DNA from: Escherichia phage AnnaReinhart_Bas75
DNA: 43,870 nucleotides
Direction: 5' to 3' (one strand)
Sequence record: PQ850596.1
Shown: piece after piece, positions 1 to 43,870 of the stretch
How the letters are laid out: the number at the start of each line of letters is the position of its first letter
How positions within the stretch are numbered: the stretch's first letter is position 1
Notes under the pieces: model-generated
Told to the model about the DNA's origin: nothing
Databases searched by the model: none
Seen by the model: the letters and a program-made list of their open reading frames with translations, nothing else
Program-made: the position numbers and the translations under genes

Positions 1-42
1 GTGCGCTCTGATGGTCAGACGCATATGCAAGGGGATTCTATG

Positions 43-549
43 AAGCTGAAACTTAAGCAGCCATCGCCAGAGGTGGTACAAGCTGCACATGAAGAAGCTG
101 TTAGCGCAAACCGTCGCCGTAAACGACCGCGCGGTAAACAGAGCCTTTATCAATCATCCCGTAATTCTGCGGCATTGTGGGACCCGGACTACTGTGACGC
201 GTTAATCGAGTTCTTCGACCGCACGTCGTGGGAGCTTGTGCCAACGTCTAAGGGTGACGAACGCCCGCTGATTCAGGATAAACCACCGTCACTGGCCCGC
301 TTCGCCTTACACATCGGAGTCACTATCCCGATTATTAAGCTTTGGCTGCGTGAGATTCCCGCATTTGCAGAAGCCTGGGAGACAGCACAGGCGCTGGAAG
401 AGGCATACTTCACTGAAACGGGGGCCGCGGGCATCTCTGCTACGTTTGCCGCCGCGAAACTGGGCCTGAATAAAACAGTTGTCGCCGAAGAAGTACGCGA
501 CGAGCCAATCAGCGAAGTAACAATTAAGGTGGTGTCCGGTGAACGTTAA
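43..549 (+). CDS. putative terminase small subunit (packaging DNA-binding protein)
   Basis: ORF directly upstream of and overlapping terL; Arg/Lys-rich N-terminus; AAGGGGA RBS before ATG at 43. Frame is open back to position 1, so the true 5' end may lie upstream or at ATG 25. Function inferred mainly from position. Confidence 0.45.
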   Translation, partial: KLKLKQPSPEVVQAAHEEAVSANRRRKRPRGKQSLYQSSRNSAALWDPDYCDALIEFFDRTSWELVPTSKGDERPLIQDKPPSLARFALHIGVTIPIIKLWLREIPAFAEAWETAQALEEAYFTETGAAGISATFAAAKLGLNKTVVAEEVRDEPISEVTIKVVSGER

Positions 550-1810
550 TATCACGGCAACGGAGCCGCAAGGCGCGTTTCTCGGTATGCATTGCAAGTT
601 TCCGGCATTCGTAGCTGGCTTCGGTACGGGTAAATCCGAAGTTATGTGCAACTCTGCACTACTCGACAGCATGGAAGGTGGGAGCGATTCTATCATCGCC
701 ATGTATGAGCCGACTTATGACCTGGTGCGCCTCATCCTTGCACCGCGTATGGAAGAAAAGCTCACCGACTGGGGTATCCGGTACAAATACAACAAGTCTG
801 ACAACATAATCTATACGTCTTCCGGACAATTTGGGGATTTTGTTCTGCGTACACTTGATAATCCAGCACGAATCGTTGGCTACGAATCGTTTCGTGCGAA
901 AATCGACGAGTTGGACACCCTTAACATGGAGCACGCCGAGCACGCGTGGAACAAAGTCATCGCCCGTAACCGCCAGTTGCCGCGGACATATAAACCTATT
1001 ACACCGAAACCTGCTAATACCGTTTCCGTGTTCACTACCCCGGAAGGATTCCGTTTCGTACATGACCGCTGGGTAGTCAAAAAGAATCCATGCTACGAGA
1101 TGATTCAGGCGTCCACCCTGTCTAACCCGTTCCTGCCAGAAGATTATGTGCAGTCGTTACGCGACACATACCCAGGTCAGTTGATTGACGCCTACATCAA
1201 CGGCGAGTTCGTCAACCTGACGGCGGGGACTGTCTATTACGCCTATGACCGCAGGAAAAACAGCAGCCGCGAAACAATAAAACCAGGCGAGACTCTGTAT
1301 ATCGGGCAGGACTTTAACGTAGGCCACATGGCTAGTACAGTTTACGTGCAACGTGGCAAAGTCTGGCATGCAGTCGCCGAGTTGGTGGATATGTTCGATA
1401 CGCCCGATGTGGTGAGAGCCGTAACAGAGCGCTGGAAAAGTAAGGGCCACTATATCGTTATGTACCCCGACGCAAGCGGTAAAAACCGTAAAAGTAACAA
1501 CGCCAGCACATCTGATATTGCCCAGTTACAGCAGGCCGGCTTCGAAGTGCGCGCTAAATCGACAAACCCACCGGTTAAAGACCGCGTAGCGGCGATGAAT
1601 AAGGCGCTTGAATCTGGTATGGTCATGATTAATGAACAGGCTTGCCCTGTTACCGCACGATGCCTGGAGCAACAGGCTTACGACAAGAACGGCGAACCGG
1701 ATAAATCAGGCGGTGTGGACCACCAGAATGATGGAACCACATACCCTATCGCGTATGAAATGCCGATTCGCAAACCAGTTATTAACGTCCCGGTGACTTT
1801 CGCACTTTAA
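539..1810 (+). CDS. terL: terminase large subunit
   Basis: 423-aa ORF with GTG start preceded by AGGTGG RBS; N-terminal P-loop-like GFGTGKS; sits directly before the portal gene in canonical packaging order. Confidence 0.8.
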   Translation: MNVNITATEPQGAFLGMHCKFPAFVAGFGTGKSEVMCNSALLDSMEGGSDSIIAMYEPTYDLVRLILAPRMEEKLTDWGIRYKYNKSDNIIYTSSGQFGDFVLRTLDNPARIVGYESFRAKIDELDTLNMEHAEHAWNKVIARNRQLPRTYKPITPKPANTVSVFTTPEGFRFVHDRWVVKKNPCYEMIQASTLSNPFLPEDYVQSLRDTYPGQLIDAYINGEFVNLTAGTVYYAYDRRKNSSRETIKPGETLYIGQDFNVGHMASTVYVQRGKVWHAVAELVDMFDTPDVVRAVTERWKSKGHYIVMYPDASGKNRKSNNASTSDIAQLQQAGFEVRAKSTNPPVKDRVAAMNKALESGMVMINEQACPVTARCLEQQAYDKNGEPDKSGGVDHQNDGTTYPIAYEMPIRKPVINVPVTFAL

Positions 1811-1822
1811 GAGGATTATTCA

Positions 1823-3304
1823 ATGTTAACTATGAACGGTCAGAATCAGGGTGTTAAGACAAAACACCGGGAATGGCTGCATCACTTCGATAAATGGCAG
1901 AAGGTACGCCACGCTCTTGAAGGCGACCTTATCCGCTATCTGCGCAACGTCGGGAAGAACGAGCCTGACCAGACCTACGCAGCACAGCGACAGGAAGAAT
2001 ACGAGAACGGCGCTATCTGCTACAATTTCACCAAACGCACGCTGGCGGGGATGACGGGGTCAGTGATGCGCAAAGACCCTGAGCAGATTATCCCGCCTGA
2101 ACTTGAGTACCTGTTGCACAACGCTGACGGTTCAGGTGTCGGGCTGTGGCAGCACGCGCAGGATACGCTGATGGAGATTAACTCGATAGGCCGTGGCGGG
2201 TTGCTGGTGGACGCCCCGGAAACAGCCGCAGCAACGGCGGCAGAGCAGAACGCGGGATTATTAAACCCGGTAATCGCATTCTATACCGCGGAGAACATTA
2301 TCAACTGGAGACTCACCCGCATCGGTTCAGTGAACCGCGTGACGATGGTTGTATTGCGTGAGGCATGGGAATACTCGGAACCAGGCGCTGAGTTTGAAAC
2401 AAAATTCGGCGAGCAATACCGCGTCCTTGACCTGATTGACGGTCGCTACCGCCAGCGCATCTACCGCTTCGATGCCGAAGGTGGCGCACAGGATGAAGTA
2501 ATCGAAATCTTCCCGGAACTCGGCGAACAGTTGCGCGGTAAAATCCCGTTCACGTTCATTGGCGCAAGCAACAACGACGCCACTATAGACGATGCGCCTT
2601 TACTGCCGTTAGCTGAGCTAAATATCGGTCATTTCCGCAACAGCGCAGACAATGAGGAGTCCAGCTTCGTTGTAGGCCAGCCTACTCTGTTCATCGCCCC
2701 AGGTGAGAACATGAGCATGGAGCAATGGAAAGAAGCCAACCCTCACGGTGTGCGCATGGGGTCCCGTTCAGGTCATAACATTGGTTACGGCGGCAATGCG
2801 TTTCTGGTTCAGGCAGGAGAGAACAACCTCGCCAAACAGAACATGCTGGATAAAGAGAATCAGGCCATCCAGATTGGCGCGCAGCTTATCACCCCGACGC
2901 AGCAAATCACCGCGGAATCGGCCCGCCTGCAACGCGGCGCCGACACGTCAGTCATGGCAACAATAGCACGTAATGTAAGCATGGCGTATACCGATGCGTT
3001 GCGCTGGGTTGCGGGTATGCTTGGGCTTAGTGAAGATACTGAGATTGAGTTCAAGCTGAATATGGAATTCTTCCTGCAACCTATGACAGCTCAGGACCGC
3101 GCTCAGTGGATGGCGGATATTAACGCTGGCCTGCTACCCGCCACCGCTTACTATGCTGCGTTGCGCAAGGCAGGTGTGACTGACTGGACAGATGAGGACA
3201 TTCAGAACGCTATTGAAGACGCACCTCTGCCGTTGGGTTCTGTTGCTCAGGTAGCGGGAGAGATTCCGCAGTCGGCGCAGCAACAGGACACCACTCAGCA
3301 GTAA
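1823..3304 (+). CDS. portal protein
   Basis: 493-aa ORF immediately after terL; acidic C-terminus; followed by a GNRA-loop hairpin. Assignment by size and gene order. Confidence 0.7.
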   Translation: MLTMNGQNQGVKTKHREWLHHFDKWQKVRHALEGDLIRYLRNVGKNEPDQTYAAQRQEEYENGAICYNFTKRTLAGMTGSVMRKDPEQIIPPELEYLLHNADGSGVGLWQHAQDTLMEINSIGRGGLLVDAPETAAATAAEQNAGLLNPVIAFYTAENIINWRLTRIGSVNRVTMVVLREAWEYSEPGAEFETKFGEQYRVLDLIDGRYRQRIYRFDAEGGAQDEVIEIFPELGEQLRGKIPFTFIGASNNDATIDDAPLLPLAELNIGHFRNSADNEESSFVVGQPTLFIAPGENMSMEQWKEANPHGVRMGSRSGHNIGYGGNAFLVQAGENNLAKQNMLDKENQAIQIGAQLITPTQQITAESARLQRGADTSVMATIARNVSMAYTDALRWVAGMLGLSEDTEIEFKLNMEFFLQPMTAQDRAQWMADINAGLLPATAYYAALRKAGVTDWTDEDIQNAIEDAPLPLGSVAQVAGEIPQSAQQQDTTQQ

Positions 3305-3314
3305 GTTCACCTAT

Positions 3315-3335
3315 AGCCCCGAAAGGGGCTTTCTT
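3315..3335 (+). terminator. hairpin AGCCCC-gaaa-GGGGCT followed by TTCTT; intra-operon attenuator or processing hairpin after the portal gene
   Basis: Perfect 6-bp GC-rich stem with GAAA tetraloop and short T-tract, seen directly in sequence. Confidence 0.45.
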
Positions 3336-3340
3336 ATAGT

Positions 3341-4417
3341 ATGCTATTAACTTTAGCGCCACAGGGTTTATCTATGAGCTTACTTACATCCCTAATCAGC
3401 CATCAGATATGGCTGCAACGCACCGCATCCGGTGAGGTGAAAGACCTCACGCCGTTCATTCAGGAGATAAGGGATGAAATCAAACGGCAGGTGCTGTTAT
3501 TCGGTGACGACGGTCGCAGCACTGCGCGACTGAATAAACTGTTACGCGACCTGGAAGAAGCACTAACCGGTATTACGGGTGACTGGCAAACAAAGCTAAC
3601 AGACGACCTTAAGGAACTGGCGGCGTACGAGGCTGAGTGGAACGTAAAGACACTGACCGCCAACGTAGACGCGGAATTTGTTACGCCTACCGCTGAGCAG
3701 GTATGGGCCGCTGCCGAGTTTCAACCATTATCATTGAGCGACAAGCCCGTTGATTTCACCAAGCTGATGTCTGGATGGGGCGAAACGGAAGTAGCACGTC
3801 TTGTAACTGGAGTTAAGATGGGCTTTGTGCAAGGTCAAACCACACGGCAGATTGTTAAGAATGTTGTTGGCGCTGGTGGACTAGCCGACATCTCAGAACG
3901 TAACGCGACTACGGTAATCCGCACCGCGCTGTCCCACGTATCCAACGAGGCCCGTAACGAGACGTACCGCCAGAACGACGACATCATCGAGAAGTACGAG
4001 TGGGTGTCAACGCTTGACAGCCGCACCAGTACGATTTGCAGGGTCAGAGACGGGATGACGTGGGAAATTGGTAAGGGGCCGATGCCCCCAGCCCATCCGA
4101 ACTGCCGGTCGTGCACGGCTCCGGTAATCAGTTCCGAGTTCGACTTCCTCGATAAAGGCGCAAAACGCGCGGCTAAAGGCGCGGAAGGTGGCACTCAGGT
4201 AAGCGCAGACACCACTTACTACGAGTTCCTTAAACAACAACCGGCGTGGTTTCAGGACCAGGCGCTCGGCCCGGTGCGAGGTAAGATTTTCCGTAACAGC
4301 GGTATATCGCCGGAAGAGTTTCGCGTAATATCTGTAGATGGTTTCGGGAATCCGCTCACGCTTAAGCAGATGGCGGAACTCGATAAACGTGTTGCTGATT
4401 ATCTGAAAGGGGAATAA
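3341..4417 (+). CDS. head morphogenesis / minor capsid protein (Mu gpF / SPP1 gp7-like)
   Basis: 358-aa ORF following portal, the conserved position of F-like head morphogenesis proteins; alternative start at ATG 3374. Family assignment from position and general sequence character only. Confidence 0.55.
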   Translation: MLLTLAPQGLSMSLLTSLISHQIWLQRTASGEVKDLTPFIQEIRDEIKRQVLLFGDDGRSTARLNKLLRDLEEALTGITGDWQTKLTDDLKELAAYEAEWNVKTLTANVDAEFVTPTAEQVWAAAEFQPLSLSDKPVDFTKLMSGWGETEVARLVTGVKMGFVQGQTTRQIVKNVVGAGGLADISERNATTVIRTALSHVSNEARNETYRQNDDIIEKYEWVSTLDSRTSTICRVRDGMTWEIGKGPMPPAHPNCRSCTAPVISSEFDFLDKGAKRAAKGAEGGTQVSADTTYYEFLKQQPAWFQDQALGPVRGKIFRNSGISPEEFRVISVDGFGNPLTLKQMAELDKRVADYLKGE

Positions 4418-4878
4418 TGATGGGCTTTTTCAAAGTAACTGACGTACCGTCTCGTCGCGTAGTCCAGTACGCCCGCGTGTCTGGCTCTGGCGAGAACGTG
4501 GTATTTATTGAGGACGAAAGTGTACTCGGTACACCGGTAGATGATATGCCGTTTGCAGATAAAACCGGTATTGCGTTGCCCGCCGCCGGTATGCTTTATG
4601 AAATTCCGTATCTGGCGGACGCTGGCGACGTGTATTTCTCTGTGCAACCAAAAGACGCTGAACTGGCCGACGGCAGCGCGACTATCACTGTCGAAGTTAA
4701 AGCAGGTGAAGCGCCGTATGCACTGACCTGGTACAAAGACGGTAAGGAAGTTGTCAACGCCCCGGAAGAGGCACTTTCCTTGACGGTTAACGCAGTGGGT
4801 GAATACTTCGTTAAAGTTACCGATGCTGATGGTGTAGAGGCTGTCAGTAAAGCTGCGAAGGTCACTAAGCCCGAATGA
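4417..4878 (+). CDS. Ig-like domain protein (possible capsid decoration protein)
   Basis: 153 aa; C-terminal segment TITVEVKAGEAPYALTWYKDGKEV...GEYFVKVTD resembles Ig-like (I-set/Big-type) domains; paralogous to 8190..8540. Confidence 0.5.
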   Translation: MMGFFKVTDVPSRRVVQYARVSGSGENVVFIEDESVLGTPVDDMPFADKTGIALPAAGMLYEIPYLADAGDVYFSVQPKDAELADGSATITVEVKAGEAPYALTWYKDGKEVVNAPEEALSLTVNAVGEYFVKVTDADGVEAVSKAAKVTKPE

Positions 4879-4881
4879 TAA

Positions 4882-4905
4882 AAGGCCCCATTAAGGGGCC
4901 TTAGT
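4882..4905. terminator. bidirectional rho-independent terminator AAGGCCCC-atta-GGGGCCTT
   Basis: 8-bp GC-rich stem flanked by A-run upstream and T-run downstream; lies between convergent genes 4417..4878 (+) and 4908..5111 (-). Confidence 0.7.
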
Positions 4906-4907
4906 TT

Positions 4908-5111
4908 TCAACGGAATCTTGTGTTTAAATCCTGCTCGTGGACGACCCTCAGAACAGTGTCATAATCCCCGTATCTTCCAGGTTCAAATATATCTAATGC
5001 CTTGTAAGCAGACATTGCGTCAGGGAAAACCTGCAGAACCTTTTTAACCCGGCACAAGTCACCGTCGAACTCTTCATCGAACTCTTGAACTACTTCGCAA
5101 ATTGCATACAT
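4908..5111 (-). CDS. hypothetical small acidic protein (67 aa), single-gene minus-strand insert
   Basis: ORF with AGGAGG RBS 8 nt before ATG, own early-type promoter (5139..5167) and shared terminator; opposite orientation to flanking structural genes. Confidence 0.6.
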   Translation of the reverse strand: MYAICEVVQEFDEEFDGDLCRVKKVLQVFPDAMSAYKALDIFEPGRYGDYDTVLRVVHEQDLNTRFR

Positions 5112-5138
5112 TTTTCACCTCCTGTTTAAGTTAACTGA

Positions 5139-5167
5139 ATAGTACCCTATTATATTGGGGTGTGCAA
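5139..5167 (-). promoter_or_regulatory. sigma70-like promoter TTGCAC-N17-TACTAT containing palindrome AATAG-N4-CTATT
   Basis: Read on minus strand: TTGCAC accccaatataataggg TACTAT, then AGGAGG RBS and ATG of 4908..5111. Near-identical to sites at 14262, 37025 and 38441. Confidence 0.6.
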
Positions 5168-5442
5168 ACTATTTATTTACGTATTCCAGTTATTCCACCG
5201 AATTGTAAATGTTGGAATAAACTATTCGAATAGTTGACTTTTCACTAAAAATATGATAAGCTCCACCTGAGCTTGTGAAATATGAACAAGCGACCGCGGC
5301 GCGGGCAGGTAACGGAGCGGGACGTAAGTCCTGAGTGTAGTTACGCTGACGCGTTCGGAAGGGCCATACTCTATTGCTTGTGTAAAAAGTAACAGGTTTA
5401 CTGAGATTACGCCGTTTCTATGTTTAAATGATAAGGACTAGC

Positions 5443-5468
5443 GCCCTGCTTTAAGGCAGGGCTTTACT
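5443..5468 (+). terminator. hairpin GCCCTGC-N-GCAGGGC followed by TTTACTT
   Basis: 7-bp stem with T-rich 3' flank, immediately upstream of the Rz RBS. Confidence 0.4.
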
Positions 5469-5486
5469 TATCGAGAAAGGAGAAAC

Positions 5487-5873
5487 ATGAATCTTAAAGC
5501 AACTGTCGTAGCAGGAGCATGTTTCATCATCCTGGTTTACGCACACGGCATCTACCAGTATCGCAGCGGATGGAACGAAGGCCGGGCTAATCTCGTTTCG
5601 CAGCAACAGCAGAAAGCACAGGCTGAGTTAGCGAAGAAAACACAACGGCAGCAGCAGGATGAATCGAAGGCCGCCGCCGCTGACAACGAAGGCAAGACGA
5701 AATCAGAGGTGATTACCCGTGAAGTCGTTAAGTACATTAAAACGCCTGGTCGCAGTGTGTGCGCTTTTGACCCTGAGCGCGTGCAGCTCAAGTCCCGCGC
5801 CGTCGCAAACGCCAACTCCATCCCCGGATACGACGATGATGCAGCCGCCGTGCAAACTGGCACCGCCAAGTAG
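5487..5873 (+). CDS. Rz: i-spanin (Rz-like inner membrane spanin)
   Basis: 128 aa; N-terminal transmembrane segment (VVAGACFIILVYAHGIY), then Gln/Ala/Lys-rich predicted coiled coil; contains an embedded out-of-frame lipoprotein ORF, the hallmark Rz/Rz1 arrangement. Confidence 0.6.
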   Translation: MNLKATVVAGACFIILVYAHGIYQYRSGWNEGRANLVSQQQQKAQAELAKKTQRQQQDESKAAAADNEGKTKSEVITREVVKYIKTPGRSVCAFDPERVQLKSRAVANANSIPGYDDDAAAVQTGTAK

Positions 5874-5982
5874 CGACGCCGACGAGGATTTGGCTATCGA
5901 CGTTCAGAACGCTGAATGTGTACGGCAACTGAGGCTGAAAGTGTTTATGTTGCAGGATTACGTGAGGAATATTCTGGAATAG
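5719..5982 (+). CDS. Rz1: o-spanin (Rz1-like outer membrane lipoprotein), overlapping the 3' end of Rz in another frame
   Basis: GTG start with GAGGTGA RBS; signal peptide ending in lipobox LSAC; Pro-rich mature region (SPAPSQTPTPSP...PPC), typical of Rz1. Confidence 0.55.
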   Translation: MKSLSTLKRLVAVCALLTLSACSSSPAPSQTPTPSPDTTMMQPPCKLAPPSSDADEDLAIDVQNAECVRQLRLKVFMLQDYVRNILE

Positions 5983-6064
5983 TTGCCTTGCATGTTGGAA
6001 TAATTTATTCTTGACATGTAAATCCGGGTGGCCCGGGTTCCAACGTCCAGGGGACATACTGACT

Positions 6065-6769
6065 ATGAATCGTTTTTTACGTTATCCGTTCCAGGAAGAA
6101 GCTGGGGCAGAAGATAAAGCTGGTGGCGGTGACGCGCCGAAAATGTTCACCGCTGAAGAAGTTCAGGCGCTGATTGAGAAAGAAGTTGCCGGGCTTAAGG
6201 CTAATCAGGAAGCATTGTTGGCGGAGAAGAAAGAAGCCGCTCGCAAAGCAAAAGAGGCCGAAGAAGAACGGCAGCGCGCGCACCAGGAGGCGTTAAAAGC
6301 CGCTGGTAAGATGGACGAGTTCGAAAAGACGATTCGTAGCCAGTATGACCCGGTGTTAGCCGAGAAAGACGGTCGCATCTCCAGAATGGCAGAGCGTATC
6401 CTCGGCAGCGAACGTAAAGCGGTGCTAGGCTCTTTCGCGGGTGACTTTATTACCCCGGAAGCAGTGGACATTCTTGCGCCGTTCGTTAAGACTGAGTTCG
6501 AAGGCGATGATGTGGTTACTAAGTTTGTTGGTGCAGACGGTAACGTAATCACGACTGACCCGGAACAGTTCCGCAAATACCTGCGCGAACACAAGGCGTT
6601 TTCGCATTTGATTAAAGCAAATGCAGCTTCCGGCGGCGGGGCTTCCGGTAGCAAAGGCGGCGGGGCCGCACCAGCGTTTAAAGACATGAGTGAAGCGGAG
6701 CGTATCGCTCTGTACGAATCGAACCCTGCCGAATTTGAACGGCAACTTAAAGCCCTGAGGAAAAAATAA
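6065..6769 (+). CDS. scaffolding protein
   Basis: Highly charged, Ala/Glu/Lys-rich coiled-coil-like protein immediately upstream of the major capsid gene; ORF listed from TTG 6011, ATG at 6065 preferred. Confidence 0.6.
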   Translation: MNRFLRYPFQEEAGAEDKAGGGDAPKMFTAEEVQALIEKEVAGLKANQEALLAEKKEAARKAKEAEEERQRAHQEALKAAGKMDEFEKTIRSQYDPVLAEKDGRISRMAERILGSERKAVLGSFAGDFITPEAVDILAPFVKTEFEGDDVVTKFVGADGNVITTDPEQFRKYLREHKAFSHLIKANAASGGGASGSKGGGAAPAFKDMSEAERIALYESNPAEFERQLKALRKK

Positions 6770-7818
6770 TGGCAATTACTACTATCGGCGACATCGTAAC
6801 TGGTAAAGAATCGGTAATCCTGTCCTACATGACAGAGGACCCGGTAGAGAAAACCGCGTTCTTCCAGTCCGGTATCCTTACCTCGACTCCGTATGCCGCC
6901 GCTATCGCAAACGGCCCGTCCAACAAAGCGGTCCTGCCGTACTGGAAAGCTATTGATACCTCTATCGAGCCGAACTACTCGAACGACGTATATCAGGACG
7001 TCGCCACCCCGCGTAACGTGCAAACCGGTGAGATGGATGTTCGCGTAGCTTACCTGAACGAAGGTTTTGGTCAGGCTGACCTGACGGTAGAACTGACCAG
7101 CCAGAATCCGCTGCAATCCGTGGCTTCCCGTCTGGATAACTTCTGGCAGCGTCAGGCACAACGCCGTCTTATTGCTACCGCGCTCGGTCTGTACAATGAC
7201 AACGTAGCGGCTACCGATGCATACCACGAGCAGAATGACATGGTGATCGACGTTTCCGCTACTATGGGCTTCGACTCCGGTGCGTTCATCGACGCTACCC
7301 AGACTATGGGTGACGCGCTGATGGGTAACGGCGGTGAAGTGCTGGGGGCTATCGCGATGCACAGCTTCGTTTATGCGCAGGCTCGTAAGCAGCAGCTTAT
7401 CGACTTCATCCGTGATGCTGACAACAACACCATGTTCGCCACCTACCAGGGCTACCGTGTGATTGTTGACGACAGCATGACCGTAGTCGGTACTGGCGGC
7501 AGCCGTAAGTTCATCTCCATCATCTTCGGCAACGGCGCTATCGGTTACGGTGAAGGTTCTCCGTCAAACCCGCTGGAATACGAGCGCGAAGCGTCTCGCG
7601 GCAACGGCGGTGGCGTCGAAACCCTGTGGACCCGTAAGACCTGGTTGCTGCATCCGTTTGGTTACAGCTTCACCAGCGCAGTAATCACTGGCAACGGCAC
7701 CGAGACTATCGCCCGCTCTGCTTCATGGCAGGACCTGGCGAACGCTTCCAACTGGAACCGCGTTGTTGAGCGTAAGCATGTACCGATTGCCTTCCTGGTA
7801 ACTGGTGTCGGGGCTTAA
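6769..7818 (+). CDS. major capsid protein
   Basis: 349-aa ORF after scaffold, start overlapping scaffold stop; followed by a strong UUCG-loop hairpin terminator, as expected for the most abundant virion protein. Confidence 0.75.
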   Translation: MAITTIGDIVTGKESVILSYMTEDPVEKTAFFQSGILTSTPYAAAIANGPSNKAVLPYWKAIDTSIEPNYSNDVYQDVATPRNVQTGEMDVRVAYLNEGFGQADLTVELTSQNPLQSVASRLDNFWQRQAQRRLIATALGLYNDNVAATDAYHEQNDMVIDVSATMGFDSGAFIDATQTMGDALMGNGGEVLGAIAMHSFVYAQARKQQLIDFIRDADNNTMFATYQGYRVIVDDSMTVVGTGGSRKFISIIFGNGAIGYGEGSPSNPLEYEREASRGNGGGVETLWTRKTWLLHPFGYSFTSAVITGNGTETIARSASWQDLANASNWNRVVERKHVPIAFLVTGVGA

Positions 7819-7833
7819 GGTTAAGATATAATC

Positions 7834-7860
7834 GAGAGGGACTTCGGTCCCTCTTTTCAT
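7834..7860 (+). terminator. hairpin GAGAGGGAC-ttcg-GTCCCTCT followed by TTTCATTT (terminator/attenuator after capsid gene)
   Basis: 9-bp stem with one mismatch, UUCG tetraloop, T-rich tail. Confidence 0.6.
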
Positions 7861-7877
7861 TTACTAAGAGGTAAATT

Positions 7878-8177
7878 ATGGCTAAGACCGGAAAAGGCTT
7901 GCCTCGCAGCCTTCAGAATGTCGACTTCGGCGACTTTGACATCCCAGTAACGCCGGCTACTACCGGCGTAGTTGGTGGGGTTAAAAAGTCAGCTACTGTA
8001 GCTGCCCCCGCGGCCATTACCGCTGCCGCCGGGTCGCAGTCCGCTGCGGACCCGACTAAGCCCGAGTTCGATGCCCTTGTAGCCGAGTACAACAAACTTC
8101 GAACTGATGTAACCGCGCTGCGCACTACCGTAGCAAATCTGTTGACTGCGCTTAAAAATGCAGGAACTGTAAGCTAA
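7878..8177 (+). CDS. hypothetical structural protein (99 aa, Ala-rich)
   Basis: AAGAGG RBS before ATG; located between capsid and Ig-like genes. Confidence 0.55.
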   Translation: MAKTGKGLPRSLQNVDFGDFDIPVTPATTGVVGGVKKSATVAAPAAITAAAGSQSAADPTKPEFDALVAEYNKLRTDVTALRTTVANLLTALKNAGTVS

Positions 8178-8189
8178 AGGAGCTTAAAA

Positions 8190-8540
8190 ATGGTTGATGT
8201 AATCAAACGTCGTATTACTGGTGTTTCTGATGATTCTCCTGCCGATGGTCAGGTTGAAATCGATATGGCGAATATCTCGCCCGCATCTTTTTCTACCGCA
8301 CTTGCCGCTACCACTACCAAGTCTACGGGGCAGACGATGACTCTTACCGTAGCCGTAACTGGCGGTCTGGCCCCGTACACATACCAGTGGTACAAAGATA
8401 ACAACGCTATCCCAGGCGCTACCGCCGCCACCTACGAGAAAACTTCGCTCGCTACTACCGATTCCGGTACGTATAAAGTGGTTGTCCACGATGTATATGG
8501 TAATATTATCTCCAGCAGCACCGTAGCAACTGTATCTTAA
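8190..8540 (+). CDS. Ig-like domain protein (possible capsid decoration protein)
   Basis: 116 aa; motif MTLTVAVTGGLAPYTYQWYKDNNAI...GTYKVVVHD matches Ig-like domain signature and parallels 4417..4878. Confidence 0.55.
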   Translation: MVDVIKRRITGVSDDSPADGQVEIDMANISPASFSTALAATTTKSTGQTMTLTVAVTGGLAPYTYQWYKDNNAIPGATAATYEKTSLATTDSGTYKVVVHDVYGNIISSSTVATVS

Positions 8541-8545
8541 TACCG

Positions 8546-8561
8546 CGGCCCTTCGGGGCCG
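8546..8561 (+). other. stable hairpin CGGCCC-ttcg-GGGCCG (no T-tract)
   Basis: Perfect 6-bp GC stem with UUCG tetraloop directly after the stop of 8190..8540. Confidence 0.5.
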
Positions 8562-8576
8562 TAATAAGGAAAGGTC

Positions 8577-8756
8577 ATGGCAGATAATTATGTAATCCGC
8601 GAAAAGTACACCCACGTTGATGTTGTTGACGGTCAGGTTATGCCCGTTCGCGGTGTTGTAGAAGCGGATGAACTGGTAGCGGTTCAACCGGACAACGAAG
8701 AAGCGCACAACAACGGCGGTGGCACTAAGCGTCGCCGCCGTAAGTCAGAGGAATAA
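8577..8756 (+). CDS. hypothetical protein (59 aa; below the ORF-track size cutoff)
   Basis: ATG preceded by AAGGAAAGG; clean ORF ending just before the next gene; basic C-terminus GGGTKRRRRK. Confidence 0.45.
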   Translation: MADNYVIREKYTHVDVVDGQVMPVRGVVEADELVAVQPDNEEAHNNGGGTKRRRRKSEE

Positions 8757-8759
8757 TTT

Positions 8760-9272
8760 ATGCCGCTAATCGTGGAAACTGGGGCAATCGTCCCGAATGC
8801 CGACAGTTACATTAGTCTGGCTGACGCCCGCGCGTTAGCGGCTAATTATGGCCTTGAGCTACCGGAAGACGATACCGCCGCGGAGGTGGCCTTGCGTAAC
8901 GGCGCCACTTATGTCGGGCTTGCGGAACCGCAGATGTGCGGTCGCCGGGTATCCGCCGAACAGTCTCTGGCGTACCCACGTACGGGAACAACACTGAACG
9001 GCTTCACTGTAGCGGATAATGATATTCCGTCGCAGTTAATCCGGGCGCAGGTAATCGCCGCTGTTACATATGGCGCAGGAACTGATGTTCGGGCTAACTC
9101 TGATGGGCGTTCCGTGCAGACTGAGCGCGTAGAAGGCGCGGTGACCGTGACATACTTCAACAACGGCAACAGTGGCGCTACGACCGCGATTACCGCTGCT
9201 GACGACGCTTTACGCCCGTTATTGTGTGGCGGTCTTAACAATGGTTTCTCGTTTAACGTGTACCGGGGTTAA
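8760..9272 (+). CDS. putative head-tail connector/adaptor protein
   Basis: 170 aa, in the head-completion position; N-terminus (IVPNADSYISLADARALA) resembles gp6-like adaptor proteins. Assignment is tentative. Confidence 0.45.
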   Translation: MPLIVETGAIVPNADSYISLADARALAANYGLELPEDDTAAEVALRNGATYVGLAEPQMCGRRVSAEQSLAYPRTGTTLNGFTVADNDIPSQLIRAQVIAAVTYGAGTDVRANSDGRSVQTERVEGAVTVTYFNNGNSGATTAITAADDALRPLLCGGLNNGFSFNVYRG

Positions 9273-9274
9273 AA

Positions 9275-9889
9275 ATGGCGAAGACTAAATCAGAGATATT
9301 CACGCTAATCGGTTCCGAGCTACCGGACAACACGACCGGACTTATTACGCCTGCGAAGTTGCGCGGGGTATTAACCCAGATGGCTGACTCACCTATTTAC
9401 GCCACTCCGGGTGTTAAAGAGGTTGAAGTTCTCCGCGCTGCGTCGACAGTAGCGCAAGCGCCTACCGCAGTAGATACGGCGTTGCAGTTAACTTTCGGCG
9501 CTGCGCAGGGTAGTGCATCCGACCCGGTAATGATTAATGCCGCTGGCCTGGTTACATTTAACACCGCTGGCAACTACGCCGTTCGCATCAAGTTACAGGC
9601 GGGGCGCACAGGGGCCAGCGGCACGCCCATCCTGTTATCGCGCATTCTTCTTAACGGAGCTCAATACGGCTCACCAGCTGCCACGAAACTGGTAAGCGCC
9701 GATGTAACAATCCCGATTGAATCCCGTGTAGTGATTAACCCAACCGCCGGGCAAACATTCGCCGTTCAGATTATGCGAGATAGCGCCGGGACTAACTTCG
9801 GAGGCGTATACCCGCAGGTGGCTACTGTAACTGCATGGGGCACGGCACCGTTAGCGTTACTGGTTATTTCGAGACTGGAGGCTGCGTAA
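9275..9889 (+). CDS. hypothetical structural protein (204 aa)
   Basis: Tightly packed in structural operon with translational coupling to neighbours. Confidence 0.5.
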   Translation: MAKTKSEIFTLIGSELPDNTTGLITPAKLRGVLTQMADSPIYATPGVKEVEVLRAASTVAQAPTAVDTALQLTFGAAQGSASDPVMINAAGLVTFNTAGNYAVRIKLQAGRTGASGTPILLSRILLNGAQYGSPAATKLVSADVTIPIESRVVINPTAGQTFAVQIMRDSAGTNFGGVYPQVATVTAWGTAPLALLVISRLEAA

Positions 9890-10020
9890 TGCGTAAAATA
9901 ATTAATATGTGGATTAACTCTGATTTTTTGTGGAAGTACGAATTTTTGGTATCAGTGTTTGCGCTGGTATCAACAACAGCTCTAATTATATTTTTAGCGG
10001 TTTGCGGGGAGTCAACATGA
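9889..10020 (+). CDS. small membrane protein (43 aa) encoded by an AT-rich insert
   Basis: ATG overlapping upstream stop (TAATG); single hydrophobic helix LVSVFALVSTTALIIFLAV; local GC clearly lower than flanks. Confidence 0.45.
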   Translation: MRKIINMWINSDFLWKYEFLVSVFALVSTTALIIFLAVCGEST

Positions 10021-10376
10021 GCACCGCTTTCAGCAAACGTATGCAGGGCGTGGGTACACGCCTGCTAACCAAATTCGGCAGCACAGTATCTCTGGTTCGC
10101 GCTGGCTCGAAAGTGTGGGATGAAGTTCTCGGTGAATACGTCTGGTCTGCGGATGAAGTGTTGCCGTTGAAGGCTGTTCCGGTTCCGGTAAACGCGGGAC
10201 TGGTAAACGGTACGACGATTCAGGCTGGCGACATGATTGTTAAAGCGGATTGCAGCGTCGTTCCGAAGATGGAAGACAAAGTGCAATTCGGTGGCGAGCA
10301 GTGGTCTGTCGTAGCCATTGAGAAGAAGATGGTTAACGATGATGTCGTGGCATACTTTATTCAGGTGAGAAAATGA
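10017..10376 (+). CDS. hypothetical head-tail joining protein (119 aa)
   Basis: ATG 10017 overlaps upstream stop (ATGA); position between connector and tail-completion genes. Confidence 0.5.
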   Translation: MSTAFSKRMQGVGTRLLTKFGSTVSLVRAGSKVWDEVLGEYVWSADEVLPLKAVPVPVNAGLVNGTTIQAGDMIVKADCSVVPKMEDKVQFGGEQWSVVAIEKKMVNDDVVAYFIQVRK

Positions 10377-10873
10377 GTTTCGCGCTTGATGTCTCTAAGT
10401 TCGTGGAAAAGGCGAAGAAGAACCCTGAGAAGGTGATGCGTCAGGTGTCTATCAAGCTGTTTTCCGCTATTATAAAGGCGAGTCCGGTGGATACTGGCCG
10501 CTTTCGTATGAACTGGATGGCCTCTGGCGGTACTCCTGCTTCCGGTACGAGTCGCGGTACCGACCCTAGCGGGGCGAACGCGATAAGCGCTATGGTTTCT
10601 ACGGTGTCAGGTTTACCCGACTGGAGCGAGTTTACCCTGACAAATAACCTGCCGTATGCGGAAGTTATAGAGTTCGGGGGTTACGCTACTGGCTTCCACG
10701 GCCCTAAGCGCCCTTCTAACTTAGGCTCTAAATTTGTTGGCCCATTGAGGCCGAAAGCGCCCAGCAGAACAACCACAGACGGATATTCCCTTCAGGCTCC
10801 GCAAGGTGTTGTCCGGGTTAACGTTCAGCGATTCAATAAACTGCTCGAAGAAGAAGCGAGGAAGTATAAATAA
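10373..10873 (+). CDS. tail completion protein, HK97 gp10-like
   Basis: 166 aa; motif SPVDTGRFRMNW matches the conserved PVDTG-R signature I recall for the HK97 gp10 family. Confidence 0.55.
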   Translation: MSFALDVSKFVEKAKKNPEKVMRQVSIKLFSAIIKASPVDTGRFRMNWMASGGTPASGTSRGTDPSGANAISAMVSTVSGLPDWSEFTLTNNLPYAEVIEFGGYATGFHGPKRPSNLGSKFVGPLRPKAPSRTTTDGYSLQAPQGVVRVNVQRFNKLLEEEARKYK

Positions 10874-11286
10874 TGGGCTACTTTGAGGACTTAACAAAAG
10901 CGTTCGATGTTCCGCTGGTAGCCTTCGGAACCGCCAACGGCATCAAGGTTGCGCTTGAAAACATCGACGCGCCGACGTCAACCGATACGCCGTATCTGGC
11001 GAGTTACATGCTACTGGCAGATACCGAGCAGGCGGATTTGTTCTTCACTGAGCAACGCTCTGGTATTTATCAGGTAGACATTAACTACGCATCGGTGAAA
11101 GGTAGCGCGCCAATCAATAAAATGGCAGACTTACTTAACACGGCGTTTAAAGCAGGTAAGTCATTTTCGCGTAACGACATCTGCGCCGAGGTTCAATCGG
11201 TTAGCCTGGGGCCGCTGATTGTAGAAAACGGATGGGCCAAACGACCATTGTCAATTAACTTTATTGCATTCACCAAGAGGCTGTGA
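10873..11286 (+). CDS. putative tail terminator / tail completion protein (137 aa)
   Basis: Position immediately upstream of the major tail protein gene; start overlaps previous stop. Confidence 0.45.
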   Translation: MGYFEDLTKAFDVPLVAFGTANGIKVALENIDAPTSTDTPYLASYMLLADTEQADLFFTEQRSGIYQVDINYASVKGSAPINKMADLLNTAFKAGKSFSRNDICAEVQSVSLGPLIVENGWAKRPLSINFIAFTKRL

Positions 11287-11288
11287 AT

Positions 11289-12455
11289 ATGGCTACAACT
11301 CCTTTTAAGGGCGCGAATACCGCGCAATTCTATGTGGCGGAAACTACCCCTGGCGTAACACCGACTAACCCGGTATGGTCGCCGTTGCGTAACACGGGCG
11401 GCGTTCCCGCTGTAACCCGCGATGCACTGACTTCCAACGAACTGGACGGCAGCCGTGAAACTACATCCATCCGAACCGGTAACAAGCAGGTTAGCGGGGA
11501 GTATGCCATCGAACTTAGCTCTCGTAGCCAGGATGATTTCCTTGCGGGAGCGATGACTTCTACGTGGCAAGCTGGGGTAGAGATTACTGGCGCCGGAATT
11601 ACGGTCGCCCCAGCAGGTAAAACATTCACCCGCGCTGCCGGTAGCTTCATTACTGACGGTGTAGAAGTTGGCGACCTTATTGCGTTCACCGACTTAACCG
11701 GCGACAACGCAAAACCGTTTATCGTGACCGCGGTTTCCGCTCTGGTAGTTACGGGCGCAGGTATTCAACACACGCTGACAGCAGAGACAGTAACCACTGA
11801 CGCAAAAACTGGCGACAAGCTGGAAACCGGTAACGCGTGTAAGACGTTCTCCATCCTGACGTGGTTCAAGGGCCAGTGTGGTAACCCGGACGCGTACATG
11901 CTGACCAAAGGTGTGGAAATCTCTGGCTTTACCGTAGAGCAGGCGGTTAACGCCATGGTCACCGGCAGCTTCCCGTTCATCGGCCTGAGTCAGGAGATTC
12001 TTACCGCGCCGCCGTCTGGCTCTGATTTCTCTCAGGTTACGTTCACCGATGAGCCGTTCTCGTCGGTAGATGTGTCGGTGTTCGATGGCTCCACGCCGTT
12101 GCGTTGCGATACTCTCACCATCACCAACGACAACGGAGCTTCCGCGCAGTTCGAACTCGGTAACAGTAGCGTGGCGTTCGTCGAACGTGGACGCGCAGCT
12201 AACACATTCTCTATCTCTGGCAAGCTGTACGACATGGCGATGATTCAGAAGTTTATCAACGAGCAGCAGGTAGAGATTAACTCTATTCTGGCAGGGGTAA
12301 ACGGGGCTATGTCTTTCAGTTTGAAACGTGCAGAGCTTACGGCGGTTACACCTGAGATTGGTGGGCCTGAGTCAATCACTCAGTCCATTGAAGGCCAGGC
12401 TACCGGCAATCAGTACCAGTCGTCTATCGTAATTCAACGTATCACCTACGCATAA
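11289..12455 (+). CDS. major tail protein
   Basis: 389 aa, Thr/Gly/Ala-rich; AAGAGG RBS; followed by strong terminator; located upstream of chaperone-tape measure genes. Confidence 0.6.
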   Translation: MATTPFKGANTAQFYVAETTPGVTPTNPVWSPLRNTGGVPAVTRDALTSNELDGSRETTSIRTGNKQVSGEYAIELSSRSQDDFLAGAMTSTWQAGVEITGAGITVAPAGKTFTRAAGSFITDGVEVGDLIAFTDLTGDNAKPFIVTAVSALVVTGAGIQHTLTAETVTTDAKTGDKLETGNACKTFSILTWFKGQCGNPDAYMLTKGVEISGFTVEQAVNAMVTGSFPFIGLSQEILTAPPSGSDFSQVTFTDEPFSSVDVSVFDGSTPLRCDTLTITNDNGASAQFELGNSSVAFVERGRAANTFSISGKLYDMAMIQKFINEQQVEINSILAGVNGAMSFSLKRAELTAVTPEIGGPESITQSIEGQATGNQYQSSIVIQRITYA

Positions 12456-12460
12456 AACTA

Positions 12461-12483
12461 AGGCCCCTTTCGGGGCCTTTTTC
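12461..12483. terminator. bidirectional terminator AGGCCCC-tttc-GGGGCCT with flanking A and T runs
   Basis: Between convergent major tail gene (+) and minus-strand cassette; same stem sequence as terminators at 4882 and 24518. Confidence 0.7.
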
Positions 12484-12714
12484 TCACTCATCAATATTAC
12501 TTCGATACTCCCGTAACTTCTCCAGACTTTCAATTGCTTCTGCTAAGTCGGTTCCGGTGTCCTTATGCCCGCGAAGACCCATGCACAATAACTTCTTCAA
12601 TGCGTGCTGTAGTGCGGGGTCACGGATGTCGAAGGCACGGAGAACATCGTAAACGTCTACGGTCATAGTGCTGCCGTGAGTGTTTGTCATTGTTCGGTTG
12701 TATTTTGAAGTCAT
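12484..12714 (-). CDS. hypothetical protein (76 aa), last gene of minus-strand insert
   Basis: Start overlaps stop of phosphoesterase gene; no recognisable motif. Confidence 0.5.
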   Translation of the reverse strand: MTSKYNRTMTNTHGSTMTVDVYDVLRAFDIRDPALQHALKKLLCMGLRGHKDTGTDLAEAIESLEKLREYRSNIDE

Positions 12715-13841
12715 CCCAGCATCTCCGGTGAAATAGTTAAACGTGCGACCTCGCCATATTCGGCGCTATAAGTAATTACATTTGCACTACGGCCTGACAT
12801 CCACCCGCCGCGGGAGGCATAGGCGTCTTTAGCCGCTAAGGTGCGGTGTTGCTCAACAATCATGTTACGGCTTTCTACAATCTTCTGGTGGTGCAGGTGG
12901 CCTACGTGGGCGTAGCTATAGACACTCTCACCGAACGCTTTGCGGAATTTGGCAATCATAACCGGTTCGATAGCATCGAATCGCGCCTTATGCCCGTGGT
13001 GAAAGAACAACGTCGTTTTTCCGTGTTGCACCATCTTGTAAACATCCGGCGACGTATCGACAATCACTCGGCTGTCGTTCGAATATAAAACTGTGAACAT
13101 TTCAGCCAGCCATACAGAGCCTACAGGGTCATGGTTCCCCTGTACGATAAGCAAGCGAACATTTTTATGTTTAACCAGTGCCATATCTACAACACGGCGT
13201 ACCATACGAATCATGTAGCGGACGAGTTTCTGGTAGCGAGTGTCTGCGTCCAACACGTGACGCGACTCAGGTGTAACGGCATCCAGACTATCGAAGTGCG
13301 CGAAATCACCCAGCAGGTTAATAACTCCTGTTCCTGCATCCGGTGCTTTCTGAAACGCCGCGTCGAACCAACGAGAGAACAGGTCTTCCGCAATCTTTAT
13401 ATCCCAGTCGTCGCCGCTCTCGTCGGCCCAGGCAAGCATACCGAGATGGAAATCAGATACCGTGTAAAGATTGAGTAGCTTGTCGTCGCGTTTGGCTCGA
13501 GTCGCTTTAGCCGGCGCAACTGGCGTAATCTCTGACTTCATGCCTTCAATCACGGCTTTCATCAACTCGACCTGACGTTCAGCGTCGGTGTCTGTCTTAA
13601 CCCATTGCAACTTAGTATTGCCGAACTCGTCTACCAGAGACGACGTCCCTTTAATCTTGTAGCCGTCTGGGACAAGGTGGCTAACGTCACGCCCGTGGCC
13701 TACACCTTTCTTAGCCAGCTTCGCTTTACGGATACGAATAACTCGGTCTGAGATGCCGTATTTACGGGCGATGTCTACATTCTTCATCCCGGCGTTCAAT
13801 TCTTCCTGTAACTGTTCGTCGGTTATTTTCTTCTGGGCCAT
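12711..13841 (-). CDS. HTH domain fused to calcineurin-like metallophosphoesterase
   Basis: 376 aa; N-terminal HTH-like segment (KNVDIARKYGISDRVIRIRKAKL); C-terminal phosphoesterase motifs in order: SDFHLG (D-x-H), GDFAHFD (GD-x-x-D), GNHD, then His-rich HHGH and GHLHH. Confidence 0.7.
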   Translation of the reverse strand: MAQKKITDEQLQEELNAGMKNVDIARKYGISDRVIRIRKAKLAKKGVGHGRDVSHLVPDGYKIKGTSSLVDEFGNTKLQWVKTDTDAERQVELMKAVIEGMKSEITPVAPAKATRAKRDDKLLNLYTVSDFHLGMLAWADESGDDWDIKIAEDLFSRWFDAAFQKAPDAGTGVINLLGDFAHFDSLDAVTPESRHVLDADTRYQKLVRYMIRMVRRVVDMALVKHKNVRLLIVQGNHDPVGSVWLAEMFTVLYSNDSRVIVDTSPDVYKMVQHGKTTLFFHHGHKARFDAIEPVMIAKFRKAFGESVYSYAHVGHLHHQKIVESRNMIVEQHRTLAAKDAYASRGGWMSGRSANVITYSAEYGEVARLTISPEMLG

Positions 13842-13906
13842 GCTTACTTCCTCGTGTTTAGGATTTGTCCTATTTAACCACAGTGGATTCCTTTAAATAA
13901 AGGCAA

Positions 13907-14233
13907 CTATTTACTTTCTGCGCCTATCGCCCACCCTGTCATTACCATTTGCAGACGGGTGGCTGTCAGTAGGCTATAGAAAGCATCTCCGTTTTTCTCT
14001 ACCGAACGTATCACTGTGTAGGTTACGGCCTGCGGGGGTAGGCCCGATTTACCAACCTCCACGGCGGCCTCACACTCGCGAACTGTAGAGTCCTTGAACG
14101 CCTTTACAATAGTAGGGTCGGCTTTATCAAGCACACCAGAAGTCATAAGAACAGATTCACTAAATACCTGTTCGCACGGGGCTCCAAAAGTAGCAAAAGA
14201 CATAAAACCCAGAGCTAGTACTAATTTACGCAT
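13907..14233 (-). CDS. secreted/periplasmic small protein (108 aa) with N-terminal signal peptide
   Basis: MRKLVLALGFMSFATFGA signal-peptide-like N-terminus; GAGGA RBS; first gene downstream of early-type promoter 14262..14290. Confidence 0.55.
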   Translation of the reverse strand: MRKLVLALGFMSFATFGAPCEQVFSESVLMTSGVLDKADPTIVKAFKDSTVRECEAAVEVGKSGLPPQAVTYTVIRSVEKNGDAFYSLLTATRLQMVMTGWAIGAESK

Positions 14234-14261
14234 AATTATTTCCTCAGTAAGTTACATGTGA

Positions 14262-14290
14262 ATAGTACCCTATTATATTGGGGTGTGCAA
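14262..14290 (-). promoter_or_regulatory. sigma70-like promoter TTGCAC-N17-TACTAT with AATAG-N4-CTATT palindrome
   Basis: Identical 29-bp core to 5139..5167; drives minus-strand cassette 14233..12484. Confidence 0.6.
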
Positions 14291-14397
14291 GTAGTGTGCT
14301 AGAATAAGTTTGCGCCTAGTGTCGCACACGAAAAGCGGGTGGTTCCCGCCTGGCGCATTAACCATAACCAGTAACCTCTTAACCAAAGGACTAAAGA

Positions 14398-14814
14398 ATG
14401 AAACTTTCTGATTTCTATTTTGCCGACCGCCACGCCGCCGGTACTAAAATGCCTATCCTTCTGCCCAGTGGTAAAGATTCCGGTGAATGGTTGCAGGTCA
14501 TCGGCCCCGATTGTGACGCTGGTGTTCGTGCGGGCCGTGCCTACACAACGGCAATTCGACGCCTTACGGAAGAACTTGCGCCATTAGATAAAGAGTGCGA
14601 GGCGCTGAATAACTGGGCGCGCTATAATGATGAGAAGGGCTGGCGGGTGATGGACCTGAACAAGCAGCTTGCCGTGGAAATCGTCACCGGTTGGTCATTC
14701 GACGAACCATTCAGCAAAGAGGCGCTTGCTAACCTGTTCGACCAGTACAGTGGGTTGGCAGAGGCCGTAGTTAAGCATCACACCGATAGCCGTGAGAAAC
14801 TCTCGGAAAAGTAA
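14398..14814 (+). CDS. tail assembly chaperone (gpG-like)
   Basis: 138-aa ORF directly upstream of tape measure; downstream ORF in -1 frame overlaps its end (see frameshift feature). Confidence 0.65.
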   Translation: MKLSDFYFADRHAAGTKMPILLPSGKDSGEWLQVIGPDCDAGVRAGRAYTTAIRRLTEELAPLDKECEALNNWARYNDEKGWRVMDLNKQLAVEIVTGWSFDEPFSKEALANLFDQYSGLAEAVVKHHTDSREKLSEK

Positions 14815-15176
14815 AAGCGCTGTATGAATTTGCGCAATGGTGCTTTGTCGACCGCCACAAACGTAAGCAATTCGACGACATCGCGGCGGGCCACCAGGCG
14901 GCTTTGATTGCAATGGGCGTGATTAAAGAACCGCAGATGAAAGAAGCGACGGGGCCGGAATGCCCCGTTTCTCTTATCGACGTGTTCGAGAAATACCGTG
15001 CCATTAAATTCCTACAGCGCGAAACAGATGATACTATCGTTATAATCCCGCGCGATGCGCTCAAATGGCAAGATTTGGTAGCGTTTCGTGATGTCGCCGG
15101 TTACGGCATAAGTTTGTTCGAAGCCGAGGTTATCATGGGCTTAGACGGAATATTTGAGGGCAGAGAAGATGGCTGA
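14398..15176 (+). CDS. tail assembly chaperone frameshift fusion (gpGT-like), requires -1 shift near 14805..14811
   Basis: -1 frame opens at 14796 (after TGA 14793-14795) and runs to 15176; zero frame stops at 14812; candidate slippery heptamer G GAA AAG at 14805-14811. Fusion ends where tape measure starts. Confidence 0.55.
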
Positions 15177-17481
15177 TACGGCTTCCCTAATTGCCAGAGT
15201 AAAAACAGAAGGCGCTGATGTAGCCGCTAAACAGCTTGACGCTATGGCGGCATCCGCAGACCGTGCGGACACATCCGTAAACAAACTAACGCCGGATGTT
15301 AATAAAGTAAACTCCGCTACGTCTAAAGCGGCTTCTGACGGTTTCGCTAAATTCCGTAACGCCGCCGGGCAGGTAGGCTTCCAGGTGCAGGACATGGTCG
15401 TCCAGTTGCAGTCCGGCACGTCTGCATTCGTAGCAATCGGGCAACAAGGCTCTCAGCTTGCGGGTGCTTTCGGCCCTGGTGGTGCGGTGCTTGGGGCTGT
15501 AATTGCTCTTGCGTCAGCTATCGGTGGCGTCTTGTACAAATCGCTAACAGAGGCGGAGGGGAGTTCAAAAGACCTCGAAGCCGCGCAGAAACAGTTAAAA
15601 GACACCTTCCAGCAAACAGCATCCGGCTCTCTCGAACTGACAGACGGCCTTATCCAGCTTACCCAAATCAGCCGAGAAGCGGCGGAGACTCAGCTCGCTC
15701 TGGCTAAGGCTAACGCAGACCTTATCGCGCAGCAAACAGCTAAAGCCGTTCGAGAGGACGCAGAATCATGGGAGACATGGAAAGCCTCCACAGCATCGGC
15801 TATTAGCCAGTATGATGCGCTGGTTTCTAAGGGTGCTGATGTAGGCGACACGTTAGAAAAACTCGGTGGCACTTACGAGGGTAATATCGTAGGCGTCAAC
15901 ATGCTGGCACAGAATATAGCAGAGCTTAGTAGTAAGTTCGGGGTTAACCGTGACCAGGCGCTGGAGATGATAGCGGCACAGAGCGCGTTTAATAAAGAGC
16001 CGACCGCTGAGAATGCCCGCCGCATCGCCGATGTGTTTACCGACTGGCTTGGTAACACTAAGCAGTTGAACCCGGAACTTATCCGCCTGACAGACAACGC
16101 CAACAAAAACGCCACGGCGCTGGAAAACGCAGAGAAGTCGGCAAACGCGGCGGCGGAGGCTCAAAAGAACCTCGGTCGTAACGTTAACTCAACCACGCAG
16201 AGATTCCAGGAACAGAACGAAGCTATCGTCAAGAATCAGCAAATCGCCATCTTAAGCGACCGTGAGCGTATCAGGGCACAAGCTGAACTGGATAAGCAGG
16301 CGTTCGCTAAACGTGAAGCTGTCACCAAAGAACAGATAGCCGCGTATAACGCTGCCCGTGACGCGGAAGCGCAGCAAGACATAGCTCGCATTGACAAGAC
16401 CGAGAAAGAGAAGGCAGACCGCGAGGCTAAATCGAACGAGAAACGTCTGGCGGCGCAGGCCAAACGCGAAGAAACGGCGGCGCAACGTCAGAAAAAAGCG
16501 GCGGAAGATTTCCTCGCTACTGTCGACCGAACAACCGGAGACGAAATTTCTCGCATCACGGCGGCAGAAGAGCAGAAACTGGCGAAACTTGAAGAGTTTA
16601 ACCGCGCCGGAACAATAAGCCAGCAGCAGTACGAAAACGCCAAAACGCAGATTATGCTCACCGCCGAGCAGGCCCGACAGGAAGAACTGGATAAGAAAAG
16701 AAAAGAAGCCCAGGAAAAGCAGCAGAAAGGCGACGACTTCATGGCACAGATTATGGGCCAGAACGCTACTGAGCTTGAGCTTCTCGACATCCAGGAACAG
16801 CAGAAGCTGGCGGTCGCGGATAAGTATCGAGAGCAGGGGCTTATTAACGAGGAACAGTATCAGGCGGCACTTAACGCTATAAATGAGCAGTATGCTACGA
16901 AGCGCGCCGACGCTTTAGGTAATTCTTTCGGTGACATGGCGGCTAATGCTAAAACAGCATTTGGCGAGGCGTCCACCGCGTATAAAGCGTTTGCTATCGC
17001 ACAGGCAACTATCGCCACGTACACATCGGCTATCGAGGCATATAAGTCAACGGCTGCCATCCCTGTTGTCGGCCCATTCCTGGCGCCGGTTGCTGCGGCT
17101 ACTGCCGTTGCCGCGGGGCTGGCTAATATCGCCAAAATCCGCTCGGCGCGTGAGCAGGGCGGGCAGTTATCCGCCGGGCAGGCTTCTACTATCGCAGAAC
17201 GCGGTAAACCAGAAGTTATTATGCCTGCTGGTGCATCGCGAGTACGCACTGCACAGCAGATGAAAGAAATTATGGGGCAAAACGGGTCTTCTTCCGGCCC
17301 ATCTAATGTTACCATCGTAAACAACACGAGTTCTCAAATCGGCAACGTATCCACTGAGCAAGATGATGAAGGCCGTTTGCGTATCATCATAGAAGAGCAA
17401 GTTGCTGCATCTTTGCAGAACAGCAACAGCAAGATTAGCAAGGCCCGCAAAGCCACAAGAAATGCGCCGGGGTTTAAATAA
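15169..17481 (+). CDS. tail tape measure protein
   Basis: 770 aa from ATG 15169 (ORF opens at TTG 15154); Ala/Gln/Glu-rich coiled-coil character; hydrophobic Gly/Ala-rich segment (AFGPGGAVLGAVIALASAIGG); largest gene of the tail block. Confidence 0.8.
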   Translation: MADTASLIARVKTEGADVAAKQLDAMAASADRADTSVNKLTPDVNKVNSATSKAASDGFAKFRNAAGQVGFQVQDMVVQLQSGTSAFVAIGQQGSQLAGAFGPGGAVLGAVIALASAIGGVLYKSLTEAEGSSKDLEAAQKQLKDTFQQTASGSLELTDGLIQLTQISREAAETQLALAKANADLIAQQTAKAVREDAESWETWKASTASAISQYDALVSKGADVGDTLEKLGGTYEGNIVGVNMLAQNIAELSSKFGVNRDQALEMIAAQSAFNKEPTAENARRIADVFTDWLGNTKQLNPELIRLTDNANKNATALENAEKSANAAAEAQKNLGRNVNSTTQRFQEQNEAIVKNQQIAILSDRERIRAQAELDKQAFAKREAVTKEQIAAYNAARDAEAQQDIARIDKTEKEKADREAKSNEKRLAAQAKREETAAQRQKKAAEDFLATVDRTTGDEISRITAAEEQKLAKLEEFNRAGTISQQQYENAKTQIMLTAEQARQEELDKKRKEAQEKQQKGDDFMAQIMGQNATELELLDIQEQQKLAVADKYREQGLINEEQYQAALNAINEQYATKRADALGNSFGDMAANAKTAFGEASTAYKAFAIAQATIATYTSAIEAYKSTAAIPVVGPFLAPVAAATAVAAGLANIAKIRSAREQGGQLSAGQASTIAERGKPEVIMPAGASRVRTAQQMKEIMGQNGSSSGPSNVTIVNNTSSQIGNVSTEQDDEGRLRIIIEEQVAASLQNSNSKISKARKATRNAPGFK

Positions 17482-18881
17482 TGAGCGACTTATATTTCCC
17501 ACGTAGCCTTAAGCCAATTGTATCGAAAGGCTACTCAATGACCAGACGTAACAACGTCTGGAGTGTAGATTTAGCTGGTGGCGGTGTACGTCAGGGGCGC
17601 GACACGTATTACGACGTGTTCCCTGTTAGCGTAACCCTGATTACATCCGCAATGGGGCGACAGGCGTTTCTGTCGTTCCTCGAAAAAGTAGACGGCGGTG
17701 CGTCAAGTTTCTGGATGGCGCACGACTTCGGCATGGGTATTCAGGATTACCAGGTAACAATCACGTCAACCATCGCAGAGTCCACCGAAGATGGTATTAA
17801 CTGGACAATTACTTTCACGGCAACCGCCGAGAAATCGCCGTTCCAGGACCTTGAGAACCAGTGCCTGATTAACAATCTGCCAGATTTGTACGGCTGTTAC
17901 GGGGATTGTCTGGGTAGTTTCCTGAAAATATACGCGAACTATGAGACGACGTTCCCTCGCATCTGGAGCAATGAAGGGCCTGCAGGATACCCGCCGATTA
18001 ACATGCTGGCATCTACGCTTGATAGCCGCATTGTTTACGATGGGCCACAGGTTTACTACATCAACCGCAACGGCAATCTTGTGCAGTCCGCCGCTAATGA
18101 ATGGCCTCTTACGTTTATTGATGGGGTTGCTGTCGGGCGTGTGCCGCCGGAAAAGGCGGCTATCAACGTGGTAGAACACTCTAACAACTTACTATCTACA
18201 TCATTTTCACGCACCAGAACAAAAACAACGGCGAGTTCTTTGACGTTATTCCAAGAAACTTACGCCGCTAAATTAACCGCAACGTCGGTATCAGGGAACC
18301 ATTATATAAACCAGGCAGAGTCCCCAGAACAAGAAACAAGATACTCTATTAGTGCTATTATAAAAGCAGATGAGTACCAGTCATCCGCGGTAGCCATCGG
18401 CAACCGAAACGCTTTAGATAATTTCCAGTATGCCTATGTTGACTTAGCCTCTGGCTATTTGATATCAGGCGACACCTCAAGGTCGTTCGTAAGCAATCTT
18501 GGTGGTGGGTGGTATCACGTTTCAATGTCCGCGGACACTAACGACTCCGGCGGATTGATTTATTCGCAGATAAACATGTTGTCGCCGTCTAACTCCCTCA
18601 CCTTCACAGGGGATGATGTCAGCGGGTTCATTATAGCCCTAATCCAGATGGAGCCTTCAGAGTTTGCCTCATCCCCGATAGTAACCGAGGAGTCACCAGT
18701 AACCCGAACGACGGCATCCGCAAAAGTAACCATGAATGGCGCGACAAGCATTGACATTACCTACTCCGACGGCTCCGTGATAAACGTTCAGGCTGTTGAC
18801 GGTTACGCCTCCATACCCCAAGCGGATTCGGCGTGGGGTAGTAAGTACATCACTCGTATTGATTTTAATGTGGACGGTTAA
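17481..18881 (+). CDS. distal tail protein: lambda gpM-like N-terminal domain with ~340-aa C-terminal extension
   Basis: N-terminal region (VSVTLITSAMGRQAFLSFLEKVDGGASSFWMAHD) matches lambda gpM pattern V-TL...FLE..GG..SF-W from memory; rest is Ser/Thr/Asn/Tyr-rich. Confidence 0.5.
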   Translation: MSDLYFPRSLKPIVSKGYSMTRRNNVWSVDLAGGGVRQGRDTYYDVFPVSVTLITSAMGRQAFLSFLEKVDGGASSFWMAHDFGMGIQDYQVTITSTIAESTEDGINWTITFTATAEKSPFQDLENQCLINNLPDLYGCYGDCLGSFLKIYANYETTFPRIWSNEGPAGYPPINMLASTLDSRIVYDGPQVYYINRNGNLVQSAANEWPLTFIDGVAVGRVPPEKAAINVVEHSNNLLSTSFSRTRTKTTASSLTLFQETYAAKLTATSVSGNHYINQAESPEQETRYSISAIIKADEYQSSAVAIGNRNALDNFQYAYVDLASGYLISGDTSRSFVSNLGGGWYHVSMSADTNDSGGLIYSQINMLSPSNSLTFTGDDVSGFIIALIQMEPSEFASSPIVTEESPVTRTTASAKVTMNGATSIDITYSDGSVINVQAVDGYASIPQADSAWGSKYITRIDFNVDG

Positions 18882-18884
18882 TTT

Positions 18885-19400
18885 ATGAGCCAGGAATCAG
18901 TAGAAGCAGCCTATCGCCGTAAGCTGGCCTCAAATCCAGACGGCGAGATGGACTACATCACGTTGCAAATCAGCCACCCGTTGCTGTCAAAGACGTACTA
19001 TCTTGTGCGCGGGCTACAGGAACTTACGGCAACACTGGAGACAGGCGAAACTATCACGTTCGAACCTACCCCGATGGAGGCGTCGGGGGCCGCTAACAAC
19101 AGTGATATGGACCAGACGACTACGTTTACTTTACCGGATATTCTCAATCAACTTGACGATGAGATGGATAAAATCCCTATGAGTAACACCGAGTTGCCGA
19201 AGTTCGTCTTCCGTCGTTACGTCAGCACAGACCTGTCTTATCCGGCTGACGGTCCTGTCATGTATGAGTTGCAGGCCATCAACCAGGAGAAGGGCGAGTT
19301 CTCCGCGGATGTTGGTACACCTATGCTGAACCAGCGAAGCACTGGTATACTGATGACACCTAAAGAGATACCGTTATTACGCGGCCTGTTGACCACATGA
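18885..19400 (+). CDS. putative minor tail protein (171 aa, gpL-position)
   Basis: Gene order after Dit-like gene; no motif recognised. Confidence 0.4.
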   Translation: MSQESVEAAYRRKLASNPDGEMDYITLQISHPLLSKTYYLVRGLQELTATLETGETITFEPTPMEASGAANNSDMDQTTTFTLPDILNQLDDEMDKIPMSNTELPKFVFRRYVSTDLSYPADGPVMYELQAINQEKGEFSADVGTPMLNQRSTGILMTPKEIPLLRGLLTT

Positions 19401-19762
19401 ATATTAACGACTACACGGGCATACCTTACGACTTTCGCAAGCGCAATTGCTGGCATCACGTGCGCATTGTCCGCGCGGATGCCGGGTTAGAAACCCCAGC
19501 GTTCGACGTTGCAAGCCCAACGGCGATTAACGAAGCGTTTGACGAAGGGCATCGCAACACGAAGGGGCTTACAAAAATTGATAAGCCTGAAAACTTCTGT
19601 GCGGTTCTTATGGGGTATCGCCGTGGCGGTCGTATCGTGTGGCACGCGGGAGTTTACTTCGACGGGATGGTGAGTCATTGCGAGCTTGCGTCCCGTCAGG
19701 TACGGCTTGACAGGCTGGCGGATCTCAGAGACACGTACACGGAGATTGAATTTTGGCGATAA
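19397..19762 (+). CDS. putative tail assembly protein with Cys/His pair (possible NlpC/P60-like, gpK-position)
   Basis: 121 aa; conserved-looking Cys (RNCWHHV) and His (WHAGVY); position equivalent to lambda K. Tentative. Confidence 0.35.
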   Translation: MNINDYTGIPYDFRKRNCWHHVRIVRADAGLETPAFDVASPTAINEAFDEGHRNTKGLTKIDKPENFCAVLMGYRRGGRIVWHAGVYFDGMVSHCELASRQVRLDRLADLRDTYTEIEFWR

Positions 19763-22320
19763 TCCTGCACTACACGCGAAACGCTGATGGCGCTTTCAAC
19801 CGTACAAAACACGTCGGGATGCCGATGGAGTTTGTCGTTAACCGTATCCCGGACGGCGTTCCGGTACGCGTCTATCTTGGCGAGATTGGTGATGATACTG
19901 ATGTTACAGACGACTTCGACGCGCTCAAAGACGAGGACGCCGTGTACCACATTATTGAGGGCGCTGGCGGCGGCATTGGCGACGCCATCGGGAGTGTATT
20001 CAGTTTCATCCTTAAGCCAATCGCCAAATTGTTCGGGCTAAACACAGCGGCTAACGCTAATTATTCCGCTACCAACAATCAGGCTACGTCGCCTAACAAC
20101 AGTCTCACCGACCGCTCAAACAAGCCACGACCTTATGAGCGTTCCTATGATATCTGCGGGACAGTGCAGACCATCCCCAATGACCTGATGCAGACATATA
20201 AGGTGTTTAATGCCGCGGGTGCGCTTATTGAATATGCGTACTATGACGCCGGTCGAGGGTATCTGCATATTGAGGAAGACGGTGTAACTGAGGCAGATAC
20301 CCGAATCAGCGAGATAACTGGCTCGTCGGTGACGGTGTATTCTCCTTACACTTCGCCGAATAACACCAGCACACCACAATTGCATATCGGCGACCCTATA
20401 GACCAGAAATTGTACGTTACATTTAAAAACGCCGATGTCGATGGCGCTGTTCTTCCCGCCCCTAATGATATCGCTATAGACGTGCAGGACTACACTGTCC
20501 AGCGGCAGGGAACAACCGGCGTTGTGGTAGGCGATGACGCTGGTTTCGATGAGTTTTTGGCGGTCGGGGACCTGGCATACTTCGATAACGTATATGCAGA
20601 TACAACCCCAGGGTCTTTGGGTAATGAGGTTAACCTGGACGGGAGGTACACGGTTCTTTCGGTTAGTGAAACCACCCTTATTGTGGACGTCAGTACAAAT
20701 CAATCAGTATGGAACCAGCTAGGGGCGTCTGTGTGGTTTATAGGTGAAGAGGGTAACCATCTTATAGGCCCGGCGGACACTTACGCGGCTTCTCTCTCTG
20801 AATGGGCGTACATCACCCGCGGTACTGTCGACCGTGTTGTAGCCAATGTCGCCGCCAGCAACGGCATGTATAAATACAACGGCGACTATAACCGCGCTTC
20901 AGTGACAGTCGAACTGCAATACCAGATGGTAGATGAATTGAAACAGCCTGTAGGTGACATATTTACCGTACGAGGAACCGTAACAGGCCGGAACACGGAT
21001 TACACAGGGATTACTCTTTACGGAAGTTTACCAACTGCTTCCAGATTCCGCGCCCGTATGCGTCGTGTTTCGGACACCGATAAAGATTTTGAAGGTACTG
21101 TTAGCGACGAGGTTACTTTCACTAATCTGTATGGGCAGTCGCTGGACACAACCCCCCACTACGGCAACCGTACTACCGTACACTGCGCCCGTAAACAAAC
21201 CCCACGTGCAGCCGAGGTGTCCGAACCGGAACTGCGCATGATTGCGACCGAGATGTGCTACAAATACTTAGGTAACGGCGTATTCGATACGGTAATGACA
21301 CCGAACACTCAGGCCGTGCAGTCGCTAATCAGGCTGGCGCGTGACCCTGTGGTGGGTAATCTGGACCTGACAACGGCAAACATGGACAAGTTACTTGCTG
21401 TGCAGGAAGAGATTGAGTCATATTTCGGAAGTGAATTAGCGGGGCAGTTCTGCTACACGTTCGACGACTACGACACCACAATGCAGGACATTGTTCAGAC
21501 TATAGCTGAAGCCGTGTTCTGTACTGCGTACCGTAAAGGCGCGGATATTATGTTGCGCTTCGACCGTCCTGTCGCGGGGCCTGAAATGGTGTTCACCCAC
21601 CGCAGTAAGACGACCGGTACGGAGAAATGGACCCGCACATTCAACGATTCGACTACCTACGATAGCCTTTCGTTCTCGTACATCGACCCGGATACTAACG
21701 TACAGGAAACTATTTATATCCCGGAAGAACTCGGTGCAAACACTGAGGAATACGAATCGAAGGGCGTGCGCAACTACCAGCAGGCGTACTGGCTTGCGTG
21801 GCGTCGATATCAGCGCAATGCGTTAAGTAAAGTTGTCGTAGAGTTCGAAGCTACCGAAGAAGGCGCTCTAGCTACTCCCGGCGGCGTAATCAGCGTGGTT
21901 AAAGGCTCCCGCATCGCGCCGCAGGATGGTTATGTTGTCGCCGTTAATGGGCTTACGCTTACGCTGTCGCAGCCGGTTACGTTTACTCCTGGTGATGACC
22001 ATTCCATCATTCTTAAGAAGCGCGACGGCTCTGTGCAGAGTATTTCTGTTATCAAAGGAAGCCACGACCGCGAAGTGATTATGCTCTCCGCGCCGGAGGA
22101 GGCAATCTACACGGGGAATAGTGCGCTAAAAACTGAGTTTTCATTCGGCAACGAAGCAAGGCATAATGCTCAGAAGATAGTTGTTTCTTCAATCGACCCC
22201 GGCGACGACCGCACGGTCAAGATTACGGGCTACAACTATGATGACGGATTCTATAAATACGACGGCGTCGCGCCATACGGCAGCGGTTTCTCCGACGGAT
22301 TCAGCAATGGTTTTAATTAA
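19753..22320 (+). CDS. tail tip / central fiber protein (gpJ-like host specificity protein)
   Basis: 855-aa ORF after K-like gene; listed ORF opens at TTG 19753, alternative ATG at 19819. Confidence 0.55.
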   Translation: MAIILHYTRNADGAFNRTKHVGMPMEFVVNRIPDGVPVRVYLGEIGDDTDVTDDFDALKDEDAVYHIIEGAGGGIGDAIGSVFSFILKPIAKLFGLNTAANANYSATNNQATSPNNSLTDRSNKPRPYERSYDICGTVQTIPNDLMQTYKVFNAAGALIEYAYYDAGRGYLHIEEDGVTEADTRISEITGSSVTVYSPYTSPNNTSTPQLHIGDPIDQKLYVTFKNADVDGAVLPAPNDIAIDVQDYTVQRQGTTGVVVGDDAGFDEFLAVGDLAYFDNVYADTTPGSLGNEVNLDGRYTVLSVSETTLIVDVSTNQSVWNQLGASVWFIGEEGNHLIGPADTYAASLSEWAYITRGTVDRVVANVAASNGMYKYNGDYNRASVTVELQYQMVDELKQPVGDIFTVRGTVTGRNTDYTGITLYGSLPTASRFRARMRRVSDTDKDFEGTVSDEVTFTNLYGQSLDTTPHYGNRTTVHCARKQTPRAAEVSEPELRMIATEMCYKYLGNGVFDTVMTPNTQAVQSLIRLARDPVVGNLDLTTANMDKLLAVQEEIESYFGSELAGQFCYTFDDYDTTMQDIVQTIAEAVFCTAYRKGADIMLRFDRPVAGPEMVFTHRSKTTGTEKWTRTFNDSTTYDSLSFSYIDPDTNVQETIYIPEELGANTEEYESKGVRNYQQAYWLAWRRYQRNALSKVVVEFEATEEGALATPGGVISVVKGSRIAPQDGYVVAVNGLTLTLSQPVTFTPGDDHSIILKKRDGSVQSISVIKGSHDREVIMLSAPEEAIYTGNSALKTEFSFGNEARHNAQKIVVSSIDPGDDRTVKITGYNYDDGFYKYDGVAPYGSGFSDGFSNGFN

Positions 22321-22332
22321 AGAGGACTCTAT

Positions 22333-24513
22333 ATGTCAAGCGGATGCGGTGACGTTTTAAGCCTGGTGGATTTACAAACCGCCAAGAAACACCAGATTTT
22401 CGAGGCCGAGGTTATCACCGGTAAAGCTGGCGGTGTAGCTACGGGTGCTGATATTGATTACGCAACTAATCAGGTTACGGGACAGACACAGAAGACGTTG
22501 CCAGCCGTGTTGCGTGACGCCGGGTTCAGACCTGCGCCATTCACATTCGAAACAGGTGGGACTTTGGGCGTTAACGACGCTGACCTGGCGGTGTTGTGGC
22601 CAGGGCCATCAGGCGACGGCAACTATTATGCATGGAAAGGTGCCCTGCCAAAAACCATCCCGGCATCCTCAACGCCAGCATCTACGGGCGGAGTAGGCCA
22701 GACCGCATGGGTTGCCGTTAGTGAAGCTGCATTGCGCCGTGATTTGGCCCTAAGCACTGGCGCAGGGTTAGTTGGGACAACATCCGGCAGGACCGTACAG
22801 GCAGAGTTTGACTACCGCAAGACTCAAGCAGCAAAAACAGAGATAAACATACTTGACTACCTTCCAGCTAACGTGATCGCAGCTCTAAACGATGTTAACG
22901 CGTCAAAAGCACTAGGAAGCGTAAGGACATACATTGAGCAGGCTTTAGCGGCAGCAACTAGCGAGAATATCGGTACTGGGGTTACTTTACGTTTCCCGGC
23001 TGGGTTCTTTTGGCTTGATTCTACTCTTAACCTTCCAAAAAGGACGCGTATTGTTGGGGTCTACCCAGAAACATACTTTATGGCTCTCCCTGACTTTACT
23101 GGCACTAACGTAATTGCCGGTTCCACAGGACCCGCTATAGTCGCTATTGATAACACAGGACAAGACCCGTTTTATATTGAAGGTTTCCAGATAAACGCAG
23201 ATGGTTCCCAGCCGAATGTGGTTGGGCTGCACATTGGCGGCTGCCGTAATTCCGTCGTCCGTCGGATATCTGTATCTGGAACCTTCGATGCTGCTGTTGT
23301 TATCCACCCTAAAAACGCAACATCTGGAGACGTGGAGAACCTGGAATTAAGCCACGTATGGACATTAGGCGGTGGGCTTGTGCTCAGGACTAATACAGAT
23401 ATCGACCGTGGAAATTTAACAGGCCTGTCATTCCGGGATTGTATGTTTTTCAGCACAATCGGCAACAACCCTTCATGGGCGACATCTGGCAACCCTAGTA
23501 TCAGGTTCTCCTGCCATGTAGACCGACAGATTTTTGCATGTACATTCGACCGTGTAGGATGGGCGAGTCGCGCAACATACGCCATCTATTCAGAAAGCCT
23601 AGCCGGAAATAGTGCATCTGATGTCAAGGGCTTCCGCGATATTCATTTTACAGATTTCCACGGAGAAGCCCACAATGCCGATGGGTCATTAACAGCGGAC
23701 TGTACTTTTGCCCTTCTTGCGAATATGCGTAACAGTACATTTACTAATATCCAACGCTCCGGCGCTGTGACTCGCGGCGGCATTATCATGGATGGGTGCG
23801 AATACGTAACATTCAACTCAGTATCATTTGCGGACCCTAATATCACAACAGGAACAACGACACCTTGTTGCGTATACCAGAACTCCACCAACAGATTTAA
23901 TAGATTTATTAACTGTGACTTAACAGATGCAACCGGGAGCATGTTTGATTTAGCCGGTTGGACCGTGTCATCCAGTGTAATGTATTATTTTAAGGGTCTT
24001 TTTTGGGACGATAGTGGGACAAGTACCTGGGAGAGTGAACAAATGTCTTCAAAACCATTTGTTCTTTTTAAAAGGTCTGCGCTTAACGCCAATAACGGTT
24101 CTGCTTACCCGCAGGAATCAGGCGTAACTATGGCTACTTCTGGTGATAATCTACAGGTTACCTTTGCACGAGACGCTACCACAAAAACATTCACAATACC
24201 AATCACAACTACAAACGCTGTTTTCAACAACCACGACCGTGTTTATGTCCTATTCCGTCATCAGTTCACTAGCTATGGCACTGGCACAGTTGTAAAAATA
24301 GGGCTTGGAACATCCTATGTGACTATCTCACCTCAGACAGGGAACGATTATTTTGCGGCTATTAGCTTAGCACGTAGCCAGGCTACTAGTTTTAATATAC
24401 AAGTAACCTATAGCGGGGCCTCAGCTGACTGCGGAATATTAATTAGGGATTTAATTATTTCTGACAGGATGCCGTGGGTGCCGAACTTCACCAAAGCATT
24501 ACTTTGCGATTAA
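22333..24513 (+). CDS. tailspike / receptor-binding protein with probable beta-helix polysaccharide depolymerase domain
   Basis: 726 aa; N-terminal segment typical of tail-fibre anchor domains; central/C-terminal region shows repetitive Gly/Asn/Ser/Thr-rich pattern of beta-helix enzymes; last structural gene; GC drops in the 3' part. Confidence 0.55.
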   Translation: MSSGCGDVLSLVDLQTAKKHQIFEAEVITGKAGGVATGADIDYATNQVTGQTQKTLPAVLRDAGFRPAPFTFETGGTLGVNDADLAVLWPGPSGDGNYYAWKGALPKTIPASSTPASTGGVGQTAWVAVSEAALRRDLALSTGAGLVGTTSGRTVQAEFDYRKTQAAKTEINILDYLPANVIAALNDVNASKALGSVRTYIEQALAAATSENIGTGVTLRFPAGFFWLDSTLNLPKRTRIVGVYPETYFMALPDFTGTNVIAGSTGPAIVAIDNTGQDPFYIEGFQINADGSQPNVVGLHIGGCRNSVVRRISVSGTFDAAVVIHPKNATSGDVENLELSHVWTLGGGLVLRTNTDIDRGNLTGLSFRDCMFFSTIGNNPSWATSGNPSIRFSCHVDRQIFACTFDRVGWASRATYAIYSESLAGNSASDVKGFRDIHFTDFHGEAHNADGSLTADCTFALLANMRNSTFTNIQRSGAVTRGGIIMDGCEYVTFNSVSFADPNITTGTTTPCCVYQNSTNRFNRFINCDLTDATGSMFDLAGWTVSSSVMYYFKGLFWDDSGTSTWESEQMSSKPFVLFKRSALNANNGSAYPQESGVTMATSGDNLQVTFARDATTKTFTIPITTTNAVFNNHDRVYVLFRHQFTSYGTGTVVKIGLGTSYVTISPQTGNDYFAAISLARSQATSFNIQVTYSGASADCGILIRDLIISDRMPWVPNFTKALLCD

Positions 24514-24517
24514 AACT

Positions 24518-24540
24518 AAGGCCCCAAACGGGGCCTTTTC
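24518..24540. terminator. bidirectional terminator AAGGCCCC-aaac-GGGGCCTT
   Basis: Between convergent tailspike (+) and minus-strand replication-module genes; same stem as 4882 and 12461. Confidence 0.7.
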
Positions 24541-24541
24541 T

Positions 24542-24679
24542 CTATGCTTCTGATAACTTCTCCAGTACAAACGCCAGTTGCGCATTCGCCGTGTCTCTTT
24601 GCTGCCGTAGTCGCAGAACCTCTTCTTCGAGTTCCTTGATACGTTTTTGCAATGCTGGAATCGGGGCTATGATGTTCAT
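24542..24679 (-). CDS. hypothetical small coiled-coil protein (45 aa; unlisted)
   Basis: ATG at 24679 overlapping stop of upstream gene; Leu/Glu/Arg-rich helical sequence. Confidence 0.3.
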   Translation of the reverse strand: MNIIAPIPALQKRIKELEEEVLRLRQQRDTANAQLAFVLEKLSEA

Positions 24680-24861
24680 TTCTTACCTTCGCTTTTCTTG
24701 AAGCTGCGCTTTACGTCCGGCAGCGTGTAACATCGTGACTTTTCATATTTACCGTTCGAGCTTACTAAAACAAAGCTGTTGCCGTCTTTTGATATGTACT
24801 CGATGGTGAAAGTATTGAATGAGCGTATGCTGTATATTTCATCACCAACATTAAGTTTCAT
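24676..24861 (-). CDS. hypothetical protein (61 aa)
   Basis: Start overlaps stop of helicase gene (translational coupling). Confidence 0.45.
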   Translation of the reverse strand: MKLNVGDEIYSIRSFNTFTIEYISKDGNSFVLVSSNGKYEKSRCYTLPDVKRSFKKSEGKK

Positions 24862-26282
24862 TTCTTACCTCGTCTCTTCATGTAATTAAGCAATTCTTCC
24901 TGCACCGATTTCTTCTCGTCCGTACGCGCAGCGACAACCTCGTCCAGTGTGTTTTTAGCAACGATATGATAGAGGAACACCGGGCGCTCGTGGCCTGCCT
25001 GTTTCTGGCGGACCGGGCCTATTCGTTCGACAACCTGCAAATAGTGCTCAAGGTTCCAGCCTTGCGAGATGAATGCCAGATGGTGTCCGCCGTCCTGTAA
25101 ATTCAAACCATGACCGGCTGATGCGGGATGCACGCATAAGATTTCTATTTCACCCCGGTTCCACGCCTCCATCTGCTTATTACCCTTCGCGCCTTTGGCA
25201 AACGCCTGTGCTTGCGGGAATCGCTTAAGGATGCGCTCCAGTTCGTGCTTGAACTGATAGGCCACCAGTAACGGTGCCCCCTGTAACTCCTCAACAATGG
25301 ACTCGAGCGCATCAAGTTTCGTGTCGTGCACTTTCTCCCATTCTTTGGTTGCTTCGCCGTCTTCGCCCGTCACATACACGGCACCGGAAGCAATCTGCAA
25401 GCACTTAGCCGTTTTAGCGGCAGCGTTGGCAGCCTGCACCTCCCCACTCTCCAGTTCCGCGATTAACTTTTTCTCCATGTCGTCGTACGCCTGACGCGCT
25501 TTCTTCGGCAGGTCTATTTCGACCGGTACGATAATCGGCGCTTCACAACCAAACCACTCGGCAGGGTCTATGGTCAGGCTGATGTCTTTCATCTTCTGAT
25601 GAATCTCATTATCCGCACCCGGTCGTGCATGATACTCGCGGGCCATAGCCGATTTACCTTTCTGTACCGAGTTAAACCAGCGGTCGGTGAATGCTGTGTA
25701 CGAAGAGCCGAGGCGCTCGCCAGCGTCGATAAACCAGTTCTGACCCCACAAGTCTTTGAGGCCGTTTGGTGACGGTGTGCCTGTCAGGTTGATGAAACGC
25801 TTAACCTTTCCGAACGCAACCTTGCTGAGCGCCTTTGCCCGCTTGCTACCACCCGAACGGCTGCGGAACGATTTAAGCTTCGTGCTTTCATCGGCAACGA
25901 TAACCGTAAAAGGCCAGTCGTCTTTGCCGTAGTAGTCAATTAGCCACTCGATAACTTCGTAGTTAGTGCACACCACGTTAGCATCTGACTCCAGCGCTGC
26001 GATGCGGCGCTTCTCCGAACCAGTTGCATCTACGACACGCAGACAAGGGAATTGCCATTTCTCTTGTTCAGCGGGCCACGTACCGGACGCAACACGTAAC
26101 GGGGCAAGGATTAACACGCGGTCCTCTTCCGTAAGCTGCCCGTTGCGGAACAGGCGGTTGAGCACCCACATAGTGGAGGAGGTTTTACCTCCCCCCATTC
26201 CGCACCAGATATTACAGCGCGGGTGTTGCAGCATGAACGAAGTCATTAGCTTCTGGTACTCACGCCTTTGAAACTTACTCAT
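24858..26282 (-). CDS. SNF2-family DNA helicase
   Basis: 474 aa; Walker A GMGGGKTSS, DEST (DExx) box, C-terminal helicase region (HPASAGHGLNLQDGGHHLAF). Confidence 0.75.
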   Translation of the reverse strand: MSKFQRREYQKLMTSFMLQHPRCNIWCGMGGGKTSSTMWVLNRLFRNGQLTEEDRVLILAPLRVASGTWPAEQEKWQFPCLRVVDATGSEKRRIAALESDANVVCTNYEVIEWLIDYYGKDDWPFTVIVADESTKLKSFRSRSGGSKRAKALSKVAFGKVKRFINLTGTPSPNGLKDLWGQNWFIDAGERLGSSYTAFTDRWFNSVQKGKSAMAREYHARPGADNEIHQKMKDISLTIDPAEWFGCEAPIIVPVEIDLPKKARQAYDDMEKKLIAELESGEVQAANAAAKTAKCLQIASGAVYVTGEDGEATKEWEKVHDTKLDALESIVEELQGAPLLVAYQFKHELERILKRFPQAQAFAKGAKGNKQMEAWNRGEIEILCVHPASAGHGLNLQDGGHHLAFISQGWNLEHYLQVVERIGPVRQKQAGHERPVFLYHIVAKNTLDEVVAARTDEKKSVQEELLNYMKRRGKK

Positions 26283-27072
26283 TTACTGCCCCCATGAACG
26301 CCTTTATAAATTCAGCGGCTACTTGCGGGACGATGGCATTGCCATAACCGCGCAATCGTCCCACTCTTGCGGATACCCCATGAGTTGCCTCGCAAAATCC
26401 GCCTGGTATGACTCTAGTTTCCTTATCTGCTCCATGGTTGGGTTTCCATGAATCCCATAAACATGAAGCCACATCTGGCGATAAAGAGTATCGTTCCTGA
26501 ATTTTCCGTCCTTTCTGTAAAATGTCTTGCTGAGATCCCCGTAATCCTTCCATCCTCGCGCCGTTGGTGTCGCCCATCCTCGCGCCAAAGATGATTCTTT
26601 TCCTTTCCTGTGGAGAGCCGACGCTGCAAGCTGGCAATACTGACGCCCCGCAGGCGTAGCCTTTGTCTTCCAGGTTAAGGAATACAAAATCGAGCCAGTG
26701 CTTCCCAATTGCTGCTGCAACCTGCTCTCCAAACAGCAATTCAGGCTTGCACTCTCTGATGAGCCTGAGAAATGCTGGGGCAAGGTGTCGATCGTCGTCA
26801 AATCCGAGAGACTTACCGGCAACGCTAAACGGCTGGCAAGGTGGTGATCCTGTCCAGAGTCGAGTGCTTTCTGGTATTCCTGCCAGCTGGAGTGCAAGGG
26901 GCCACCCTCCGATTCCGGCAAAGAAGTGACACTGTGTAAATCCTTCCAGGTCTGAAGGGGTGACTTCGGTGATTGATCGTTCATCGACATATCCGTAAGG
27001 AATTAGTTTATTGTTAATTAATTCACGCAGCCACGCGGCTGCGCCTTTATCCCATTCGTTGTAATAGTTCAT
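26275..27072 (-). CDS. DNA (cytosine-5)-methyltransferase
   Basis: 265 aa; motif I FAGIGG and motif IV PPCQPFSVAGK (catalytic Pro-Cys), plus FGEQV (ENV-like). Confidence 0.75.
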   Translation of the reverse strand: MNYYNEWDKGAAAWLRELINNKLIPYGYVDERSITEVTPSDLEGFTQCHFFAGIGGWPLALQLAGIPESTRLWTGSPPCQPFSVAGKSLGFDDDRHLAPAFLRLIRECKPELLFGEQVAAAIGKHWLDFVFLNLEDKGYACGASVLPACSVGSPQERKRIIFGARMGDTNGARMEGLRGSQQDILQKGRKIQERYSLSPDVASCLWDSWKPNHGADKETRVIPGGFCEATHGVSARVGRLRGYGNAIVPQVAAEFIKAFMGAVNE

Positions 27073-27260
27073 TTCGCCACCAGCACCAGCTCTTTACGCC
27101 CGAACGCCGTAACGTTACCCGTTACATCTTCGATAACCAGTTTACCGTTCGACTCGACGAACACCATATCAACGGCAACAGGACGACGGGTCTTAACGTT
27201 GAAAATCATGTCACCCGGTACGATGTCACGTGCTGGTTTGCGGTCGTATTCGTGTTTCAT
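27069..27260 (-). CDS. hypothetical protein (63 aa)
   Basis: Downstream of promoter 27295..27323; start overlaps VRR-NUC 3' end. Confidence 0.5.
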   Translation of the reverse strand: MKHEYDRKPARDIVPGDMIFNVKTRRPVAVDMVFVESNGKLVIEDVTGNVTAFGRKELVLVAK

Positions 27261-27579
27261 TTCTCAATTCCTTATATTGTTGGTGTATGTGCTTACTATA
27301 ATAGTCTGCTATTAGGGTGTCAATCTGTTTTATCGAACCAACGACAAAAACATTTGCACCACGTTTACGCATCCGCTCGTGCTCTCGTAACTGGTGCGGG
27401 TCTGGCTTCGTGTTTTCGTCTTTCTTAACCTCGACGAACCAGATGATGCCACCAGGGAGAATTACCAGCAGGTCGGGGGCGCCGGAGCGCCCCTCATAAG
27501 ACAGCTTACGAACGAGGCCACCAATGGCCTCGAATCGCTCTTTTGCGTATTTCTGCACGCGCCCCTCAGGCGTACTCAT
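27226..27579 (-). CDS. VRR-NUC domain nuclease
   Basis: 117 aa; PD-(D/E)xK-type core (GAPDLLVIL ... FVEVKK). Confidence 0.65.
   Translation of the reverse strand: MSTPEGRVQKYAKERFEAIGGLVRKLSYEGRSGAPDLLVILPGGIIWFVEVKKDENTKPDPHQLREHERMRKRGANVFVVGSIKQIDTLIADYYSKHIHQQYKELRNETRIRPQTST
27295..27323 (-). promoter_or_regulatory. sigma70 promoter TTGACA-N17-TATAGT with AATAG-N4-CTATT palindrome in spacer
   Basis: Minus strand reads TTGACA ccctaatagcagactat TATAGT; embedded in 3' coding region of VRR-NUC gene, upstream of 27069..27260. Confidence 0.55.
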
Positions 27580-27660
27580 CTATACACCCCTCACGTTTCG
27601 TATGTTCAGTACCGCAGCGCGGACAGATTCGACAGTCTTCTTCATAAAACCAGTAGATTT

Positions 27661-27791
27661 TCATTCCAGCACCCACAGATAAATTGCGATGAACATGCCC
27701 AATATGGCAACCATCATGCCGTATTGACCCTCGTGACAGTAGACACCTGCGGCAAATCCCGCCAGTACCGCGATAATCAGTTTACTTAGCA
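27661..27791 (-). CDS. small membrane protein (43 aa; unlisted)
   Basis: ATG at 27791 overlapping polymerase stop; hydrophobic sequence LIIAVLAGFAAGV...MMVAILGMFIAIYLWVL. Confidence 0.35.
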
Positions 27792-29962
27792 TAGCGTTTT
27801 AACTCCTGACCTTCCGCTACAAGAGGGAACCCCTCCGCCCATTCTGGTAATTCGCACATCAATCGCTCAAGCTCTGCGACATTGTATTCCGGCGTATCTG
27901 GAGTTTCGCAGATAATCTCATCGTGGACATGAAGTACAATTGGATAACCGTTTGCTTCTACGTTCAGCAGCGCGTTGGCCAGCAAATCACGGCACAACGC
28001 CTGAGTGCAGTTTTCCACCAGTTTACCAGAGTAGGTGTACTGGAAGCCCCACTGCCGGGTTAACTGGTTTTCGCCCTGGTACTTGATGCGCACGTTAGTA
28101 GACACCTTTCCATCTTCGTCTGTCTCTTTCGACACACTTAATCCGACGCCCGGGTATGACATAACGCGACCCGACGGCAACGTCATGCGCAACCACCAGC
28201 CCGCGACTTTGTCGCCGTTGTTGTCTGTCTCTATGTTACGCGAAAACTTAACGCCTCGCGGTCCTGCGGTGAACTCTTTACCTGGATTGCGGATAGCGGC
28301 CATAGCTGCGTCTTCAATATCTCGCCAGAAAGCTACTGTTTCAGGGTGTGACTCTCGCCACATACGCTTGATAGCGTCACAGGTACGCCACACTTTCTTA
28401 TCAAGAATATACGATGGTCGGTCATCCTTCTCCCCGGGTCGCGGCGGTCGCTTGGCTTCCTGAATACGTGCCCATTCATAGCCGCGTGCAGTAGCCGCCC
28501 AGATGTGGTCCGGGAAAGTACCGTCCATTGTTTTTGACATATCAACAAGGTCAAGTCCGAGGTTCTTAGCAAACTGAACGAAAGCGCCAACACCACCAGC
28601 GTAGCCGAGGCCAAGCTCGCAGGCTTTACCAATCTGGCGCAAGTCTTTGCGTTCCTTCTTAATGTAATCCGGCTCCATGCCGAACATCTTACCCGCGGTT
28701 ACACAGTAAATGTCCAGCCCGGCGCGGAACGTATCTAGCGCGGTTTCTTCGCCTGCCAGCCACGCAAGCCCCCGACCTTCAACGTTAGAGTAATCGGCGA
28801 CGACAAACTTTTTTCCGGCTTCCGGGATAATGCAGCTACGCACCGTCGATGCCGTTAGCTTGGCTACGTCGAAACGGCGATGCGCACGACCCTTAAGTAG
28901 CGCTGAAATGCCCTTATCCAGTTCATCATCGTGATAGTACCCGCGCGCCAGGTTCTGTGGTTGGAAGCCTTTACCTGCGAACCGTAACGTACGCTTGGCC
29001 CCACCGTACTGGATGCAACCACGGCGGCGGTCGTCCGACGAGCGACCCAACAGCAGCGGGTTATATTTCGTTGACGCAGTGGACGCGGCCCCGAGGCGCA
29101 TTTCTATAATTGTGCGGGCGTCGTCGGGTAAATCCTCATCCGCCAGCAGGTCGTTAAGCGTTGACTTCTGTGCATTGTGTATGCGGTGCGCGGGCGCAAG
29201 TTCACGCAGAATCGGCAGGAAGTCTTTACCAGTAAGCGAGCCGCCGTATTTACGTTGAGCTTCTTCCTGTAACTGTGCCTTGTGCTTCTCTACGGCTTCA
29301 ATAGCGGCTTCCGCCAGTGCGACGTCAACCTTAAATCCGCGGTCGTTGATTAACTGGTCAAGCTCCAGTACACGGTCTTCGAACTCGGAGTTACCCCAAC
29401 GCGGCAGCTTATGGAAGACTTCACGCATCGCAGTGATGTCGCTCACGGCGTACCTGATGAACATCGCCCACTCGTCAGGGTGAGTTTCTGCGGTGTAGCG
29501 GCGGATTTTGTAGTTCTTCGGCGTCGGTTTAGAGAAACGCTTAATCAGAGCCTTGCCGCGTTTATCTTTCGCGTTGTCTGCAGACACGCCCAGCACTTCG
29601 CACAGCGCATCGAGTGACCCCGGCAGCGCGTGACGAAACGCCCAAATCATCGTATCAATGGCGTTGCTTACGGGAATATCAAAGCCCCAGCAGTGTTTCA
29701 TGATGAGCCTGTCGAACATTGAGCCGTTGTGCCACACCATCTTAATACGACTGTTCGGCTTAACCAGGCGGCGCAGTGCGCGGTGCAAATCACCCGGCAT
29801 GTCGCTTCCGTCGGTGCAATCCCATACCCGCACAGGCTCGTCGTCAAAAGCATATGTGCAGATAAGCACTTCGGTAGTCGGGTGTTCGGCGTAAGCGTAG
29901 GAGCCGACTTTCTTTAAATCGGCTTCGGAGAATGTTTCAAAGTCCAGGTATAAGTAGCTCAT
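27782..29962 (-). CDS. DNA polymerase, family A, with 3'-5' exonuclease domain
   Basis: 726 aa from ATG 29962 (AAGGA RBS); Exo I motif LDFETFS, motif B-like RQIGKACELGLGYAGG, motif C VLHVHDEI. Confidence 0.85.
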   Translation of the reverse strand: MSYLYLDFETFSEADLKKVGSYAYAEHPTTEVLICTYAFDDEPVRVWDCTDGSDMPGDLHRALRRLVKPNSRIKMVWHNGSMFDRLIMKHCWGFDIPVSNAIDTMIWAFRHALPGSLDALCEVLGVSADNAKDKRGKALIKRFSKPTPKNYKIRRYTAETHPDEWAMFIRYAVSDITAMREVFHKLPRWGNSEFEDRVLELDQLINDRGFKVDVALAEAAIEAVEKHKAQLQEEAQRKYGGSLTGKDFLPILRELAPAHRIHNAQKSTLNDLLADEDLPDDARTIIEMRLGAASTASTKYNPLLLGRSSDDRRRGCIQYGGAKRTLRFAGKGFQPQNLARGYYHDDELDKGISALLKGRAHRRFDVAKLTASTVRSCIIPEAGKKFVVADYSNVEGRGLAWLAGEETALDTFRAGLDIYCVTAGKMFGMEPDYIKKERKDLRQIGKACELGLGYAGGVGAFVQFAKNLGLDLVDMSKTMDGTFPDHIWAATARGYEWARIQEAKRPPRPGEKDDRPSYILDKKVWRTCDAIKRMWRESHPETVAFWRDIEDAAMAAIRNPGKEFTAGPRGVKFSRNIETDNNGDKVAGWWLRMTLPSGRVMSYPGVGLSVSKETDEDGKVSTNVRIKYQGENQLTRQWGFQYTYSGKLVENCTQALCRDLLANALLNVEANGYPIVLHVHDEIICETPDTPEYNVAELERLMCELPEWAEGFPLVAEGQELKRYAK

Positions 29963-30114
29963 TTCTTTTTCCTTAAATCCAGTGCCTTCGTTTCGCTGAG
30001 TCTTATTTTCATACAATCACGGCAAATCCACACATGCCTGTACCCGGCGCGGTACTCATCCGCGTACCACGGAAGCGGTTTCATATATCGGTATACGTGC
30101 TTACAGAAAAACAT
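29959..30114 (-). CDS. hypothetical small Cys-containing protein (51 aa; unlisted), possible zinc ribbon
   Basis: AAGGA RBS; stop overlaps polymerase ATG (ATGA); paired Cys (FFCKH ... WICRDCM). Confidence 0.35.
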   Translation of the reverse strand: MFFCKHVYRYMKPLPWYADEYRAGYRHVWICRDCMKIRLSETKALDLRKKK

Positions 30115-30134
30115 GATTTTTGACCCCTAGTAAA

Positions 30135-30154
30135 AAGGCCCAATGAAGGGCCTT
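30135..30154 (-). terminator. rho-independent terminator AAGGCCC-N-GGGCCTT with T-run on minus strand
   Basis: Directly downstream of stop of 30174..30800. Confidence 0.6.
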
Positions 30155-30173
30155 AGTTAAATTGATTCAGATA

Positions 30174-30800
30174 TTAGCGGCGGCGACGTTCGCGGCGCGG
30201 TGCTTCATCTTCTTCGTCGTCTTCCAGGTCATTGACGCTCGCAGCGACTTTAGAACCGCCGAACGCTTTGCCTTCGCCAACGTATTTAATCGCCAGCAGG
30301 TTAACGCCGAGGACTTTGTATTTCTGGCTGAACCAGATTTCAACGCTTACGTTAGCTAAGCATCCGCTGTAAACCTGTTCACCTTCAATCTGTTCGCCGT
30401 CTACGTTGAAGTCCTGCTCTACCTGAGTCTCACCTTTTTTAGAGGTTACAATCAGCGGCTGTTTCTGTGCCTTCGCTTTGAAGTAGAAGCCTTCCGGGAA
30501 GTCTTCAAACGGATTGTCGCGCTCGGCAATGTCTTTAATCGCGCATTTATCCATGTGCTTACCTTCACCGTAGTTGGACTTCATCCATTTCTCGGCAGCG
30601 GCTGCGCCTAACGCTTCTTCAACTACAGCGTAAACGGTGTCGTAGAGTGCATCGATTTGAGCATGGTCAGACGGCAGGATGATAGTCGCGCTGTACTGGC
30701 CTTTAGTGATTGAGCCATCATCGTTTTCACGGTCTTTTTCACGTTCAAATACGTTAACCCAAGCAGTGTTTACTTTACGCAGATTCAGTTTAATACCCAT
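30174..30800 (-). CDS. putative ssDNA-binding protein (function tentative)
   Basis: 208 aa; C-terminal acidic stretch DLEDDEEDEA then Arg-rich tail; own strong promoter and terminator suggest high expression. Confidence 0.4.
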   Translation of the reverse strand: MGIKLNLRKVNTAWVNVFEREKDRENDDGSITKGQYSATIILPSDHAQIDALYDTVYAVVEEALGAAAAEKWMKSNYGEGKHMDKCAIKDIAERDNPFEDFPEGFYFKAKAQKQPLIVTSKKGETQVEQDFNVDGEQIEGEQVYSGCLANVSVEIWFSQKYKVLGVNLLAIKYVGEGKAFGGSKVAASVNDLEDDEEDEAPRRERRRR

Positions 30801-30859
30801 CTTAATTTCTCGCTTTTAAGTTTCGTTTACTCCGGGAAGCTGCCCGGTCAGTGATTAGA

Positions 30860-30888
30860 ACTATAATAGCTAACTATTCAGGTGTCAA
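30860..30888 (-). promoter_or_regulatory. sigma70 promoter TTGACA-N17-TATAGT with AATAG-N4-CTATT palindrome
   Basis: Minus strand reads TTGACA cctgaatagttagctat TATAGT; upstream of 30174..30800. Confidence 0.6.
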
Positions 30889-31107
30889 ATAAAATTTCGC
30901 AATACGGACTATGTTCTCGAAATCATTCATATCAACGGGTTCGAATTCATCCTCCACATGGTTGTATCGCACCATCGTGCCGTTCAGGAACGTAAACGAT
31001 TCCGAATGGATATAACCGCCCCAGCGCCATATCATCACAAAATCTTTATCTGTGGGCATTTCATTTACTTGAATCATTCCAAATCCCCCTCTGTTACCTG
31101 ATTCCAC
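30874..31107 (-). CDS. hypothetical protein (77 aa)
   Basis: Start overlaps 3' end of nuclease gene. Confidence 0.45.
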   Translation of the reverse strand: MESGNRGGFGMIQVNEMPTDKDFVMIWRWGGYIHSESFTFLNGTMVRYNHVEDEFEPVDMNDFENIVRIAKFYLTPE

Positions 31108-32330
31108 TCAGGACGTTTGTCGTCTGCCGTTGCGACACATGGTGCGCCTGGCTTACGGGTAATGAAGTCTTTCAGTTCTTCTTCCGGTACAATTTTAACC
31201 GCTTCGGTCGGTGTCATAAGAACTACCTTTTGCAGCATAGTACCGTACTTCTCGAATACTGCGTCGGTATCTTTCCACGCACGATTACCGTGGCGACCTT
31301 CAACCAGTTTGTATCCTGGCACTTTCTTACCTGAATGCAAAGCAGCAGCCATCGCTTTCTCAACCTTGTCGATGTGCTGGCGCAACAACGGCAGCTTCTC
31401 ATACTCAGCGACGAGTTGCTCTGGCGTAAGTTCCAGCGCACAGTCGTCCTCAAGTTCTTCCGCCAGTACCGCGTTAACGGTTTTTGTACGAGCTGCGCAC
31501 TGTTCCGAGAAACGACACCACTGACAACCATCTACCGACGGCTTGAAGTCCGACGCTTTAAGGTTCTTCTTGCCACGGGAATAAGCATCAAGGGCTAACA
31601 GCGCTCGTTTCCGCGCGAACTTAGCGAACAGCTCCAGACCTTCAACCGAGATGTCCCATTCCGACGCGCCTCCAGCATACGGCTGGAAGATGACCAGACG
31701 AACCACGGTGATGTTATAGCGTCTCTTGAGTCGGCGATAAACACCGAGAGCGTAAAGCATAAGCTGCTTGTTTTCTTTCGCTTCGACACGATGTCGCCCG
31801 GTTTTCAGGTCACCGATAATGAGCATGTGCCCGTCGGTGTTAGCCAGTTCCTGCACGGCTACAAGGTCGGCGGTTCCGAACGTCTCAACGCCTTCGTAAC
31901 CCGGATGCAGCACCTCAGTAAGATTTACGCGCATCTCCAGCTTAGCGTAAGTCGCCACGTCAATAATCGCTTTGCAGTAGTCGGTGTACTTGCGTACCTG
32001 CTCAATCATGTCAGCCGTAATAAGTACCGCACCTTTCATCGGACTGATTAGCGCCTTAATCTGACCTTTACCCTCATCCAGCACGTAAGCGCCGACTTCT
32101 CGTTCTAACGGCAAAGCAGTTCCTTTGATGTACTGATTCAGGTGAATCTCAGATATCGTGTGCATAGCCGTGCCTGATATGGCGGCTTTACCTGACGTGT
32201 TAGGAATGTCTTTTTCACATGCCAGCGATGCACTGCACGCCAACCATTTCTTAGCACCAGACGGCGACAGTAAGGCGTGTACATCGTTATTTCCGCCGCG
32301 TTCCTTTAAAACCATGCTCTGCTCTCCCAC
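31074..32330 (-). CDS. PD-(D/E)XK exonuclease with C-terminal Cys cluster (Cas4-like)
   Basis: 418 aa; N-terminal LSPSGAKKWLAC motif; C-terminal Cys cluster DGCQWCRFSEQC. Confidence 0.55.
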   Translation of the reverse strand: MGEQSMVLKERGGNNDVHALLSPSGAKKWLACSASLACEKDIPNTSGKAAISGTAMHTISEIHLNQYIKGTALPLEREVGAYVLDEGKGQIKALISPMKGAVLITADMIEQVRKYTDYCKAIIDVATYAKLEMRVNLTEVLHPGYEGVETFGTADLVAVQELANTDGHMLIIGDLKTGRHRVEAKENKQLMLYALGVYRRLKRRYNITVVRLVIFQPYAGGASEWDISVEGLELFAKFARKRALLALDAYSRGKKNLKASDFKPSVDGCQWCRFSEQCAARTKTVNAVLAEELEDDCALELTPEQLVAEYEKLPLLRQHIDKVEKAMAAALHSGKKVPGYKLVEGRHGNRAWKDTDAVFEKYGTMLQKVVLMTPTEAVKIVPEEELKDFITRKPGAPCVATADDKRPEWNQVTEGDLE

Positions 32331-32584
32331 TGGTCAATTAAATGCCGTGTCTTGTGGTCGCAATGTAAGGCCCATCCATACATCGACTCGAAGACATAAA
32401 AGTCGGGCTTGGCGAATGTCGTGCGTTTAATCCGCGACACGTGACGACCTATATCTTTAGGACGCGGTACTTTGCCTAAGTACGCCATCTCTTCCATCTG
32501 GTGTGCACCGGACGGCGCACGCAACAGCCACAACGCCTCTGTGTTATCCCGCCTGTCTACGGCGCGGTAGAGTTGGTAAATCAT
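32306..32584 (-). CDS. hypothetical protein (92 aa)
   Basis: Coupled to downstream nuclease gene; His/Cys-containing C-terminus. Confidence 0.4.
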   Translation of the reverse strand: MIYQLYRAVDRRDNTEALWLLRAPSGAHQMEEMAYLGKVPRPKDIGRHVSRIKRTTFAKPDFYVFESMYGWALHCDHKTRHLIDQWESRAWF

Positions 32585-32627
32585 ATTTCCGCCCCTCCGT
32601 TAAAGCGACCCGAAGGCCGCCTGATAG

Positions 32628-33128
32628 TTATTCTTCTTCGAAATACTTGTTCTTGATTGCTGTCAAGCGTTCCAGGTATTCAGCCAGGTCTTCGTCTTTA
32701 ATCGCTGCAATCTTCATTTTCTTACCTGTGAACTCTTCCAGCAGTTCATCAGAATCATCGCACGCGGCATCGCTCGGACCTTCGTTAATTGCATCGTCGA
32801 TAGCCTGAATCTGGTCGCGCAGAGACTTATAGTCTACTTCTTCTTTCTCTTCTTCCGGCTCTGGCGTCGTTTCCTCTACTTTAGCTTTACGCGGCTTGCG
32901 TTTTGGCTTCTCTTCTTCTGCCGGTTTAGTGTCAACGATGTCTTCACCTTCTACCGGGATTTCTTTTGTTGCTTCTTCAGCGCACTCAGCTACCGCTTCT
33001 TTGGTGTACGATACCGTCTCTACTTCCAGCGGCGTGGCAACCTGAACAACTTGTTTCGCACTGTTCGCGGCAATCAGTTCGTGCGCAACTACGAAACGTT
33101 CCAGTAATACTAAGAATTTCTCTAACAT
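32628..33128 (-). CDS. hypothetical highly acidic protein (166 aa)
   Basis: Glu/Asp-rich with a central Lys/Arg patch; good RBS GGAGAATAAATAATG. Confidence 0.5.
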   Translation of the reverse strand: MLEKFLVLLERFVVAHELIAANSAKQVVQVATPLEVETVSYTKEAVAECAEEATKEIPVEGEDIVDTKPAEEEKPKRKPRKAKVEETTPEPEEEKEEVDYKSLRDQIQAIDDAINEGPSDAACDDSDELLEEFTGKKMKIAAIKDEDLAEYLERLTAIKNKYFEEE

Positions 33129-33152
33129 TATTTATTCTCCTGTTTATTTGGG

Positions 33153-33317
33153 CTACTCGCCGTCGCCTTCTGTAAGGCTATCGTCTATTAATTCAAATTT
33201 ACCGTTTGGGTGTTGAATAGCTTCTTGCCCGCAATGGTCGCAGACAACAAGTTTATCGAACCCATCAAACTCATCCCCTACTACGCAAGAAAGTACAAAT
33301 TTATGTTTTGTGCACAC
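33153..33317 (-). CDS. hypothetical small Cys-rich protein (start uncertain)
   Basis: Protein-like frame with paired Cys (SCVVG ... VCDHCG) downstream of promoter 33409..33437; only GTG at 33317 found as start and the frame stays open upstream. Confidence 0.3.
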   Translation of the reverse strand: MCTKHKFVLSCVVGDEFDGFDKLVVCDHCGQEAIQHPNGKFELIDDSLTEGDGE

Positions 33318-33408
33318 TTCTTGCGGAGCGCCGAAAATTGCTCGAAAACCTTTAGCTATGGCCCCAGTGATTGTGTTCTTATCTGCCCCTCTCGTTTGGT
33401 ATGGGCTA

Positions 33409-33437
33409 ACTATAATAGCGAACTATTCACATGTCAA
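33409..33437 (-). promoter_or_regulatory. sigma70 promoter TTGACA-N17-TATAGT with AATAG-N4-CTATT palindrome
   Basis: Minus strand reads TTGACA tgtgaatagttcgctat TATAGT; followed by conserved AAACGAGAGG leader. Confidence 0.6.
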
Positions 33438-33457
33438 TGGGCTTTTCTAAAATAATT

Positions 33458-33471
33458 AATATGGTACTATT
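33458..33471 (+). promoter_or_regulatory. second palindromic box (AATAT-ggta-CTATT) in divergent control region before the XRE gene
   Basis: Imperfect copy of the AATAG-N4-CTATT box 44 bp from the first; overlaps TACTAT that may be the -10 of the plus-strand promoter. Confidence 0.4.
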
Positions 33472-33501
33472 CACATATCAACTGACTAAGGAGTAATTGA
33501 C

Positions 33502-33717
33502 ATGCAACCATCTGAACTAGGCATCCGTGTAGAACAACGCCGCAAAGAACTCGGCATCTCCCAGCGCCGTCTGGCGGTCCTGGCTGGCGTTTCCCAGGGC
33601 GCGATTAACCAGCTTGCGCTCGGGGTAACTCAGGACGTCCGGCCGGCGACGCTGTTCAAGCTGGCGGAAGTGCTACAAGTAGACGCCAAGTGGCTGGCGT
33701 TAGGTGAAGGGGCTTAA
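33502..33717 (+). CDS. XRE-family (Cro/CI-type) HTH transcriptional regulator
   Basis: 71 aa; classic HTH_3 signature LGISQRRLAVLAGVSQGAINQLALG; AAGGAG RBS; only plus-strand gene inside the minus-strand replication module. Confidence 0.8.
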   Translation: MQPSELGIRVEQRRKELGISQRRLAVLAGVSQGAINQLALGVTQDVRPATLFKLAEVLQVDAKWLALGEGA

Positions 33718-33732
33718 AGCCCCTTTCTTTTT
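33707..33732 (+). terminator. rho-independent terminator AAGGGGC-ttaaa-GCCCCTT followed by TCTTTTT
   Basis: Hairpin overlaps the stop codon of the XRE gene; strong T-tract. Confidence 0.65.
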
Positions 33733-33734
33733 AC

Positions 33735-35942
33735 CTATTCCAAATCCTCCTCTGTCACCACCAGCATCTCATTTGGTTCGTATAGTGTCTTCGGCCTTAA
33801 TCTATCCCCTATTCTTTCGGGTATACGATATGTTCTCGGTACTACTTCGCCGTTAGCATCGCAACCAAGCATTAGTTCTCCATCTTTCAACATTTTATCA
33901 AGATGGGTGTTAGTCACAGAGAAGTCACCGGAACGAGCCACTATCTGCTGCTGAGTAAAACCGCGACCTGTGTCATCTGACTGTTGCAGGTCTTCCAGTG
34001 CCGAAAGTATTGACTCCTTCCTTACTTCATCCCTGCCGCGTTTAACTTCTTCCTTTACTTTTTGCTTACCTTCTTTCGTCAACCCTTCTTCCCGCTCTTT
34101 CTCCTCGTCAGTTTTGAACGGCTCGAAACCCCACGGCATCAACACAAGCGCCTTGTGTGGTTCAGGAAGGTCCAGGTTTACGATTGTGCCGTATTCTTCT
34201 GTGCCCCCCAGGAACTCAACCGCACGGTACTCTTTCGGCGGCGGAGCTTCGCGGAACTGCACAGACTCCAGCACCATGCCAACCGTTTTCTGTTGAGGAC
34301 CGTGCTTAAATTTCGAGTGGTATACGTTTATTTGACGGTCGGTTGCACGTTCGATTGTCAGTTCCACGTCAACACCCGCATACAGCGCCCCACTGCCGCG
34401 TGCTTTCTTTCCACCCTTCGGCGTATGGTGGACAACGCCTACTGCGGCTTTAGTTGCATCGCGTACTTCTTTCAGAATGGCGATAACTTTACCCATGCCG
34501 ATTGCTGTTGATGAACTGTTCTCGTCGAACTTATCAATCGTCAGTGCCAGGGTCTGGTTAAGGGTGTCGAACGCAACCATGCCAATTGGCTCGTCGCCAG
34601 CAGTTTCGCGCATTAACTTAATCAGGCTTTTAAGTTTGCCGACTTCGCCCATATCGATGACGTGTACATAATCTTTACCTTCCCCGCCATATTTAGCCGC
34701 TAGTGCATCAATACGGGTGCGTGTAGCTGCGCCACCCTCACCATCAATATAGAAATGGTGGCAACGTTGGGTGTCAGCCCCCGCAAACCGGTACCCGGCG
34801 GCGCTCAGGTACATCATCCCCAGCGTATAGAATGATTTGTACGTGCCGGATTCCCCGACAATATCCCAGATACAATCCGACGGCATGTACCCCTCAACGA
34901 CGAAATCAGCCTTTACCGGTTCTGGTAACTCGTCCTCTTCTTCAAGGTCTTCCAGCGTGCAAGTTACAGGCTCCTCGTTCTCTGTGCGGTGCAGTTCTTC
35001 AATCTCTTCTTCCGGTAAATCAGGCAGAGCCGCACGAATGCTGTTAATACTGATAGGTTGCTTGTCTACGTTAAGCTCGTCTGGCAGGCCGCACATACGC
35101 AGGGCCAAATGCTGTCGGCGGTTAAGCTCGGTGCAAGCGCCGTTGTTTGTATGCTGGCAGACAAAGCGCACTTCTTTACCGTCGAGCATTATGCTGGTGG
35201 AGCCCTTGCCTGTATGCAGATGTTCGTTAGGGCATGGCACTTCGTACCCGCGCCCGGAAGATAAAGCGTCAAGGCCAAGCTCGGCTTCGCAGAAGTGTGC
35301 TATATCCGCGTTAAGCCCATGCTCATCAGCGGCAAGTGTTTTAGCCTCACGCTTACGCAACCCCATCTCTTCGGCTTTCTTGATGTACCGCTCGGCACGG
35401 ATAACACGCCCTTCTGTAACCGTTATCTTCGACTCTTTGTGCGGCAGGTAGATAAGGCGGTTGCCATCTTCCGTGCAGTGGTCGCGCAACGCTTCGTCTA
35501 TTTCTAACTCTGCACAAATAGCACGTTGCACCATCCACGCGTCGTTAGAGTTAAACGGCGTGCGAGCTGGAACCAGAACGCGGAAAGCGTAATCTCCGTT
35601 TTTACACACATGCTGATGCGATGCCGTTGTATGCAGAATATTGAAGAACGGTGCGTTCTTGAATTTGCGGGTAAGGTCGCGGTACTGAGTACGGTTGAGA
35701 TGGTCAAAATCGAACTTAACCACACTGTCTTCCAGAATAGCGTTCTTACGGCGACCGCCAACAGGCGCAATAGCTTTCTGTTTAATCTTGGCCGCGTCGT
35801 ACTCTTCCTTAGTCCATGACGGGTCCACGGATAAACGCTTCGATGTATCGCAGACATACTCCACAAACTGCTCGAGCGGCATCTCACGCGCTACAGGGTT
35901 TTTATCGAATGTGTTACGCAGCGTTGCAAAAACAATATTCAT
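33735..35942 (-). CDS. DNA primase/helicase (P-loop NTPase)
   Basis: 735 aa; Walker A GESGTYKS; RecA-like region with VVHHTPKGG; size and position typical of phage primase-helicase. Confidence 0.6.
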   Translation of the reverse strand: MNIVFATLRNTFDKNPVAREMPLEQFVEYVCDTSKRLSVDPSWTKEEYDAAKIKQKAIAPVGGRRKNAILEDSVVKFDFDHLNRTQYRDLTRKFKNAPFFNILHTTASHQHVCKNGDYAFRVLVPARTPFNSNDAWMVQRAICAELEIDEALRDHCTEDGNRLIYLPHKESKITVTEGRVIRAERYIKKAEEMGLRKREAKTLAADEHGLNADIAHFCEAELGLDALSSGRGYEVPCPNEHLHTGKGSTSIMLDGKEVRFVCQHTNNGACTELNRRQHLALRMCGLPDELNVDKQPISINSIRAALPDLPEEEIEELHRTENEEPVTCTLEDLEEEDELPEPVKADFVVEGYMPSDCIWDIVGESGTYKSFYTLGMMYLSAAGYRFAGADTQRCHHFYIDGEGGAATRTRIDALAAKYGGEGKDYVHVIDMGEVGKLKSLIKLMRETAGDEPIGMVAFDTLNQTLALTIDKFDENSSSTAIGMGKVIAILKEVRDATKAAVGVVHHTPKGGKKARGSGALYAGVDVELTIERATDRQINVYHSKFKHGPQQKTVGMVLESVQFREAPPPKEYRAVEFLGGTEEYGTIVNLDLPEPHKALVLMPWGFEPFKTDEEKEREEGLTKEGKQKVKEEVKRGRDEVRKESILSALEDLQQSDDTGRGFTQQQIVARSGDFSVTNTHLDKMLKDGELMLGCDANGEVVPRTYRIPERIGDRLRPKTLYEPNEMLVVTEEDLE

Positions 35943-36067
35943 TTCTTTTTCTCCGCACGTTCTAAGGCTTCCTGCATACGGCGCATTGCGCGGTTCATCT
36001 TTACCGGTGCGAAGAAGTCAGCGCCGTGTTTCTGGCGGCGTAGCTGTGGAACTATTAACTTTGTCAT
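35939..36067 (-). CDS. hypothetical small basic protein (42 aa; unlisted)
   Basis: AAGGA RBS; stop overlaps primase ATG (ATGA). Confidence 0.35.
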   Translation of the reverse strand: MTKLIVPQLRRQKHGADFFAPVKMNRAMRRMQEALERAEKKK

Positions 36068-36136
36068 TGTATAATCCTTATGCTTACTTTGATGATTTGT
36101 ACTTTAGCCCCGACGTTCTGGCGTTGGGGTTTCTTT

Positions 36137-36427
36137 TTACCGTTTAGCCAACCCTTCCAGCAAATTTTTATACTCTTCAAAATATTCCTCGACCAAATCA
36201 TCGCCGAAATAGAAGTCGATATACTCGAGATTATCTCTTACGTTAAGCGATGCCGACATGGTGCTTAGTTGGCGTAAGCTAATTAGCTTCATTTCTGTTT
36301 CTACGCAGAAAGGCCGGTAGGTATCAAGATGGCAAGAGATATTGAAGCATAAAGCGAACTCTCCGGCCACGGAGTGAACCATATACACTTCGTTTTCTGC
36401 TTTATTGTGGAAAATTACGCCTTTCAT
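36137..36427 (-). CDS. hypothetical protein (96 aa)
   Basis: Start overlaps stop of upstream HTH gene; acidic C-terminus. Confidence 0.5.
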   Translation of the reverse strand: MKGVIFHNKAENEVYMVHSVAGEFALCFNISCHLDTYRPFCVETEMKLISLRQLSTMSASLNVRDNLEYIDFYFGDDLVEEYFEEYKNLLEGLAKR

Positions 36428-36606
36428 TTCACGTTCTCCTTAATCCATGCTTCGACTTTATTACGGTCAAATGTTCCCGGTAAACGGCGGCCCATAACCT
36501 TAATACAGCAGTCAGGGAATTTGCCGCTGCGCAACCAGTTATTAATCGTCTGACGTGTCACCCCGATACGTTCAGCTACTTCATTCTGCGTCATATAATG
36601 CGACAT
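36424..36606 (-). CDS. AlpA/excisionase-type HTH DNA-binding protein
   Basis: 60 aa from ATG 36606 (CAGGAGATATAAAAATG); motif TQNEVAERIGVTRQTINNWLRSGKFP. ORF-track version extends to 36720 but lacks RBS. Confidence 0.6.
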   Translation of the reverse strand: MSHYMTQNEVAERIGVTRQTINNWLRSGKFPDCCIKVMGRRLPGTFDRNKVEAWIKENVK

Positions 36607-36703
36607 TTTTATATCTCCTGTTTGTTTGGTGAAACTGAGTATAGGATAGCGGGAATGTAAAAGCAACCAATCTCTGTAATATTTAATCTTTACAAAAATG
36701 TTA

Positions 36704-36733
36704 TTGAAAGTTCTTGACACATGTTTGTATAAT
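36704..36733 (+). promoter_or_regulatory. candidate sigma70 promoter TTGAAA-N18-TATAAT
   Basis: Good -35/-10 with 18-bp spacer; no protein-coding gene follows for about 350 bp. Confidence 0.4.
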
Positions 36734-36757
36734 GGTTTTGGGACTTGTATATATTAC

Positions 36758-36795
36758 GGAGTTGACGAACCCTCCCCGAGGGATTCGTCAACTCC
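36758..36795 (+). other. long inverted repeat / RNA hairpin (17 bp stem with one bulge, CCC loop)
   Basis: GGAGTTGACGAA-CCCTC ccc GAGGG-a-TTCGTCAACTCC read directly from sequence. Confidence 0.6.
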
Positions 36796-36932
36796 TCCCA
36801 GACAGCTGAGATGCTTGCCTTGGGGTTTAAGGATAAGTGTATCTAAATCTCATTTAAAGAAGTAACCCGCTGAAATATCTACTGTTTCTTAATGTGCCGT
36901 AGATTCGCAACCGTAAAAATGTAACGATTATT

Positions 36933-36955
36933 GGGCAGGCTTAAGCCTGCCCTTT
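36933..36955 (+). terminator. hairpin GGGCAGGC-ttaa-GCCTGCCC followed by TTTAGTT
   Basis: Perfect 8-bp stem, plus-strand orientation, in a non-coding region. Confidence 0.5.
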
Positions 36956-37024
36956 AGTTACCAAGTAATAAGAATAAAGGCACAACCCTCCCCGAAGAAT
37001 CACAACGGCAACGTAACTATTCTC

Positions 37025-37053
37025 TTGCACACCCCAATATAATAGGATACTAT
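37025..37053 (+). promoter_or_regulatory. sigma70-like promoter TTGCAC-N17-TACTAT with AATAG-N4-CTATT palindrome
   Basis: Near-identical to 5139 and 14262 copies; followed by CGAAACGAGA leader, AGAGGAG RBS and ATG 37088. Confidence 0.6.
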
Positions 37054-37087
37054 TCACTTATCGAAACGAGACAGAGGAGTGGTGGTT

Positions 37088-37279
37088 ATGTTTAAGAAGG
37101 GTCAGTTGATTAAAACGATGTACGGTAGCTTAGGTATTATTGAAAAGAAATCGGCAGTGTACCGAAGTTCTTATGTCGTTAGCTTACTCAGGGAGCACGG
37201 GTTAAGTTCCGCGGCGTATTACCAAGAGTATGAAATGAAACTAATTGGCAACAATTTTAAATTCAAAGGGGTGAAGTGA
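37088..37279 (+). CDS. hypothetical early protein (63 aa)
   Basis: First gene after promoter 37025; RBS AGAGGAG. Confidence 0.5.
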   Translation: MFKKGQLIKTMYGSLGIIEKKSAVYRSSYVVSLLREHGLSSAAYYQEYEMKLIGNNFKFKGVK

Positions 37280-37494
37280 TGGAAGAATTAATTTGTATTG
37301 AATCCCGCCAGGATGTGCAGGATTGGTTTGTGAAAGGTAACAAATATTCGTCAGGAGTATATTACGACGGCCGTCGATACGTTTTAGATGAAGACGGTGA
37401 TGAATGGGATTTAGAGGACACTGTGGGCGAGACTTTAACCGTTAGTTTTCTTCAATGTTGTTTCCGCATCATTCACAACGGCGCCGAATCATGA
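37279..37494 (+). CDS. hypothetical early protein (71 aa), acidic
   Basis: ATG overlaps upstream stop; RBS AAAGGGG. Confidence 0.5.
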   Translation: MEELICIESRQDVQDWFVKGNKYSSGVYYDGRRYVLDEDGDEWDLEDTVGETLTVSFLQCCFRIIHNGAES

Positions 37495-37526
37495 TGCTCG
37501 TGCCGACGACTCTGAGGGAGGTTGCC

Positions 37527-37751
37527 GTGAATAATATTTTAATTGTGGGGGTTGATATGAGTCCATATAACCAATTCCGCCTTGAGCGTCTACGTCGCGG
37601 ATTAAGTAACGCTAAATTAGCTCTCGATATATGGGAGAGTACGCCATATTTTTCCTCGAAGGCCTGGTATGTAGCTCGCGCTAAAGCGTCCGTACAGTAC
37701 CGCGAGTATAAGTTAAACAGTTTCCTTAAACACCACGGGGTAGCGTTATGA
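37527..37751 (+). CDS. hypothetical early protein (74 aa)
   Basis: GTG start with strong GAGGGAGG RBS; ORF-track version starts upstream at 37455. Confidence 0.45.
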   Translation: MNNILIVGVDMSPYNQFRLERLRRGLSNAKLALDIWESTPYFSSKAWYVARAKASVQYREYKLNSFLKHHGVAL

Positions 37752-37891
37752 GAGAAGCATTCGAACGATGGGCCGTCGTAGAGGGTCTGCCGGTTAACAA
37801 GGGTTTAAAGAAAGAGTACCTGAACGTTAAGACGCGTCTTGCGTGGCGGGCGTGGAAAGCTGGTGCGCAAGCTGTGATGAATAAGGGGTGA
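37748..37891 (+). CDS. hypothetical early protein (47 aa; unlisted)
   Basis: ATGA overlap with previous gene; ends 3 nt before the next ATG. Confidence 0.35.
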   Translation: MREAFERWAVVEGLPVNKGLKKEYLNVKTRLAWRAWKAGAQAVMNKG

Positions 37892-37894
37892 TTT

Positions 37895-38089
37895 ATGGGT
37901 AAGTGGATTAAGTGTAGTGAGCGGATGCCGGGTGACTTTGAAGATGTCCTGGTTTCGGATGGGGGTAACGTCGAGGTGATGTGGTGGGACTGCGACGGTT
38001 TCTGGGATTGTTGGGCGCCGCGCAACTCAAACATCGATATAGACGATGTGACTCACTGGATGCCGTTACCTGAGCCGCCAGAAGTGTGA
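37895..38089 (+). CDS. DUF551-like small protein
   Basis: 64 aa; Trp/Cys/Asp-rich with WIKCSERMP ... HWMPLPEPP pattern resembling DUF551 as I recall it. Confidence 0.45.
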   Translation: MGKWIKCSERMPGDFEDVLVSDGGNVEVMWWDCDGFWDCWAPRNSNIDIDDVTHWMPLPEPPEV

Positions 38090-38232
38090 TGTTATATTGT
38101 AACAATAGTTTGGGATTTTACTGAGTGACTTACGCTGCTACACAGCAGCGTACAACTTTAGATTAGTGTCGTCAAAAAGCGACACTTTCACCAAACGCAA
38201 CAATCGAAGTGACTATTGCAGGAGACGCAACA

Positions 38233-38400
38233 ATGATTACTAAAGAACAAGCGCAATCATTATATGATGCGATTATCGCAGTTGCAGAGGCACACGCGGA
38301 CTACGCAACAGCGGATTACTATAGTGTTGACGACGCTGGGGGTAGGAAACGCGAGGCCGAGACAAATTTATGGGATGTGTTGCAGAGGATGACCTCGTAA
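38233..38400 (+). CDS. hypothetical early protein (55 aa)
   Basis: AGGAGA RBS before ATG 38233. Confidence 0.45.
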   Translation: MITKEQAQSLYDAIIAVAEAHADYATADYYSVDDAGGRKREAETNLWDVLQRMTS

Positions 38401-38440
38401 CCTGTCCCGTGGTGACAATACAAACACCAATAAAATTTAC

Positions 38441-38469
38441 TTGCACACTAAGATAGAATAGGCTACTAT
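38441..38469 (+). promoter_or_regulatory. sigma70-like promoter TTGCAC-N17-TACTAT with AATAG-N4-CTATT palindrome
   Basis: TTGCAC actaagatagaataggc TACTAT; followed by ACAAACGAGAGGAG leader and ATG 38501. Confidence 0.6.
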
Positions 38470-38500
38470 TCATTTACACAAACGAGAGGAGAGACGGAAG

Positions 38501-38650
38501 ATGGTTACTTTGATGGTTATGGAATTCGAAAACAGCGTAGCAACTTACCGCGAGATGACTATGGCGCAGGCGTATCACCTGGCCTCAAACGGCAACTTCT
38601 ACAAGGCGCAAATCATCAATGAGTTCGGGGTAATTGACTATGAATTTTAA
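38501..38650 (+). CDS. hypothetical early protein (49 aa; unlisted)
   Basis: GAGGAGAGACGGAAG RBS region then ATG; overlaps start of next gene. Confidence 0.4.
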   Translation: MVTLMVMEFENSVATYREMTMAQAYHLASNGNFYKAQIINEFGVIDYEF

Positions 38651-38912
38651 CAGTTACACCGTGACCGTTGATTTTGAGGGGCTGGAGTTGCCCCTCCCCA
38701 ACAACTACAGATATATAACACGTGACCGTTTCGGTTTTATCCAGGGGTGGCGGAACAAACCAACAGACACTGAGTTCGGGATGTCAGGAGGAGAAGAGTT
38801 GCCGATCACTTTCGGGCATCAGAGTAGTAATGAAAAACTTAAAACTGTGATTCGTAAGTATCGACGCCGTGGTAATACCGGGCTTATAGCGATAACCGGC
38901 GCTGTTGAGTAA
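38640..38912 (+). CDS. hypothetical early protein (90 aa)
   Basis: ATG 38640 overlapping upstream stop. Confidence 0.5.
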   Translation: MNFNSYTVTVDFEGLELPLPNNYRYITRDRFGFIQGWRNKPTDTEFGMSGGEELPITFGHQSSNEKLKTVIRKYRRRGNTGLIAITGAVE

Positions 38913-38931
38913 ACGGGAGGAGAGACAGAAG

Positions 38932-39618
38932 ATGAGTAACAAAAACGAAGTATTCGAGTACCTGATTGACCAACTACGTCAGCAGGTAAATAACAACCAG
39001 TGCGAAGACCTGGCGCATGAGGTGCAGTCACTTAAGAATCAGTTACGTGATGCGTCGGCGCTGGTGGCGGAGTTGCAGGAAGACAACATTAAGAAATCTG
39101 AGCACATATCGCACCTGTCGGAACTGGTGGACGAGTTGATGGGGACTATAACGTTAATGAACGGGGACGTTGAGGCTTACAAAGTTCTACGCAAATGTGC
39201 GTGCGCCTATGGGCAATCCGGTTGTCGCGACGACGCCGCTCATATCGAGAAATCGTGGATTGAGCACGCTGGCGCCGCATGCCCTGTACCGGACGATACT
39301 GTTGTTGATATTAAATTCCGAAACGGCAAAATGGAAAGTAATACCAAAGCGCTATGGTGGAGTTGGGGCCTAAATGGCGGACCATACGAAATTGTTGCGT
39401 ACCGTGTTGCCGCGCAACAATGCAATAAGGACGATACTCGTGAGTGCGCGCATGATTGGGTGCTGGACGAAAAAGGGGACTACTTCATTTGCGCTAAATT
39501 CGGTAAGCAAGAAGCTGACTTAATTGATTGCCGACACACTAATACCGTCGGTTTGCGTAAGGGCTTTGCGCCGGGGTTTACTAAAAAGTGTCTGGATTGC
39601 GGGGCTAAACTGAAATGA
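38932..39618 (+). CDS. hypothetical protein with N-terminal coiled coil and C-terminal Cys-rich domain
   Basis: 228 aa from ATG 38932 (GGGAGGAGAGACAGAAG RBS); about 12 Cys in C-terminal half (CACAYGQSGC ... CPVPD ... CLDCG). Confidence 0.55.
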   Translation: MSNKNEVFEYLIDQLRQQVNNNQCEDLAHEVQSLKNQLRDASALVAELQEDNIKKSEHISHLSELVDELMGTITLMNGDVEAYKVLRKCACAYGQSGCRDDAAHIEKSWIEHAGAACPVPDDTVVDIKFRNGKMESNTKALWWSWGLNGGPYEIVAYRVAAQQCNKDDTRECAHDWVLDEKGDYFICAKFGKQEADLIDCRHTNTVGLRKGFAPGFTKKCLDCGAKLK

Positions 39619-39818
39619 CCAGCATCCTCTTTATCTGGGTACTGTCCGCAGGCCAGATGCAACTGGCGGCAGCAGAAACGTTTTATTCGATGGAGGCGTG
39701 CCAGTCAGCGGCACGCGCCGCAGAGAACGCGCACTTCCTGTTTCAGGGCGACAAGCCAAACGATTCAGAGGTACGCGCTATCTGCTCACCTAAGCGACTT
39801 GGTAAACAGGAGAAATAA
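39615..39818 (+). CDS. small secreted protein (67 aa) with signal peptide
   Basis: N-terminus MTSILFIWVLSAGQMQLAAA resembles a Sec signal peptide; two Cys in mature part. Confidence 0.45.
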   Translation: MTSILFIWVLSAGQMQLAAAETFYSMEACQSAARAAENAHFLFQGDKPNDSEVRAICSPKRLGKQEK

Positions 39819-39819
39819 C

Positions 39820-40005
39820 ATGGTACAGAGATACGATGTATGGTGCATAGAAGATATTTTTAAGAATAGCCACGACGGTAGCTATGTTAAATACGAAGAC
39901 TACGCGAAACTCGAAGCCGAGTTGCAGAAATACAAGGACCAGTTTCCTGATTACGTTGAGTGCGCGAACTGTGGGTCAGTTACACATGTGGAGGGGGTGG
40001 AGTGA
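39820..40005 (+). CDS. hypothetical protein (61 aa), CxxC pair at C-terminus
   Basis: CAGGAGA RBS; ECANCGS motif. Confidence 0.45.
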   Translation: MVQRYDVWCIEDIFKNSHDGSYVKYEDYAKLEAELQKYKDQFPDYVECANCGSVTHVEGVE

Positions 40006-40286
40006 TGTCTCTTGCAACTGACATCCTGAAACGAAGCGGCCTTGCGCCGCTGTCACCGAAAGTTAAGACGCGAGCACGTAACGCAACTTACAAGGAACTG
40101 GCAGAACGGCGTAAAGCTATCCGCGCCTGTGGATTCCAGAACGGGAAGGCCGTTAACCTCGGTGAGTTTAAAACACAGGAACGCGCGGCAATCGCTAATC
40201 GGTTATTTAATTACTGGAAATCGCTGGGATACGAGGATATTCCGACGAAACCACAGAGACGACAGTACATCTGGAGACACAAATAA
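40005..40286 (+). CDS. hypothetical protein (93 aa)
   Basis: ATG overlaps previous stop; GAGGGGGTGGAG RBS. Confidence 0.5.
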   Translation: MSLATDILKRSGLAPLSPKVKTRARNATYKELAERRKAIRACGFQNGKAVNLGEFKTQERAAIANRLFNYWKSLGYEDIPTKPQRRQYIWRHK

Positions 40287-40361
40287 ACCGTTATTAAGAT
40301 AATTCCTACCCGTGGTATCCTCCAGTTACTGCATACTTAATACGCACCTGGAGGATTCATC

Positions 40362-40670
40362 TTGGATAAATTTACTGAAACAGTGACTGGGTGGCTTCTG
40401 GCAGCCGCACTAGCTGGTGGGGTAATCGGACTACGACAACATAAGTCCGCTATTTCCGGCCCTATCGACGGCTTCTGCTTTATTGCAACTGGCTTCACTT
40501 GCGCCGTATTTGGCGCACCTCTCGCAGCTCAATGGTTTGGAATCACGGGCGACCGTGAAATCGCAGGCCTGGGCTTCATTATCGCTATTCTCTGGATGCC
40601 TATCTATTCCCGTCTGTCCGGTATCGTCGCCGGAGAATACATCGCACGTCGAGGAGGCCCGGATGAATGA
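40362..40670 (+). CDS. holin (three predicted transmembrane segments)
   Basis: 102 aa; three hydrophobic stretches and charged C-terminus; CTGGAGGA RBS; immediately upstream of endolysin. Confidence 0.6.
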   Translation: MDKFTETVTGWLLAAALAGGVIGLRQHKSAISGPIDGFCFIATGFTCAVFGAPLAAQWFGITGDREIAGLGFIIAILWMPIYSRLSGIVAGEYIARRGGPDE

Positions 40671-40935
40671 GTTATTCTGGTTCTGCGGTATGCTGGCAAT
40701 CGGAGGCACATCGCTGTTTAATGTGTATCATCCCAGCGTTGACGACGGGCTATTTGGCCGGGTGCTCTATATCCTGACTGCTATTGTCTGCGCCGCAGGA
40801 TGTATCCACCTGTTACAGGGCAGCATGTCTCCGACGCTGCCTGAGACATTAATCACATTAGTTGCGCTGCGCCAGATTCGTCAGGCGTGGCTGTCATACG
40901 GAGGACATAAGCGTGTCTCGAAATATTTCAGATAA
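40663..40935 (+). CDS. second lysis-associated membrane protein (two TMDs; holin or antiholin candidate)
   Basis: 90 aa from ATG 40663 (GGAGG RBS); two hydrophobic segments; overlaps both neighbours. Confidence 0.45.
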   Translation: MNELFWFCGMLAIGGTSLFNVYHPSVDDGLFGRVLYILTAIVCAAGCIHLLQGSMSPTLPETLITLVALRQIRQAWLSYGGHKRVSKYFR

Positions 40936-41398
40936 TGGATTGCATTTCACCGCTGCGTTCGAGGGATTCCGCGGAACTGCATACCGCGCTACGCCGAACG
41001 AGAAGTACCTGACTATCGGGTACGGGCACTATGGGCCGGACGTAACCCCGGGTAAGACCATCACACCGGGGCAAGGCCTCCTGTTACTGAATCGTGATAT
41101 GGCTAAGGCCGTAGCTGCGGTTGACGCAGCAGCACACCATTCATTGACACAGGCACAGTTCGATGCAGTGTGCGACCTGGTATACAACGCAGGTGCTGGT
41201 GTGATTGCAGCTGCTACCGGCACAGGAAAGGCGCTGCGTTCTGGTGACATCGCGACACTGCGGGCTAAACTGGCGCTGTTTATCAACCAGAACGGCAAAC
41301 CGTTACTTGGTCTGCGCCGCCGTACTGCCGGGCGTCTTGCACTGTTTGACGGCAAGCCGTGGCAGGAGGCGGAGGCCATTGGGAGGGCTGTTAAATGA
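40913..41398 (+). CDS. endolysin, phage lysozyme (GH24 / T4-lysozyme-like)
   Basis: 161 aa from GTG 40913 (GGAGGA RBS); N-terminal catalytic region FEGFRGTAYRATPNEKYLTIGYGH resembles the E...D...T lysozyme core. Confidence 0.75.
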   Translation: MSRNISDNGLHFTAAFEGFRGTAYRATPNEKYLTIGYGHYGPDVTPGKTITPGQGLLLLNRDMAKAVAAVDAAAHHSLTQAQFDAVCDLVYNAGAGVIAAATGTGKALRSGDIATLRAKLALFINQNGKPLLGLRRRTAGRLALFDGKPWQEAEAIGRAVK

Positions 41399-41487
41399 CA
41401 GAGTTTGACTTCATTTTCCTGGCTATTGGAGCTGGTGCGATAGCTGGCGCGATTTGGGGTGTGATTGACGCTCTCCGTAAAGGTTGA
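41395..41487 (+). CDS. small hydrophobic peptide (30 aa) coupled to endolysin
   Basis: ATG overlaps endolysin stop (ATGA); single Gly/Ala-rich TM-like helix. Confidence 0.35.
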   Translation: MTEFDFIFLAIGAGAIAGAIWGVIDALRKG

Positions 41488-41553
41488 CACCTAAGACTAA
41501 TCCGACGATACTTAAATCACCTCCTGTTCCATCCCTCTGCTCTCCAGTTTTAT

Positions 41554-41583
41554 CCCGGCCCTGACCCAGCCGGGATTTTTTTA
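41554..41583 (+). terminator. rho-independent terminator CCCGGC-N9-GCCGGG followed by ATTTTTTT
   Basis: 6-bp GC stem plus 7-T run after the lysis cassette. Confidence 0.7.
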
Positions 41584-41604
41584 TCTATTTTCTGCAATGA
41601 CTAG

Positions 41605-41633
41605 TTGACTATTACCTACGACCCTATTATATT
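41605..41633 (+). promoter_or_regulatory. sigma70-like promoter TTGACT-N17-TATATT
   Basis: Followed by CGACAACGAGAACGGAG leader similar to those after promoters 37025 and 38441. Confidence 0.5.
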
Positions 41634-41729
41634 TACTCCATCGACAACGAGAACGGAGTAGAGAAGATGAGTAACGTACAGACAATCGCAATAACCGAGG
41701 AACTTGAAGCCAAATGTATCGCATAGACT

Positions 41730-41915
41730 ATGGGTAATGACCTGGTTGCTATGCGTAAATTTCCAATGAAAATCACAGATACCGAAGCATTCAAAGACGC
41801 ACAACTGATGGCGCGTATCGCCGTTAGTAACCTGAGCCGCAATATCCCTGCGGATGCGTTCTGGTTCGCTGCTATGCAGACACTGAAAGCAGCTTATGCA
41901 GGAGAGAAGAAATGA
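41730..41915 (+). CDS. hypothetical protein (61 aa); possibly continuous with upstream 19-codon ORF 41667..41726 across an in-frame TAG
   Basis: ATG 41730 lacks an RBS, while ATG 41667 has a strong one and is in the same frame, separated by a single TAG. Confidence 0.4.
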   Translation: MGNDLVAMRKFPMKITDTEAFKDAQLMARIAVSNLSRNIPADAFWFAAMQTLKAAYAGEKK

Positions 41916-42064
41916 CAGTCTATGTCGTAGAAGGGCGTAACGAATATGAAGACCCCGAAGTATTGGGTGTGTTCGGCGCCGAGGAATCGGCGAAGCACTT
42001 TGTTGACATGGAACAGGGCACTTACGACTTTTTCTCAGTTACAGAATGGGAGGTACAACAATGA
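41912..42064 (+). CDS. hypothetical protein (50 aa; unlisted)
   Basis: ATGA overlap with previous gene; GGAGAGAAG RBS. Confidence 0.35.
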   Translation: MTVYVVEGRNEYEDPEVLGVFGAEESAKHFVDMEQGTYDFFSVTEWEVQQ

Positions 42065-42219
42065 GTGAACAAGGACCAGTAAGCCAACCATTACGGGTAG
42101 GCCGTAAAGTCAGTAACACCCCGTTCCCGTCACGCGAGGAACTGATGAAACGCAACAGTTTCCCCGGGCCGGACAAGAACAAGTATCTTAATCGCATGTG
42201 GGGAGAGCGTAAAGAATGA
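42061..42219 (+). CDS. hypothetical protein (52 aa; unlisted)
   Basis: ATGA overlap with previous gene; GGGAGG RBS. Confidence 0.35.
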   Translation: MSEQGPVSQPLRVGRKVSNTPFPSREELMKRNSFPGPDKNKYLNRMWGERKE

Positions 42220-42401
42220 CTGACCGCGAATATGAAAAGATGATGGTTGAGGCCGTTAACAGCGGCGTAGACATCGGACACGTGATGCGCGTCCTGAATA
42301 CTAAAATCGCGGTAGCCGAGCAAATGGTGGAGTCGCTTTATGAGACGCGCCGCGAACTGATTAACCGCTTCAACCTGAACAAAGGTGACACCAATGCCTA
42401 A
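42216..42401 (+). CDS. hypothetical protein (61 aa)
   Basis: ATGA overlap; chain of translationally coupled small ORFs. Confidence 0.45.
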   Translation: MTDREYEKMMVEAVNSGVDIGHVMRVLNTKIAVAEQMVESLYETRRELINRFNLNKGDTNA

Positions 42402-42693
42402 AATCACAATTGCATCGCTCGAGCGCCGTATTATGGTGCTTGAGTCGGAGAAACAGACGTTAGGCGGGCAACTGTCAATTAACGGTGAGTTTCAACTGGA
42501 GGCGTATAAAGAACTTCTAGAGGCGTTTAAAGAGCTACAAGCCATCGCGTCTGACATAGAAAATATGATTGGATTGTTGCAATCCGGGGAGTGGGCCGAA
42601 CACTGCACTAAATCGGCGTTAGGAAAACGGCTTGAGACGGAGATTACTGACATGCTGAGTTGTCTTGTTGAGGCGCCAGATGAGCACGCCTGA
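42394..42693 (+). CDS. hypothetical coiled-coil protein (99 aa)
   Basis: ATG 42394 inside listed ORF 42385..42693; overlaps previous stop. Confidence 0.45.
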   Translation: MPKITIASLERRIMVLESEKQTLGGQLSINGEFQLEAYKELLEAFKELQAIASDIENMIGLLQSGEWAEHCTKSALGKRLETEITDMLSCLVEAPDEHA

Positions 42694-42862
42694 GCCGGTA
42701 GTTATCGATGGCGTCCTGTGGAAACCTTACTCGGTTAACCACATCGACGCCGATGGGAAGAAGTTCAGTTTCTACATTTTTGCGATTAGCCGTGAGCACG
42801 CTGCGTGTGTAGTAGACGATATACGAGAAACGGCGTGGCTTGGCGATGAGATAGTGGGGTGA
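42680..42862 (+). CDS. hypothetical protein (60 aa)
   Basis: ATG 42680 with GAGG RBS. Confidence 0.4.
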   Translation: MSTPEPVVIDGVLWKPYSVNHIDADGKKFSFYIFAISREHAACVVDDIRETAWLGDEIVG

Positions 42863-42949
42863 GAGCATGAGTCTTGAGGCGGTTATTGGTCTTGTAGTGG
42901 CAAGCTATTTTATCGGCGTATTGGTTGGTTTTGTGTGGGGTCGAAAATA

Positions 42950-43231
42950 ATGGCGCGTACTGTTGCATCGAGATTCACTGATATTGAATCTGCGATAGAA
43001 GAGGCCGTCTATCGTAAATATGCAAACGCCAGTGAAACACAGAATTACGGTGTTATCTCGGTCAATGGCATGTTCGAAACACGCAGGGTGCGCGCTTGTC
43101 GACCGCAAGAGTTTATATGGTCTACAGAGGGGTTGGTTCCTCGGTGCCTCGTTCTTACTAACGGCAGCCATACGGTGTTCGTAGACCTGGATAAGAAAGA
43201 CATAACGGTTACTAAGGGAGAGATTAATTGA
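42950..43231 (+). CDS. hypothetical protein (93 aa)
   Basis: ATG 42950 inside listed ORF 42935..43231. Confidence 0.45.
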   Translation: MARTVASRFTDIESAIEEAVYRKYANASETQNYGVISVNGMFETRRVRACRPQEFIWSTEGLVPRCLVLTNGSHTVFVDLDKKDITVTKGEIN

Positions 43232-43464
43232 TTACCAGCATTCCTAACCTTATTAAAGAATTTGGCACGATGGCGGAGACGTGCCGACAAACAGGCCTCA
43301 ACGAAATGACGATTGCGAAGTACAGCAAAGACGTGAAATGCGAGCGCCATGTAATTTATAATAACCGCCTTATGACGCACGTTAAGACAAGCCCGGTGTT
43401 ATTCACGCGCCGTGGTATCACTAAAACAGAGCAACGCATTGCGCGAGAGGAGAGCGGGGAATGA
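43228..43464 (+). CDS. hypothetical protein (78 aa)
   Basis: ATGA-type overlap with previous gene. Confidence 0.45.
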   Translation: MITSIPNLIKEFGTMAETCRQTGLNEMTIAKYSKDVKCERHVIYNNRLMTHVKTSPVLFTRRGITKTEQRIAREESGE

Positions 43465-43733
43465 TTGAATATGATAACTACCACATAAACCGGTGTGAGG
43501 CACTTGAATTTTTGTCCAGAAACTTCCACGATTTCCCAGAACACATGCCTAATGTACGCGAAGTTGCGGAGGGTATTTCCGAGAACATATTCAAAGGCTG
43601 GCGATTCGTCGTTATTGATTCTGGTGAGTTGGTTTTCGCTGATTGCCTTTCACCATGTATTCGTAAAATAGACCTTGAGGAATTTAATGCAACTTTTAGT
43701 CTTTCCGAATGCCTGGGTTATAGCGGTAGCTAA
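43461..43733 (+). CDS. hypothetical protein (90 aa)
   Basis: Start overlaps previous stop; followed by terminator at 43793. Confidence 0.45.
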   Translation: MIEYDNYHINRCEALEFLSRNFHDFPEHMPNVREVAEGISENIFKGWRFVVIDSGELVFADCLSPCIRKIDLEEFNATFSLSECLGYSGS

Positions 43734-43792
43734 CGACCATTACGGCGGCGACGGTAAACGAGCGCCACGCCACGGCCTATATAACTGATACA

Positions 43793-43814
43793 AGCCCTCT
43801 ACGGAGGGCTTTTC
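43793..43814 (+). terminator. rho-independent terminator AGCCCTC-tacg-GAGGGCT followed by TTTT
   Basis: 7-bp stem, tetraloop and T-run after the last small gene. Confidence 0.6.
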
Positions 43815-43870
43815 TGTACATCCCGCCCAATCCCCTTATATAATCCCTTTAGACGCGTAGGGCGCGTCTG

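Follow-up and report, generated by a model that had tools for sequence, protein, structure and literature searches.

Two small genes in the head module of Escherichia phage AnnaReinhart_Bas75 (PQ850596.1), here called A and B, probably encode two different accessory proteins, each with an attachment segment of its own at the N-terminus and then a single Ig-like sandwich. The two would be of separate origin, with B belonging to a capsid gene cassette and A to the portal–MuF block, a reading to which we assign a probability of about 0.6. The window, which is the whole stretch of 43,870 nucleotides analysed, derives from a Kagunavirus (Guernseyvirinae), a siphophage and coliphage with 99% identity to Bas70. 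The A/B pair is real but ordinary, and is already annotated in near-identical genomes.

Two genes and their shared Ig-like domain

Gene A (153 aa) and gene B (116 aa) were found where the first-pass annotation, made from the letters alone, had placed them, and each had a Shine-Dalgarno-like sequence upstream. Their assignment to the head module was also correct, as portal (1823–3304), MuF, scaffold (6011–6769), major capsid protein (MCP) and adaptor (8760–9272) genes lie around them. The features of the region are as follows.

3341–4417, + strand: MuF or SPP1 gp7-like minor head protein (Pfam Phage_Mu_F, E 2.6e-12; phrog_241, E 4.9e-155)
4417–4878, + strand: gene A, N-terminal domain and one C-terminal Ig-like domain (phrog_3945)
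4417–4641, + strand: A residues 1–75, predicted beta-rich N-terminal domain, presumed anchor (model and profile searches)
4642–4875, + strand: A residues 76–153, divergent I-set-like Ig domain (model, Foldseek and hhalign)
4882–4902, no strand assigned: GC-rich hairpin, with A on one side and the converging minus-strand ORF 4908–5111 on the other (sequence)
6769–7818, + strand: MCP, SPP1 gp13-like, first cassette gene (phrog_247, E 2e-117)
7834–7855, + strand: terminator-like hairpin directly 3′ of the MCP gene and 5′ of the head fibre gene and B (sequence)
7878–8177, + strand: "head fibre" protein of 99 aa, encoded between MCP and B (phrog_4366, E 1.3e-41)
8190–8540, + strand: gene B, short conserved N-terminal segment and one Ig-like domain (phrog_4069)
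8190–8291, + strand: B residues 1–34, N-terminal segment predicted to be unstructured, presumed capsid-anchoring peptide (model and conservation)
8292–8537, + strand: B residues 35–116, Ig-like domain of a widespread phage type (PDB sequence matches, hhalign and Foldseek)
8577–8756, + strand: 59-aa ORF, phrog_4451, last cassette gene (PHROG match and comparative genomics)

The A protein was 100% identical to a Bas76 protein and the B protein 100% identical to a Bas70 protein, both annotated as "Hoc-like head decoration protein". A was found in 488 phage records, and both gene families are present in about 480 Guernseyvirinae genomes. Labelling of the two varies between database records, which also use tail protein, fibritin or neck whiskers. 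Each matched a PHROG over its full length, A matching phrog_3945 (E 8.5e-86, residues 2–153 on profile positions 1–152 of 152) and B matching phrog_4069 (E 5e-58, residues 1–116 on positions 1–116 of 116); the "Hoc-like head decoration" label of these two families is an annotation. Antisense ORFs overlapping A and B, including one of 174 aa at 8184–8708, had no family matches and were treated as spurious. A fusion of the head fibre with B by read-through or frameshift was considered, the two being in the same frame and 12 nt apart in the window. It was rejected because B has its own AAGGAG, 7 nt upstream of its ATG, and because the frame relation differs in SE2 and SP-031.

The Ig-like motif that had been reported as common to the two ORFs was read in both translations. 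The B sequence (QTMTLTVAVTGGLAPYTYQWYKD...SGTYKVVVHD) agrees with it throughout, and that of A (SATITVEVKAGEAPYALTWYKD...VGEYFVKVTD) agrees at all positions but the first, with S for T. BLASTP aligned A with B at 41% identity over 54 aa (E 6e-8), and hhalign of the two family alignments gave a probability of 96% (E 2e-9), the similarity being confined to the Ig domain. When six-frame pieces of the window were searched with the Ig profile of each family, the sole match was the other protein (E 6.5e-10 and 6.4e-7). With the next matches at E >1, this search revealed no further Ig domain on the tail tube protein or elsewhere, and the window thus contains exactly two Ig copies.

B passed the Pfam Ig_3 cutoff (30.8 bits, cutoff 30) and also matched SprB (28.5 bits, cutoff 28), whereas A fell below every Pfam threshold (best scores 19.7 for Ig_3 and 23.9 for BiPBP_C). 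The Ig membership of A was established through profile comparison, with B (96% probability) and with T5 pb10 (93%). AlphaFold predicted a beta-sandwich for both (pLDDT about 70–85), with 72–85 for A residues 76–153 and block means of about 57–81 for B residues about 45–113. Foldseek matched the A domain to JAM, CD22 and the Moo19 and N4 decoration proteins, and the B domain to N4, Moo19, pb10 and Hoc. The top matches of both were Ig-superfamily structures with a probability of about 1, but with E values of only 1e-4 to 1e-2. Judged from the PHROG matches, profile links and models, both proteins end in one Ig-like beta-sandwich domain, in agreement with the first-pass annotation. In the core of such domains, the Trp lies in the WYK motif, and the Tyr in G-x-Y-x-V stands in place of the Y-x-C tyrosine corner. 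Alignments of 21 sequences showed W105 and Y130 of A and W67 and Y95 of B as invariant core residues. Both proteins are cysteine-free, and the canonical disulfide pair is therefore absent.

Gene B and the capsid cassette

The phages SE2, SP-031 and AH01 possess a window-type MCP (89–90% identity) together with the head fibre, B and the 59-aa ORF. In the Hafnia/Serratia relatives TS33, Tsm2 and Smarc3, the last three genes are all missing, an absence that was checked over the whole genomes of TS33 and Smarc3. The MCP of these relatives is 26% identical to that of the window, a similarity that was not significant in a pooled six-frame search and reached E 0.002 in a single pairwise comparison. 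Despite the divergent MCP, the flanking genes are 46–83% identical. The head fibre was missing wherever B was missing, and the N-terminal segment of B was seen only in genomes with the window-type MCP. MCP, head fibre, B and 59-aa ORF are inherited together as a cassette, an observation that is new here.

The two MCP types fall in one remote-homology PHROG, phrog_247, and the window MCP matched PDB 4an5/6r3a with E about 1e-42. A simple insertion of 27 aa as the cause of the longer MCP was rejected: TS33, Tsm2 and Smarc3 have a short MCP that is no deletion variant but comes from another, remotely related lineage (Pfam Gp13-like; PDB 8xb6). The N-terminal 22 aa of the head fibre protein were 100% identical to Ent3 gp11, and residues past 22 were not aligned by tblastn.

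Since the cassette genes are missing where the capsid gene is divergent, while A is kept, this pattern supports B as an accessory of the capsid lattice. Alternatively, the co-inheritance could reflect mere adjacency of the genes at a recombination breakpoint, without physical interaction. The first-pass annotation had described both proteins as capsid decoration. For B this now has comparative support from its co-inheritance with the MCP type, whereas for A it goes back to annotation transfer. Most likely, B would dock by its conserved N-terminal peptide on the SPP1 gp13-like capsid lattice or on the head fibre, and its Ig domain would face the solvent. Ten of the first 12 residues of B were invariant in 21 sequences (M1–R8, G11 and V12), and the other two were at least 90% conserved.

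The N-terminal domain and position of gene A

The N-terminal parts of A (75 aa) and B (about 34 aa) showed no similarity to each other by BLASTP or hhalign. Residues 1–75 of A were modelled as beta-rich at low confidence (pLDDT <50) and residues 1–34 of B likewise had pLDDT <50, so that the binding mode of either segment cannot be read from the models. The N-terminal half of A is more conserved than its Ig half (84% versus 76% mean pairwise identity). A search of residues 1–75 against 1.8 billion representative proteins returned 12 matches, 8 of them A-type (full-length, truncated or chimeric), and it detected no informative new architecture with this domain. Large matches (P0248 with cadherin repeats, P0250 and P0252) were dismissed as repeat or low-complexity artefacts, and P0251 appears to be a chimeric gene call in which sequence of portal, MuF and A is joined. 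A paralogue was found locally in TS33, where the ORF at 22028–22597 carries the N-terminal module of A with another C-terminal domain (phrog_18016). By these searches, the N-terminal domain of A is restricted to this phage group.

Gene A was kept in SE2, SP-031, AH01, TS33, Tsm2 and Smarc3, always directly after MuF, and this gene order was conserved in every relative examined. In the window the MuF stop codon overlaps the A start (TAATG), and the hairpin at 4882–4902 marks the end of the gene run terminase–portal–MuF–A. The N-terminal profile of A scored 122.8 bits in TS33, equal to SE2 (126) and AH01 (120) despite the different MCP. Where the MCP type differs, the portal, MuF, neck and tail genes are 61–80% identical. 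On this sequence evidence, the anchor of A tracks the portal/MuF block. We suggest that its N-terminal domain is a lineage-specific module, unchanged across capsid protein types. Because of this constancy, A probably attaches to a particle feature that is itself conserved, on the capsid or at the portal/neck. Such a feature could be one common to both MCP types, which belong to the same phrog_247.

It is possible, if doubtful, that A is attached to the portal/neck or tail like a whisker or collar, and that only B sits on the shell. The conservation of the anchor whatever the MCP type, its association with the portal, MuF, neck and tail genes and the overlap of the A start with the MuF stop in all relatives examined are consistent with such a site, although a distant homology still links the two MCP types. 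Also against it, A precedes the scaffold and MCP genes and is not grouped with neck and tail genes; an equivalent place is taken by the gene for T5 pb10, which is proven to decorate hexamer centres. The Ig domain of A weakly matched 9occ, a "putative neck whiskers protein gp24". Many records name A a tail, fibritin or neck-whisker protein, but these labels, like the Hoc-like one, were all transferred from similarity of the Ig domain and are uninformative on the location of A.

More tentatively, A and B might represent two separately exchangeable display systems. The cassette of MCP, head fibre, B and 59-aa ORF would be swapped as a unit, and an MCP-independent A anchor on the portal/neck would bear different distal domains (Ig, or phrog_18016 in the TS33 paralogue).

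Function, origin and known systems

The presence of A and B in the virion, their attachment sites and their function are what we infer from these patterns. Under the preferred reading of two different accessory proteins, their Ig domains would belong to a promiscuous phage Ig family that also occurs in T5 pb10, T4 Hoc and the N4 and Moo19 decoration proteins. By analogy with Hoc and pb10, the exposed Ig domains may provide weak, non-essential adhesion to surface glycans of the host envelope or mucus and/or a modest stabilisation of the particle. Guernseyvirinae were called structurally uncharacterised in a 2026 paper (PMC13243795). No virion proteomics, mass spectrometry or cryo-EM localisation of A or B was found for Guernseyvirinae in the full-text literature, and the fBC-Eco01 and BASEL papers contain predicted annotations at most for the two proteins. 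Nor did the literature yield an experiment on mucus or surface binding in this group.

We regard it as unlikely that A and B are mainly capsid stabilisers of a cement- or plug-like kind, with Ig domains that have no adhesive role. T5 pb10, the closest solved relative of the B Ig domain, guards T5 against genome release in extreme conditions (PMC5292684), but it contacts the shell through its capsid-binding domain and its Ig domain is solvent-exposed. TS33, Tsm2 and Smarc3 get by without B and the head fibre, though their MCP is also different. A monomeric single-Ig protein with a 34-aa anchor would also be expected to make a poor inter-capsomer cement.

A and B had been called paralogous proteins in the first-pass annotation, arising by duplication or by independent acquisition. 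This holds for the homologous Ig domain and not for the unrelated N-terminal parts, so that by sequence the homology is at the domain level only. The B Ig domain had an hhalign score of 95 against T5 pb10 and of 57 against A, and it was also nearer to phrog_2973, phrog_3995 and phrog_158 than to A (39 bits). An Ig tree (neighbour-joining on about 80 residues, without support values) grouped B with domains from unrelated phages at 35–45% identity and placed A on a separate long branch, 19–32% identical to the B-type domains. Since the N-termini are unrelated and the B Ig domain is closer to T5 pb10 than to A, a recent duplication is not supported. Most likely, this lineage gained the two Ig domains, or recombined them, separately and not through duplication of one gene. 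Duplication of one decoration gene within the lineage, with the same mode of capsid-lattice decoration for both copies, is improbable: the common domain with its very similar core motif, the Hoc-like label of both PHROGs and the tie of the B family as closest outside family for the A Ig domain (30.0 versus 30.5 bits) would fit it, but A occurs without B in the Hafnia/Serratia clade and each of the two genes is part of a different inheritance block.

The display of Ig-like domains by phage particles has long been recognised and is widespread, and these results have little consequence beyond correct annotation. Kagunaviruses are small, tractable coliphages represented in the BASEL collection. 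The comparative pattern predicts a dependence on the SPP1-like capsid protein for B and the head fibre, and none for A. The Hafnia/Serratia variants lacking B could serve as natural controls for the role of a single-Ig accessory protein in adsorption, mucus adherence and stability.

T5 pb10 resembles A and B in being small (160–164 aa) and in having an N-terminal part for attachment and, after it, a single C-terminal Ig-like domain. The former binds the capsid and is alpha-helical, and the Ig domain is exposed (PMC5292684). A differs in its predicted beta-rich domain of 75 aa and B in its 34-aa segment, and the T5 MCP differs from the SPP1 gp13-like MCP of this phage. The B Ig domain matched pb10 in PDB 8zvi_a (phmmer, E 4.5e-14) and 5lxk_A (E about 1e-14 to 1e-13); sequence matches to 9ncf_S and 9c2d_S were also found. 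Against AKFV33 pb10 it gave an hhalign E of 2.9e-16, with 43% identity over 86 aa. The A Ig domain is a more distant homologue of pb10 (hhalign, E 4e-7). In the hhalign comparisons of both proteins with AKFV33 pb10 the Ig domain alone aligned, the N-terminal parts showing no similarity. In T5-like phages the pb10 gene lies between portal and protease/MCP, and A lies between portal–MuF and scaffold–MCP; T5-like phages thus offer a precedent for a decoration protein encoded upstream of the MCP. A was nevertheless rejected as a pb10 ortholog despite the same size, layout and gene position, as the N-terminal domains do not align.

The PHROG labels of A and B derive from Hoc, a non-essential capsid accessory of T4 and RB49 (PDB 3shs) with outward-facing Ig-like domains, an arrangement that A and B would share. 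T4 Hoc has three tandem Ig-like domains, with a capsid-binding domain at the C-terminus, and is a monomer at the centre of MCP hexamers. A and B differ in having one Ig domain each, at the C-terminus, and an N-terminal non-Ig part. Foldseek superposed the B Ig domain on Hoc with an rmsd of 2.2 Å over 69 columns (28% identity); the sequence match of B to RB49 Hoc was not significant (E 0.48).

For both Ig domains, the best structural or sequence matches included the Ig-like decoration proteins of N4 (9e99, 9lbz) and Moo19 (9d7z) and Sf14 gp20 (9c2d). These proteins are larger and multi-domain and sit on T=9 or Schitoviridae capsids, unlike the small single-Ig A and B. The Sf14 capsid bears two different decoration proteins, one Ig-like and the other a beta-tulip trimer (PMC11821841). 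It is a precedent for two decorations on one capsid, although only half of its pair is Ig-like. In SPP1, the homologue of the window MCP is gp13 (E about 1e-42). SPP1 gp12 is a collagen-like trimer without an Ig domain. It is a small non-essential protein at hexamer centres (PMC5292684), and its counterpart here, if any, would in concept be the 99-aa head fibre protein and neither A nor B.

Two Ig-like genes in the head module

The first-pass annotation had described two paralogous Ig-like proteins at 4417..4878 and 8190..8540, and both ORFs (A and B) lay exactly at these coordinates.

Positions of A, B and neighbouring hairpins in the window
4417-4878, plus strand: A, 153 aa
4882-4902: GC-rich hairpin 3′ of A, common to A and a converging minus-strand ORF
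7834-7855: terminator-like hairpin directly 3′ of the major capsid protein (MCP) gene
8190-8540, plus strand: B, 116 aa

The stop codon of the SPP1 gp7-like minor head protein gene (MuF) overlapped the ATG of A (TAATG, 4415-4419). B was the second gene past the MCP gene, with AAGGAG 7 nt 5′ of its start ATG. Antisense ORFs across A and B had no matches in a family search.

The region shared 99.1% identity with Escherichia phage Bas70, and many Kagunavirus genomes matched it at 91-97%. A was identical (100%) to a Bas76 protein and B (100%) to a Bas70 protein, both annotated "Hoc-like head decoration protein", and their full-length PHROG matches (phrog_3945 for A, phrog_4069 for B) were labelled Hoc-like head decoration. 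In the GenBank record of Salmonella phage Ent3 (HG934470) the labels at the two positions are "putative head decoration protein" and "putative Hoc protein". Given these records the pair was already in the databases; the observation is correct and the feature ordinary and already annotated. Phage records with A numbered 488, those with full-length B about 479. We found predicted annotations only, and no experimental localisation of A or B, in the literature on Guernseyvirinae, a large group that a 2026 paper (PMC13243795) calls structurally uncharacterised.

The block shared by A and B was real. A 89-139 aligned with B 51-104 at 41% identity (BLASTP, E 6e-8), and the two families matched with a probability of 96% (hhalign, E 2e-9, 21-sequence alignment per family). 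The motif quoted for the block fitted B at all positions and A at all but the first. In searches of six-frame pieces of the whole window, the Ig-domain profile of either protein recovered only its partner (E 6.5e-10 and 6.4e-7); no further match scored under E 1. As A and B did not align outside the block, they are paralogous in the Ig domain and not as whole proteins.

In a Pfam search, B exceeded the thresholds of Ig_3 (30.8 bits, cutoff 30) and SprB repeat (28.5, cutoff 28), and A fell under all of them (BiPBP_C 23.9, Ig_3 19.7, Big_2 15.2). The family alignments served as input for AlphaFold models, which were poor overall (mean pLDDT 57 for A and 60 for B). They contained C-terminal beta-sandwiches at A 76-153 and B ~45-113 (pLDDT about 70-85), preceded by regions with pLDDT <50 (A 1-75, B 1-43), and Foldseek matched them to Ig-superfamily domains, as the first-pass annotation had predicted. 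The top PDB matches of B were the Ig-like capsid decoration proteins of N4 (9e99, 9lbz) and Moo19 (9d7z), followed by T5 pb10 (5lxk) and RB49 Hoc (3shs); the Moo19 and N4 proteins were also among the top matches of A. E-values were modest for both (1e-4 to 0.4), in keeping with a domain of 80 residues. By sequence, the B domain matched T5 pb10 (E 4.5e-14) and the multi-Ig phage proteins 9ncf_S and 9c2d_S, and A matched pb10 and multi-Ig phage proteins weakly. A and B almost certainly each carry a C-terminal Ig-like domain, homologous at the domain level.

Origin of the two proteins

Duplication and independent acquisition had both been proposed. B was closer to pb10 than to A (hhalign scores: B against pb10 95, B against A 57, A against pb10 46), and at their N-termini the three proteins A, B and pb10 were unrelated to one another. 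The B domain scored 77.6, 62.3 and 49.9 bits against three other PHROG families and 39.1 against the A family, while the A domain scored equally low against the B family (30.0) and one other family (30.5 bits). An alignment of 20 Ig domains combined those of this group with others from T5-like, T4-like, Nonagvirus and Autographiviridae phages. In it, B-type domains were 27-45% identical to the foreign phage domains and only 19-32% identical to A-type domains, which formed a separate long branch in a tree without support values. Ig domains are known to shuffle among phages. The tree and the different anchors fit such shuffling and argue against a recent duplication; we put the probability that A and B do not derive from one at roughly 0.85, and favour separate origins over duplication.

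Exchange of B together with the capsid protein

The window layout was common to Salmonella SE2 (Jerseyvirus), FSL SP-031 (Cornellvirus) and Pantoea AH01: their MCP genes, with products 89-90% identical to the window MCP, preceded head fibre, B and a 59-aa ORF. At the MCP-to-59-aa-ORF block alone, Hafnia TS33 and Serratia Tsm2 and Smarc3 departed from this layout.

Replaced block
6769-8756: block in the window
L006 24183-25407: counterpart in TS33
L007 8902-10101: counterpart in Tsm2
L009 8918-10120: counterpart in Smarc3

All flanking genes were kept at 46-83% identity: terminase, portal (74-76%), MuF (61-68%), A (52-62%), spanin, the N-terminal two-thirds of scaffold, adaptor, neck proteins and tail tube protein. 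Only the N-terminal 160-208 residues of the scaffold protein aligned, so one breakpoint probably lies inside that gene. The substitute consisted of a distantly related MCP and a single unrelated ORF of 56-65 aa. Neither TS33 nor Smarc3 had the head fibre, B or the 59-aa ORF anywhere in its complete genome (searched at E up to 1), and Tsm2 lacked all three too. The substitute MCP was 26% identical to the window MCP (not significant in six-frame BLAST; one pairwise comparison gave E 0.002) and belonged to another sub-lineage, matching Pfam Gp13-like (E 1e-104) and PDB 8xb6. The window MCP (6769-7818) matched SPP1 gp13 structures (E about 1e-42) and, with the cutoff relaxed to E 10, still no Pfam-A model; evidently Gp13-like misses the SPP1-like branch despite its name.

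Judged by joint presence and loss with MCP type, 6769-8756 behaves as a single exchangeable cassette; specific recognition of this capsid lattice by the head fibre and B would lead one to expect such a pattern. This inheritance is the sole, indirect evidence here on the location of B, probably an accessory protein that its N-terminal peptide holds on the exterior of the SPP1-like capsid. The capsid-decoration label is reasonable for B and stays unproven for A.

The head-fibre gene (7878-8177, 99 aa) was intact in the window. In Bas70 (L001 7878-8081) a 1-nt C-run deletion (window about 8003-8008) splits it, leaving an annotated 67-aa protein upstream of a 100% identical B; either a sequencing error or a genuine loss could account for the split. 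The first 22 residues of the head-fibre protein (7878-7943) were 100% identical to Ent3 gp11 (124 aa, L010 5118-5489), and nothing aligned past them (tblastn), a pattern suggesting that distal parts can be exchanged behind a conserved anchoring peptide at the N-terminus. Further downstream (9275-9889), between the Ad1 adaptor and head-closure genes, lay a conserved 204-aa protein (phrog_3614; 97% identical in Bas70, 62-76% in other genera compared). Its weak sub-threshold matches to the BclA C-terminal domain and podophage fibre protein gp80 make it a candidate neck or collar fibre.

The anchor and location of A

A was present in all compared relatives, including those without B, always immediately 3′ of MuF, an order also seen in a divergent metagenomic relative. 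Although TS33 has a different MCP, the profile score of the A N-terminal domain there (122.8 bits) was level with those in SE2 (126) and AH01 (120). This domain was more conserved than the Ig domain (mean pairwise identity 84% against 76%). It was confined to this phage group, with A-type sequences making up 8 of 12 matches among 1.8 billion representative proteins. Directly 3′ of the A orthologue, TS33 has a second ORF of 189 aa (L006 22028-22597) whose first 86 residues are homologous to this domain (hhalign 94%, E 8e-8), the rest being a different domain (phrog_18016). This reuse and the MCP-independent conservation make it look like a reusable anchor independent of MCP type. Its target may be either a conserved feature of the capsid or the portal/neck region.

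The slot 3′ of A varied between relatives. In the window (4879-5486) it held a minus-strand 67-aa ORF (4908-5111, weak phrog_27256 match) and an AT-rich non-coding stretch of about 370 nt; elsewhere it held an 855-nt minus-strand gene (SP-031), three minus-strand genes (AH01) or the A paralogue (TS33). A spanin pair (5487-5873 and 5719/5839-5982) lay between A and the scaffold gene, inside the head module; the o-spanin had a lipoprotein signal and overlapped the i-spanin gene. This placement was kept in SE2, Tsm2, Smarc3 and AH01, and in Tsm2 and Smarc3 the annotated endolysin gene was upstream of terminase, away from the spanins. On the other side of A, Jerseyviruses had a minus-strand 651-nt gene between portal and MuF (SE2, L003 4128-4778, 'amidase'; Ent3, L010 86-736, hypothetical protein), which the window lacked (portal end 3304, MuF start 3341). 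The AH01 MuF homologue (L008 5139-6998) had 619 aa against 358 aa in the window; the window protein aligned over only 248 aa, meaning that AH01 has an insertion or extension. The related record fEg-Eco06 has an intein annotated in MuF.

A mucus-adherence model exists for Hoc. Solely by analogy with Hoc and pb10 (PMC5292684; PMC11821841), the Ig domains of A and B may, tentatively, provide weak glycan adhesion and possibly some stabilisation. We lean towards A being a virion surface protein; if it is on the virion, the odds of shell rather than neck are roughly even. The pb10 gene of T5 lies between those for portal and protease/MCP, so gene position alone is compatible with a shell location for A.

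Follow-up and report, generated by a model that had tools for sequence, protein, structure and literature searches.

Bidirectional intrinsic terminators have been reported to be pervasive between convergent bacterial genes (PMC10204088), and Ju, Li and Liu described such sites in E. coli in 2019 (as cited in PMC10204088). In phage LUZ7, the terminator T50 consists of an A-tract, a hairpin and a U-tract between convergent genes, and was found experimentally to work in both directions (PMC10204088). For the Kagunavirus vB_EcoS-Golestan, a list of terminators predicted by ARNold has been published, of which entries T06/T07, T09, T02, T01 and T04 concern us here (PMC7203180, Table S5). In T4-type phages, repeated regulatory motifs known as PeSLs (promoter-early stem-loops) lie at the boundaries of indels and replacements, and have been proposed as crossover points (PMC2839356, PMC4122927). 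The hairpins analysed here resemble LUZ7 T50 and the E. coli sites in being G/C-rich, perfect hairpins with an A-tract and a U-tract, placed between convergent stop codons. In contrast to LUZ7, whose terminators have no conserved sequence, one sequence is reused here three to five times per genome and in two genera; its activity as a terminator is predicted. That hairpins of this kind are terminators is textbook knowledge, essentially known and ordinary, and predictions for Golestan are already in print, at least as entries of its terminator list. What is new here is the link to a shared promoter, the coincidence with mosaic boundaries, an accessory gene found at two junctions, and the flipping of the loops.

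The window, that is, the whole stretch of 43,870 bases that was analysed, is a complete genome of about 44 kb of a Kagunavirus-like (Guernseyvirinae) siphophage of E. coli. Hundreds of Kagunavirus and Jerseyvirus (Guernseyvirinae) records show matches to it. Two phages of the BASEL collection, Bas70 and Bas76, are about 97% identical to it, and its first 20 kb show 95–98% identity to Bas70, Bas72 and Bas76 of the same collection. The annotations of Bas76 and Bas70 can be carried over nearly base for base. Positions 1–24513 hold the plus-strand head and tail genes, and inside this structural region lie two minus-strand islands, at 4908–5111 and at 12484–14233, the second of which reaches about 14350 going by the annotation of Bas76 and Bas70. 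From 24540 to about 36700 there is a long minus-strand replication region, beyond which the early and lysis genes lie on the plus strand. The annotations of the two close relatives examined contain no phage RNA polymerase. For the comparison with relatives, about 140 related loci were taken from IMG/VR by anchoring on the tail tube protein and on the helicase, and Bas76, Bas70 and Salmonella phage Jersey were compared as whole genomes. The four hairpin sites were named S1 (4882), S2 (12460), S3 (24518) and S4 (30135):

S1, positions 4879–4908 (stem 4882–4902), both strands: AAGGCCCC-ATTAA-GGGGCCTT with a 5-nt loop; predicted bidirectional terminator.
S1 extended motif, positions 4879–4908, minus-strand reading: AAAACTAAGGCCCC..GGGGCCTTTTA.
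S2, positions 12454–12483 (stem 12460–12479), both strands: AAAACT-AAGGCCCC-TTTC-GGGGCCTT-TTTC with a 4-nt loop; predicted bidirectional terminator.
S3, positions 24512–24541 (stem 24518–24537), both strands: AAAACT-AAGGCCCC-AAAC-GGGGCCTT-TTCT with a 4-nt loop; predicted bidirectional terminator.
S4, positions 30131–30160 (stem 30135–30154), minus strand: AAGGCCC-TTCATT-GGGCCTT-TTTAC; predicted one-way terminator or attenuator.

A preliminary description of this DNA had pointed to a near-identical stem at three sites and a shortened version at a fourth, and these are indeed present. Outside S1, S2 and S3, neither of the arms AAGGCCCC and GGGGCCTT is present in the 43,870 bases, and the pattern with a 4-nt loop, allowing up to two mismatches, gave three matches compared with 0.00 expected (100 dinucleotide shuffles). 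The 4-nt loop that had been described for the family holds for S2 and S3, but not for S1, where the loop has 5 nt. The likeness continues past the stem, as AAAACT-AAGGCCCC-N4-5-GGGGCCTT-TT when the copies are brought into a common orientation, and all four hairpins can then be written as (A)AACT-AAGGCCC(C)-loop-(G)GGGCCTT-TT. The strand that carries this orientation is minus for S1 and S4 and plus for S2 and S3; in plus-strand reading, S4 is AAGGCCC-AATGAA-GGGCCTT, with a 7-bp stem and a 6-nt loop. Independent repeat finding also returned the hairpins, as families D9 (S2), D12 and I4 (S1), and I4–I7. A second in-frame stop codon provided by AAAACTAA was considered as a general explanation and rejected, being true at S2 and false at S1.

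As had been described, the first three hairpins all lie at convergent junctions, each between the ends of a plus-strand and a minus-strand gene. S1 has the Hoc-like head decoration gene (plus, ends 4878) on one side and the 67-aa gene (minus, ends 4908) on the other, S2 is placed between the tail tube/minor tail gene (plus, ends 12455) and a 76-aa gene (minus, ends 12484), and S3 between the tailspike gene (plus, ends 24513) and the end of the minus-strand replication operon. The junction at S4 is not convergent, its two neighbours being minus-strand genes, namely a gp2.5-like ssDNA-binding gene (ends 30174) and a small ORF that is followed by the DNA polymerase gene.

The stems of S1–S3 are perfect over 8 bp, consisting of a 6-bp G/C core and two A-T pairs. 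They begin 4–6 nt past the plus-strand stop codons at 4878, 12455 and 24513, with about 3–6 nt to the minus-strand stop codon, and S4 is found 20 nt past the minus-strand stop at 30174. The free-energy calculation proposed in the preliminary description gave about -15 kcal/mol for S1–S3 and, for the shorter S4, -12 to -13 kcal/mol, in each case on either strand, and the folding z-scores relative to shuffles ranged from -2.8 to -5.7 (10 nt of flank on each side). Within 8 nt past the GC core we counted 5–6 U on both strands at S1–S3 and on the minus strand at S4 (tail UUUUUACU), while the plus-strand tail of S4 is poor (TTAGTTAA, 4 U in 8). Past the GC core, the plus and minus tails are UUAGUUUU and UUUUAUCA at S1, UUUUUCUC and UUAGUUUU at S2, and UUUUCUCU and UUAGUUUU at S3. 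Each of S1–S3 has one uninterrupted tail (UUUUUC, UUUUCU or UUUUAU), and the other tail is always the interrupted UUAGUUUU, which may make termination weaker in that direction. A simple scan with a terminator consensus picked S1 on the minus strand, S2 on the minus strand, and S3 on both strands. In stem, loop and fold, in the U-tract, in the position just past a stop codon and in being non-coding, the hairpins have the features of intrinsic terminators; the combination of an A-tract, a U-tract and convergent genes that marks the bidirectional type is found at S1–S3, and not at S4. Our literature search returned in-silico lists of terminators, but no mapping of 3' ends in this phage or in another member of the Guernseyvirinae, and the sole RNA-seq study of a Kagunavirus among its results is at gene level, without mapping of transcript ends.

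Taken together, these features make it probable (roughly 0.8) that the four hairpins are intrinsic terminators for the host RNA polymerase, S1–S3 acting in both directions and S4 in the minus direction only, and that the copies are nearly identical by common descent of a small portable cassette, and not by chance. The reused bidirectional terminator of the preliminary description thus finds support for S1–S3 in every available computational test, and has to be given up for S4, which is predicted to be one-way (minus) and lies within an operon. The stems of S1–S3 each stand between an A-rich and a T-rich run, and transcripts of either strand would therefore end in a hairpin followed by a U-tract. 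In this arrangement S1–S3 would keep the structural operons of the plus strand apart from three minus-strand units (the 67-aa gene, the phosphoesterase island and the replication operon), and as they stand between opposing units, we propose that they prevent convergent read-through and antisense transcription. If plus-strand termination at S1 and S2 is efficient, the late genes downstream would need their own promoters or antitermination. S4 would most likely lower transcription into the polymerase gene; a stoichiometric attenuation is plausible at this place between the ssDNA-binding and polymerase genes, and S4 is the best candidate for such a role.

Three further hairpins are found within the late operon:

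Positions 3315–3330, plus strand: GAAA hairpin after the portal gene, AGCCCC-GAAA-GGGGCT followed by TTCTTAT; one-way and terminator-like.
Positions 7834–7855, plus strand: UUCG hairpin after the major capsid gene, GAGAGGGAC-TTCG-GTCCCTCTT followed by TTCATTT.
Positions 8545–8562, plus strand: TTCG hairpin after the Hoc-like gene 8190–8540, CGGCCC-TTCG-GGGCCG; intergenic and conserved.

It had been suggested earlier that such tetraloop hairpins follow genes of abundant proteins and set protein stoichiometry by attenuation. All three hairpins exist, but the portal protein is not abundant. The hairpin at 8545–8562 is not followed by a T-tract on the plus strand, and because it lacks a U-tract it is not a canonical terminator or attenuator. 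The hairpin at 7834–7855 keeps its position in relatives with compensatory changes in the stem, and its loop is always of the UNCG type. It is a well-supported prediction of a one-way terminator or attenuator, and attenuation for stoichiometry is plausible at this capsid-gene hairpin in view of its conservation, its compensatory changes and its UNCG-type loops.

Stable stems right after stop codons might also serve as stabilisers of 3' ends against exonucleases, transcription being ended elsewhere by Rho or by polymerase collision. The genome does have, at 8545–8562, a conserved hairpin without a U-tract, and head-on collisions of polymerases have been reported to aid two-way termination, according to work cited in PMC10204088. 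A pure stabiliser, however, has no need of the U-rich tails that S1–S3 show on both strands, and we regard this explanation as very unlikely compared with intrinsic termination.

In the terminator list of Golestan, T06 and T07 form a plus/minus pair at the S2 position, after the tail tube gene, and read GGCCCC-GAAA/TTTC-GGGGCC-TTAGTTTT/TTTTTC (PMC7203180). The same list includes GGCCCC-GTTT-GGGGCC at the tailspike junction, a GAAA hairpin after the portal gene and, as T04, a UUCG hairpin after the capsid gene, which is the counterpart of the hairpin at 7834–7855 (PMC7203180). In the available part of that report the hairpins stand as list entries, and it makes no mention there of sequence reuse, a link to promoters, mosaic boundaries or loop flips (PMC7203180).

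Beyond Golestan, more than 100 relatives in two genera share hairpins at the same junctions. Among the IMG/VR relatives, the family hairpin was found at the same junction in 26 cases for S1, 41 for S2, 50 for S3 and 36 for S4, and Salmonella phage Jersey has five copies, the extra one being located after the portal gene beside a minus-strand amidase gene. In nearly all relatives the stop codon of the tail tube gene is followed by a hairpin, and a few have a weaker one or none. The S2 stem of Kagunavirus and Jerseyvirus-type contigs is AAGGCCCC/GGGGCCTT. At about 70% identity of the tail tube protein, relatives have AAAGGGGC/GCCCCTTT, AAGGGCC/GGCCCTT, the arm-swapped GGGGCC/GGCCCC or longer, unrelated stems at the S2 position; these stems were compared by direct inspection of the relatives' sequences rather than by alignment. 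When the S2 region was aligned (MAFFT/RNAalifold), changes on both sides that keep the pair were seen in 3 of 6 pairs, which is a lower bound, the distant hairpins being partly out of register in the alignment. As unrelated stems occupy the same spot in distant relatives, it appears to be the structure that matters, and not the sequence.

These comparisons also bear on the idea that the hairpin is a site recognised by a phage or host factor, such as an antiterminator, RNase III, a processing nuclease or a homing endonuclease, with termination as a secondary effect. Such a site could account for a stem that stays the same in two genera while the sequence around it diverges by 10–30%, for the loop and flanks of S4, which are invariant in 35 of 36 relatives, and for the HNH endonuclease genes that adjoin S2 and S3 in some relatives. 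On the other hand, the unrelated stems at the same position in distant relatives imply that no particular sequence is required, the loops, which are the surface usually recognised by proteins, are free and even inverted at S1–S3, and a scan of the whole window with Rfam 15 returned 0 matches at the gathering score. Of the alternatives discussed in this work, we consider recognition by such a factor the least probable.

How far the likeness of the copies could have arisen by independent convergence on an A-run, a G/C core and a T-run, with GGCCCC/GGGGCC as a favoured core, can be judged from a scan of IMG/VR for the bare stem. It found at least 120 loci. Among the matches listed, 114 of 120 were in unrelated contigs, mostly with A- or T-rich sequence at the flanks, and 117 of 120 had one copy per locus. 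Because the stem occurs as single copies in unrelated viral contigs among these listed matches, we take it to be a generic good terminator. Other terminators of this genome also contain G4/C4, namely AGCCCC/GGGGCT, ACGGGGC/GCCCCGT and AAGGGGCT/AGCCCCTT, and part of the likeness among the copies could be convergence, the stem being generic. Convergence does not readily explain, however, why this clade has 4–5 copies per genome with a recurrent 6-nt flank, AAAACT/AGTTTT, whereas the unrelated contigs are single-copy and an ACT/AGT flank was seen in only 5 of 116 unrelated-contig hairpins among the matches listed; nor does it explain that an accessory gene changes its junction together with the hairpin, as described below. 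The AAAACT/AGTTTT flank is missing from the unrelated contigs among the matches listed, and reuse of the stem with this flank is specific to this clade. Convergence as the general explanation is thus unlikely, although we would place it first among the alternatives to common descent.

Two other origins were rejected. A host origin, or membership of a REP-like family, was tried by comparing the S2 47-mer with 5,426 complete E. coli genomes, which yielded no full-length match and three partial ones, with 47–70% query cover and E-values of 3–9. A REP/BIME or MITE-like repeat was discarded as well, there being four copies in the window and a shared unit of the hairpin plus at most 6 nt.

The loops of S1–S3 behave differently from the stems. 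They occur as exact reverse-complement pairs with the flanks unchanged: TTTC in 21 and GAAA in 13 cases at S2, AAAC in 19 and GTTT in 8 at S3, and several pairs at S1, and the same loop pairs turn up at different sites. In pairwise comparisons of S2 copies with 93–97% identity in the gene-side flank, 36 pairs had the same loop, 27 had the reverse complement and 16 had another loop. At the one-way hairpins (S4, 7834 and 8552), no reverse-complement loops were found among the relatives sampled, and the hairpin at 8545–8562 retains its TTCG loop in relatives. Minute inversions of loops, caused by template switching in palindromes, are known in the non-coding DNA of chloroplasts and, in E. coli, through quasipalindrome mutagenesis. 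The flips seen here are like these inversions in that the loop is swapped for its exact reverse complement with stem and flanks unchanged. They are unlike them in being seen only in two-way hairpins, with none in the one-way hairpins of similar geometry among the relatives sampled, and this restriction points to a filter of selection on top of the mutational mechanism. The flips may have come about by palindrome-mediated template switching, or by conversion between oppositely oriented copies, such that stems would be retained while loops are free to invert through the palindrome. Their survival in two-way hairpins only would fit a selection that is indifferent to the strand.

Apart from the hairpins, one non-coding repeat family stands out in the window, a promoter-operator element with eight copies. 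It is a sigma-70-type promoter, TTGACA-17-TATAGT or TTGCAC-17-TACTAT, and the palindrome AATAG-N5-CTATT is embedded in its spacer and -10 region. The copies and the gene associated with the hairpins are as follows:

Promoter-operator repeat, positions 5136–5167, minus strand: TTGCAC-N17-TACTAT; predicted to drive the 67-aa gene ending at S1.
Promoter-operator repeat, positions 14259–14290, minus strand: predicted to drive the minus-strand island ending at S2.
Promoter, positions 27294–27323, minus strand: TTGACA-17-TATAGT with AATAG-N5-CTATT; the last of this kind before the genes ending at S3, the final block of the replication operon.
Promoter of the same type, positions 30859–30888, minus strand: immediately precedes the ssDNA-binding gene, the transcript of which would run into S4.
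67-aa accessory gene, positions 4908–5111, minus strand: lies between the promoter-operator repeat and S1; relatives lack it or have other genes in its place.

The copies at 5136–5167 and 14259–14290 are 100% identical over 32 nt (repeat family D6), the first also falling in family I1 and the second in I2 and I3, while those at 27294–27323 and 30859–30888 belong to D1, the latter to D2 as well. At 37.0 and 38.4 kb, near-identical copies stand ahead of early genes on the plus strand. The "phage promoters" given by PHIRE for Golestan and fBC-Eco01 correspond to these repeats. Candidates for a protein that binds AATAG-N5-CTATT would be the product of 33502–33717 (plus), which in the relatives has a counterpart annotated as transcriptional regulator, and that of 36424–36720 (minus), apparently the equivalent of an excisionase-like regulator gene of the relatives. 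Searches of the small minus-strand ORFs against Pfam and PHROGs returned no informative function. The minus-strand units would thus start at a shared promoter-operator repeat and stop at a hairpin, and from their position in the sequence the hairpins are the presumed downstream brackets of similarly controlled units. Because the units at S1 and S2 sit antisense in the structural region, their terminators would have to act both ways.

Lambdoid phages have accessory genes with their own promoter and terminator between core genes, the morons of Juhala and Hendrix. The unit of the 67-aa gene (4908–5111) is like a moron in all these respects, with the promoter repeat at one end and S1 at the other, and it lies antisense among the head genes and is variably present. 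Unlike morons, the modules found here share one promoter type and one terminator sequence, which suggests that they belong to a common pool and perhaps have a common mechanism of movement.

In order to locate mosaic boundaries, we aligned 250 nt on either side of each family hairpin to the window. Loci with one homologous flank outnumbered those with both, by 46 vs 1 at S3, 26 vs 13 at S2 and 17 vs 5 at S1. In the 46 loci at S3 it was the helicase-side flank alone that aligned, the tailspike side being variable. At S2, homology was gone within about 10 nt of the stem, and in relatives the interval from the hairpin to the phosphoesterase gene holds genes for an HNH endonuclease, Ant/Roi or a kinase. 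At S1, the 67-aa gene is missing in contigs L146, L149 and L185, and others have a 173-aa gene instead; L146 and L149 have lost the S1 gene and retained the hairpin. The 173-aa gene (minus strand, PHROG 3007) is part of a sequence of about 585 bp that abuts the S1 hairpin in seven contigs. In contig L137 this sequence abuts the hairpin after the portal gene instead of S1, and the vacated S1 position is taken by a one-way terminator, AAGCCCC-GAAA-GGGGCTT. The window likewise has the one-way AGCCCC-GAAA-GGGGCT after its portal gene (3315), where no minus-strand gene is found, and portal junctions that do have a minus-strand accessory gene show a AAGGCCCC hairpin instead (L123, L133, L136, L137, L147, L149, L177 and L185).

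Judging solely from the positions of these boundaries, we infer that recombination has probably taken place at the hairpins, and that the hairpin may be the joint for accessory modules or may travel with them. The units would be modules of accessory genes that phages acquire, lose and shift from one junction to another, with the hairpin as the border between conserved and variable sequence. This recalls the PeSLs, as the repeats lie at boundaries of insertions, deletions and replacements among close relatives, which is the case at S1–S3. In contrast to the PeSL, which is a single composite of terminator and promoter, the promoter and terminator here are at opposite ends of a unit, 0.2–2 kb or more apart, and the hairpin unit is about 30 bp without promoter hexamers. 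PeSLs also come in dozens of copies, compared with 4–5 here, where no circular intermediates are known. Because the composite motif of promoter and stem-loop is absent, we do not file the hairpins as PeSLs.

The same boundaries raise the question of whether the element acts at the level of DNA, as a cruciform or recombination hot spot that drives module exchange, with the RNA hairpin incidental. The coincidence of hairpins and mosaic boundaries, the presence of one accessory gene at two different junctions, and the inversion of loops, itself a DNA-level process, would all be in agreement with this, and PeSL motifs of T4-type phages have been implicated in such shuffling (PMC2839356, PMC4122927). 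A pure DNA element, however, needs neither the U-tract geometry nor the position after a stop codon that every copy shows, and the coincidence with mosaic boundaries is to be expected anyway, because gene ends are natural boundaries of viable recombinants. We hold this explanation to be highly improbable, and prefer terminators of common descent. On the basis of such terminators we offer a further proposal, tentatively and at clearly less than even odds: that the palindromic terminator of about 30 bp (AAAACTAAGGCCCC-loop-GGGGCCTT-TTTT) and the promoter-operator repeat form, in the Guernseyvirinae, a portable bracket of accessory and early genes, and that recombination at the hairpins moves such genes among at least five fixed junctions and swaps tailspike modules.

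Collectively, these results provide a transcription map for a widely used group of phages, to which members of the BASEL collection and therapy candidates belong, with early-type units that would be bracketed and lie antisense in the structural region. The hairpins mark the exact joints of tailspike and accessory-gene exchange, which may be useful for host-range engineering and for seeing how recombination is directed, and short, strong two-way terminators are wanted as parts for synthetic biology. Loop orientation, if the pattern is general, would allow bidirectional terminators to be recognised from comparative sequence data. Should the portable bracket prove true, it would be for siphophages what the PeSL system is for T4-type phages, and free loop inversion would be an evolutionary signature that separates two-way from one-way terminators.

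Members of the hairpin family to which the four near-identical predicted terminators of the window belong vary in related phages. In the IMG/VR relative L142, the hairpin at 3099-3138 is fully symmetric, AAAACTAAGGCCCC-GAAA-GGGGCCTTAGTTTT, with arms of 14 nt, and this symmetry suggests that the cassette may originally have been a perfect palindrome of greater length. In some relatives an extra copy of the short form, AAGGCCC-GAAA-GGGCCTT, was found 3' of the tape measure gene, at the equivalent of window position ~17480:

L127, 16095: extra short hairpin
L142, 8746: extra short hairpin
L208, 19698: extra short hairpin

In all three, this hairpin adjoins sequence without a counterpart in the window, and with the post-tape-measure site the family would occupy a sixth junction. 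Two strand-switch junctions of the window carry different hairpins, and the AAGGCCCC hairpin is therefore absent from some of its strand switches:

33706-33726: one-way-looking hairpin, GAAGGGGCT-TAA-AGCCCCTTT
36106-36131: one-way-looking hairpin, 11-bp stem, AGCCCCGACG../..CGTTGGGGTT

Next to S2, the predicted bidirectional terminator that follows the tail tube gene, lies a 76-aa ORF (12484-12714, minus strand). Its similarity to PHROG 2452 is confined to the C-terminal third of the profile (positions 150-220 of 235), and its similarity to an 'ATPase' PHROG is confined in the same way. At this position relatives carry a full kinase/ATPase gene; the ORF may be the remnant of a deletion at the S2 junction.

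Two other hairpins of the window stand out:

8545-8562: UUCG hairpin CGGCCC-TTCG-GGGCCG, conserved, without a U-tract, a few nt upstream of the next gene's ribosome-binding site
14949-14968: hairpin ACGGGGC-cggaat-GCCCCGT with a T-rich tail, within the tail assembly chaperone/tape measure overlap region

The former shows a compensatory stem change in the Salmonella phage Jersey (GCGGCC-TCCG-GGCCGC). The latter is kept with covariation in the distant relatives L153, L157, L160, and L161 (AAGGGGC-cagagt-GCCCCTT), and may act by stimulating frameshifting or as an internal attenuator.

A sigma-70-type promoter repeat occurs eight times in the window, with the palindrome AATAG-N5-CTATT inside its spacer and -10 region:

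5136-5167: promoter-operator copy
14259-14290: promoter-operator copy
27294-27323: promoter-operator copy
30859-30888: promoter-operator copy
33408-33437: promoter-operator copy
33457-33481: promoter-operator copy
37025-37060: promoter-operator copy
38438-38472: promoter-operator copy

Two of the copies, each 32 nt long, show 100% identity to each other. In published genome descriptions of relatives, these repeats are labelled phage-specific promoters. Rather, they have the appearance of host promoters bearing an operator for a putative phage regulator. At 14251-14290 (and 5125-5167), the palindromic operator was observed between TTGCAC..TACTAT, a promoter on the minus strand, and an overlapping candidate promoter on the plus strand:

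14251-14279, plus strand: candidate promoter GTTACA-17-TATATT, directed toward the tail assembly genes

This arrangement could constitute an early/late switch.

Follow-up and report, generated by a model that had tools for sequence, protein, structure and literature searches.

Why does one small gene lie on the minus strand among the plus-strand head genes of an Escherichia coli siphophage, and what might its product do for the phage? We studied this question in Escherichia phage AnnaReinhart_Bas75 (sequence record PQ850596.1); the window, as used below, is the whole stretch of 43,870 nucleotides that was analysed. The window belongs to a Kagunavirus (Guernseyvirinae) and is 99.5% identical to the BASEL phage Bas76. 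The 1.7 kb around the insert is 99.5-99.6% identical to Escherichia phages DUEC01 and VerenaMeyer_Bas76 and matches 330 phage records, nearly all from Escherichia or Salmonella Guernseyvirinae (Kagunavirus and Jerseyvirus). The genes around the insert are as follows.

1823-3304, plus strand: portal gene
3341-4417, plus strand: Mu-F-like head morphogenesis gene (MuF)
4417-4878, plus strand: gene for an Ig-like Hoc-type decoration protein (Hoc-like gene)
4908-5111, minus strand: coding sequence of a 67-aa acidic protein (MYAICEVVQEFDEEFDGDL...NTRFR), supported by an ORF from ATG, dN/dS, homologues, and an AlphaFold2 model
5487-5982, plus strand: Rz/Rz1 spanin genes

The order 3' of the Hoc-like gene is the minus-strand 67-aa ORF, 375 nt of non-coding sequence, Rz/Rz1, scaffold, and major capsid. 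Rfam gave no match within or near the insert region, and no tRNAs were found.

An initial annotation had read the insert as an accessory gene encoding a 67-aa acidic protein antisense to its neighbors, and the ORF proved to be real. It starts with ATG, and its product contains 14 D+E against 8 K+R residues, with a pI of 4.50 and a net charge of -6.4. The dN/dS value against the 84%-identical copy in SHAK7858 is 0.23. The 59 aligned homologues, with identity down to 31%, keep the length and the conserved residues, among which C5, E6, D16, V22, L26, Q27, F29, A35, F42, R55, and a C-terminal F-R are invariant or near-invariant. The AlphaFold2 model has a mean pLDDT of 96.4 and a pTM of 0.80. Because of the low dN/dS, the conservation of length and residues in the homologues, and the high pLDDT, we regard the ORF as a real gene, and the pattern of substitutions indicates purifying selection. 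The protein is confidently predicted to have a compact alpha/beta fold, consisting of a long beta-hairpin (residues 2-12 and 17-29), helices at residues 32-39 and 44-47, and a third strand at residues 53-58. No enzyme motif, transmembrane segment, or signal peptide was found in it.

The counterpart of the gene in Bas76, Bas76_0006, is annotated as a hypothetical protein. Profile searches gave 73 clusters of the family at 90% identity, and an exhaustive HMMER search of 1.84 billion representatives yielded no more than 35 at 50% identity, nearly all of them 61-71 aa long. With few exceptions, the members of the family are separate proteins of 61-75 aa, and the family was found only on phage-sized contigs (40-65 kb) or short fragments. 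The only longer member, P0076 (130 aa), is fused to a further small ORF, phrog_8779, whose function is not assigned.

The boundaries of the insert were determined by aligning the window with nine relatives, six of which have empty slots. The elements recognized are listed below.

4900-5182, minus strand: whole insertion/deletion module, comprising promoter, 5'UTR, ribosome-binding site (RBS), coding sequence, and the module's arm of the terminator, from the alignment to empty alleles
4880-4902, no strand assigned: shared hairpin terminator AAAAGGCCCC-ATTAA-GGGGCCTT between the converging Hoc-like gene (plus strand) and 67-aa gene (minus strand), from a scan call and folding
5118-5123, minus strand: RBS AGGAGG, 6 nt before the ATG, read from the sequence; its position is kept across loci with different cargo
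5124-5138, minus strand: short conserved 5'UTR (TCAGTTAACTTAAAC), common to most occupied loci with unrelated cargo
5139-5167, minus strand: promoter of the type called class A below, recognized as a sequence motif, with -35 TTGCAC (5162-5167), a 17-nt spacer, and -10 TACTAT (5139-5144)

The module is 283 nt long in the window and replaces about 18 nt of the empty allele. The sequence of the empty loci is GGGGC-TTTTTA-(about 12 nt)-ATTCCAGTTATTCC, and the distance from the Hoc-like stop to the Rz start is about 346 nt when the slot is empty and 612 nt in the window. For a wider comparison, with about 40 relatives, we used 39 related IMG/VR loci obtained via the Hoc-like protein, plus named GenBank phages; a separate locus search with a narrower alignment gave 7 loci only. 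The module is missing in 9 of the 40 related loci, which have neither the minus-strand ORF nor the promoter motif; the gap is longer in the other loci. In the cultured isolates K1ind1 and UTI-CM001, the Hoc-like gene and Rz are separated only by the conserved intergenic region of ~346 nt. Since these isolates carry the empty allele, the comparison indicates that the gene is neither structural nor essential. The module is thus present or absent as a unit among relatives, a check that the initial annotation had proposed and that supports its accessory (moron) reading. As counter-evidence, it had named conservation of the gene as a structural component; this is not the case, as viable phages are without it.

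Conserved in occupied alleles are the promoter with ~13 nt upstream of it, the 5'UTR, the RBS, and the terminator stem; the coding sequence enclosed by these elements is replaced. This can be seen in named phages, in which promoter, UTR, RBS, and terminator are constant around three unrelated cargo genes. Besides the empty alleles, the 40 loci contain at least 11 mutually unrelated families of cargo, 57-246 aa in length. The cargo includes the following.

protein of 173 aa that weakly resembles the beta-clamp domain (PHROG 'processivity factor', E=3e-9; Pfam DNA_pol3_beta_2, E=0.008): 10 loci, the commonest alternative
67-aa protein: 4 loci
N6/N4 DNA methyltransferase of 242-246 aa (Pfam, E=1.8e-29)
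141/179-aa protein with an N-terminal match to a PHROG that carries the label endonuclease VII
70-75-aa protein with a hydrophobic N-terminal segment
several small uncharacterised proteins

Because the flanks are constant while the coding sequence differs, the promoter is not private to the 67-aa gene but part of a reusable socket. The earlier description of a self-contained gene with its own promoter therefore needs refining: the signals are present at the sequence level and are absent from empty alleles, but they are reused for other cargo. We consider it very probable from these alignments that the insert is an accessory cassette of one gene, corresponding to a moron as understood by Hendrix, in a hotspot between the Hoc-like gene and Rz/Rz1. 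The hotspot would act as an expression socket, with a fixed promoter for the host RNA polymerase (RNAP), a short 5'UTR, the AGGAGG RBS, and a GC-rich hairpin held in common with the Hoc-like gene. Unrelated coding sequences are swapped between the conserved flanks, most plausibly by homologous recombination during co-infection.

For the hairpin AAGGCCCC-ATTAA-GGGGCCTT (4882-4902), the folding energy is -16.2 kcal/mol on one strand and -16.5 kcal/mol on the other. The terminator had initially been described as shared and bidirectional. The hairpin is indeed shared, and a terminator was called on the minus strand; the T-run of the plus strand is no longer than AGTTTTC, and no terminator was called there. 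Because the plus strand was uncalled, the word 'bidirectional' rests on the symmetry of the hairpin, not on two scored terminators. Occupied loci have the extended AAGGCCCC/GGGGCCTT stem, and empty loci have a shorter, one-way GCCCC-GAAA-GGGGC-TTTTT hairpin.

We also examined whether the gene has the same history as its flanks. Its GC content is 44%, against 51% for the genome, and it has no paralogue in the window. It occurs in only 32 phage records (24 of them Kagunavirus or Salmonella), compared with about 300-330 Guernseyvirinae records that share the backbone on its flanks. When the window is compared with Bas73, dS of the 67-aa gene is 0.05 and that of the adjacent Hoc-like gene 0.63; in the comparison with SHAK7858, the order is reversed, with 0.40 for the 67-aa gene and 0.24 for the Hoc-like gene. 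The family occupies three positions within Guernseyvirinae, which are the first three of the placements listed here; the last two are in phages outside the subfamily.

Hoc/Rz slot, antisense: Kagunaviruses and a more distant locus (L050)
Portal/MuF slot, antisense: Jerseyvirus VSt10, where the promoter (TTGCTTAACCAAATATAATAGGGTACTAT) is near-identical and the terminator is the same
Between DNA polymerase A and helicase, co-directional: three other Guernseyvirinae lineages (sp9, L049, and L059)
Between portal and MuF, antisense: Klebsiella Jedunavirus Geezett and a relative (L054), preceded by good promoters of the form TTGACG-17-TAGAGT or TATAGT
Inside arrays of small early-type genes: Cornellvirus Shemara and unrelated ~60-kb Klebsiella phages

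Because of the deviating GC content, the discordant dS values, and the three positions in Guernseyvirinae, the gene has a history independent of that of its flanks, which is evidence of horizontal acquisition. Family members located among late genes are inverted, under a non-late promoter of their own; those located among replication or early genes are carried along in the operon. No partner gene was found to be conserved across the genomic contexts of the family.

We then considered how the cassette may be expressed. The initial annotation had placed the promoter in the same class as early promoters of the right arm, and had noted the AGGAGG RBS, which is present as listed above. Other copies of the class A promoter in the window are as follows.

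14262-14290, minus strand: identical copy, at the head of a second minus-strand island (12484-14233) within the tail-gene region, the products of which are 108 aa, 376 aa (metallophosphatase-like), and 76 aa
37025-37053, plus strand: copy with 1 mismatch, at the head of the right-arm small-gene cluster
38441-38469, plus strand: diverged copy inside the right-arm small-gene cluster

The 29-mer occurs three times in the window with at most 1 mismatch, against 0.00 expected by chance, and each class A copy lies ~20-30 nt upstream of a co-oriented RBS and start codon. From the recurring 29-mer with its co-oriented RBS and start codons, the assignment to one class holds, two of the copies (37025 and 38441) being in the right-arm cluster. 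When the four copies are aligned, conservation extends from one base 5' of the -35 (CTTGCAC...) to the third base 3' of the -10 (...TACTATTCA). Transcription is predicted to start near 5132 on the minus strand. Of the 31 occupied loci, 29 have TACTAT as the -10, and 29 have a -35 of the form TTGC[A/G]N.

As a sigma-70 promoter, the cassette promoter is a weak match (3/6 in the -35 and 4/6 in the -10 hexamer, 7/12 positions), and a generic promoter scan gave no call at 5139-5167. It could need an activator, in which case it would be a middle rather than an early promoter. The same motif has been reported 7 times, by PHIRE, in Kagunavirus fBC-Eco01 and was attributed to a phage RNA polymerase (PMC9825357). 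We did not adopt this attribution, because the annotation of the near-identical Bas76 contains no RNA polymerase gene and the -35/-10 spacing is sigma-70-like; thus, we read the motifs as promoters for the host RNAP.

The promoter also carries a palindrome, which links it to the following sites elsewhere in the window.

5138-5151, no strand assigned: 14-bp palindrome AATAG-N4-CTATT overlapping the -10, a candidate operator; 7 exact copies in the window against 0.06 expected
27300, 30865, and 33414, minus strand: class B promoters, TTGACA-17-TATAGT (consensus sigma-70), with the palindrome in the spacer, within the replication cluster and facing replication genes
33502-33717, plus strand: gene for a 71-aa XRE/Cro-type HTH regulator (Pfam HTH_3, E=1.2e-12; NCBIfam DicA-like repressor; 'transcriptional regulator' in the Bas76 annotation)

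Six of the seven palindrome copies are part of a described promoter-like site, and all seven lie in promoter-like surroundings; the core ATAATAGGGTACTATTCA occurs seven times in the window at up to 3 mismatches. At four sites, the palindrome overlaps the -10 of class A promoters (TTGCAC-17-TACTAT). It is identical in 25 of the 31 occupied loci. The cassette promoter thus shares its motif or palindrome with promoters of pre-late genes (14262, 37025, and the three of class B). The HTH gene is the only plus-strand gene inside the replication cluster and is flanked by palindromes, an exact one at 33414 and an imperfect one at 33458. The palindrome is probably the operator of a phage-encoded HTH regulator. 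Because of the type and location of the HTH gene and the palindromes flanking it, we propose that the 71-aa protein is the repressor of the whole promoter set, and that it would bind the candidate operator AATAGGGTACTATT of the cassette promoter.

From the promoter class and the placement of the homologues in other phages, inverted among late genes or within operons, we infer early or pre-late expression of the 67-aa gene, the placement pattern being the best argument for it. The cassette promoter is one of at least seven promoter-like sites with the palindrome over or beside the -10; the others would drive the replication genes and the small right-arm genes. Because it belongs to this set, the cassette is probably turned on together with the pre-late genes by the host sigma-70 RNAP, and it is probably then turned off by the 71-aa XRE-type HTH repressor. 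The one RNA-seq paper on a Kagunavirus, K1B4, gave no usable per-gene timing for the slot and does not report the gene, the sampling spanning several infection cycles, and the literature on Jerseyvirus/Guernseyvirinae transcription and on CM001 gave nothing usable.

What the protein does was approached by sequence, profile, and fold comparison, none of which gave a function, in agreement with the initial statement that nothing in the sequence identifies a target. The protein had no match in Pfam, NCBIfam, or PADLOC, nor in PDB by family profile. There was a weak match to phrog_27256, a function-unassigned PHROG family (E=4e-4). A Foldseek search of the AlphaFold2 model against PDB gave nothing, and the BFVD fold search gave only uncharacterised small phage proteins sharing the fold. 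A match to the ClpS adaptor fold was below the usual significance, covered two thirds of the protein at 18% identity, and had no Foldseek support; we treat it as a lead only.

Some observations on the surroundings of the family touch on defence. In the ~60-kb Klebsiella phages, the family member adjoins a protein that scores 18-19 bits on Pfam Acb1 (anti-CBASS), for which the cut-off is 27; this similarity was not confirmed against solved structures and is a hint only. The DNA methyltransferase that serves as alternative cargo of the slot, together with this Acb1-like neighbor elsewhere, gives hints of counter-defence. Silas et al. (bioRxiv 10.1101/2023.04.06.535777) did not have the family in their screen of accessory genes. 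According to the BASEL paper, its Kagunavirus isolates are highly sensitive to the tested restriction-modification systems and variably sensitive to Old. Six BASEL Kagunaviruses, Bas70-74 and Bas76, carry the 67-aa gene, and the membership of these carriers in the restriction-sensitive group argues against a broad anti-restriction role of the protein.

Our preferred reading, a tentative one, is that the protein is a stoichiometric binder and inhibitor, which would bind and neutralise an enterobacterial host protein. The target may belong to host defence or to DNA metabolism, and whether the phage benefits would depend on the host strain.

The main rival to the inhibitor reading is that the protein serves phage DNA replication or recombination as an accessory factor, for example a small adaptor of the phage polymerase or helicase, or of host SSB, clamp, or RecBCD, and that the slot is used for early expression and not for immune evasion. 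This would fit the homologue lying co-directionally and directly between DNA polymerase A and helicase in three Guernseyvirinae lineages, the weak beta-clamp likeness of the 173-aa protein that is the commonest alternative cargo, and the palindrome common to the cassette promoter and the replication-gene promoters. However, viable relatives have neither the gene nor a paralogue, so that it is dispensable; moreover, no partner gene is conserved across contexts, and the protein has no similarity to known replication proteins. We consider this role unlikely.

Competition between phages, by superinfection exclusion or interference with co-infecting phages rather than by action on host immunity, seems still less probable. 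Such hotspots also carry exclusion genes, and the 70-75-aa alternative cargo has the N-terminal hydrophobic segment typical of small membrane exclusion proteins; the 67-aa protein, however, is soluble and acidic, has neither signal peptide nor membrane segment, and is without a PADLOC match.

Another explanation is that the coding sequence is incidental, the minus-strand transcript itself being functional (as read-through antisense to the late mRNAs of the Hoc-like, MuF, and portal genes) or the ORF being a decaying remnant. The promoter does point at the late genes of the head, the terminator is weak on its plus-strand side, and the promoter is unchanged whatever the cargo. This explanation is nevertheless essentially excluded by a dN/dS of about 0.2, the conservation over 59 homologues down to 31% identity, and a pLDDT of 96, as well as by the strong hairpin directly 3' of the stop codon; an antisense role is also impossible where family members are co-directional inside operons. 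A role in head assembly or structure, suggested by nothing other than the position of the gene, with the Hoc-like decoration gene on one side and those for scaffold and capsid on the other, is likewise essentially excluded, and is the weakest explanation of all, because the gene lies on the opposite strand under a promoter of a non-late class, is absent from most relatives having the same head genes (including viable isolates with empty alleles), and has homologues elsewhere in replication or early modules.

We return to the inhibitor reading as part of the whole explanation. That a cassette in a reusable socket is expressed from a pre-late, HTH-controlled promoter and yields a product that binds a host protein is, in our judgment, fairly probable as a whole. 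A bolder joint reading is that the 67-aa protein founds a new family of enterobacterial-phage inhibitors acting on a defence or DNA-metabolism protein of the host, and that the Hoc/Rz slot is an integrase-free, repressor-controlled socket in which coding sequences are exchanged at ORF boundaries across Guernseyvirinae; we regard this combination as somewhat unlikely. If it were true, the cargo list of the slot would be a ready-made catalogue of co-regulated counter-defence candidates.

Accessory-gene hotspots of phages are the source of most new counter-defence and host-takeover proteins. The slot described here is unusually clean, with a single gene, exact boundaries, constant expression signals, an empty allele, and at least 11 cargo genes as alternatives. 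It is found in phages of the BASEL collection (Bas70-76) and in the synthetic-biology phage UTI-CM001. It therefore gives a short, testable list of candidate effectors, as well as a natural site, with promoter and terminator defined, at which insertions could be made in Kagunavirus engineering. The type of element is well known, the slot being an ordinary accessory-gene hotspot, and no concept is changed by it; the protein family is uncharacterised.

Compared with known systems, the cassette is most readily placed beside the morons of lambdoid phages described by Juhala, Hendrix, and colleagues, for example in the late regions of HK97 and HK022. Like them, it is a single gene, with a candidate promoter and terminator, between genes that are adjacent in relatives, and its base composition is off that of the genome and its history independent of its flanks. 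With regard to the features by which Hendrix defined morons, the flanking genes are adjacent in relatives, and the composition and history are foreign; a candidate promoter and terminator can be recognized at the sequence level and are absent from empty alleles. The classical morons, however, are in temperate phages and are expressed from the prophage, whereas the cassette is in a virulent siphophage. The cassette also differs in that its promoter is of a phage-wide class bearing a candidate operator, and in that promoter and terminator are reused for many coding sequences.

The slot also qualifies as one of the phage accessory regions of Silas et al. (bioRxiv 10.1101/2023.04.06.535777), in which variable, non-essential genes lie between core genes of close enterobacterial phages, and in both cases the cargo includes a DNA methyltransferase and many small uncharacterised proteins. 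Diverse unrelated genes are indeed found at one position between core genes here. Unlike those regions, the slot holds one cargo gene, not a cluster, and the exchange points fall at the RBS and the terminator, so that the expression signals stay constant. The likeness to integron cassettes, namely a single resident promoter serving interchangeable, unrelated coding sequences, is functional. No integrase is annotated in the near-identical Bas76, and no attC/attI-like sites or repeats were seen at the exchange boundaries (RBS and hairpin); therefore, the slot is not an integron. It also differs in holding one cargo gene only and in that exchange is most likely by homologous recombination in the conserved flanks. 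At the level of the product, the 67-aa protein is similar to small acidic phage inhibitors (the anti-CRISPRs AcrIF9 and AcrIC8, T7 Gp5.9, and Ocr) in being small and acidic, in its predicted compact fold, in its probable early-type expression, and in its patchy distribution.

A 14-bp palindrome, AATAG-N4-CTATT, occurs in seven exact copies in the window (0.06 expected) and sits within promoters of two classes, TTGCAC-17-TACTAT and the replication-cluster class with the consensus TTGACA-17-TATAGT.

5138, 14261, 27300, 30865, 33414, 37041 and 38457: exact copies of AATAG-N4-CTATT
33458: imperfect copy
33502-33717, plus strand: gene of a 71-aa HTH_3 regulator, lying between two palindrome copies

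The palindrome set together with the HTH_3 regulator looks like a Cro-type switch, which is predicted to act over all the pre-late promoters.

The promoter of the 67-aa cassette is identical to that of a second group of minus-strand genes.

12484-14290, minus strand: second island, three genes, inside the tail-gene region

One gene encodes a 108-aa protein of phrog_14165, a family of unknown function; another, a 376-aa metallophosphatase-like protein (annotated as 'DNA repair exonuclease' in the near-identical phage Bas76); and the remaining one, a 76-aa protein that resembles longer PHROG families in their C-terminal portion. This segment is probably another accessory island with the same expression signals as the 67-aa cassette.

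The Rz/Rz1 spanin genes (5487-5982) are placed within the head module, and about 35 kb separates them from those for holin and endolysin at 40.3-41.4 kb (40268-41304 in Bas76 coordinates); thus, the lysis cassette is split. Compared with Bas76, the window has about 319 bp more sequence in the interval from the major capsid gene to the head-tail adaptor.

About 7880-8760 (Bas76, 7880-8440): stretch of extra length

The window has ORFs of 99, 116, and 59 aa here, where Bas76 encodes a 113-aa Hoc-like protein and one of 59 aa; this difference suggests a putative indel or rearrangement in a second Ig-like decoration gene.

Among the relatives, phage vB_EcoM_SHAK7858 (OR594183.1) carries the GenBank taxonomy line Autographiviridae/Kayfunavirus. 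This record is probably mis-assigned, because in the cassette region the phage matches a Kagunavirus both in sequence (93% identity over 1.7 kb) and in gene order. In two Klebsiella phages of about 60 kb, L008 and L053, genes annotated as 'RNA ligase' adjoin the homolog of the 67-aa protein.

L008 2024-2485: 'RNA ligase' gene
L053 2433-2846: 'RNA ligase' gene

Both genes gave sub-threshold scores of 18-19 bits (cut-off, 27 bits) against Pfam Acb1, an anti-CBASS phosphodiesterase. Judged from these matches, the surroundings of the homolog may be a putative anti-defence neighbourhood.

The late head genes are preceded by two conserved elements.

5168-5225, plus strand: inverted and direct repeats of TTATTCCA/TGGAATAA, just 5' of the plus-strand promoter
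5225-5470, plus strand: TG-extended promoter TTGACT-17-TAAGCT, then about 210 nt of non-coding sequence, then an intrinsic terminator (5443-5462)

The repeats, for example TTATTCCACC-N-TTGGAATAA, are kept even in the distant relative L050 (around 3870-4000 and 4230-4270), where the cassette promoter differs, and may be bound by a regulator of the late promoter. The unit at 5225-5470, directly 5' of the genes for Rz/Rz1, scaffold, and capsid, was found in all 40 related loci, including those whose cassette slot is empty, and its non-coding stretch is nearly invariant among them. RNAalifold predicted 76 pairs in this stretch, with compensatory double changes in 6, and an Rfam search of it gave no match. 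A 36-aa ORF annotated within this unit in Bas76 (5282-5392) contains frameshifts in several relatives. With its promoter, non-coding RNA stretch, and terminator, the layout recalls PR'-6S RNA-tR' of phage lambda or, alternatively, a put-like antitermination leader, and the unit is a candidate for either type of element in the late operon.

Follow-up and report, generated by a model that had tools for sequence, protein, structure and literature searches.

The 43,870-nucleotide stretch of DNA analyzed here (the window) is the complete genome of Escherichia phage AnnaReinhart_Bas75 (PQ850596.1), a Kagunavirus of the Guernseyvirinae that is ~99% identical to the BASEL phage Bas76. The Guernseyvirinae (Kagunavirus and Jerseyvirus) are among the most frequently isolated phages of E. 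coli K1 and Salmonella and are found in biocontrol products as well as in the BASEL reference collection; we know of no study to date of how their transcription is controlled.

A bidirectional terminator closes the terminase-to-Hoc genes and stands just before the promoter described below. The RNA that is the subject of this work is flanked by this post-Hoc terminator (4882-4903) and by Rz, with one gene of opposite orientation in between. Because the terminator and the oppositely oriented gene precede the RNA, the Rz operon requires a promoter of its own. The genes headed by the leader are Rz/Rz1, the scaffold, the major capsid and the downstream structural genes; of the lysis genes, only the spanins lie downstream of it, not the holin and the endolysin, and the late operon contains few internal terminators that would demand antitermination. 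The published Kagunavirus RNA-seq is given at the gene level only and is uninformative for the leader region (PMC12645636). The features of the locus are listed below with the basis of each in brackets; A, B and C denote diverged leader groups.

5182-5233, no strand assigned: operator-like repeats (sequence; arrangement kept in groups A, B and C), namely TATTCC in two copies (5182 and 5191), the palindrome GGAATAAACTATTC (5214-5227) and the repeat CTATTCGAATAG (5222-5233)
5234-5262, plus strand: sigma-70 extended −10 promoter (sequence, conserved geometry)
5234-5239, plus strand: −35 element TTGACT (sequence)
between −35 and −10, plus strand: 17-bp promoter spacer with TG at 5254-5255, positions −15/−14 (sequence)
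5257-5262, plus strand: −10 element TAAGCT, in extended form TGaTAAGCT (sequence)
5269-5486, plus strand: non-coding leader RNA of 218 nt, running from the predicted start to the base preceding the Rz ATG (covariance model R1)
5271-5291, plus strand: P1, 5′-terminal hairpin GCTTGT/ACAAGC, 5271-5276 with 5286-5291 (covariation)
5282-5392, plus strand: 36-codon ORF, a hypothetical protein in the records of Bas76, Schulenburg, fBC-Eco01 and others
5294-5358, plus strand: P2-P3-P4, long GC-rich irregular hairpin, 65 nt (covariation)
5294-5296/5356-5358 and 5298-5303/5350-5355, plus strand: P2 (covariation)
5306-5308/5346-5348 and 5309-5313/5340-5344, plus strand: P3 (covariation)
between P3 and P4, plus strand: 4x6 internal loop GGAG/AGTGTA (fold)
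5318-5323/5328-5333, plus strand: P4, ending in a GTAA tetraloop (covariation)
5357-5426, plus strand: linker with conserved motifs lacking supported pairing (sequence conservation)
5357-5365, 5370-5376, 5403-5415 and 5420-5426, plus strand: conserved linker motifs GGAAGGGCC, TCTATTG, GAGATTACGCCGT and ATGTTTA, respectively
5429-5473, plus strand: P7, long 3′ hairpin, 45 nt (covariation)
5429-5435 with 5467-5473, plus strand: P7 lower stem TGATAAG/CTTATCG (covariation)
5439-5441 with 5464-5466, plus strand: P7 middle TAG/TTA (covariation)
5443-5450 with 5455-5462, plus strand: P7 GC-rich tip (covariation)
5479-5482, plus strand: Shine-Dalgarno GGAG of the i-spanin Rz (sequence)
5487, plus strand: start ATG of Rz (i-spanin); Shine-Dalgarno and ATG together occupy 5479-5489 (sequence)

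The initial annotation, made from this sequence alone, had proposed a promoter TTGACT-N17-TAAGCT upstream of Rz with a weak −10. The element is present with its 17-bp spacer, at slightly corrected coordinates (5234-5262), and the −10 hexamer does agree with the consensus at only three of six bases, which is why a simple promoter scan omitted the site; what had been missed is the conserved TG extension. With a −35-like hexamer, a spacer within the 17 ± 1 bp range, TG at −15/−14, T at −12, A at −11 and T at −7, the site has the composition of an extended −10 promoter. Simple scanning would be expected to return ~1.6 such promoter-like sites per 1.4 kb by chance. However, all 20 distinct homologous promoters, drawn from three diverged leader groups, share the 17-bp spacer, the TG at −15/−14 and a −10 of the form TAnnCT, and this invariant geometry settles that the promoter is real despite the chance-level match of the single sequence. 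The depositors of fBC-Eco01 had predicted a host promoter at the same position. Transcription by the host RNA polymerase would probably start at ~5269-5270. The upstream repeats, which are presumed to bind a phage DNA-binding regulator, were not found at the early-operon copy of the promoter carried by some relatives (see below). A sigma-70-dependent pause element was also considered, and rejected from the sequence, as the −10-like repeats are too near the start site compared with the lambda and phage 82 arrangement.

Base composition changes along the locus, from a GC fraction of 0.28-0.33 in the promoter region to 0.53-0.60 over 5250-5369 and back to 0.32 over 5370-5429. The segment between promoter and terminal hairpin, initially described as GC-rich, is so in its 5′ half only, and this GC-rich part turned out to be the 65-nt covarying hairpin P2-P3-P4. 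The linker motifs are invariant or nearly so across 26 group A sequences and are also present in group B, while no candidate helix inside the linker has covariation support. A helix P6 (5414-5421 with 5431-5439) was discarded, being 85% paired with no covariation. P7 terminates just 5′ of the Shine-Dalgarno in all groups, its 3′ end standing 13 nt from the Rz ATG in the window and 13-17 nt in groups A, B and C. A further helix might close the 3′ region (GTTTCT at 5414-5419 with AGAAAC at 5481-5486), but it is AU-rich and has one covarying pair, with slid controls 65-84% paired; sequestration of the Shine-Dalgarno-AUG spacer by this helix, as predicted for group A, is therefore retained solely as a possibility.

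When groups A, B and C were aligned with MAFFT alone, the stems were misaligned and RNAalifold could not be used; per-group folds, a hand-derived structure and the covariance model R1 took its place. In alignment A4, fitted to the model, 97.9% of the cells were paired and 21 of the 47 pairs had changed on both sides (slid controls, 0-4); none of 500 shuffles matched the real score. In alignment A5, fitted likewise and with the early-operon copies added, 17 of the 29 pairs in the 5′ domain had changed on both sides and 96.4% of the cells were paired (slid controls, 2-6 pairs and 29-42%). Even within group A, where the MAFFT alignment was not fitted to the structure, five pairs had changed on both sides (slid controls, 0-1). 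Much of this covariation separates few clades, so the independent compensatory events are fewer than the cell counts imply.

Four of the six P1 pairs differ on both sides between groups (GCUUGU/ACAAGC vs ACGCU/AGCGU), P4 occurs with at least six different stem sequences, and P7 has 7 of its 18 pairs changed on both sides with 96-99% of the cells paired. The GCCCTGC/GCAGGGC hairpin noted at the outset is real (5443-5462): it is matched by compensatory variants among relatives, GCCCCGC/GCGGGGC and GCCCGGC/GCCGGGC. The helices were 97.9% paired when read as the plus strand vs 87.1% as the minus strand, and the 189 G·U cells place the RNA on the plus strand. Folding and covariation across related phages, which the initial annotation had suggested as a check, support the fold, and the element is conserved in relatives. 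Taken together, these comparisons leave us highly confident that the plus strand of the locus encodes a genuine RNA that is structured and non-coding.

We then analyzed the distribution of this RNA. Model R1 has exactly one match in the window, at 282 bits, and its homologues reach 209-286 bits (group A) or 69-78 bits (group B). The phage collection contains 181 group A and 269 group B records of the RNA (~450 sequenced phages), each with a single late copy whose place is in every case immediately before the ribosome-binding site of Rz. Matches in IMG/VR were confined to Guernseyvirinae-sized contigs; there, a loose gapped pattern scan gave mostly chance matches in GC-rich contigs and was usable only after filtering with R1. 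The leaders of groups C and D were not detected by R1: they have the promoter or its position and some motifs in common, but a different RNA. The leader matches no described RNA family: whether the window or any of seven related loci was searched, no Rfam release 15 family attained its gathering score (best sub-threshold E-values of 1.3-9), and no tRNA or tmRNA was found by ARAGORN in the window, nor any tRNA in relatives.

Some Kagunaviruses carry the promoter and 5′ module twice, the additional copy heading the early operon; it scores 55-113 bits in L121, L099, SHAK7858, Golestan, G AB-2017 and Snoke. The module common to both contexts consists of P1, P2-P4, GGAAGGGYC and UCUAUUG, the last two motifs being retained partly in group C as well. 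In the early operon, a terminator-like hairpin comes next and, after it, a promoter element of its own; late and early copies are unlike in their 3′ halves. The recurrence of promoter and 5′ module at the early operon shows that Rz is no fixed partner of the module. In the window, R1 finds a single copy and the early leader is without the module, so a general need for it at operon heads cannot be claimed for this phage.

The initial annotation had also described a hairpin with a T-rich tail at 5443-5468. This terminator-like hairpin is present, but it is only the tip of the 45-nt stem P7, and its U-tract is not kept in relatives. The tip (GCCCTGCT/GGCAGGGC, 5443-5462) has 8 bp, a 4-nt loop and a ΔG of −15.7 kcal/mol, the stable GC-rich stem of an intrinsic terminator, and is followed by TTTACTTATC, which doubles as the 3′ strand of the covarying P7 lower stem. 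The tail of the window, UUUACUUAU, begins with three U's and has five U's in 8 nt; weak as this U-tract is in group A, the hairpin is comparable there, in stability and tail, to the other terminators of this genome, and the fBC-Eco01 depositors had an ARNold terminator predicted at P7. In group B the tail is degenerate (TTAGCGTAT; UUAGCGUAU), and in group C (UGUUACGA) the U-tract is absent. This loss favors read-through, as expected of a leader, over a dedicated small-RNA terminator. An antiterminator pairing of GGAAGGGCC with the 5′ arm of the P7 tip was rejected, since it comprises just 4-5 bp, is weaker in the commoner GCCCCGC variant and, by inspection, does not keep its orientation in group C; the search for alternative antiterminator pairings in the leader gave none backed by covariation.

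Our main reading, to which we give a probability of about 0.5, is that the non-coding RNA is a cis-acting leader governing passage through P7 into the Rz-capsid operon. We lean slightly towards the broader proposition that the RNA acts mainly in cis as a leader. That its cis action would be on terminator read-through or processivity, of the put or nut kind, rather than on stability, processing or translation, is a tentative suggestion. Under this scheme, a phage DNA-binding protein would time the leader promoter via the GGAATA/TATTCC repeats, the host RNA polymerase would start at ~5269, and the nascent 5′ module would act in cis, either on the transcript that carries it or on the complex transcribing it. 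The module would thereby set the share of transcription that passes the terminator-like P7 into the operon, and P7 itself would define the surroundings in which the Rz ribosome-binding site lies. Where the transcript starts and ends, and its read-through, are predictions from sequence features.

The strongest competitor, which we consider possible but clearly less probable than cis action as a whole, is that transcription stops at the P7 tip and yields a free-standing small RNA of ~195-205 nt with a role in trans. Such an RNA might, for instance, sequester a protein of the host or base-pair with mRNAs of host or phage. A small RNA or a spanin leader had been offered from the start; that a plus-strand non-coding RNA is made here is supported, while a cis leader and a trans small RNA are not separable from sequence. 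The RNA has its own conserved promoter and, in group A, a hairpin like the genome's terminators, and its invariant single-stranded motifs (GGAAGGGCC, UCUAUUG and GAUUACGCCGU) are such as would be expected of a seed or a protein-binding site. In the early copies a separate promoter for the downstream genes follows the module and hairpin, so read-through is not obviously needed there and a stand-alone RNA fits too. However, the U-tract fades from group A to group C as described, the tail belongs to the covarying P7 lower stem, the distance from P7 to the Rz ribosome-binding site is fixed, and the 3′ halves differ between late and early copies. Complementary targets in the Rz start region and the 1.4 kb downstream were no better than shuffles or chance: when the conserved GAUU(A)CG motif was paired with the region around the Rz start codon, the duplex energies were no better than those of shuffled leaders, and a search for antisense targets in the manner of P4 CI or P1 C4 RNA gave only GC-driven or 7-nt matches.

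Small RNAs from late leaders have a precedent, as the short PR′-tR′ transcript of lambdoid phages is the regulatory sRNA StxS in Stx phages (PMC7547250). The lambda PR′-tR′ unit (6S RNA) and StxS resemble the present locus in the succession of a promoter, an untranslated RNA of ~200 nt, a hairpin terminator, and lysis followed by head and tail genes, and in that the short transcript may itself be functional (PMC7547250). Unlike the lambda unit, the leader has a weak, unconserved terminator tail and an extensive covarying structure, and it precedes the spanins only. A scan of ten candidate phage proteins for a Q- or N-like protein or other antiterminator found no such homologue, only two HTH regulators (ORFs at 33502-33717 and 36424-36720).

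A post-transcriptional cis leader, which we regard as rather improbable, would use the long irregular hairpins as stabilizers or as sites for RNase III or other processing. P1 would shield against 5′-end-dependent decay, and P7 would protect the transcript near the ribosome-binding site or tune Rz translation. Such roles are played by the leaders and RNase III sites of T7 and by the lambda N leader. Like these, the hairpins here are long and irregular, with an asymmetric internal loop and a position just upstream of the ribosome-binding site, and early as well as late units contain them. In all three groups A, B and C a 5′ hairpin begins at +2 or +3, P7 ends immediately 5′ of the Shine-Dalgarno in all groups, and the spacer to the AUG is predicted to be paired in group A. 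The P2-P4 stack of ~23 bp, with its conserved asymmetric internal loop, and the ~18 bp of P7 would be compatible with RNase III signal geometry (an irregular duplex of at least ~20 bp with an internal loop). On the other hand, the upper stem is short (6 bp), and invariant single-stranded motifs are no feature of RNase III sites and are seldom needed by stabilizing hairpins. The closing helix, with its one covarying pair, is poorly distinct from slid controls, and the predicted accessibility of the ribosome-binding site is unequal among groups A, B and C. Control specific to Rz translation is further at odds with the reuse of the same 5′ module ahead of unrelated early genes.

The two remaining alternatives are far weaker. 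Guernseyvirinae genomes are mosaic, and Kagunavirus shares the group A leader, together with a similar Hoc-like gene, with only a subset of Jerseyvirus, so that a DNA-level element or a functionless spacer conserved through recent recombination could be imagined. Such an explanation is very improbable, and the initial suggestion of simple spacer DNA is refuted: phages of E. coli and of Salmonella share 92-100% identity across the leader segment vs 66-84% across the flanking genes, the leader is 94% conserved vs 83-87% for the adjoining Hoc gene of the same module, six helices are kept paired by compensatory changes across groups no longer alignable by BLAST, and the G·U pairs are strand-specific. 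Least credible of all is a small protein-coding gene, the 36-aa ORF (initially judged unconvincing, and now corrected to 5282-5392), since, although most group A genomes keep it whole and several records list it as a hypothetical protein, it has no upstream Shine-Dalgarno, has its ATG inside the P1 loop, is frameshifted or cut to 9-17 aa in L003, L013, L016 and L020, has lost its ATG in L030, L121 and L099 and its stop (with extension) in L021 and L038, is absent from groups B and C, and undergoes substitutions that maintain base pairs rather than codons.

If the RNA is a cis-acting leader, HK022 put would be among its closest counterparts. The putL and putR sites are cis-acting antiterminator RNAs that need no protein; the put RNA binds the β′ zinc-binding domain of RNA polymerase and suppresses termination, and putL/putR, like lambda nutL/nutR, are copies at two operon heads (PMC9378689), as are the early and late copies of the module in some relatives. 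Both elements are promoter-proximal, with putL pairing from nucleotide 3 and the leader P1 from +3, and both are built of stem-loops interrupted by bulges and by internal loops of non-canonical type. The two also have paralogous copies heading two operons (for the leader, only in some relatives) and terminators or terminator-like hairpins downstream, then a long operon, and neither has an identified dedicated protein partner. They differ in the size of the module (~90-110 nt for the leader, ~70 nt for put) and in the phages that carry them, virulent siphoviruses as opposed to lambdoid phages, the window having the late copy only. There is no homology in sequence or structure, and R1 had no match in the HK022 genome at E-values up to 10.

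By this analogy one might speculate, at low odds, that the promoter, P1, P2-P3-P4 and the GGAAGGGYC/UCUAUUG tail form a self-contained, protein-independent antitermination or processivity cassette. It would be a new, unrelated functional analogue of HK022 put, swapped by virulent Guernseyvirinae phages between their early and late operon heads, and would cause the host RNA polymerase to ignore the terminator-like hairpin that follows and the terminators beyond.

Whatever its mode of action, the leader can now be described as an RNA family backed by covariation, for which coordinates, a structure and a model are available; it is present in ~450 deposited genomes, unannotated there or labeled as a hypothetical protein. 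Its position at the promoter of the spanin, scaffold and capsid genes offers a direct handle on late gene expression, and its reuse at the early operon of some relatives makes a general transcriptional role testable. The minimum gain is a corrected annotation and, for phage engineering, a defined unit of promoter and leader; at most, if the cassette proposal is true, this RNA would be a second, independent case of RNA-only antitermination.

The window is a complete phage genome. Its stretch 4880-5990, which includes the region under study, shares 99.4% identity with Escherichia phage vB_Ec_DUEC01 and 99.3% with BASEL phage Bas76; it has matches in ~300 records of Escherichia and Salmonella phages, which fall in Guernseyvirinae (Kagunavirus, Jerseyvirus). 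The features of the region are listed below, the gene order being read from the Bas76 map.

before the region, plus strand: terminase, portal, head-morphogenesis and Hoc-like genes (Bas76 map)
4882-4903, both strands: bidirectional terminator AAGGCCCC...GGGGCCTT, closing the Hoc-like gene
4908-5111, minus strand: one short gene between the Hoc-like gene and the region (Bas76 map)
5234-5239 and 5257-5262, plus strand: promoter, -35 TTGACT, 17-bp spacer, -10 TAAGCT (from the sequence)
5269-5486, plus strand: leader RNA, from the inferred start to the base before the Rz ATG
5271-5276 with 5286-5291, plus strand: helix P1
5294-5296 with 5356-5358 and 5298-5303 with 5350-5355, plus strand: helix P2
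5306-5308 with 5346-5348 and 5309-5313 with 5340-5344, plus strand: helix P3
5318-5323 with 5328-5333, plus strand: helix P4, closed by a GUAA loop
5429-5435 with 5467-5473, 5439-5441 with 5464-5466 and 5443-5450 with 5455-5462, plus strand: helix P7
after the region, up to ~24 kb, plus strand: Rz/Rz1, scaffold, major capsid and tail genes (Bas76 map)
after the tail genes, minus strand: replication genes (Bas76 map)
from ~36.7 kb, plus strand: early cluster including holin and endolysin (Bas76 map)

The region consists of a regulated-looking promoter followed by a structured plus-strand RNA without an ORF, fixed at the head of the Rz-capsid operon, and the 5' part of this leader is reused as a module. 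Because the bidirectional terminator closes the Hoc-like gene, the Rz-to-tail operon needs its own promoter. Three near-identical terminators of this kind (AAGGCCCC-N4-5-GGGGCCTT; 4882-4903, 12460-12479 and 24518-24537) mark the borders of plus- and minus-strand gene blocks. The slot between the first of them and the leader promoter (4904-5135) holds minus-strand cargo that varies among phages (the window and four related loci, L002-L005): a 67-aa ORF in the window and elsewhere a clamp-like protein, endonuclease VII, two small ORFs or nothing, with an HNH endonuclease inserted nearby in Schulenburg. The leader is kept in every phage compared, whatever the cargo. Downstream, the o-spanin frame from GTG 5719 (5719-5982) encodes a signal peptide with the lipobox LSAC (MKSLSTLKRLVAVCALLTLSAC...); since the o-spanin annotated in Bas76 and other records (5839-5982 only) lacks both, its start has probably been placed too far downstream.

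The promoter proposed in the initial annotation is present, and a TG at 5254-5255, overlooked there, makes it an extended -10 promoter. We compared 20 distinct sequences from groups A, B and C, three of the four leader types (A-D) found at the Rz position in related phages, the window being of group A. All 20 have a -35 of the form T[TGA]GA[CT]T, a 17-bp spacer with TG at -15/-14, and a -10 reading TAAGCT, TACGCT or TAACCT, in which T-12, A-11 and T-7 are retained. For fBC-Eco01, the authors of the record had, independently of this work, already placed a predicted host promoter and a predicted terminator at the corresponding sites (PMC9825357). Upstream, groups A, B and C all retain a pair of TATTCC repeats together with the palindromes GGAATAAACTATTC and CTATTCGAATAG. 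A related array, with two GGAATA repeats (GGAATATTCTGGAATA ...) and then GGAATAATTTATTC-TTGACA, precedes the scaffold gene (5966-6016); no recognisable -10 follows its TTGACA, and the array could be an additional site for regulator binding or a promoter within the operon. We read these arrays as putative operator sites for a phage regulator; the genome encodes two HTH proteins (33502-33717, HTH_3; 36424-36720, HTH_17), either of which could bind the repeats.

A separate 32-nt repeat, TGAATAGTACCCTATTATATTGGGGTGTGCAA, occurs exactly or with one mismatch at 5136-5167 (plus), 14259-14290 (plus) and 37025-37056 (minus), with partial copies at 33411-33473 and 38457-38472. It corresponds to the fBC-Eco01 "phage promoter" consensus tgAATAGTa-ccTATTat-T; a phage RNA polymerase gene is absent. 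Its opposite strand reads TTGCAC-17-TACTAT, facing the minus-strand insert genes (4908-5111 and a block at ~12.2-14.0 kb) and the early genes from 37069, and the repeat probably serves as a promoter for the host polymerase and includes a palindromic operator.

Conservation in relatives, without which the initial annotation would have given up the element, is high: across 5182-5486, 50-nt windows of the intergenic sequence show 92-100% identity to Salmonella Jerseyviruses such as LSPA1 and FSL SP-101, whereas identity in the adjacent Rz, Rz1 and scaffold sequences falls to 64-84%. The group A form occurs in 181 phage records. Group B (SETP3-type Jerseyviruses, 269 records) has an intergenic spacer of equal length and, by eye, the same architecture with different stem sequences, and BLAST matches it to group A over the first 59 nt only. 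Groups C (including FSL SP-038/049, phiEap-2, pink and Hafnia TS33) and D (including Pantoea AH01 and loci L052-L054) carry different leaders in this position. In group C the promoter type, a hairpin at the 5' end, a second hairpin of the form GUAAC...GUAA...GUUAC and the GGAAGGGYC motif are retained.

Helices were derived from separate folds of each group and inspection of the alignments. The covariance model R1, trained on 26 leader sequences of group A, gives a single hit in the window (282 bits) and recovers group B at 69-78 bits (E ~1e-15). The covariation check across related phages, suggested by the initial annotation, showed every helix to covary. In a model-fitted alignment of 37 distinct sequences, 97.9% of cells are paired and both sides have changed in 21 of the 47 pairs, against 34-40% and 0-4 pairs in slid controls, and the observed covariation score was not attained in any of 500 shuffles; many of these changes split only a few clades, and the cell counts therefore overstate the number of independent events. 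The unfitted MAFFT alignment of group A alone gave 98.8% paired cells and both sides changed in 5 of 47 pairs (0-1 when slid). Six positions are mostly G·U, and pairing within the helices is 97.9% for the plus strand vs 87.1% when read as minus, which indicates that the RNA is made from the plus strand. Between P2 and P7, GGAAGGGCC, UCUAUUG, GAGAUUACGCCGU and AUGUUUA are invariant or nearly so, and no helix involving them gained support.

The enclosed segment had been described as GC-rich, which holds for its 5' half (0.53-0.60 over 5250-5369) but not for 5370-5429, where GC is ~0.3, as in the promoter region. The 36-codon ORF (5282-5392), whose ATG sits in the P1 loop, indeed lacks a Shine-Dalgarno sequence. 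It is ruled out as a protein: among related loci it is shortened to 9 or 17 codons (L003, L020, L013), frameshifted (L016), deprived of its ATG (L030 and the early-operon copies of L121 and L099) or read past its stop (L021, L038), and it is not present in groups B and C.

Filtering extra IMG/VR loci with R1 uncovered a second, diverged copy in two genomes (L121, 12349-12170; L099, 11917-11730; 83-87 bits). By BLAST of the phage collection (234 places in 180 records), ~54 Kagunavirus records have this second place, including phiEc4, fFiEco03, SHAK7858, Golestan, G AB-2017 and Snoke. The SHAK7858 record (OR594183.1, vB_EcoM_SHAK7858; our H144/L250) carries the taxonomy line Autographiviridae; Kayfunavirus, yet in this region both sequence and gene order match a Kagunavirus, and it is likely mislabelled. 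The second copy lies between a divergent HTH_17 regulator gene and the early cluster. It has the same promoter (TTGACT-17-TG[c/g]TAAGCT) without the GGAATA repeats, and holds P1, P2-P4, GGRAGGVCC and UCUAUUG; P7 is replaced by another terminator-like hairpin, followed by a 32-nt promoter element and the first early gene. Adding these copies to a model-fitted alignment strengthens the covariation of the 5' domain: 96.4% of cells are paired (29-42% in slid controls) and both sides have changed in 17 of 29 pairs, with up to four pair types per position and at least six different sequences of the P4 stem. In the early-copy leaders of Golestan, G AB-2017 and Snoke, a (CTCA)n run between the 5' module and the next hairpin varies from ~6-7 copies to 3 (L251, ~700-735; L252 and L253, ~700-720).

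The window's own early operon (36703-37068) opens with an untranslated structured leader of ~300 nt (36703-37020; fold z-score -5.2) different from the R1 type, with an 18-bp hairpin at ~36758-36798 and a P7-like hairpin, GGGCAGGCTTAAGCCTGCCC+TTTAG, at 36925-36955 (R1 match, 23.7 bits). Its promoter motif, CTTGACACATGTTTGTATAAT, also heads the group D Rz leaders (L052-L054, Pantoea AH01). Promoter-leader cassettes have thus moved between early and late operon heads within the subfamily, and the 5' module is accordingly not an Rz-specific element.

The hairpin noted downstream of the promoter is there, a GC-rich 8-bp stem (5443-5462) followed by TTTACTTATC, and the P7 tip (dG -15.7, tail UUUACUUAU) is akin to the phage's other terminators. 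However, the tail is the 3' strand of the covarying lower P7 stem, is degenerate in group B (UUAGCGUAU) and not U-rich in group C, and the distance from the end of P7 to the Rz ATG is 13-17 nt in every case. P7 would thus be a leaky terminator at most, and we regard it as a structural element beside the ribosome-binding site. Among candidate helices within the leader, no alternative pairing was found that would make P7 a classical attenuator.

We infer a cis-acting leader, one that works on the transcript to which it belongs or on the complex transcribing it and would thereby set passage through the next hairpin, hence how strongly the operon is expressed. In its layout it resembles HK022 putL/putR and lambda nutL/nutR (PMC9378689): a nascent two-stem-loop RNA from +3, purine-rich internal loops, paralogues at two operon heads (in relatives) and a terminator-like hairpin next. 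As R1 finds no match in the HK022 genome, the leader appears not to be homologous to put. No Q- or N-like protein was found among ten proteins scanned, and internal terminators are sparse in the late operon.

The chief alternative is a small RNA that is released and acts in trans, for which StxS from a lambdoid PR'-tR' unit is a precedent (PMC7547250). The separate promoter that follows the early-operon copies favours this alternative; against it stand the U-tracts, which are poor and not retained across groups, and the target searches, which gave no convincing candidates in the Rz start region or in 1.4 kb downstream. A processing or stability role, through RNase III-type hairpins and a protective 5' hairpin, is compatible with the data.

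No Rfam family matches the leader and the literature that could be searched does not mention it. The RNA family is new, whereas its general type, a phage leader or non-coding RNA close to a promoter, is familiar, and its function is directly testable.

Follow-up and report, generated by a model that had tools for sequence, protein, structure and literature searches.

A probable overlapped spanin pair among the head genes of the Kagunavirus phage AnnaReinhart_Bas75

Two overlapping reading frames at positions 5487-5982 of Escherichia phage AnnaReinhart_Bas75 raise two questions: whether together they encode a spanin pair and, if so, how their location away from the holin and endolysin genes should be understood. 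The window, that is, the whole stretch of 43,870 nucleotides analysed here, is a complete Kagunavirus genome (Guernseyvirinae), approximately 99% identical to phages DUEC01 and Bas70. An earlier note, made without tools, recognised an overlapped spanin pair at this locus and chose the correct non-ATG start for its second gene; it called the pair "Rz/Rz1-type" and its separation from the lysis genes notable. We conclude that 5487-5982 encodes, with high probability, a true two-component spanin with overlapped architecture, belonging to the "Jersey" family of Guernseyvirinae and Dhillonvirus siphophages. For the Kagunavirus group, the pair and its place in the head-gene region already appear in annotations and catalogues, and the identification is correct but ordinary.

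The first of the two genes, which we call the i-spanin gene, runs on the plus strand from an ATG at 5487 to a TAG ending at 5873, is preceded by the Shine-Dalgarno sequence AAGGAG at 5477-5482, and translates into 128 aa. The peak 19-residue Kyte-Doolittle window covers residues 5-23 (ATVVAGACFIILVYAHGIY, mean 1.85), with K4 on the N-terminal side of the membrane helix; the periplasmic part is polyQ-rich and helical, and contains Cys92. In a single-sequence AlphaFold model, residues 3-64 form one long helix (block-mean pLDDT 77-93), while residues 84-128 are modelled at low confidence and the C-terminal interaction domain is not captured. Thus, of the N-terminal transmembrane helix and coiled-coil periplasmic part previously ascribed to this gene, the former agrees with the hydropathy profile and the latter is backed only as far as the modelled helix 3-64. 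Small size, a single N-terminal transmembrane domain and a largely helical periplasmic C-terminal domain are the properties by which i-spanins are recognised (PMC6139136), and all are found here. The ratio pN/pS is 0.29 in the non-overlapped part of the gene. Relatives of the protein are present in 661 phage records, with identities of 95% to K1G and 63-67% to SETP3 and SETP7.

The second, or o-spanin, gene lies in the +1 frame of the same strand, from a GTG at 5719 to a TAG ending at 5982, and encodes an 87-aa lipoprotein precursor. It overlaps the i-spanin gene by 155 nt and extends 109 nt past the i-spanin stop. A Shine-Dalgarno-like GAGGTGA (5706-5712, plus strand) lies within the i-spanin coding sequence, 6 nt upstream of the GTG, and its GAGG core is kept in relatives. 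The predicted signal peptide, MKSLSTLKRLVAVCALLTLSA, would be cut before Cys22 and is followed by CSS; the lipobox is LSAC, with Ser at +2. The mature protein has 66 aa, including 9 Pro, together with Cys45 and Cys67. The earlier note had listed the GTG start, the GAGGTGA, the LSAC lipobox, a Pro-rich body and the 109-nt extension, and each of these is where it had placed them. By inspection, the sequence has the lipobox Cys and the absence of Asp at +2 expected of an o-spanin (PMC6139136). When all 43,870 bases were scanned in six frames for lipoprotein signals, this was the only ORF that emerged. Cysteines in the periplasmic parts, as needed for intermolecular disulfides, occur in both proteins (Cys92 of the i-spanin; Cys45 and Cys67 of the o-spanin).

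An o-spanin gene may be embedded in, overlap or follow its i-spanin gene; the arrangement here, in the +1 frame, is of the overlapped class. Kongari et al. 2018 (PMC6139136) group Jersey, K1G, K1H and K1ind1-3 into one overlapped spanin family, characterised by a 155-bp overlap, polyQ stretches and the o-spanin cysteines Cys45 and Cys67, and all of these traits are seen in our pair. Profile comparisons agree, with full-length similarity to the Jersey i- and o-spanin families (PHROG 2536/5672/1267). The i-spanin matches phrog_2536, 'Rz-like spanin', over its full length (residues 1-128, E=6.6e-57), and the o-spanin matches phrog_5672 (E=4.4e-30) and, over residues 9-86, phrog_1267 (E=3.6e-20). 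The same genes are annotated in RefSeq for phage K1G as gp06 and gp07 (YP_009168786, 'Rz-like spanin', and YP_009168787, 'overlapping gene'), with the same lengths of 128 and 87 aa and with the internal start at the same 232-nt offset, hence the same 155-nt overlap. The K1G pair likewise lies between the Hoc-like decoration and scaffold genes, and it differs from ours only by strain-level substitutions and by a shorter gap upstream of the spanins; here, the variable segment in that gap holds a 67-aa reverse-strand ORF (4908-5111). The reading of the locus as an overlapped two-component spanin therefore draws support from architecture, PHROG matches, the K1G annotation and the spanin census (PMC6139136) alike.

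The relation to lambda Rz/Rz1 is one of architecture rather than of sequence. In both systems a type-II inner-membrane protein is paired with a short, Pro-rich lipoprotein of the outer membrane whose gene occupies another frame, and both have periplasmic cysteines; by analogy, the two pairs may also share the role of disrupting the outer membrane as the last step of lysis. In lambda, however, Rz1 is fully embedded in Rz, whereas the o-spanin gene here runs 109 nt beyond the i-spanin gene, and homology to the lambda proteins is undetectable at the Pfam level. Indeed, neither spanin matches any Pfam family above threshold: at E≤1, the i-spanin finds only DUF2514 (16.8 bits against a cut-off of 26, E=0.0074) and Nucleoside_tran, both sub-threshold, the o-spanin finds only DUF6491 (E=0.2), and no Rz or Rz1 family appears for either. 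Neither Rz (Pfam Phage_lysis) nor Rz1 is reached at gathering score, and we rejected filing the pair under these families since no profile passed threshold. The label "Rz/Rz1-type" is thus apt for architecture and inferred function, but not for sequence family. The LysB/LysC genes of P2, which is listed among the overlapped spanin families (PMC6139136), likewise have the overlapped architecture in common with our pair and differ from it in sequence family.

It is important to establish which start of the second frame is used, as three of the four related records examined (the GenBank records of Bas70, fEg-Eco06 and SETP7) annotate a truncated, 48-aa form. One could argue, therefore, that the true second product is a 48-aa C-terminal peptide beginning at ATG 5839, the +1 frame upstream of it being open by accident. 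Patterns of substitution are relevant here. In the 109-nt extension pN/pS is 0.105 in the o-spanin frame, as opposed to 1.06 and 2.50 for the remaining frames; within the 155-nt overlap, pN/pS in the o-spanin frame is 1.02, with no purifying-selection signal of its own, as would be expected of an accidental frame. Moreover, phrog_5672 is a 47-position profile built on the 48-aa form, and matches the C-terminal part of the o-spanin only. Yet a peptide of 48 aa would lack a signal sequence and hence have no route into the periplasm. All relatives that share the overlapped layout have a GTG or ATG at the position equivalent to 5719, behind the conserved GAGG, from which the +1 frame stays open, and the long form is retained down to approximately 63% i-spanin identity, with its lipobox Cys, positive n-region and hydrophobic core; Cys45 and Cys67 are conserved as well. 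Ten Salmonella-phage relatives were missed by the strict lipobox pattern because their box is LNGC, which fits the relaxed rule only, but none of them lacks the ORF, the start or the Cys. The case for the predicted signal peptide and Pro-rich linker is thus made by conservation of the reading frame, its start codon and the lipobox rather than by substitution rates. The long form is also the one used for K1G in RefSeq, which has the same start, and the one that yields the 155-bp overlap reported in PMC6139136; the same census describes wrong or missing o-spanin starts as common annotation errors. We regard the start at 5839 as very improbable, and retain GTG 5719.

The architecture, together with the curated classification, points to a spanin function for the two proteins encoded at 5487-5982. 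A type-II membrane protein and a small Pro-rich lipoprotein in out-of-frame overlap constitute the defining architecture of spanins, which argues against assigning the pair instead to a non-lysis envelope system, such as a superinfection-exclusion or receptor-masking lipoprotein (T5 Llp and Cor are examples) acting with a membrane partner. To our knowledge, exclusion lipoproteins are single genes with no overlapped membrane partner. Such an assignment would be compatible with the unlinked position of the pair, with the absence of Pfam-level homology to Rz/Rz1, and with the literature, in which we found no direct experiment (complementation, knock-out or lipid labelling) for any Jersey-family spanin. 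But the genome holds no other spanin candidate, its endolysin looks canonical, and the curated census places the Jersey family among the spanins (PMC6139136). We therefore give a non-lysis role very little weight, and take the pair to be a spanin. The endolysin, in whose sequence an N-terminal membrane segment is not visible, looks like a canonical cytoplasmic enzyme; because it has no such segment, a separate outer-membrane-disrupting function is to be expected under the three-step model of lysis.

How the pair would act can be proposed from the lambda Rz/Rz1 analogy and from established spanin biology. The N-terminal helix of the 128-aa i-spanin would tether the protein to the inner membrane, its helical, polyQ-rich domain lying in the periplasm. 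The 87-aa o-spanin precursor would be processed between LSA and C and lipidated, and Ser at +2 would direct its sorting to the outer membrane. The two proteins would then bind through their C-terminal parts into a complex spanning the periplasm, probably stabilised by disulfides involving Cys92 of the i-spanin and Cys45 and Cys67 of the o-spanin, and the peptidoglycan mesh would hold this complex in check. Once the holins had released the endolysin and the wall had been degraded, the spanin complex would destroy the outer membrane, the probable mechanism being fusion of the inner and outer membranes. Since spanins can build up without harm for as long as the wall is intact, their genes would need no adjacency to those of holin and endolysin.

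The remaining lysis genes all lie on the plus strand near the other end of the map as deposited. They comprise holin 1 (40362-40670; phrog_2359, E=1e-29), holin 2 (40663-40935; phrog_2508, E=1.5e-34) and an endolysin (approximately 40913-41398, its start taken from the Bas70 annotation; Pfam Phage_lysozyme, 6.8e-27, and also phrog_33703 and phrog_7), which is followed by a hydrophobic 30-aa ORF (41395-41487). The PHROG and Pfam matches confirm the span 40362-41487 previously proposed for the holin-endolysin genes. After the cassette comes a plus-strand hairpin resembling an intrinsic terminator (41552-41582; ATCCCGGC-N9-GCCGGGAT and then T7), which was identified by eye, the terminator scan having missed it because its loop is 9 nt long; beyond it the promoter scan found a sigma-70-like promoter (41605-41633, plus strand).

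That the spanins are not adjacent to the holins and endolysin is borne out, but the further claim, that the early block separates them, is not. The apparent separation of approximately 34.5 kb across the early block is an artefact of where the map was opened. Because the entries for related phages are circular and a relative is predicted to package its DNA by the headful mechanism, the cassette is better placed approximately 7.9 kb upstream of the spanins: on a circular map, 7,958 nt lie between the endolysin stop (41398) and the i-spanin start, on the same strand, and the interval is occupied by small ORFs and the terminase-to-decoration genes. Hence there is no contiguous holin-endolysin-spanin cassette of the lambda type, in which Rz/Rz1 directly follow S and R, the pair here being 7.9 kb from the endolysin; adjacency is not a defining feature of spanins. 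The P2 LysB/LysC pair sits in a lysis cassette. In T4, the PseT.3/PseT.2 spanin genes are near neither the holin (t) nor the endolysin (e) (PMC6139136), so that unlinked spanins are an established situation. T4 otherwise differs, with a separated architecture, unrelated sequence, a much larger genome and all of its lysis genes scattered, whereas here the holins and endolysin are still clustered and the spanins alone stand apart.

Comparison with relatives indicates how old this position is. Among 48 related metagenomic loci, all those that extend far enough show the gene order decoration, spanins, scaffold, major capsid, and those reaching the lysis genes have holin-holin-endolysin approximately 7.7-9.1 kb upstream of the spanins on the same strand. 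The distant Guernseyvirinae TS33 and TS6 have the spanins in the identical position, and in Dhillonvirus JLBYU60 the pair is flanked by the head-morphogenesis gene, which the i-spanin start overlaps, and the scaffold gene. In a published Kagunavirus, ORF7/8 are the spanin and ORF66-68 the holins and endolysin (PMC7203180). In the literature, the unlinked position in Guernseyvirinae is shown in gene lists, and we found no explicit discussion of it. The position of the spanins among the head genes is ancestral for the lineage, not peculiar to this genome, and to call the split module notable, as was done before, overstates the case for an arrangement that is conserved and annotated across Guernseyvirinae and has a precedent in T4.

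This synteny also bears on whether the unlinked position could instead be derived, the product of a rearrangement that happened recently in this genome or of a mobile insertion resembling a moron. A 19-nt motif and a 13-nt motif each occur twice, flanking the spanin cassette, and a variable insertion hotspot adjoins it, the gap between the decoration and i-spanin genes ranging from 317 to 1117 nt in relatives; both could be taken as traces of such an event. But the position is identical in the 48 loci, in TS33 and in TS6, and corresponds to that in Dhillonvirus, and the variation in the gap is confined to the segment upstream of a promoter-like region. The flanking motifs are themselves conserved, regulatory-looking sequences upstream of the spanin and scaffold genes, rather than insertion scars: in TS6, where a reverse ORF has been inserted, the second motif copy remains with the scaffold gene. 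For these reasons we rejected the motif copies as marks of mobile insertion, and an insertion origin seems to us exceedingly improbable, so that we keep to an ancestral position.

The motifs belong to a series of regulatory-looking elements around the spanin and scaffold genes. The terminase-to-decoration block is closed by a terminator-like hairpin at 4882-4902, after the head-decoration stop at 4878. It is not assigned to a strand: the terminator scan reports it on the minus strand, while the plus strand reads AAGGCCCCATTAAGGGGCCTT and then AGTTTT. Salmonella-phage relatives have a counterpart of this hairpin. Further on, a plus-strand promoter-like region (5182-5262) is conserved, in two alignments, among Kagunavirus-like and Jerseyvirus-like relatives. 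Its 5' part holds TATTCC-AGT-TATTCC at 5182-5196 and the palindrome GAATA-N3-TATTC at 5215-5227; then come a -35 TTGACT (5234-5239), a 17-nt spacer ending in an extended -10 TG (5254-5255), and a -10 TAAGCT (5257-5262). The consensus promoter scan did not flag this element because its -10 matches at only three of six positions, and it is from conservation that we infer a promoter. A second GGAATA/TATTC cluster (5966-6064, plus strand; repeat families D3 and D9) overlaps the o-spanin stop and is nearly invariant across relatives; after its half-sites come TTGACA at 6011-6016, a hairpin at 6024-6036 and the nearly invariant GTCCAGGGGACATACTGACT, and then the scaffold ATG at 6065.

Between the promoter-like motif and the i-spanin gene lies a structured leader of approximately 200 nt with covariation. 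RNAalifold, applied to 39 distinct relatives, gives a compound stem-loop with compensatory changes at 5294-5358 (plus strand): 98.4% of cells are paired, both sides have changed in 7 of 22 pairs, and the covariation is 0.22, whereas sliding the partners yields no more than 0.064. The terminator scan adds a GC-rich plus-strand hairpin, GCCCTGC-TTTAAG-GCAGGGC (5443-5462), with a weak T tract, which ends 24 nt upstream of the i-spanin ATG. Relatives carry the compensatory variants CCCTGC, CCCCGC and CCCGGC, and Hafnia phage TS33 and Salmonella phage TS6 have a hairpin of different sequence in its place. This hairpin resembles a terminator; a stabilising or attenuating role is also conceivable. 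Rfam has no match to the plus strand of the leader, either in the whole genome at gathering score or in 5100-6100 at E≤10; the hits listed are weak, and fall on the opposite strand or within coding regions. The promoter-like motif, leader and hairpin are annotated in none of the four related records examined. A 36-aa ORF at 5282-5392 is unlikely to be a gene, its start region being deleted in Salmonella-phage relatives and the ORF lying in the covarying stems.

Because they lie in the late head block and have the conserved promoter-like element and structured leader in front of them, the spanins are most likely expressed with the head genes, if these conserved sequences do function as a promoter. 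We also considered whether the spanins might head a separately controlled late unit, governed by an operator-like array, a leader RNA and a hairpin, rather than being transcribed by mere read-through of the head operon. Such a unit would consist of GGAATA/TATTCC half-sites arrayed, throughout the lineage, at a weak promoter of the extended -10 type, with a second copy of the array before the scaffold gene; of a leader RNA of approximately 200 nt whose structure is conserved by covariation; and of a hairpin that ends 24 nt short of the start codon, in a logic comparable to that of lambda pR'-6S-tR'. We hold this to be possible but unlikely. A transcription map for Guernseyvirinae was not found in the literature, in a search that was broad and poorly targeted and so gives a weak negative. 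If such a unit does exist, it would amount to an undescribed cis-regulatory RNA or attenuator that sets the timing of spanin and head-gene expression independently of the holin and endolysin.

The arrangement in this genome illustrates the accepted point that linkage of spanins to holin and endolysin is unnecessary. The correct o-spanin start has practical value, since the 48-aa "spanin" of three of the four related records lacks the lipoprotein signal. The conserved motif and leader are the only part that might repay further work. Guernseyvirinae are widely used in phage-therapy and biocontrol studies, and the conserved promoter-like motif and leader before their spanin and scaffold genes could help to define late-gene regulation in this group.

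The inner-membrane partner of the spanin pair (the i-spanin) is encoded on the plus strand from ATG 5487 to TAG 5873, exactly as the earlier note had it. Its gene is preceded by a Shine-Dalgarno sequence, AAGGAG (5477-5482), and its 128-residue product has a hydropathy peak (19-residue window, Kyte-Doolittle, mean 1.85) at residues 5-23, ATVVAGACFIILVYAHGIY, with K4 preceding. The periplasmic part had been called a coiled coil. In a single-sequence AlphaFold model, residues 3-64 form one long helix (block-mean pLDDT 77-93), residues 69-83 form a weak helix, and the last 45 residues have no confident fold; the model supports a helical stalk, although a coiled coil is not shown by the analyses run.

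The outer-membrane partner (the o-spanin) is an 87-residue product of the same strand, read from GTG 5719 to TAG 5982 in the +1 frame relative to the i-spanin. The features that the earlier note ascribed to this second gene can all be read in the sequence: the GTG start, the Shine-Dalgarno-like GAGGTGA (5706-5712, 6 nt 5' of the start), the lipobox LSAC, and an extension of 109 nt past the i-spanin stop, beyond an overlap of 155 nt. The N-terminus, MKSLSTLKRLVAVCALLTLSA followed by CSS, comprises a charged n-region, a hydrophobic core and the lipobox, with Cys22 and a Ser at +2. Lipoproteins with Ser at +2 are sorted to the outer membrane under the Lol rules, and the o-spanin is therefore predicted to be an outer-membrane lipoprotein. 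Its mature form has 66 residues, including 9 Pro, Cys45 and Cys67. When all six frames of the window were scanned for lipoprotein signals (the relaxed lipobox of the spanin literature, plus a charged n-region and a hydrophobic core), this ORF was the sole match.

We then compared the pair with a set of 48 related loci from IMG/VR. Every one of them that has the overlapped layout carries a GTG or ATG at the identical position, from which the +1 frame is open, and keeps the lipobox Cys, Cys45 and Cys67, down to about 63% i-spanin identity. Since a swap between GTG and ATG at the o-spanin start replaces Arg by His in the i-spanin frame, it is the start codon that is preserved. Among 40 distinct ungapped sequences, pN/pS in the i-only part is 0.29 in the i-spanin frame, versus 1.08 and 1.54 in the other frames; in the 109-nt o-only extension it is 0.105 in the o-spanin frame, versus 2.50 and 1.06. 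Judged by these low values in their own frames and high values in the others, both genes are coding. Within the overlap, where pN/pS is 0.40 in the i-spanin frame and 1.02 in the o-spanin frame, the substitution pattern indicates that constraint is dominated by the i-spanin C-terminus; what is kept of the o-spanin signal peptide and Pro-rich linker is their kind (ORF, start, lipobox and composition), not their exact sequence.

From end to end, the i-spanin matches phrog_2536, "Rz-like spanin" (6.6e-57), and it has relatives in 661 phage records; the one in K1G, which is the type species of the genus Kagunavirus, shares 95% identity. The o-spanin matches phrog_1267 over residues 9-86 (3.6e-20) and phrog_5672, a 47-position profile, over its C-terminal 47 residues only (4.4e-30). 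All testable features that define a two-component spanin are present in the pair, which also belongs by sequence to the Jersey family. In their spanin census, Kongari et al. 2018 (PMC6139136) give this family 27 members and an overlapped architecture, include in it Jersey, SETP3, K1G, K1H, K1ind1-3 and the Dhillonvirus-type HK578, EP23 and JL1, and describe a 155-bp overlap in the Jersey spanins, polyQ stretches in the i-spanin, and constant Cys45 and Cys67 in the o-spanin; each of these recurs in the window. One Kagunavirus-like locus (L037, 10001-10586) instead carries a 'separated' variant, with a 118-aa i-spanin, an 81-aa o-spanin and an overlap of 14 nt. Its o-spanin has an unrelated signal peptide with lipobox ITGC, its flanking genes are otherwise as elsewhere, and it resembles the transition between Jersey and FSL_SP-031 discussed in PMC6139136.

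The earlier note had labelled the pair "Rz/Rz1-type". As a description of architecture this holds, but membership in the lambda Rz and Rz1 sequence families is rejected: a Pfam search at E<=1 returned no match to either, only a sub-threshold one to DUF2514. Because the features of a spanin are present while the Pfam tests failed, we regard the pair as probably alike to Rz/Rz1 in working, without detectable sequence homology.

The pair is, moreover, already known: RefSeq has it annotated, the spanin census includes it, and hundreds of genomes carry it. RefSeq K1G has the two genes at 4663-5049 and 4895-5158, both "Rz-like spanin" and the second flagged "overlapping gene"; the 232-nt start offset and 264-nt o-spanin length equal those of the window, so that the full 87-aa form is annotated there. 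In Bas70, fEg-Eco06 and SETP7, by contrast, the annotated o-spanin begins at an internal ATG and is cut to 47-48 aa, without signal peptide or lipobox (window 5839-5982; related loci L001 5839-5982, L053 1337-1483 and L055 1253-1396). GTG 5719 is thus a better start than that annotated in three of the four related records examined. Gene lists also place spanins apart from the holins and endolysin in a Kagunavirus genome (ORF7/8 versus ORF66-68; PMC7203180) and in a Jerseyvirus paper (Gp_009/010 versus Gp_063-065). With RefSeq K1G and PMC6139136, these lists mean that both genes, the overlap between them and their place away from the cassette were already on record. Our literature search found no paper discussing the separation, nor an experimental test of the Jersey family. 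The observation in the earlier note is confirmed, and its interpretation supported.

The lysis cassette is real where the earlier note put it. It comprises a holin (40362-40670; phrog_2359, 1e-29), a second holin (40663-40935; phrog_2508, 1.5e-34) and an endolysin (about 40913-41398; Pfam Phage_lysozyme, 6.8e-27) in which no N-terminal membrane segment was seen. A hydrophobic 30-aa ORF, MTEFDFIFLAIGAGAIAGAIWGVIDALRKG (41395-41487), starts in an ATGA overlapping the endolysin stop. It has no lipobox and gives tblastn matches in only two of the related loci, and at the corresponding place in Bas70 a different small ORF is annotated; it may add a further membrane component to the cassette, or be no gene. 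A strong hairpin with T7 (41552-41582) and a sigma-70-like promoter (41605-41633) follow. In the standard three-step model of lysis for Gram-negative hosts, a canonical holin-endolysin pair also needs a function that disrupts the outer membrane, and the sole candidate for it in this genome is 5487-5982.

The 2 kb around the spanins are 99.1% identical to Escherichia phage vB_Ec_DUEC01 and 99.0% to Bas70, and match 482 phage records, for the most part Kagunavirus and Jerseyvirus siphophages of Salmonella and Escherichia. Since Bas70 is also collinear with the window over its whole length, beginning with the small terminase gene at base 1, the sequence comparison identifies the window as the complete genome of a Kagunavirus (subfamily Guernseyvirinae), its map starting at the terminase gene. 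The large terminase gene (539-1810), compared with loci L003-L037, occurs in two versions, about 96-100% or only about 54% identical to the window, among genomes otherwise closely related, a sign that members of the genus have exchanged the terminase module. Related records are deposited as circular, and a relative is predicted to package by the headful mechanism (PMC6753286); therefore, distances across the ends of the linear map are arbitrary. On that map spanins and cassette would lie about 34.5 kb apart, but round the circle the spanins are only 7,869 nt from the end of the cassette region at 41487 and 7,958 nt from the endolysin stop.

The 48 loci all share one gene order: decoration gene, spanin pair, scaffold, major capsid protein. 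Those that reach as far as the cassette have holin-holin-endolysin on the same strand, 7.7-9.1 kb upstream of the spanins, separated by about 2 kb of small ORFs and then terminase, portal, head-morphogenesis and decoration genes. Hafnia phage TS33 and Salmonella phage TS6, which are distant members of Guernseyvirinae with 46-53% i-spanin identity, have kept the position. It corresponds in Dhillonvirus JLBYU60 (L052 3312-3753), where a homologous pair lies between head-morphogenesis and scaffold genes; there the i-spanin start overlaps the head-morphogenesis gene end, without a leader, and two reverse-strand ORFs are inserted between o-spanin and scaffold genes. By these comparisons, placement within the head-gene block is ancestral, and it is consistent with late co-expression. 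Unlinked spanins also have a textbook precedent in T4, whose pseT.3 and pseT.2 lie away from the genes for holin and endolysin (PMC6139136). Thus the separation that the earlier note called notable stands, but, given synteny throughout the lineage and the T4 precedent, it is not unusual.

The gap between decoration and i-spanin genes varies from 317 to 1117 nt in relatives, its last ~320 nt being conserved everywhere. The variable part (4879-5181), an insertion hotspot following the decoration-gene terminator hairpin (4882-4902), holds in the window a minus-strand 67-aa ORF (4908-5111) with a weak phrog_27256 match, found in only four of the 48 loci. The conserved block (5182-5486) contains GGAATA/TATTCC half-sites (TATTCC-AGT-TATTCC, 5182-5196), a palindrome GAATA-N3-TATTC (5215-5227), and a promoter-like site with -35 TTGACT (5234-5239), a 17-nt spacer ending in TG (5254-5255) and a weak extended -10 TAAGCT (5257-5262). 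Between this site and the i-spanin gene is a leader of about 200 nt with covariation-supported stems. A compound stem (5294-5358) and a GC hairpin (5443-5462), which has a weak T tract and stops 24 nt short of the i-spanin ATG, are 98.4% paired across 39 distinct relatives; 7 of 22 pairs changed on both sides, and covariation was 0.22 versus at most 0.064 with partners slid, in sequences that form two main clades and therefore share many of these changes by descent. A 36-aa ORF inside these stems (5282-5392), a hypothetical protein in Bas70 and fEg-Eco06, is probably no gene, because the relatives from Salmonella phages have lost its start region.

From the block upstream of the i-spanin, two motif modules, of 19 nt and 13 nt, recur with order swapped at 5966-6010, straddling the o-spanin stop, in a region (5966-6064) that continues with TTGACA, then a hairpin at 6024-6036 and, ending directly at the scaffold ATG, the 20-mer GTCCAGGGGACATACTGACT, which is nearly invariant. 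In TS6, a reverse ORF is inserted after the o-spanin and the motif block stays with the scaffold gene; because of this, and of the overlap with the stop, the DNA sequence itself may also constrain the invariant C-terminus of the o-spanin (RNILE-stop). From the conservation we infer a related pair of regions regulating late genes, the first serving the spanins and the second the scaffold and capsid genes. The leader and motif array are the sole elements around the pair without annotation in the four related records examined or a family match in Rfam, and they would merit a note rather than a claim.

The analysis shows how the genes are built, which targeting signals they encode, how far they are conserved, the family to which they belong and their synteny; for the steps of lysis we follow the lambda Rz/Rz1 paradigm. 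The i-spanin would be anchored in the inner membrane with its N-terminus inside, and the o-spanin would be lipidated and then sorted to the outer membrane. The two would join across the periplasm via their C-terminal parts, with disulfides via Cys92 and Cys45/Cys67, and the complex would be restrained by the intact wall. Upon holin triggering and wall degradation, it would destroy the outer membrane, probably by membrane fusion. Because such a complex would do nothing while the wall persists, the spanin genes would need no linkage to those for holin and endolysin, and expression alongside the late head genes would suffice.

Follow-up and report, generated by a model that had tools for sequence, protein, structure and literature searches.

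The window analysed here comprises 43,870 nucleotides of Escherichia phage AnnaReinhart_Bas75 (record PQ850596.1; Bas75 in the following), and all positions refer to it. Over most of its length the window is 97–98% identical to Bas76, and the region treated below is 95–97% identical to the BASEL E. coli Kagunavirus (Guernseyvirinae) phages. Kagunaviruses are described as virulent siphoviruses in the BASEL paper (PMC11990801). The locus is part of the late operon's connector block, where the order is Ad1 adaptor, 204-aa phrog_3614 protein, 43-aa peptide, Hc1, tail completion, tail terminator and tail tube. Its features are as follows.

9275–9889, plus strand: gene for a 204-aa connector-region protein (phrog_3614), function unknown, called 'neck protein' in some records
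9877–9881, plus strand: GGAGG Shine-Dalgarno element, 7 nt 5' of the ATG at 9889, read from the sequence
9889–10020, plus strand: 132-bp cassette formed by a 43-aa ORF, GC 0.348, left edge TAATG, right edge ATGA
10006–10011, plus strand: GGGGAG Shine-Dalgarno-like element in the last codons of the cassette, 5 nt 5' of the ATG at 10017
10017–10376, plus strand: gene for the 119-aa head-closure protein Hc1/Neck1 (phrog_161/17193), from the ORF list and a profile match

The cassette has the sequence ATGCGTAAA...TCAACATGA (3' end also given as GAGTCAACATGA) and encodes the peptide MRKIINMWINSDFLWKYEFLVSVFALVSTTALIIFLAVCGEST, in exact agreement with the translation quoted in a preceding sequence-only reading of this DNA. 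That reading had placed the insert between two structural genes and had described overlaps of its ATG and stop codon with both of them. Indeed, both neighbours (phrog_3614 and phrog_161/17193) are genes of the virion connector region. At the left edge, the TAA stop codon of the upstream ORF (9887–9889) and the ATG at 9889 have one A in common, resulting in TAATG; at the right edge, the TGA of the cassette (10018–10020) overlaps the ATG at 10017 to form ATGA. The last 13 bases of the upstream gene provide the Shine-Dalgarno element of the cassette together with the overlapping stop codon. Where relatives have nothing at the junction, this GGAGG acts as the Shine-Dalgarno element of the head-closure gene. 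Since the cassette is an exact ATG...SD...ATGA unit, it is expected to be translated by coupling inside the late virion operon, without promoter or terminator of its own, and the Shine-Dalgarno element in its 3' end would pass ribosomes on to the head-closure gene.

A consensus scan of positions 9000–11000, which is crude and may miss weak promoters, returned 0 promoter-like and 0 terminator-like sites. The segment had no match in Rfam at E up to 1, and its RNA fold has a z-score of −0.63. A reading as regulatory DNA or RNA was rejected, as there is neither a promoter, a terminator, an Rfam family nor a significant fold. A local 12-bp hairpin was likewise dismissed as an element because it is kept neither in KMB35 nor in the distant homologue presented below.

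The lower GC content of about 130 bp at 9889–10020, noted in the sequence-only reading, was confirmed by calculation. GC amounts to 0.348 in the cassette versus 0.507 in the genome and 0.51–0.57 in the neighbouring genes, which places the cassette within the lowest 0.6% of all 132-bp windows, about 2.9 sd under the mean. The dip could be a by-product of codons for hydrophobic residues, but GC3 is likewise low (0.364 versus 0.55–0.65 in the neighbouring genes), so hydrophobic residues are not its only cause and this explanation was discarded. When the internal 126 bases were shuffled, the frame remained open in only 3.3% of cases. Four of the five other frames across the cassette contain 3–5 stop codons. 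The fifth, an antisense frame, is open over 132 bp, and for it the program-made ORF list holds no ORF of at least 30 aa covering the cassette.

In records of carrying relatives the 43-aa ORF is already called as 'hypothetical protein'; the parts available to us of the K1B4 Kagunavirus transcriptome paper (PMC12645636) and of the BASEL paper (PMC11990801) do not mention it. A word-indexed protein search with the 43-aa query gave zero candidates, and tblastn over 50,697 phage records returned only the seven carriers in addition to chance matches at E of at least 5. The peptide has no match in Pfam, PHROGs, NCBIfam or the PDB sequences at E up to 1–10. The back-translated motif NSDFLWKYEF had 0 matches in IMG/VR, JGI metagenomes and GTDB genomes. 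The relaxed form DFLWKYEF also had none in IMG/VR; its 20 metagenome matches all fall into stop-filled frames and are attributable to chance.

However, an exhaustive HMMER search of 1.84 billion representative proteins detected one true homologue of 46 aa (E 6e-6), which has the sequence MSIWSKVKDYWENSDFLWKYEFIGGWFILCLTAALIVFLAVAENSQ. Its gene was found on two short assembly contigs, flanked by genes for 207 and 119 aa, with ATGA overlaps on both sides. The flanking proteins are 70–72% identical to those of Bas75, and the flanks (…LEPVPSP-stop) resemble Enterobacter phage phiEap-2, the own junction of which is empty. The 43-aa and 46-aa peptides are 52% identical overall. Their shared decapeptide NSDFLWKYEF shows no residue change in spite of 4 synonymous codon changes, and the membrane-helix stretch T-x-A-L-I-[IV]-F-L-A-V is also kept. 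For this single pair, in which synonymous sites are saturated, pN is 0.35 versus a pS of 0.74. As the family consists of only two sequence clusters, the constraint figures rest on this one pair. Because the pS of the cassette pair (0.74) resembles the flank value (0.69), divergence of the two copies seems to date back approximately to that of their lineages, although saturation limits this estimate.

A DNA-level search, which is free of protein-identity bias, found the cassette in 7 GenBank phages. The ORF is intact in 7/7; six encode the identical protein and one differs by L26M. Disruption of the ORF with retention of the AT-rich spacer, named beforehand as the outcome that would speak against a gene, was not seen. 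In addition, the exact 43-aa protein is present on 71 public contigs, and in 10/10 of those inspected (Kagunavirus contigs of 29–46 kb) its gene occupies the same junction. The sequence-only reading had conceded that so small an ORF might be fortuitous. This possibility was rejected because the 46-aa homologue, which is 52% identical and occupies the corresponding junction of a distant lineage, shows constraint at the amino-acid level, with pN clearly below pS. Judged by this conservation, the 132 bp form a true accessory gene that encodes a protein. Within the databases covered, its product is a new, very small protein family comprising two clusters, which occurs only in Guernseyvirinae and only at this junction.

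The comparison with relatives that had been proposed for establishing presence or absence of the gene was made on the 40 closest E. coli records, for which aligned spans were compared and the sequences were read. It revealed 7/40 carriers, 16/40 phages with other cassettes and 17/40 without any. The following states of the junction were observed.

7/40 records: 132-bp cassette encoding the 43-aa peptide
3/40 records: 114-bp cassette encoding the 37-aa basic peptide MEVKKRLVIKRSYGYKKRLSDASKELANILSTKRGLE (Bas70, Bas71, Bas74)
13/40 records: 99-bp cassette encoding the 32-aa hydrophobic peptide MNKFTCGVVFGFLTAVVLHSYGVLLTLQEVLK
17/40 records: empty junction with direct TGATGA or TAATGA, natural sequence …GCTGCCTGATGAGC…; phages with an empty junction include Bas72, XY2, 590B and K1ind1

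Of 18 loci from IMG/VR, 11 have no insert; the 99-bp cassette is present in 6 and a cassette of 342 bp in one. The locus with the 342-bp cassette corresponds to Raoultella phage RP180; the encoded product has a CxxC…CxxC pattern and belongs to phrog_11861, a family with members dispersed among unrelated phages of Klebsiella, Salmonella, Pseudomonas and Erwinia. No insert is present in any sampled Salmonella Jerseyvirus/Cornellvirus phage, nor in Serratia Eta, Hafnia TS33 or Enterobacter phiEap-2; the empty junction is probably the ancestral state. Whatever is encoded, every cassette extends exactly from an ATG overlapping the upstream stop codon to ATGA, and the three short ones (132, 114 and 99 bp) have, by eye, a purine-rich SD-like run at the 3' end. 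GC of the other cassettes is 0.39–0.46, all being AT-richer than their surroundings, and the cassettes at the junction are unrelated in sequence. The 43-aa gene therefore resembles the other cassettes of this junction in its identical placement, identical ATG...ATGA architecture and low GC. It differs from them in that the 32-aa peptide and phrog_11861 also occur elsewhere, whereas the 43-aa family is found only here. By comparison of these sequences, the neck/head-closure junction of the Kagunavirus phages is an insertion hot spot.

The recurring architecture could mean that the insert is a neutral or selfish passenger without peptide function, the open frame of which is kept only for coupling to the downstream connector and tail genes. 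The ATG...ATGA layout in every cassette and the SD-like run in the three short ones point to strong selection on coupling, and phages with an empty site are fully viable. Nevertheless, coupling requires an open frame and no specific sequence, and would not account for the 10-residue motif and the half transmembrane helix that the two family members have in common. Moreover, the changes within the motif are synonymous, pN lies clearly under pS, and the cassette has spread into many backgrounds. We consider a mere passenger quite improbable.

Compared with Bas70, which carries the 114-bp cassette, the window has only two isolated mismatches (9365 and 9378) within 8700–9625 and zero mismatches within 10098–11200. 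The remaining flank mismatches lie at 9626–9883, where they are dense from 9727, or at 10034–10097, beside the differing cassette. The difference between Bas70 and Bas75 thus appears as a replacement patch of roughly 370–470 bp with outer limits at 9626–10097. Conversely, phages that share the cassette differ around it. M01, KMB35 and UTEC10 are 83–84% identical to Bas75 in the upstream gene and 98.5–100% in the cassette. Among 15 carriers, the cassette is 97–100% identical and represented by only four haplotypes, whereas the flanks differ by 10–20%. Nucleotide diversity is 0–0.015 over 9861–10036, 0.03 at 10037–10080 and 0.07–0.2 in the flanks. Since 10/15 carriers were fetched by exact protein identity, nonsynonymous diversity of the cassette is biased low; synonymous and flanking diversity are unaffected. 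The end points of the shared tract around the cassette differ from pair to pair. Two segments, to which no strand applies, delimit the exchange.

9727–10097: core of the mosaic patch relative to Bas70, with outlying mismatches only at 9365, 9378 and 9626 within 8700–11200
9858–10078: near-invariant tract common to the carriers, diversity 0–0.03, representing the minimal recombination patch

As a near-invariant cassette sits in flanks diverged by 10–20%, the simplest reading is that one allele has recently spread into diverged genomes via short homologous-recombination patches during co-infection. The cassette would move among co-infecting relatives through such patches in the conserved flanks. 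Among the genes of Bas75 are those for an annealing protein and an exonuclease. Searching 5,426 complete E. coli genomes by blastn gave no match to the cassette, which argues against an E. coli prophage or chromosomal source. That the gene is a horizontally acquired accessory gene, as had been suggested from composition and membrane character, is supported by the junctions that are mostly empty or filled with unrelated cassettes, the patch that distinguishes Bas70, and the near-invariance of the cassette in diverged flanks across 15 carriers.

The product had been described as a single-helix hydrophobic peptide, and predictions agree with this. Its best 19-mer, F19–A37, has a Wimley-White octanol value of −10.8 kcal/mol and a Kyte-Doolittle mean of 2.5, and AlphaFold2 yields one unbroken helix of residues 2–41 (pLDDT 91). 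Two segments stand out.

9910–9945, plus strand: codons 8–19, aromatic juxtamembrane motif W-I-N-S-D-F-L-W-K-Y-E-F, of which NSDFLWKYEF is fixed in the homologue
9943–10008, plus strand: predicted transmembrane helix of about F19–G40, with the C-terminal half T29-x-A-L-I-[IV]-F-L-A-V38 kept in the homologue

All 3 Lys/Arg residues of the 43-aa peptide are located N-terminal of the hydrophobic stretch, as are all those of the 46-aa homologue, and the C-terminal tail of 3–5 residues is acidic. Because Lys/Arg are only N-terminal, the positive-inside rule predicts an N-in, C-out topology, with the peptide crossing the inner membrane once as a helix and leaving a tail of about 3 residues in the periplasm. 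When assessed as a bitopic microprotein, the peptide displays, on prediction, both one spanning helix and one-sided Lys/Arg. Conservation falls on the aromatic juxtamembrane segment, predicted to be cytoplasmic, and on what would be the outer half of the membrane helix. A lipoprotein processed at the lipobox-like C-terminal 'LAVC' was also considered and rejected: the homologue has Ala in place of the Cys, and a peptide of only 5 residues would remain after cleavage.

Small bacterial membrane proteins provide a frame for such a peptide. AcrZ, MgrB, MgtS, SgrT and KdpF have 30–50 residues and one TM helix and bind a larger membrane protein; their genes are chromosomal and stress-regulated. The 43-aa peptide resembles them in size, in its single predicted helix and in the proposed generic mechanism, and differs from them in the lack of homology, as HMMER gave only one homologue, from a phage. 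Because other single-pass microproteins of similar size act in this way, we infer that the peptide most likely binds a larger inner-membrane protein helix-to-helix late in infection. A further comparison concerns the 37-aa LysM/SglM, a single-gene lysis peptide of ssRNA phages that targets MurJ. It is similar in size and also has a single TM helix, and it illustrates that such peptides can inhibit an essential envelope protein. However, lysis peptides of this kind are the sole lysis function of ssRNA phages, whereas the Bas75 genome has holins, endolysin and spanins and most of its relatives have no 43-aa peptide.

The genome context bears on what the peptide could be needed for. Lysis genes are annotated elsewhere in the genome, i.e. 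two holins at about 40 kb, an endolysin, and Rz/Rz1 within the head module. Phages with an empty junction plate normally according to the BASEL phenotyping. Given the complete lysis set elsewhere and the viability of relatives lacking any insert, neither lysis nor assembly requires the gene. The position between two connector-region genes, which would ensure stoichiometric co-translation, could suggest a small neck-associated protein or a chaperone for the adjacent connector proteins. However, the peptide is strongly hydrophobic, and it is absent from most relatives with near-identical connectors, in which it is replaced by unrelated peptides or by nothing; a virion or assembly component is hardly credible. 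Very probably, the locus holds a real, mobile and non-essential gene for a microprotein with predicted membrane location. As the best explanation of the data as a whole, to which we assign a probability of roughly 0.55, the cassette is a translationally coupled accessory gene for a predicted membrane microprotein serving in conflict or fitness. Dispensable for virion assembly, the peptide would act as such a factor late in infection.

Which conflict or fitness function this would be can be stated with less confidence. Tentatively and by analogy to HK97 gp15 and T4 Imm, we favour a role in which the peptide prevents related superinfecting phages from passing their DNA through the inner membrane. 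T4 Imm is a larger protein, encoded by an early gene, which excludes DNA entry at the inner membrane. Like Imm, the 43-aa peptide is a small, here predicted, membrane protein of a virulent phage with a proposed block of DNA entry; the analogy is purely functional, as the two sequences are dissimilar. Expression from the late operon would be atypical, since the exclusion proteins known from virulent phages are early gene products. The patchy distribution of the gene, the turnover of alternatives and its recent spread have the look of a conflict gene. Nothing in the present data links the 43-aa peptide to superinfection exclusion, and this counts against the role.

A modulator of lysis timing appears somewhat less likely than exclusion. 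Here, the inner-membrane peptide would bind the phage holins, antiholin-like or as a holin helper, and shift the time of lysis. The gene does sit among late genes and encodes a single predicted TM helix with a conserved membrane half; lysis genes are already dispersed in this genome, with Rz/Rz1 in the head module and the two holin genes at about 40 kb; and another cassette of the same site likewise encodes a small hydrophobic peptide. Yet the 43-aa peptide matched no holin, antiholin or spanin profile in Pfam, PHROGs or NCBIfam; besides, the genome has a full lysis set apart from this gene, which is missing from most relatives. In addition, the basic soluble peptide and the CxxC protein encoded at the site are non-membrane proteins, so the site does not appear to be functionally dedicated to lysis.

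Neutralization of a membrane-associated immunity effector of the host or a prophage, triggered late in infection, would also be compatible with patchy presence, fast cassette turnover and recent spread, which are, by inference, typical of conflict genes. However, in the BASEL phenotyping the carriers Bas73, Bas75 and Bas76 behave like non-carriers on RexAB, PifA, Fun/Z and Tin and gain nothing on any of the defence systems tested there. If anything, the carriers are the most Old-sensitive among the seven Kagunaviruses. PADLOC models, applied to all five cassette products, returned 0 families, i.e. no match to known defence or anti-defence families. Counter-defence is accordingly rated as improbable, and the tentatively favoured function remains superinfection exclusion.

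Of the documented cases in which a virion operon has gained a gene for a small membrane protein, the one nearest to the Bas75 cassette is that of the HK97 exclusion protein gp15, encoded by a moron (Juhala et al. 2000 and Cumby et al. 2012, via the review PMC3594210). Morons are recognised by extra DNA between genes that are adjacent in relatives, by deviant GC and by an own promoter and terminator, and their definition also includes expression from the repressed prophage to the benefit of the host (PMC3594210). In the Bas75 cassette, extra DNA between otherwise adjacent genes and deviant GC are both found. It is no independent transcription unit, as the ORF overlaps both neighbours and the crude scan detected neither promoter nor terminator. 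The feature of prophage expression probably does not apply, the phage being virulent. Therefore, the cassette is a moron-type accessory insertion and no classical moron. Like HK97 gene 15, it is a horizontally acquired insert between virion genes with deviant GC, encoding a small (here predicted) inner-membrane protein that is dispensable for assembly. Unlike gene 15, it is seamlessly coupled without promoter or terminator, resides in a virulent phage and has no YebO/gp15 homology: the 43-aa peptide matched neither the Pfam YebO-type profile nor any entry of PHROG, NCBIfam or PDB at E up to 1–10.

If exclusion or counter-defence turned out to be true, a promoter-less, coupled variant would join the moron concept in virulent phages; if not, the locus would represent routine phage mosaicism. 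In kind, mosaic accessory genes at hot spots and small phage membrane proteins are already known, and the mosaicism is fairly ordinary. A bolder view, which we regard as distinctly doubtful, is that the junction is a dedicated exchange site for promoter-less coupled micro-cassettes, each with its own downstream RBS, at which tiny effectors are traded, and that the 43-aa peptide founds a family of late membrane microproteins deciding phage-phage competition or host defence.

The main value of the locus is practical and lies in a natural, near-isogenic series of BASEL Kagunavirus phages on E. coli K-12, in which Bas73, Bas75 and Bas76 encode the 43-aa peptide, Bas70, Bas71 and Bas74 the 37-aa peptide, and Bas72 nothing. 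Bas70 and Bas75 are near-identical over the 2.5 kb compared except for the patch, which makes the function of the microprotein testable by swaps.

A few observations concern the 99-bp cassette. Its 32-aa product has 55–61% identical homologues in Salmonella relatives at another location; in vB_SenTO17, the one Salmonella relative inspected, the homologue ends the nin/early operon and is ATGA-coupled. The label 'DUF3042', given to this cassette in one record, is unsupported (E 0.25; 11.7 bits versus a cut-off of 25). Tiny phage ORFs are routinely left 'hypothetical' or uncalled, as exemplified by K1G, the reference record of which leaves an intact 99-bp ORF unannotated.

Among the seven BASEL Kagunaviruses, the three that carry the 43-aa cassette (Bas73, Bas75 and Bas76) plate least efficiently in the presence of the Old defence system. 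The values in the BASEL S1 Data are 1e-14 for Bas73, 0.032 for Bas75 and 0.006 for Bas76, as compared to 0.76, 0.18, 0.79 and 0.036 for the four phages lacking this cassette. By chance, the carriers would occupy all three bottom ranks in 1 of 35 cases, a figure that is confounded by the relatedness of the phages and by the differing test hosts. Of note, the plating efficiency of Bas74 is about that of Bas75. The Old sensitivity of the carriers is probably unrelated to the peptide.

The antisense strand of the cassette was also addressed. One minus-strand frame is free of stop codons over the full 132 bp of window 9889–10020, and the ORF listing of the window contains no antisense ORF of at least 30 aa covering this interval. 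At the protein level, the 43-aa peptide is placed in a 2,244-member cluster together with the unrelated 204-aa upstream protein in a protein collection clustered at 90% identity, which looks like a clustering artefact. A word-indexed protein search using the 43-aa peptide as query returned no candidates, and this artefact may account for the empty result.

A relative of the 32-aa peptide encoded by the 99-bp Kagunavirus cassette is found at another genomic location. In the record of Salmonella phage vB_SenTO17 (L035), positions 1201–1299 encode a 32-aa ORF sharing 61% identity with this peptide, which is coupled via an ATGA overlap to a NinH-like gene. Because this homologue occupies the terminal position of the nin/early operon, the 32-aa micro-gene family resides at differing genomic sites across genera.

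The gene preceding the cassette appears shortened in two of the related sequences. In the reference record of phage K1G (L029, positions 126–835), a 1-bp insertion leaves only 148 aa of the upstream gene, which otherwise encodes 204 aa, and the ORF of the 99-bp cassette is intact yet unannotated; these anomalies probably represent a sequencing or annotation artefact. In an assembly contig (L058, positions 2387–3001), the gene call for the upstream protein comprises 187 aa and stops 50 bp short of the cassette, whose ORF is intact. Here, the cause is a premature stop codon or else a misassembly.

Further variable sites, or candidates for such sites, are present in the structural genes. The deepest GC trough in the structural half of the genome lies at window 5054–5301, where the GC content over 132 bp drops as low as 0.29; the matching region of Bas76 contains a 36-aa ORF as well as a small gene on the reverse strand, and the site may represent a further accessory or regulatory insertion. 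Downstream of the major capsid gene, window 7872–8258 could not be aligned with Bas76 7872–7939. The window and several contigs encode a 99-aa and a 116-aa Ig-like protein, while others possess a single 113-aa Ig-like decoration protein instead. This is a second polymorphic site of the head module. The tail-completion gene (window 10373–10873) has a 166-aa form, which also occurs among relatives, and a 131-aa form is present in Bas74, UTEC10 and several contigs. In K1G and fFiEco03, the Hc1 and tail-completion genes are jointly annotated as "putative frameshift product", while in the window they merely share an ATGA overlap.

Finally, the lysis genes do not form a single cassette. The annotation places Rz/Rz1-like spanin genes within the head-gene module (window ~5480–5990, by collinearity with Bas76 5487–5982), ~35 kb away from the holin-holin-endolysin cluster at ~40.3–41.3 kb.
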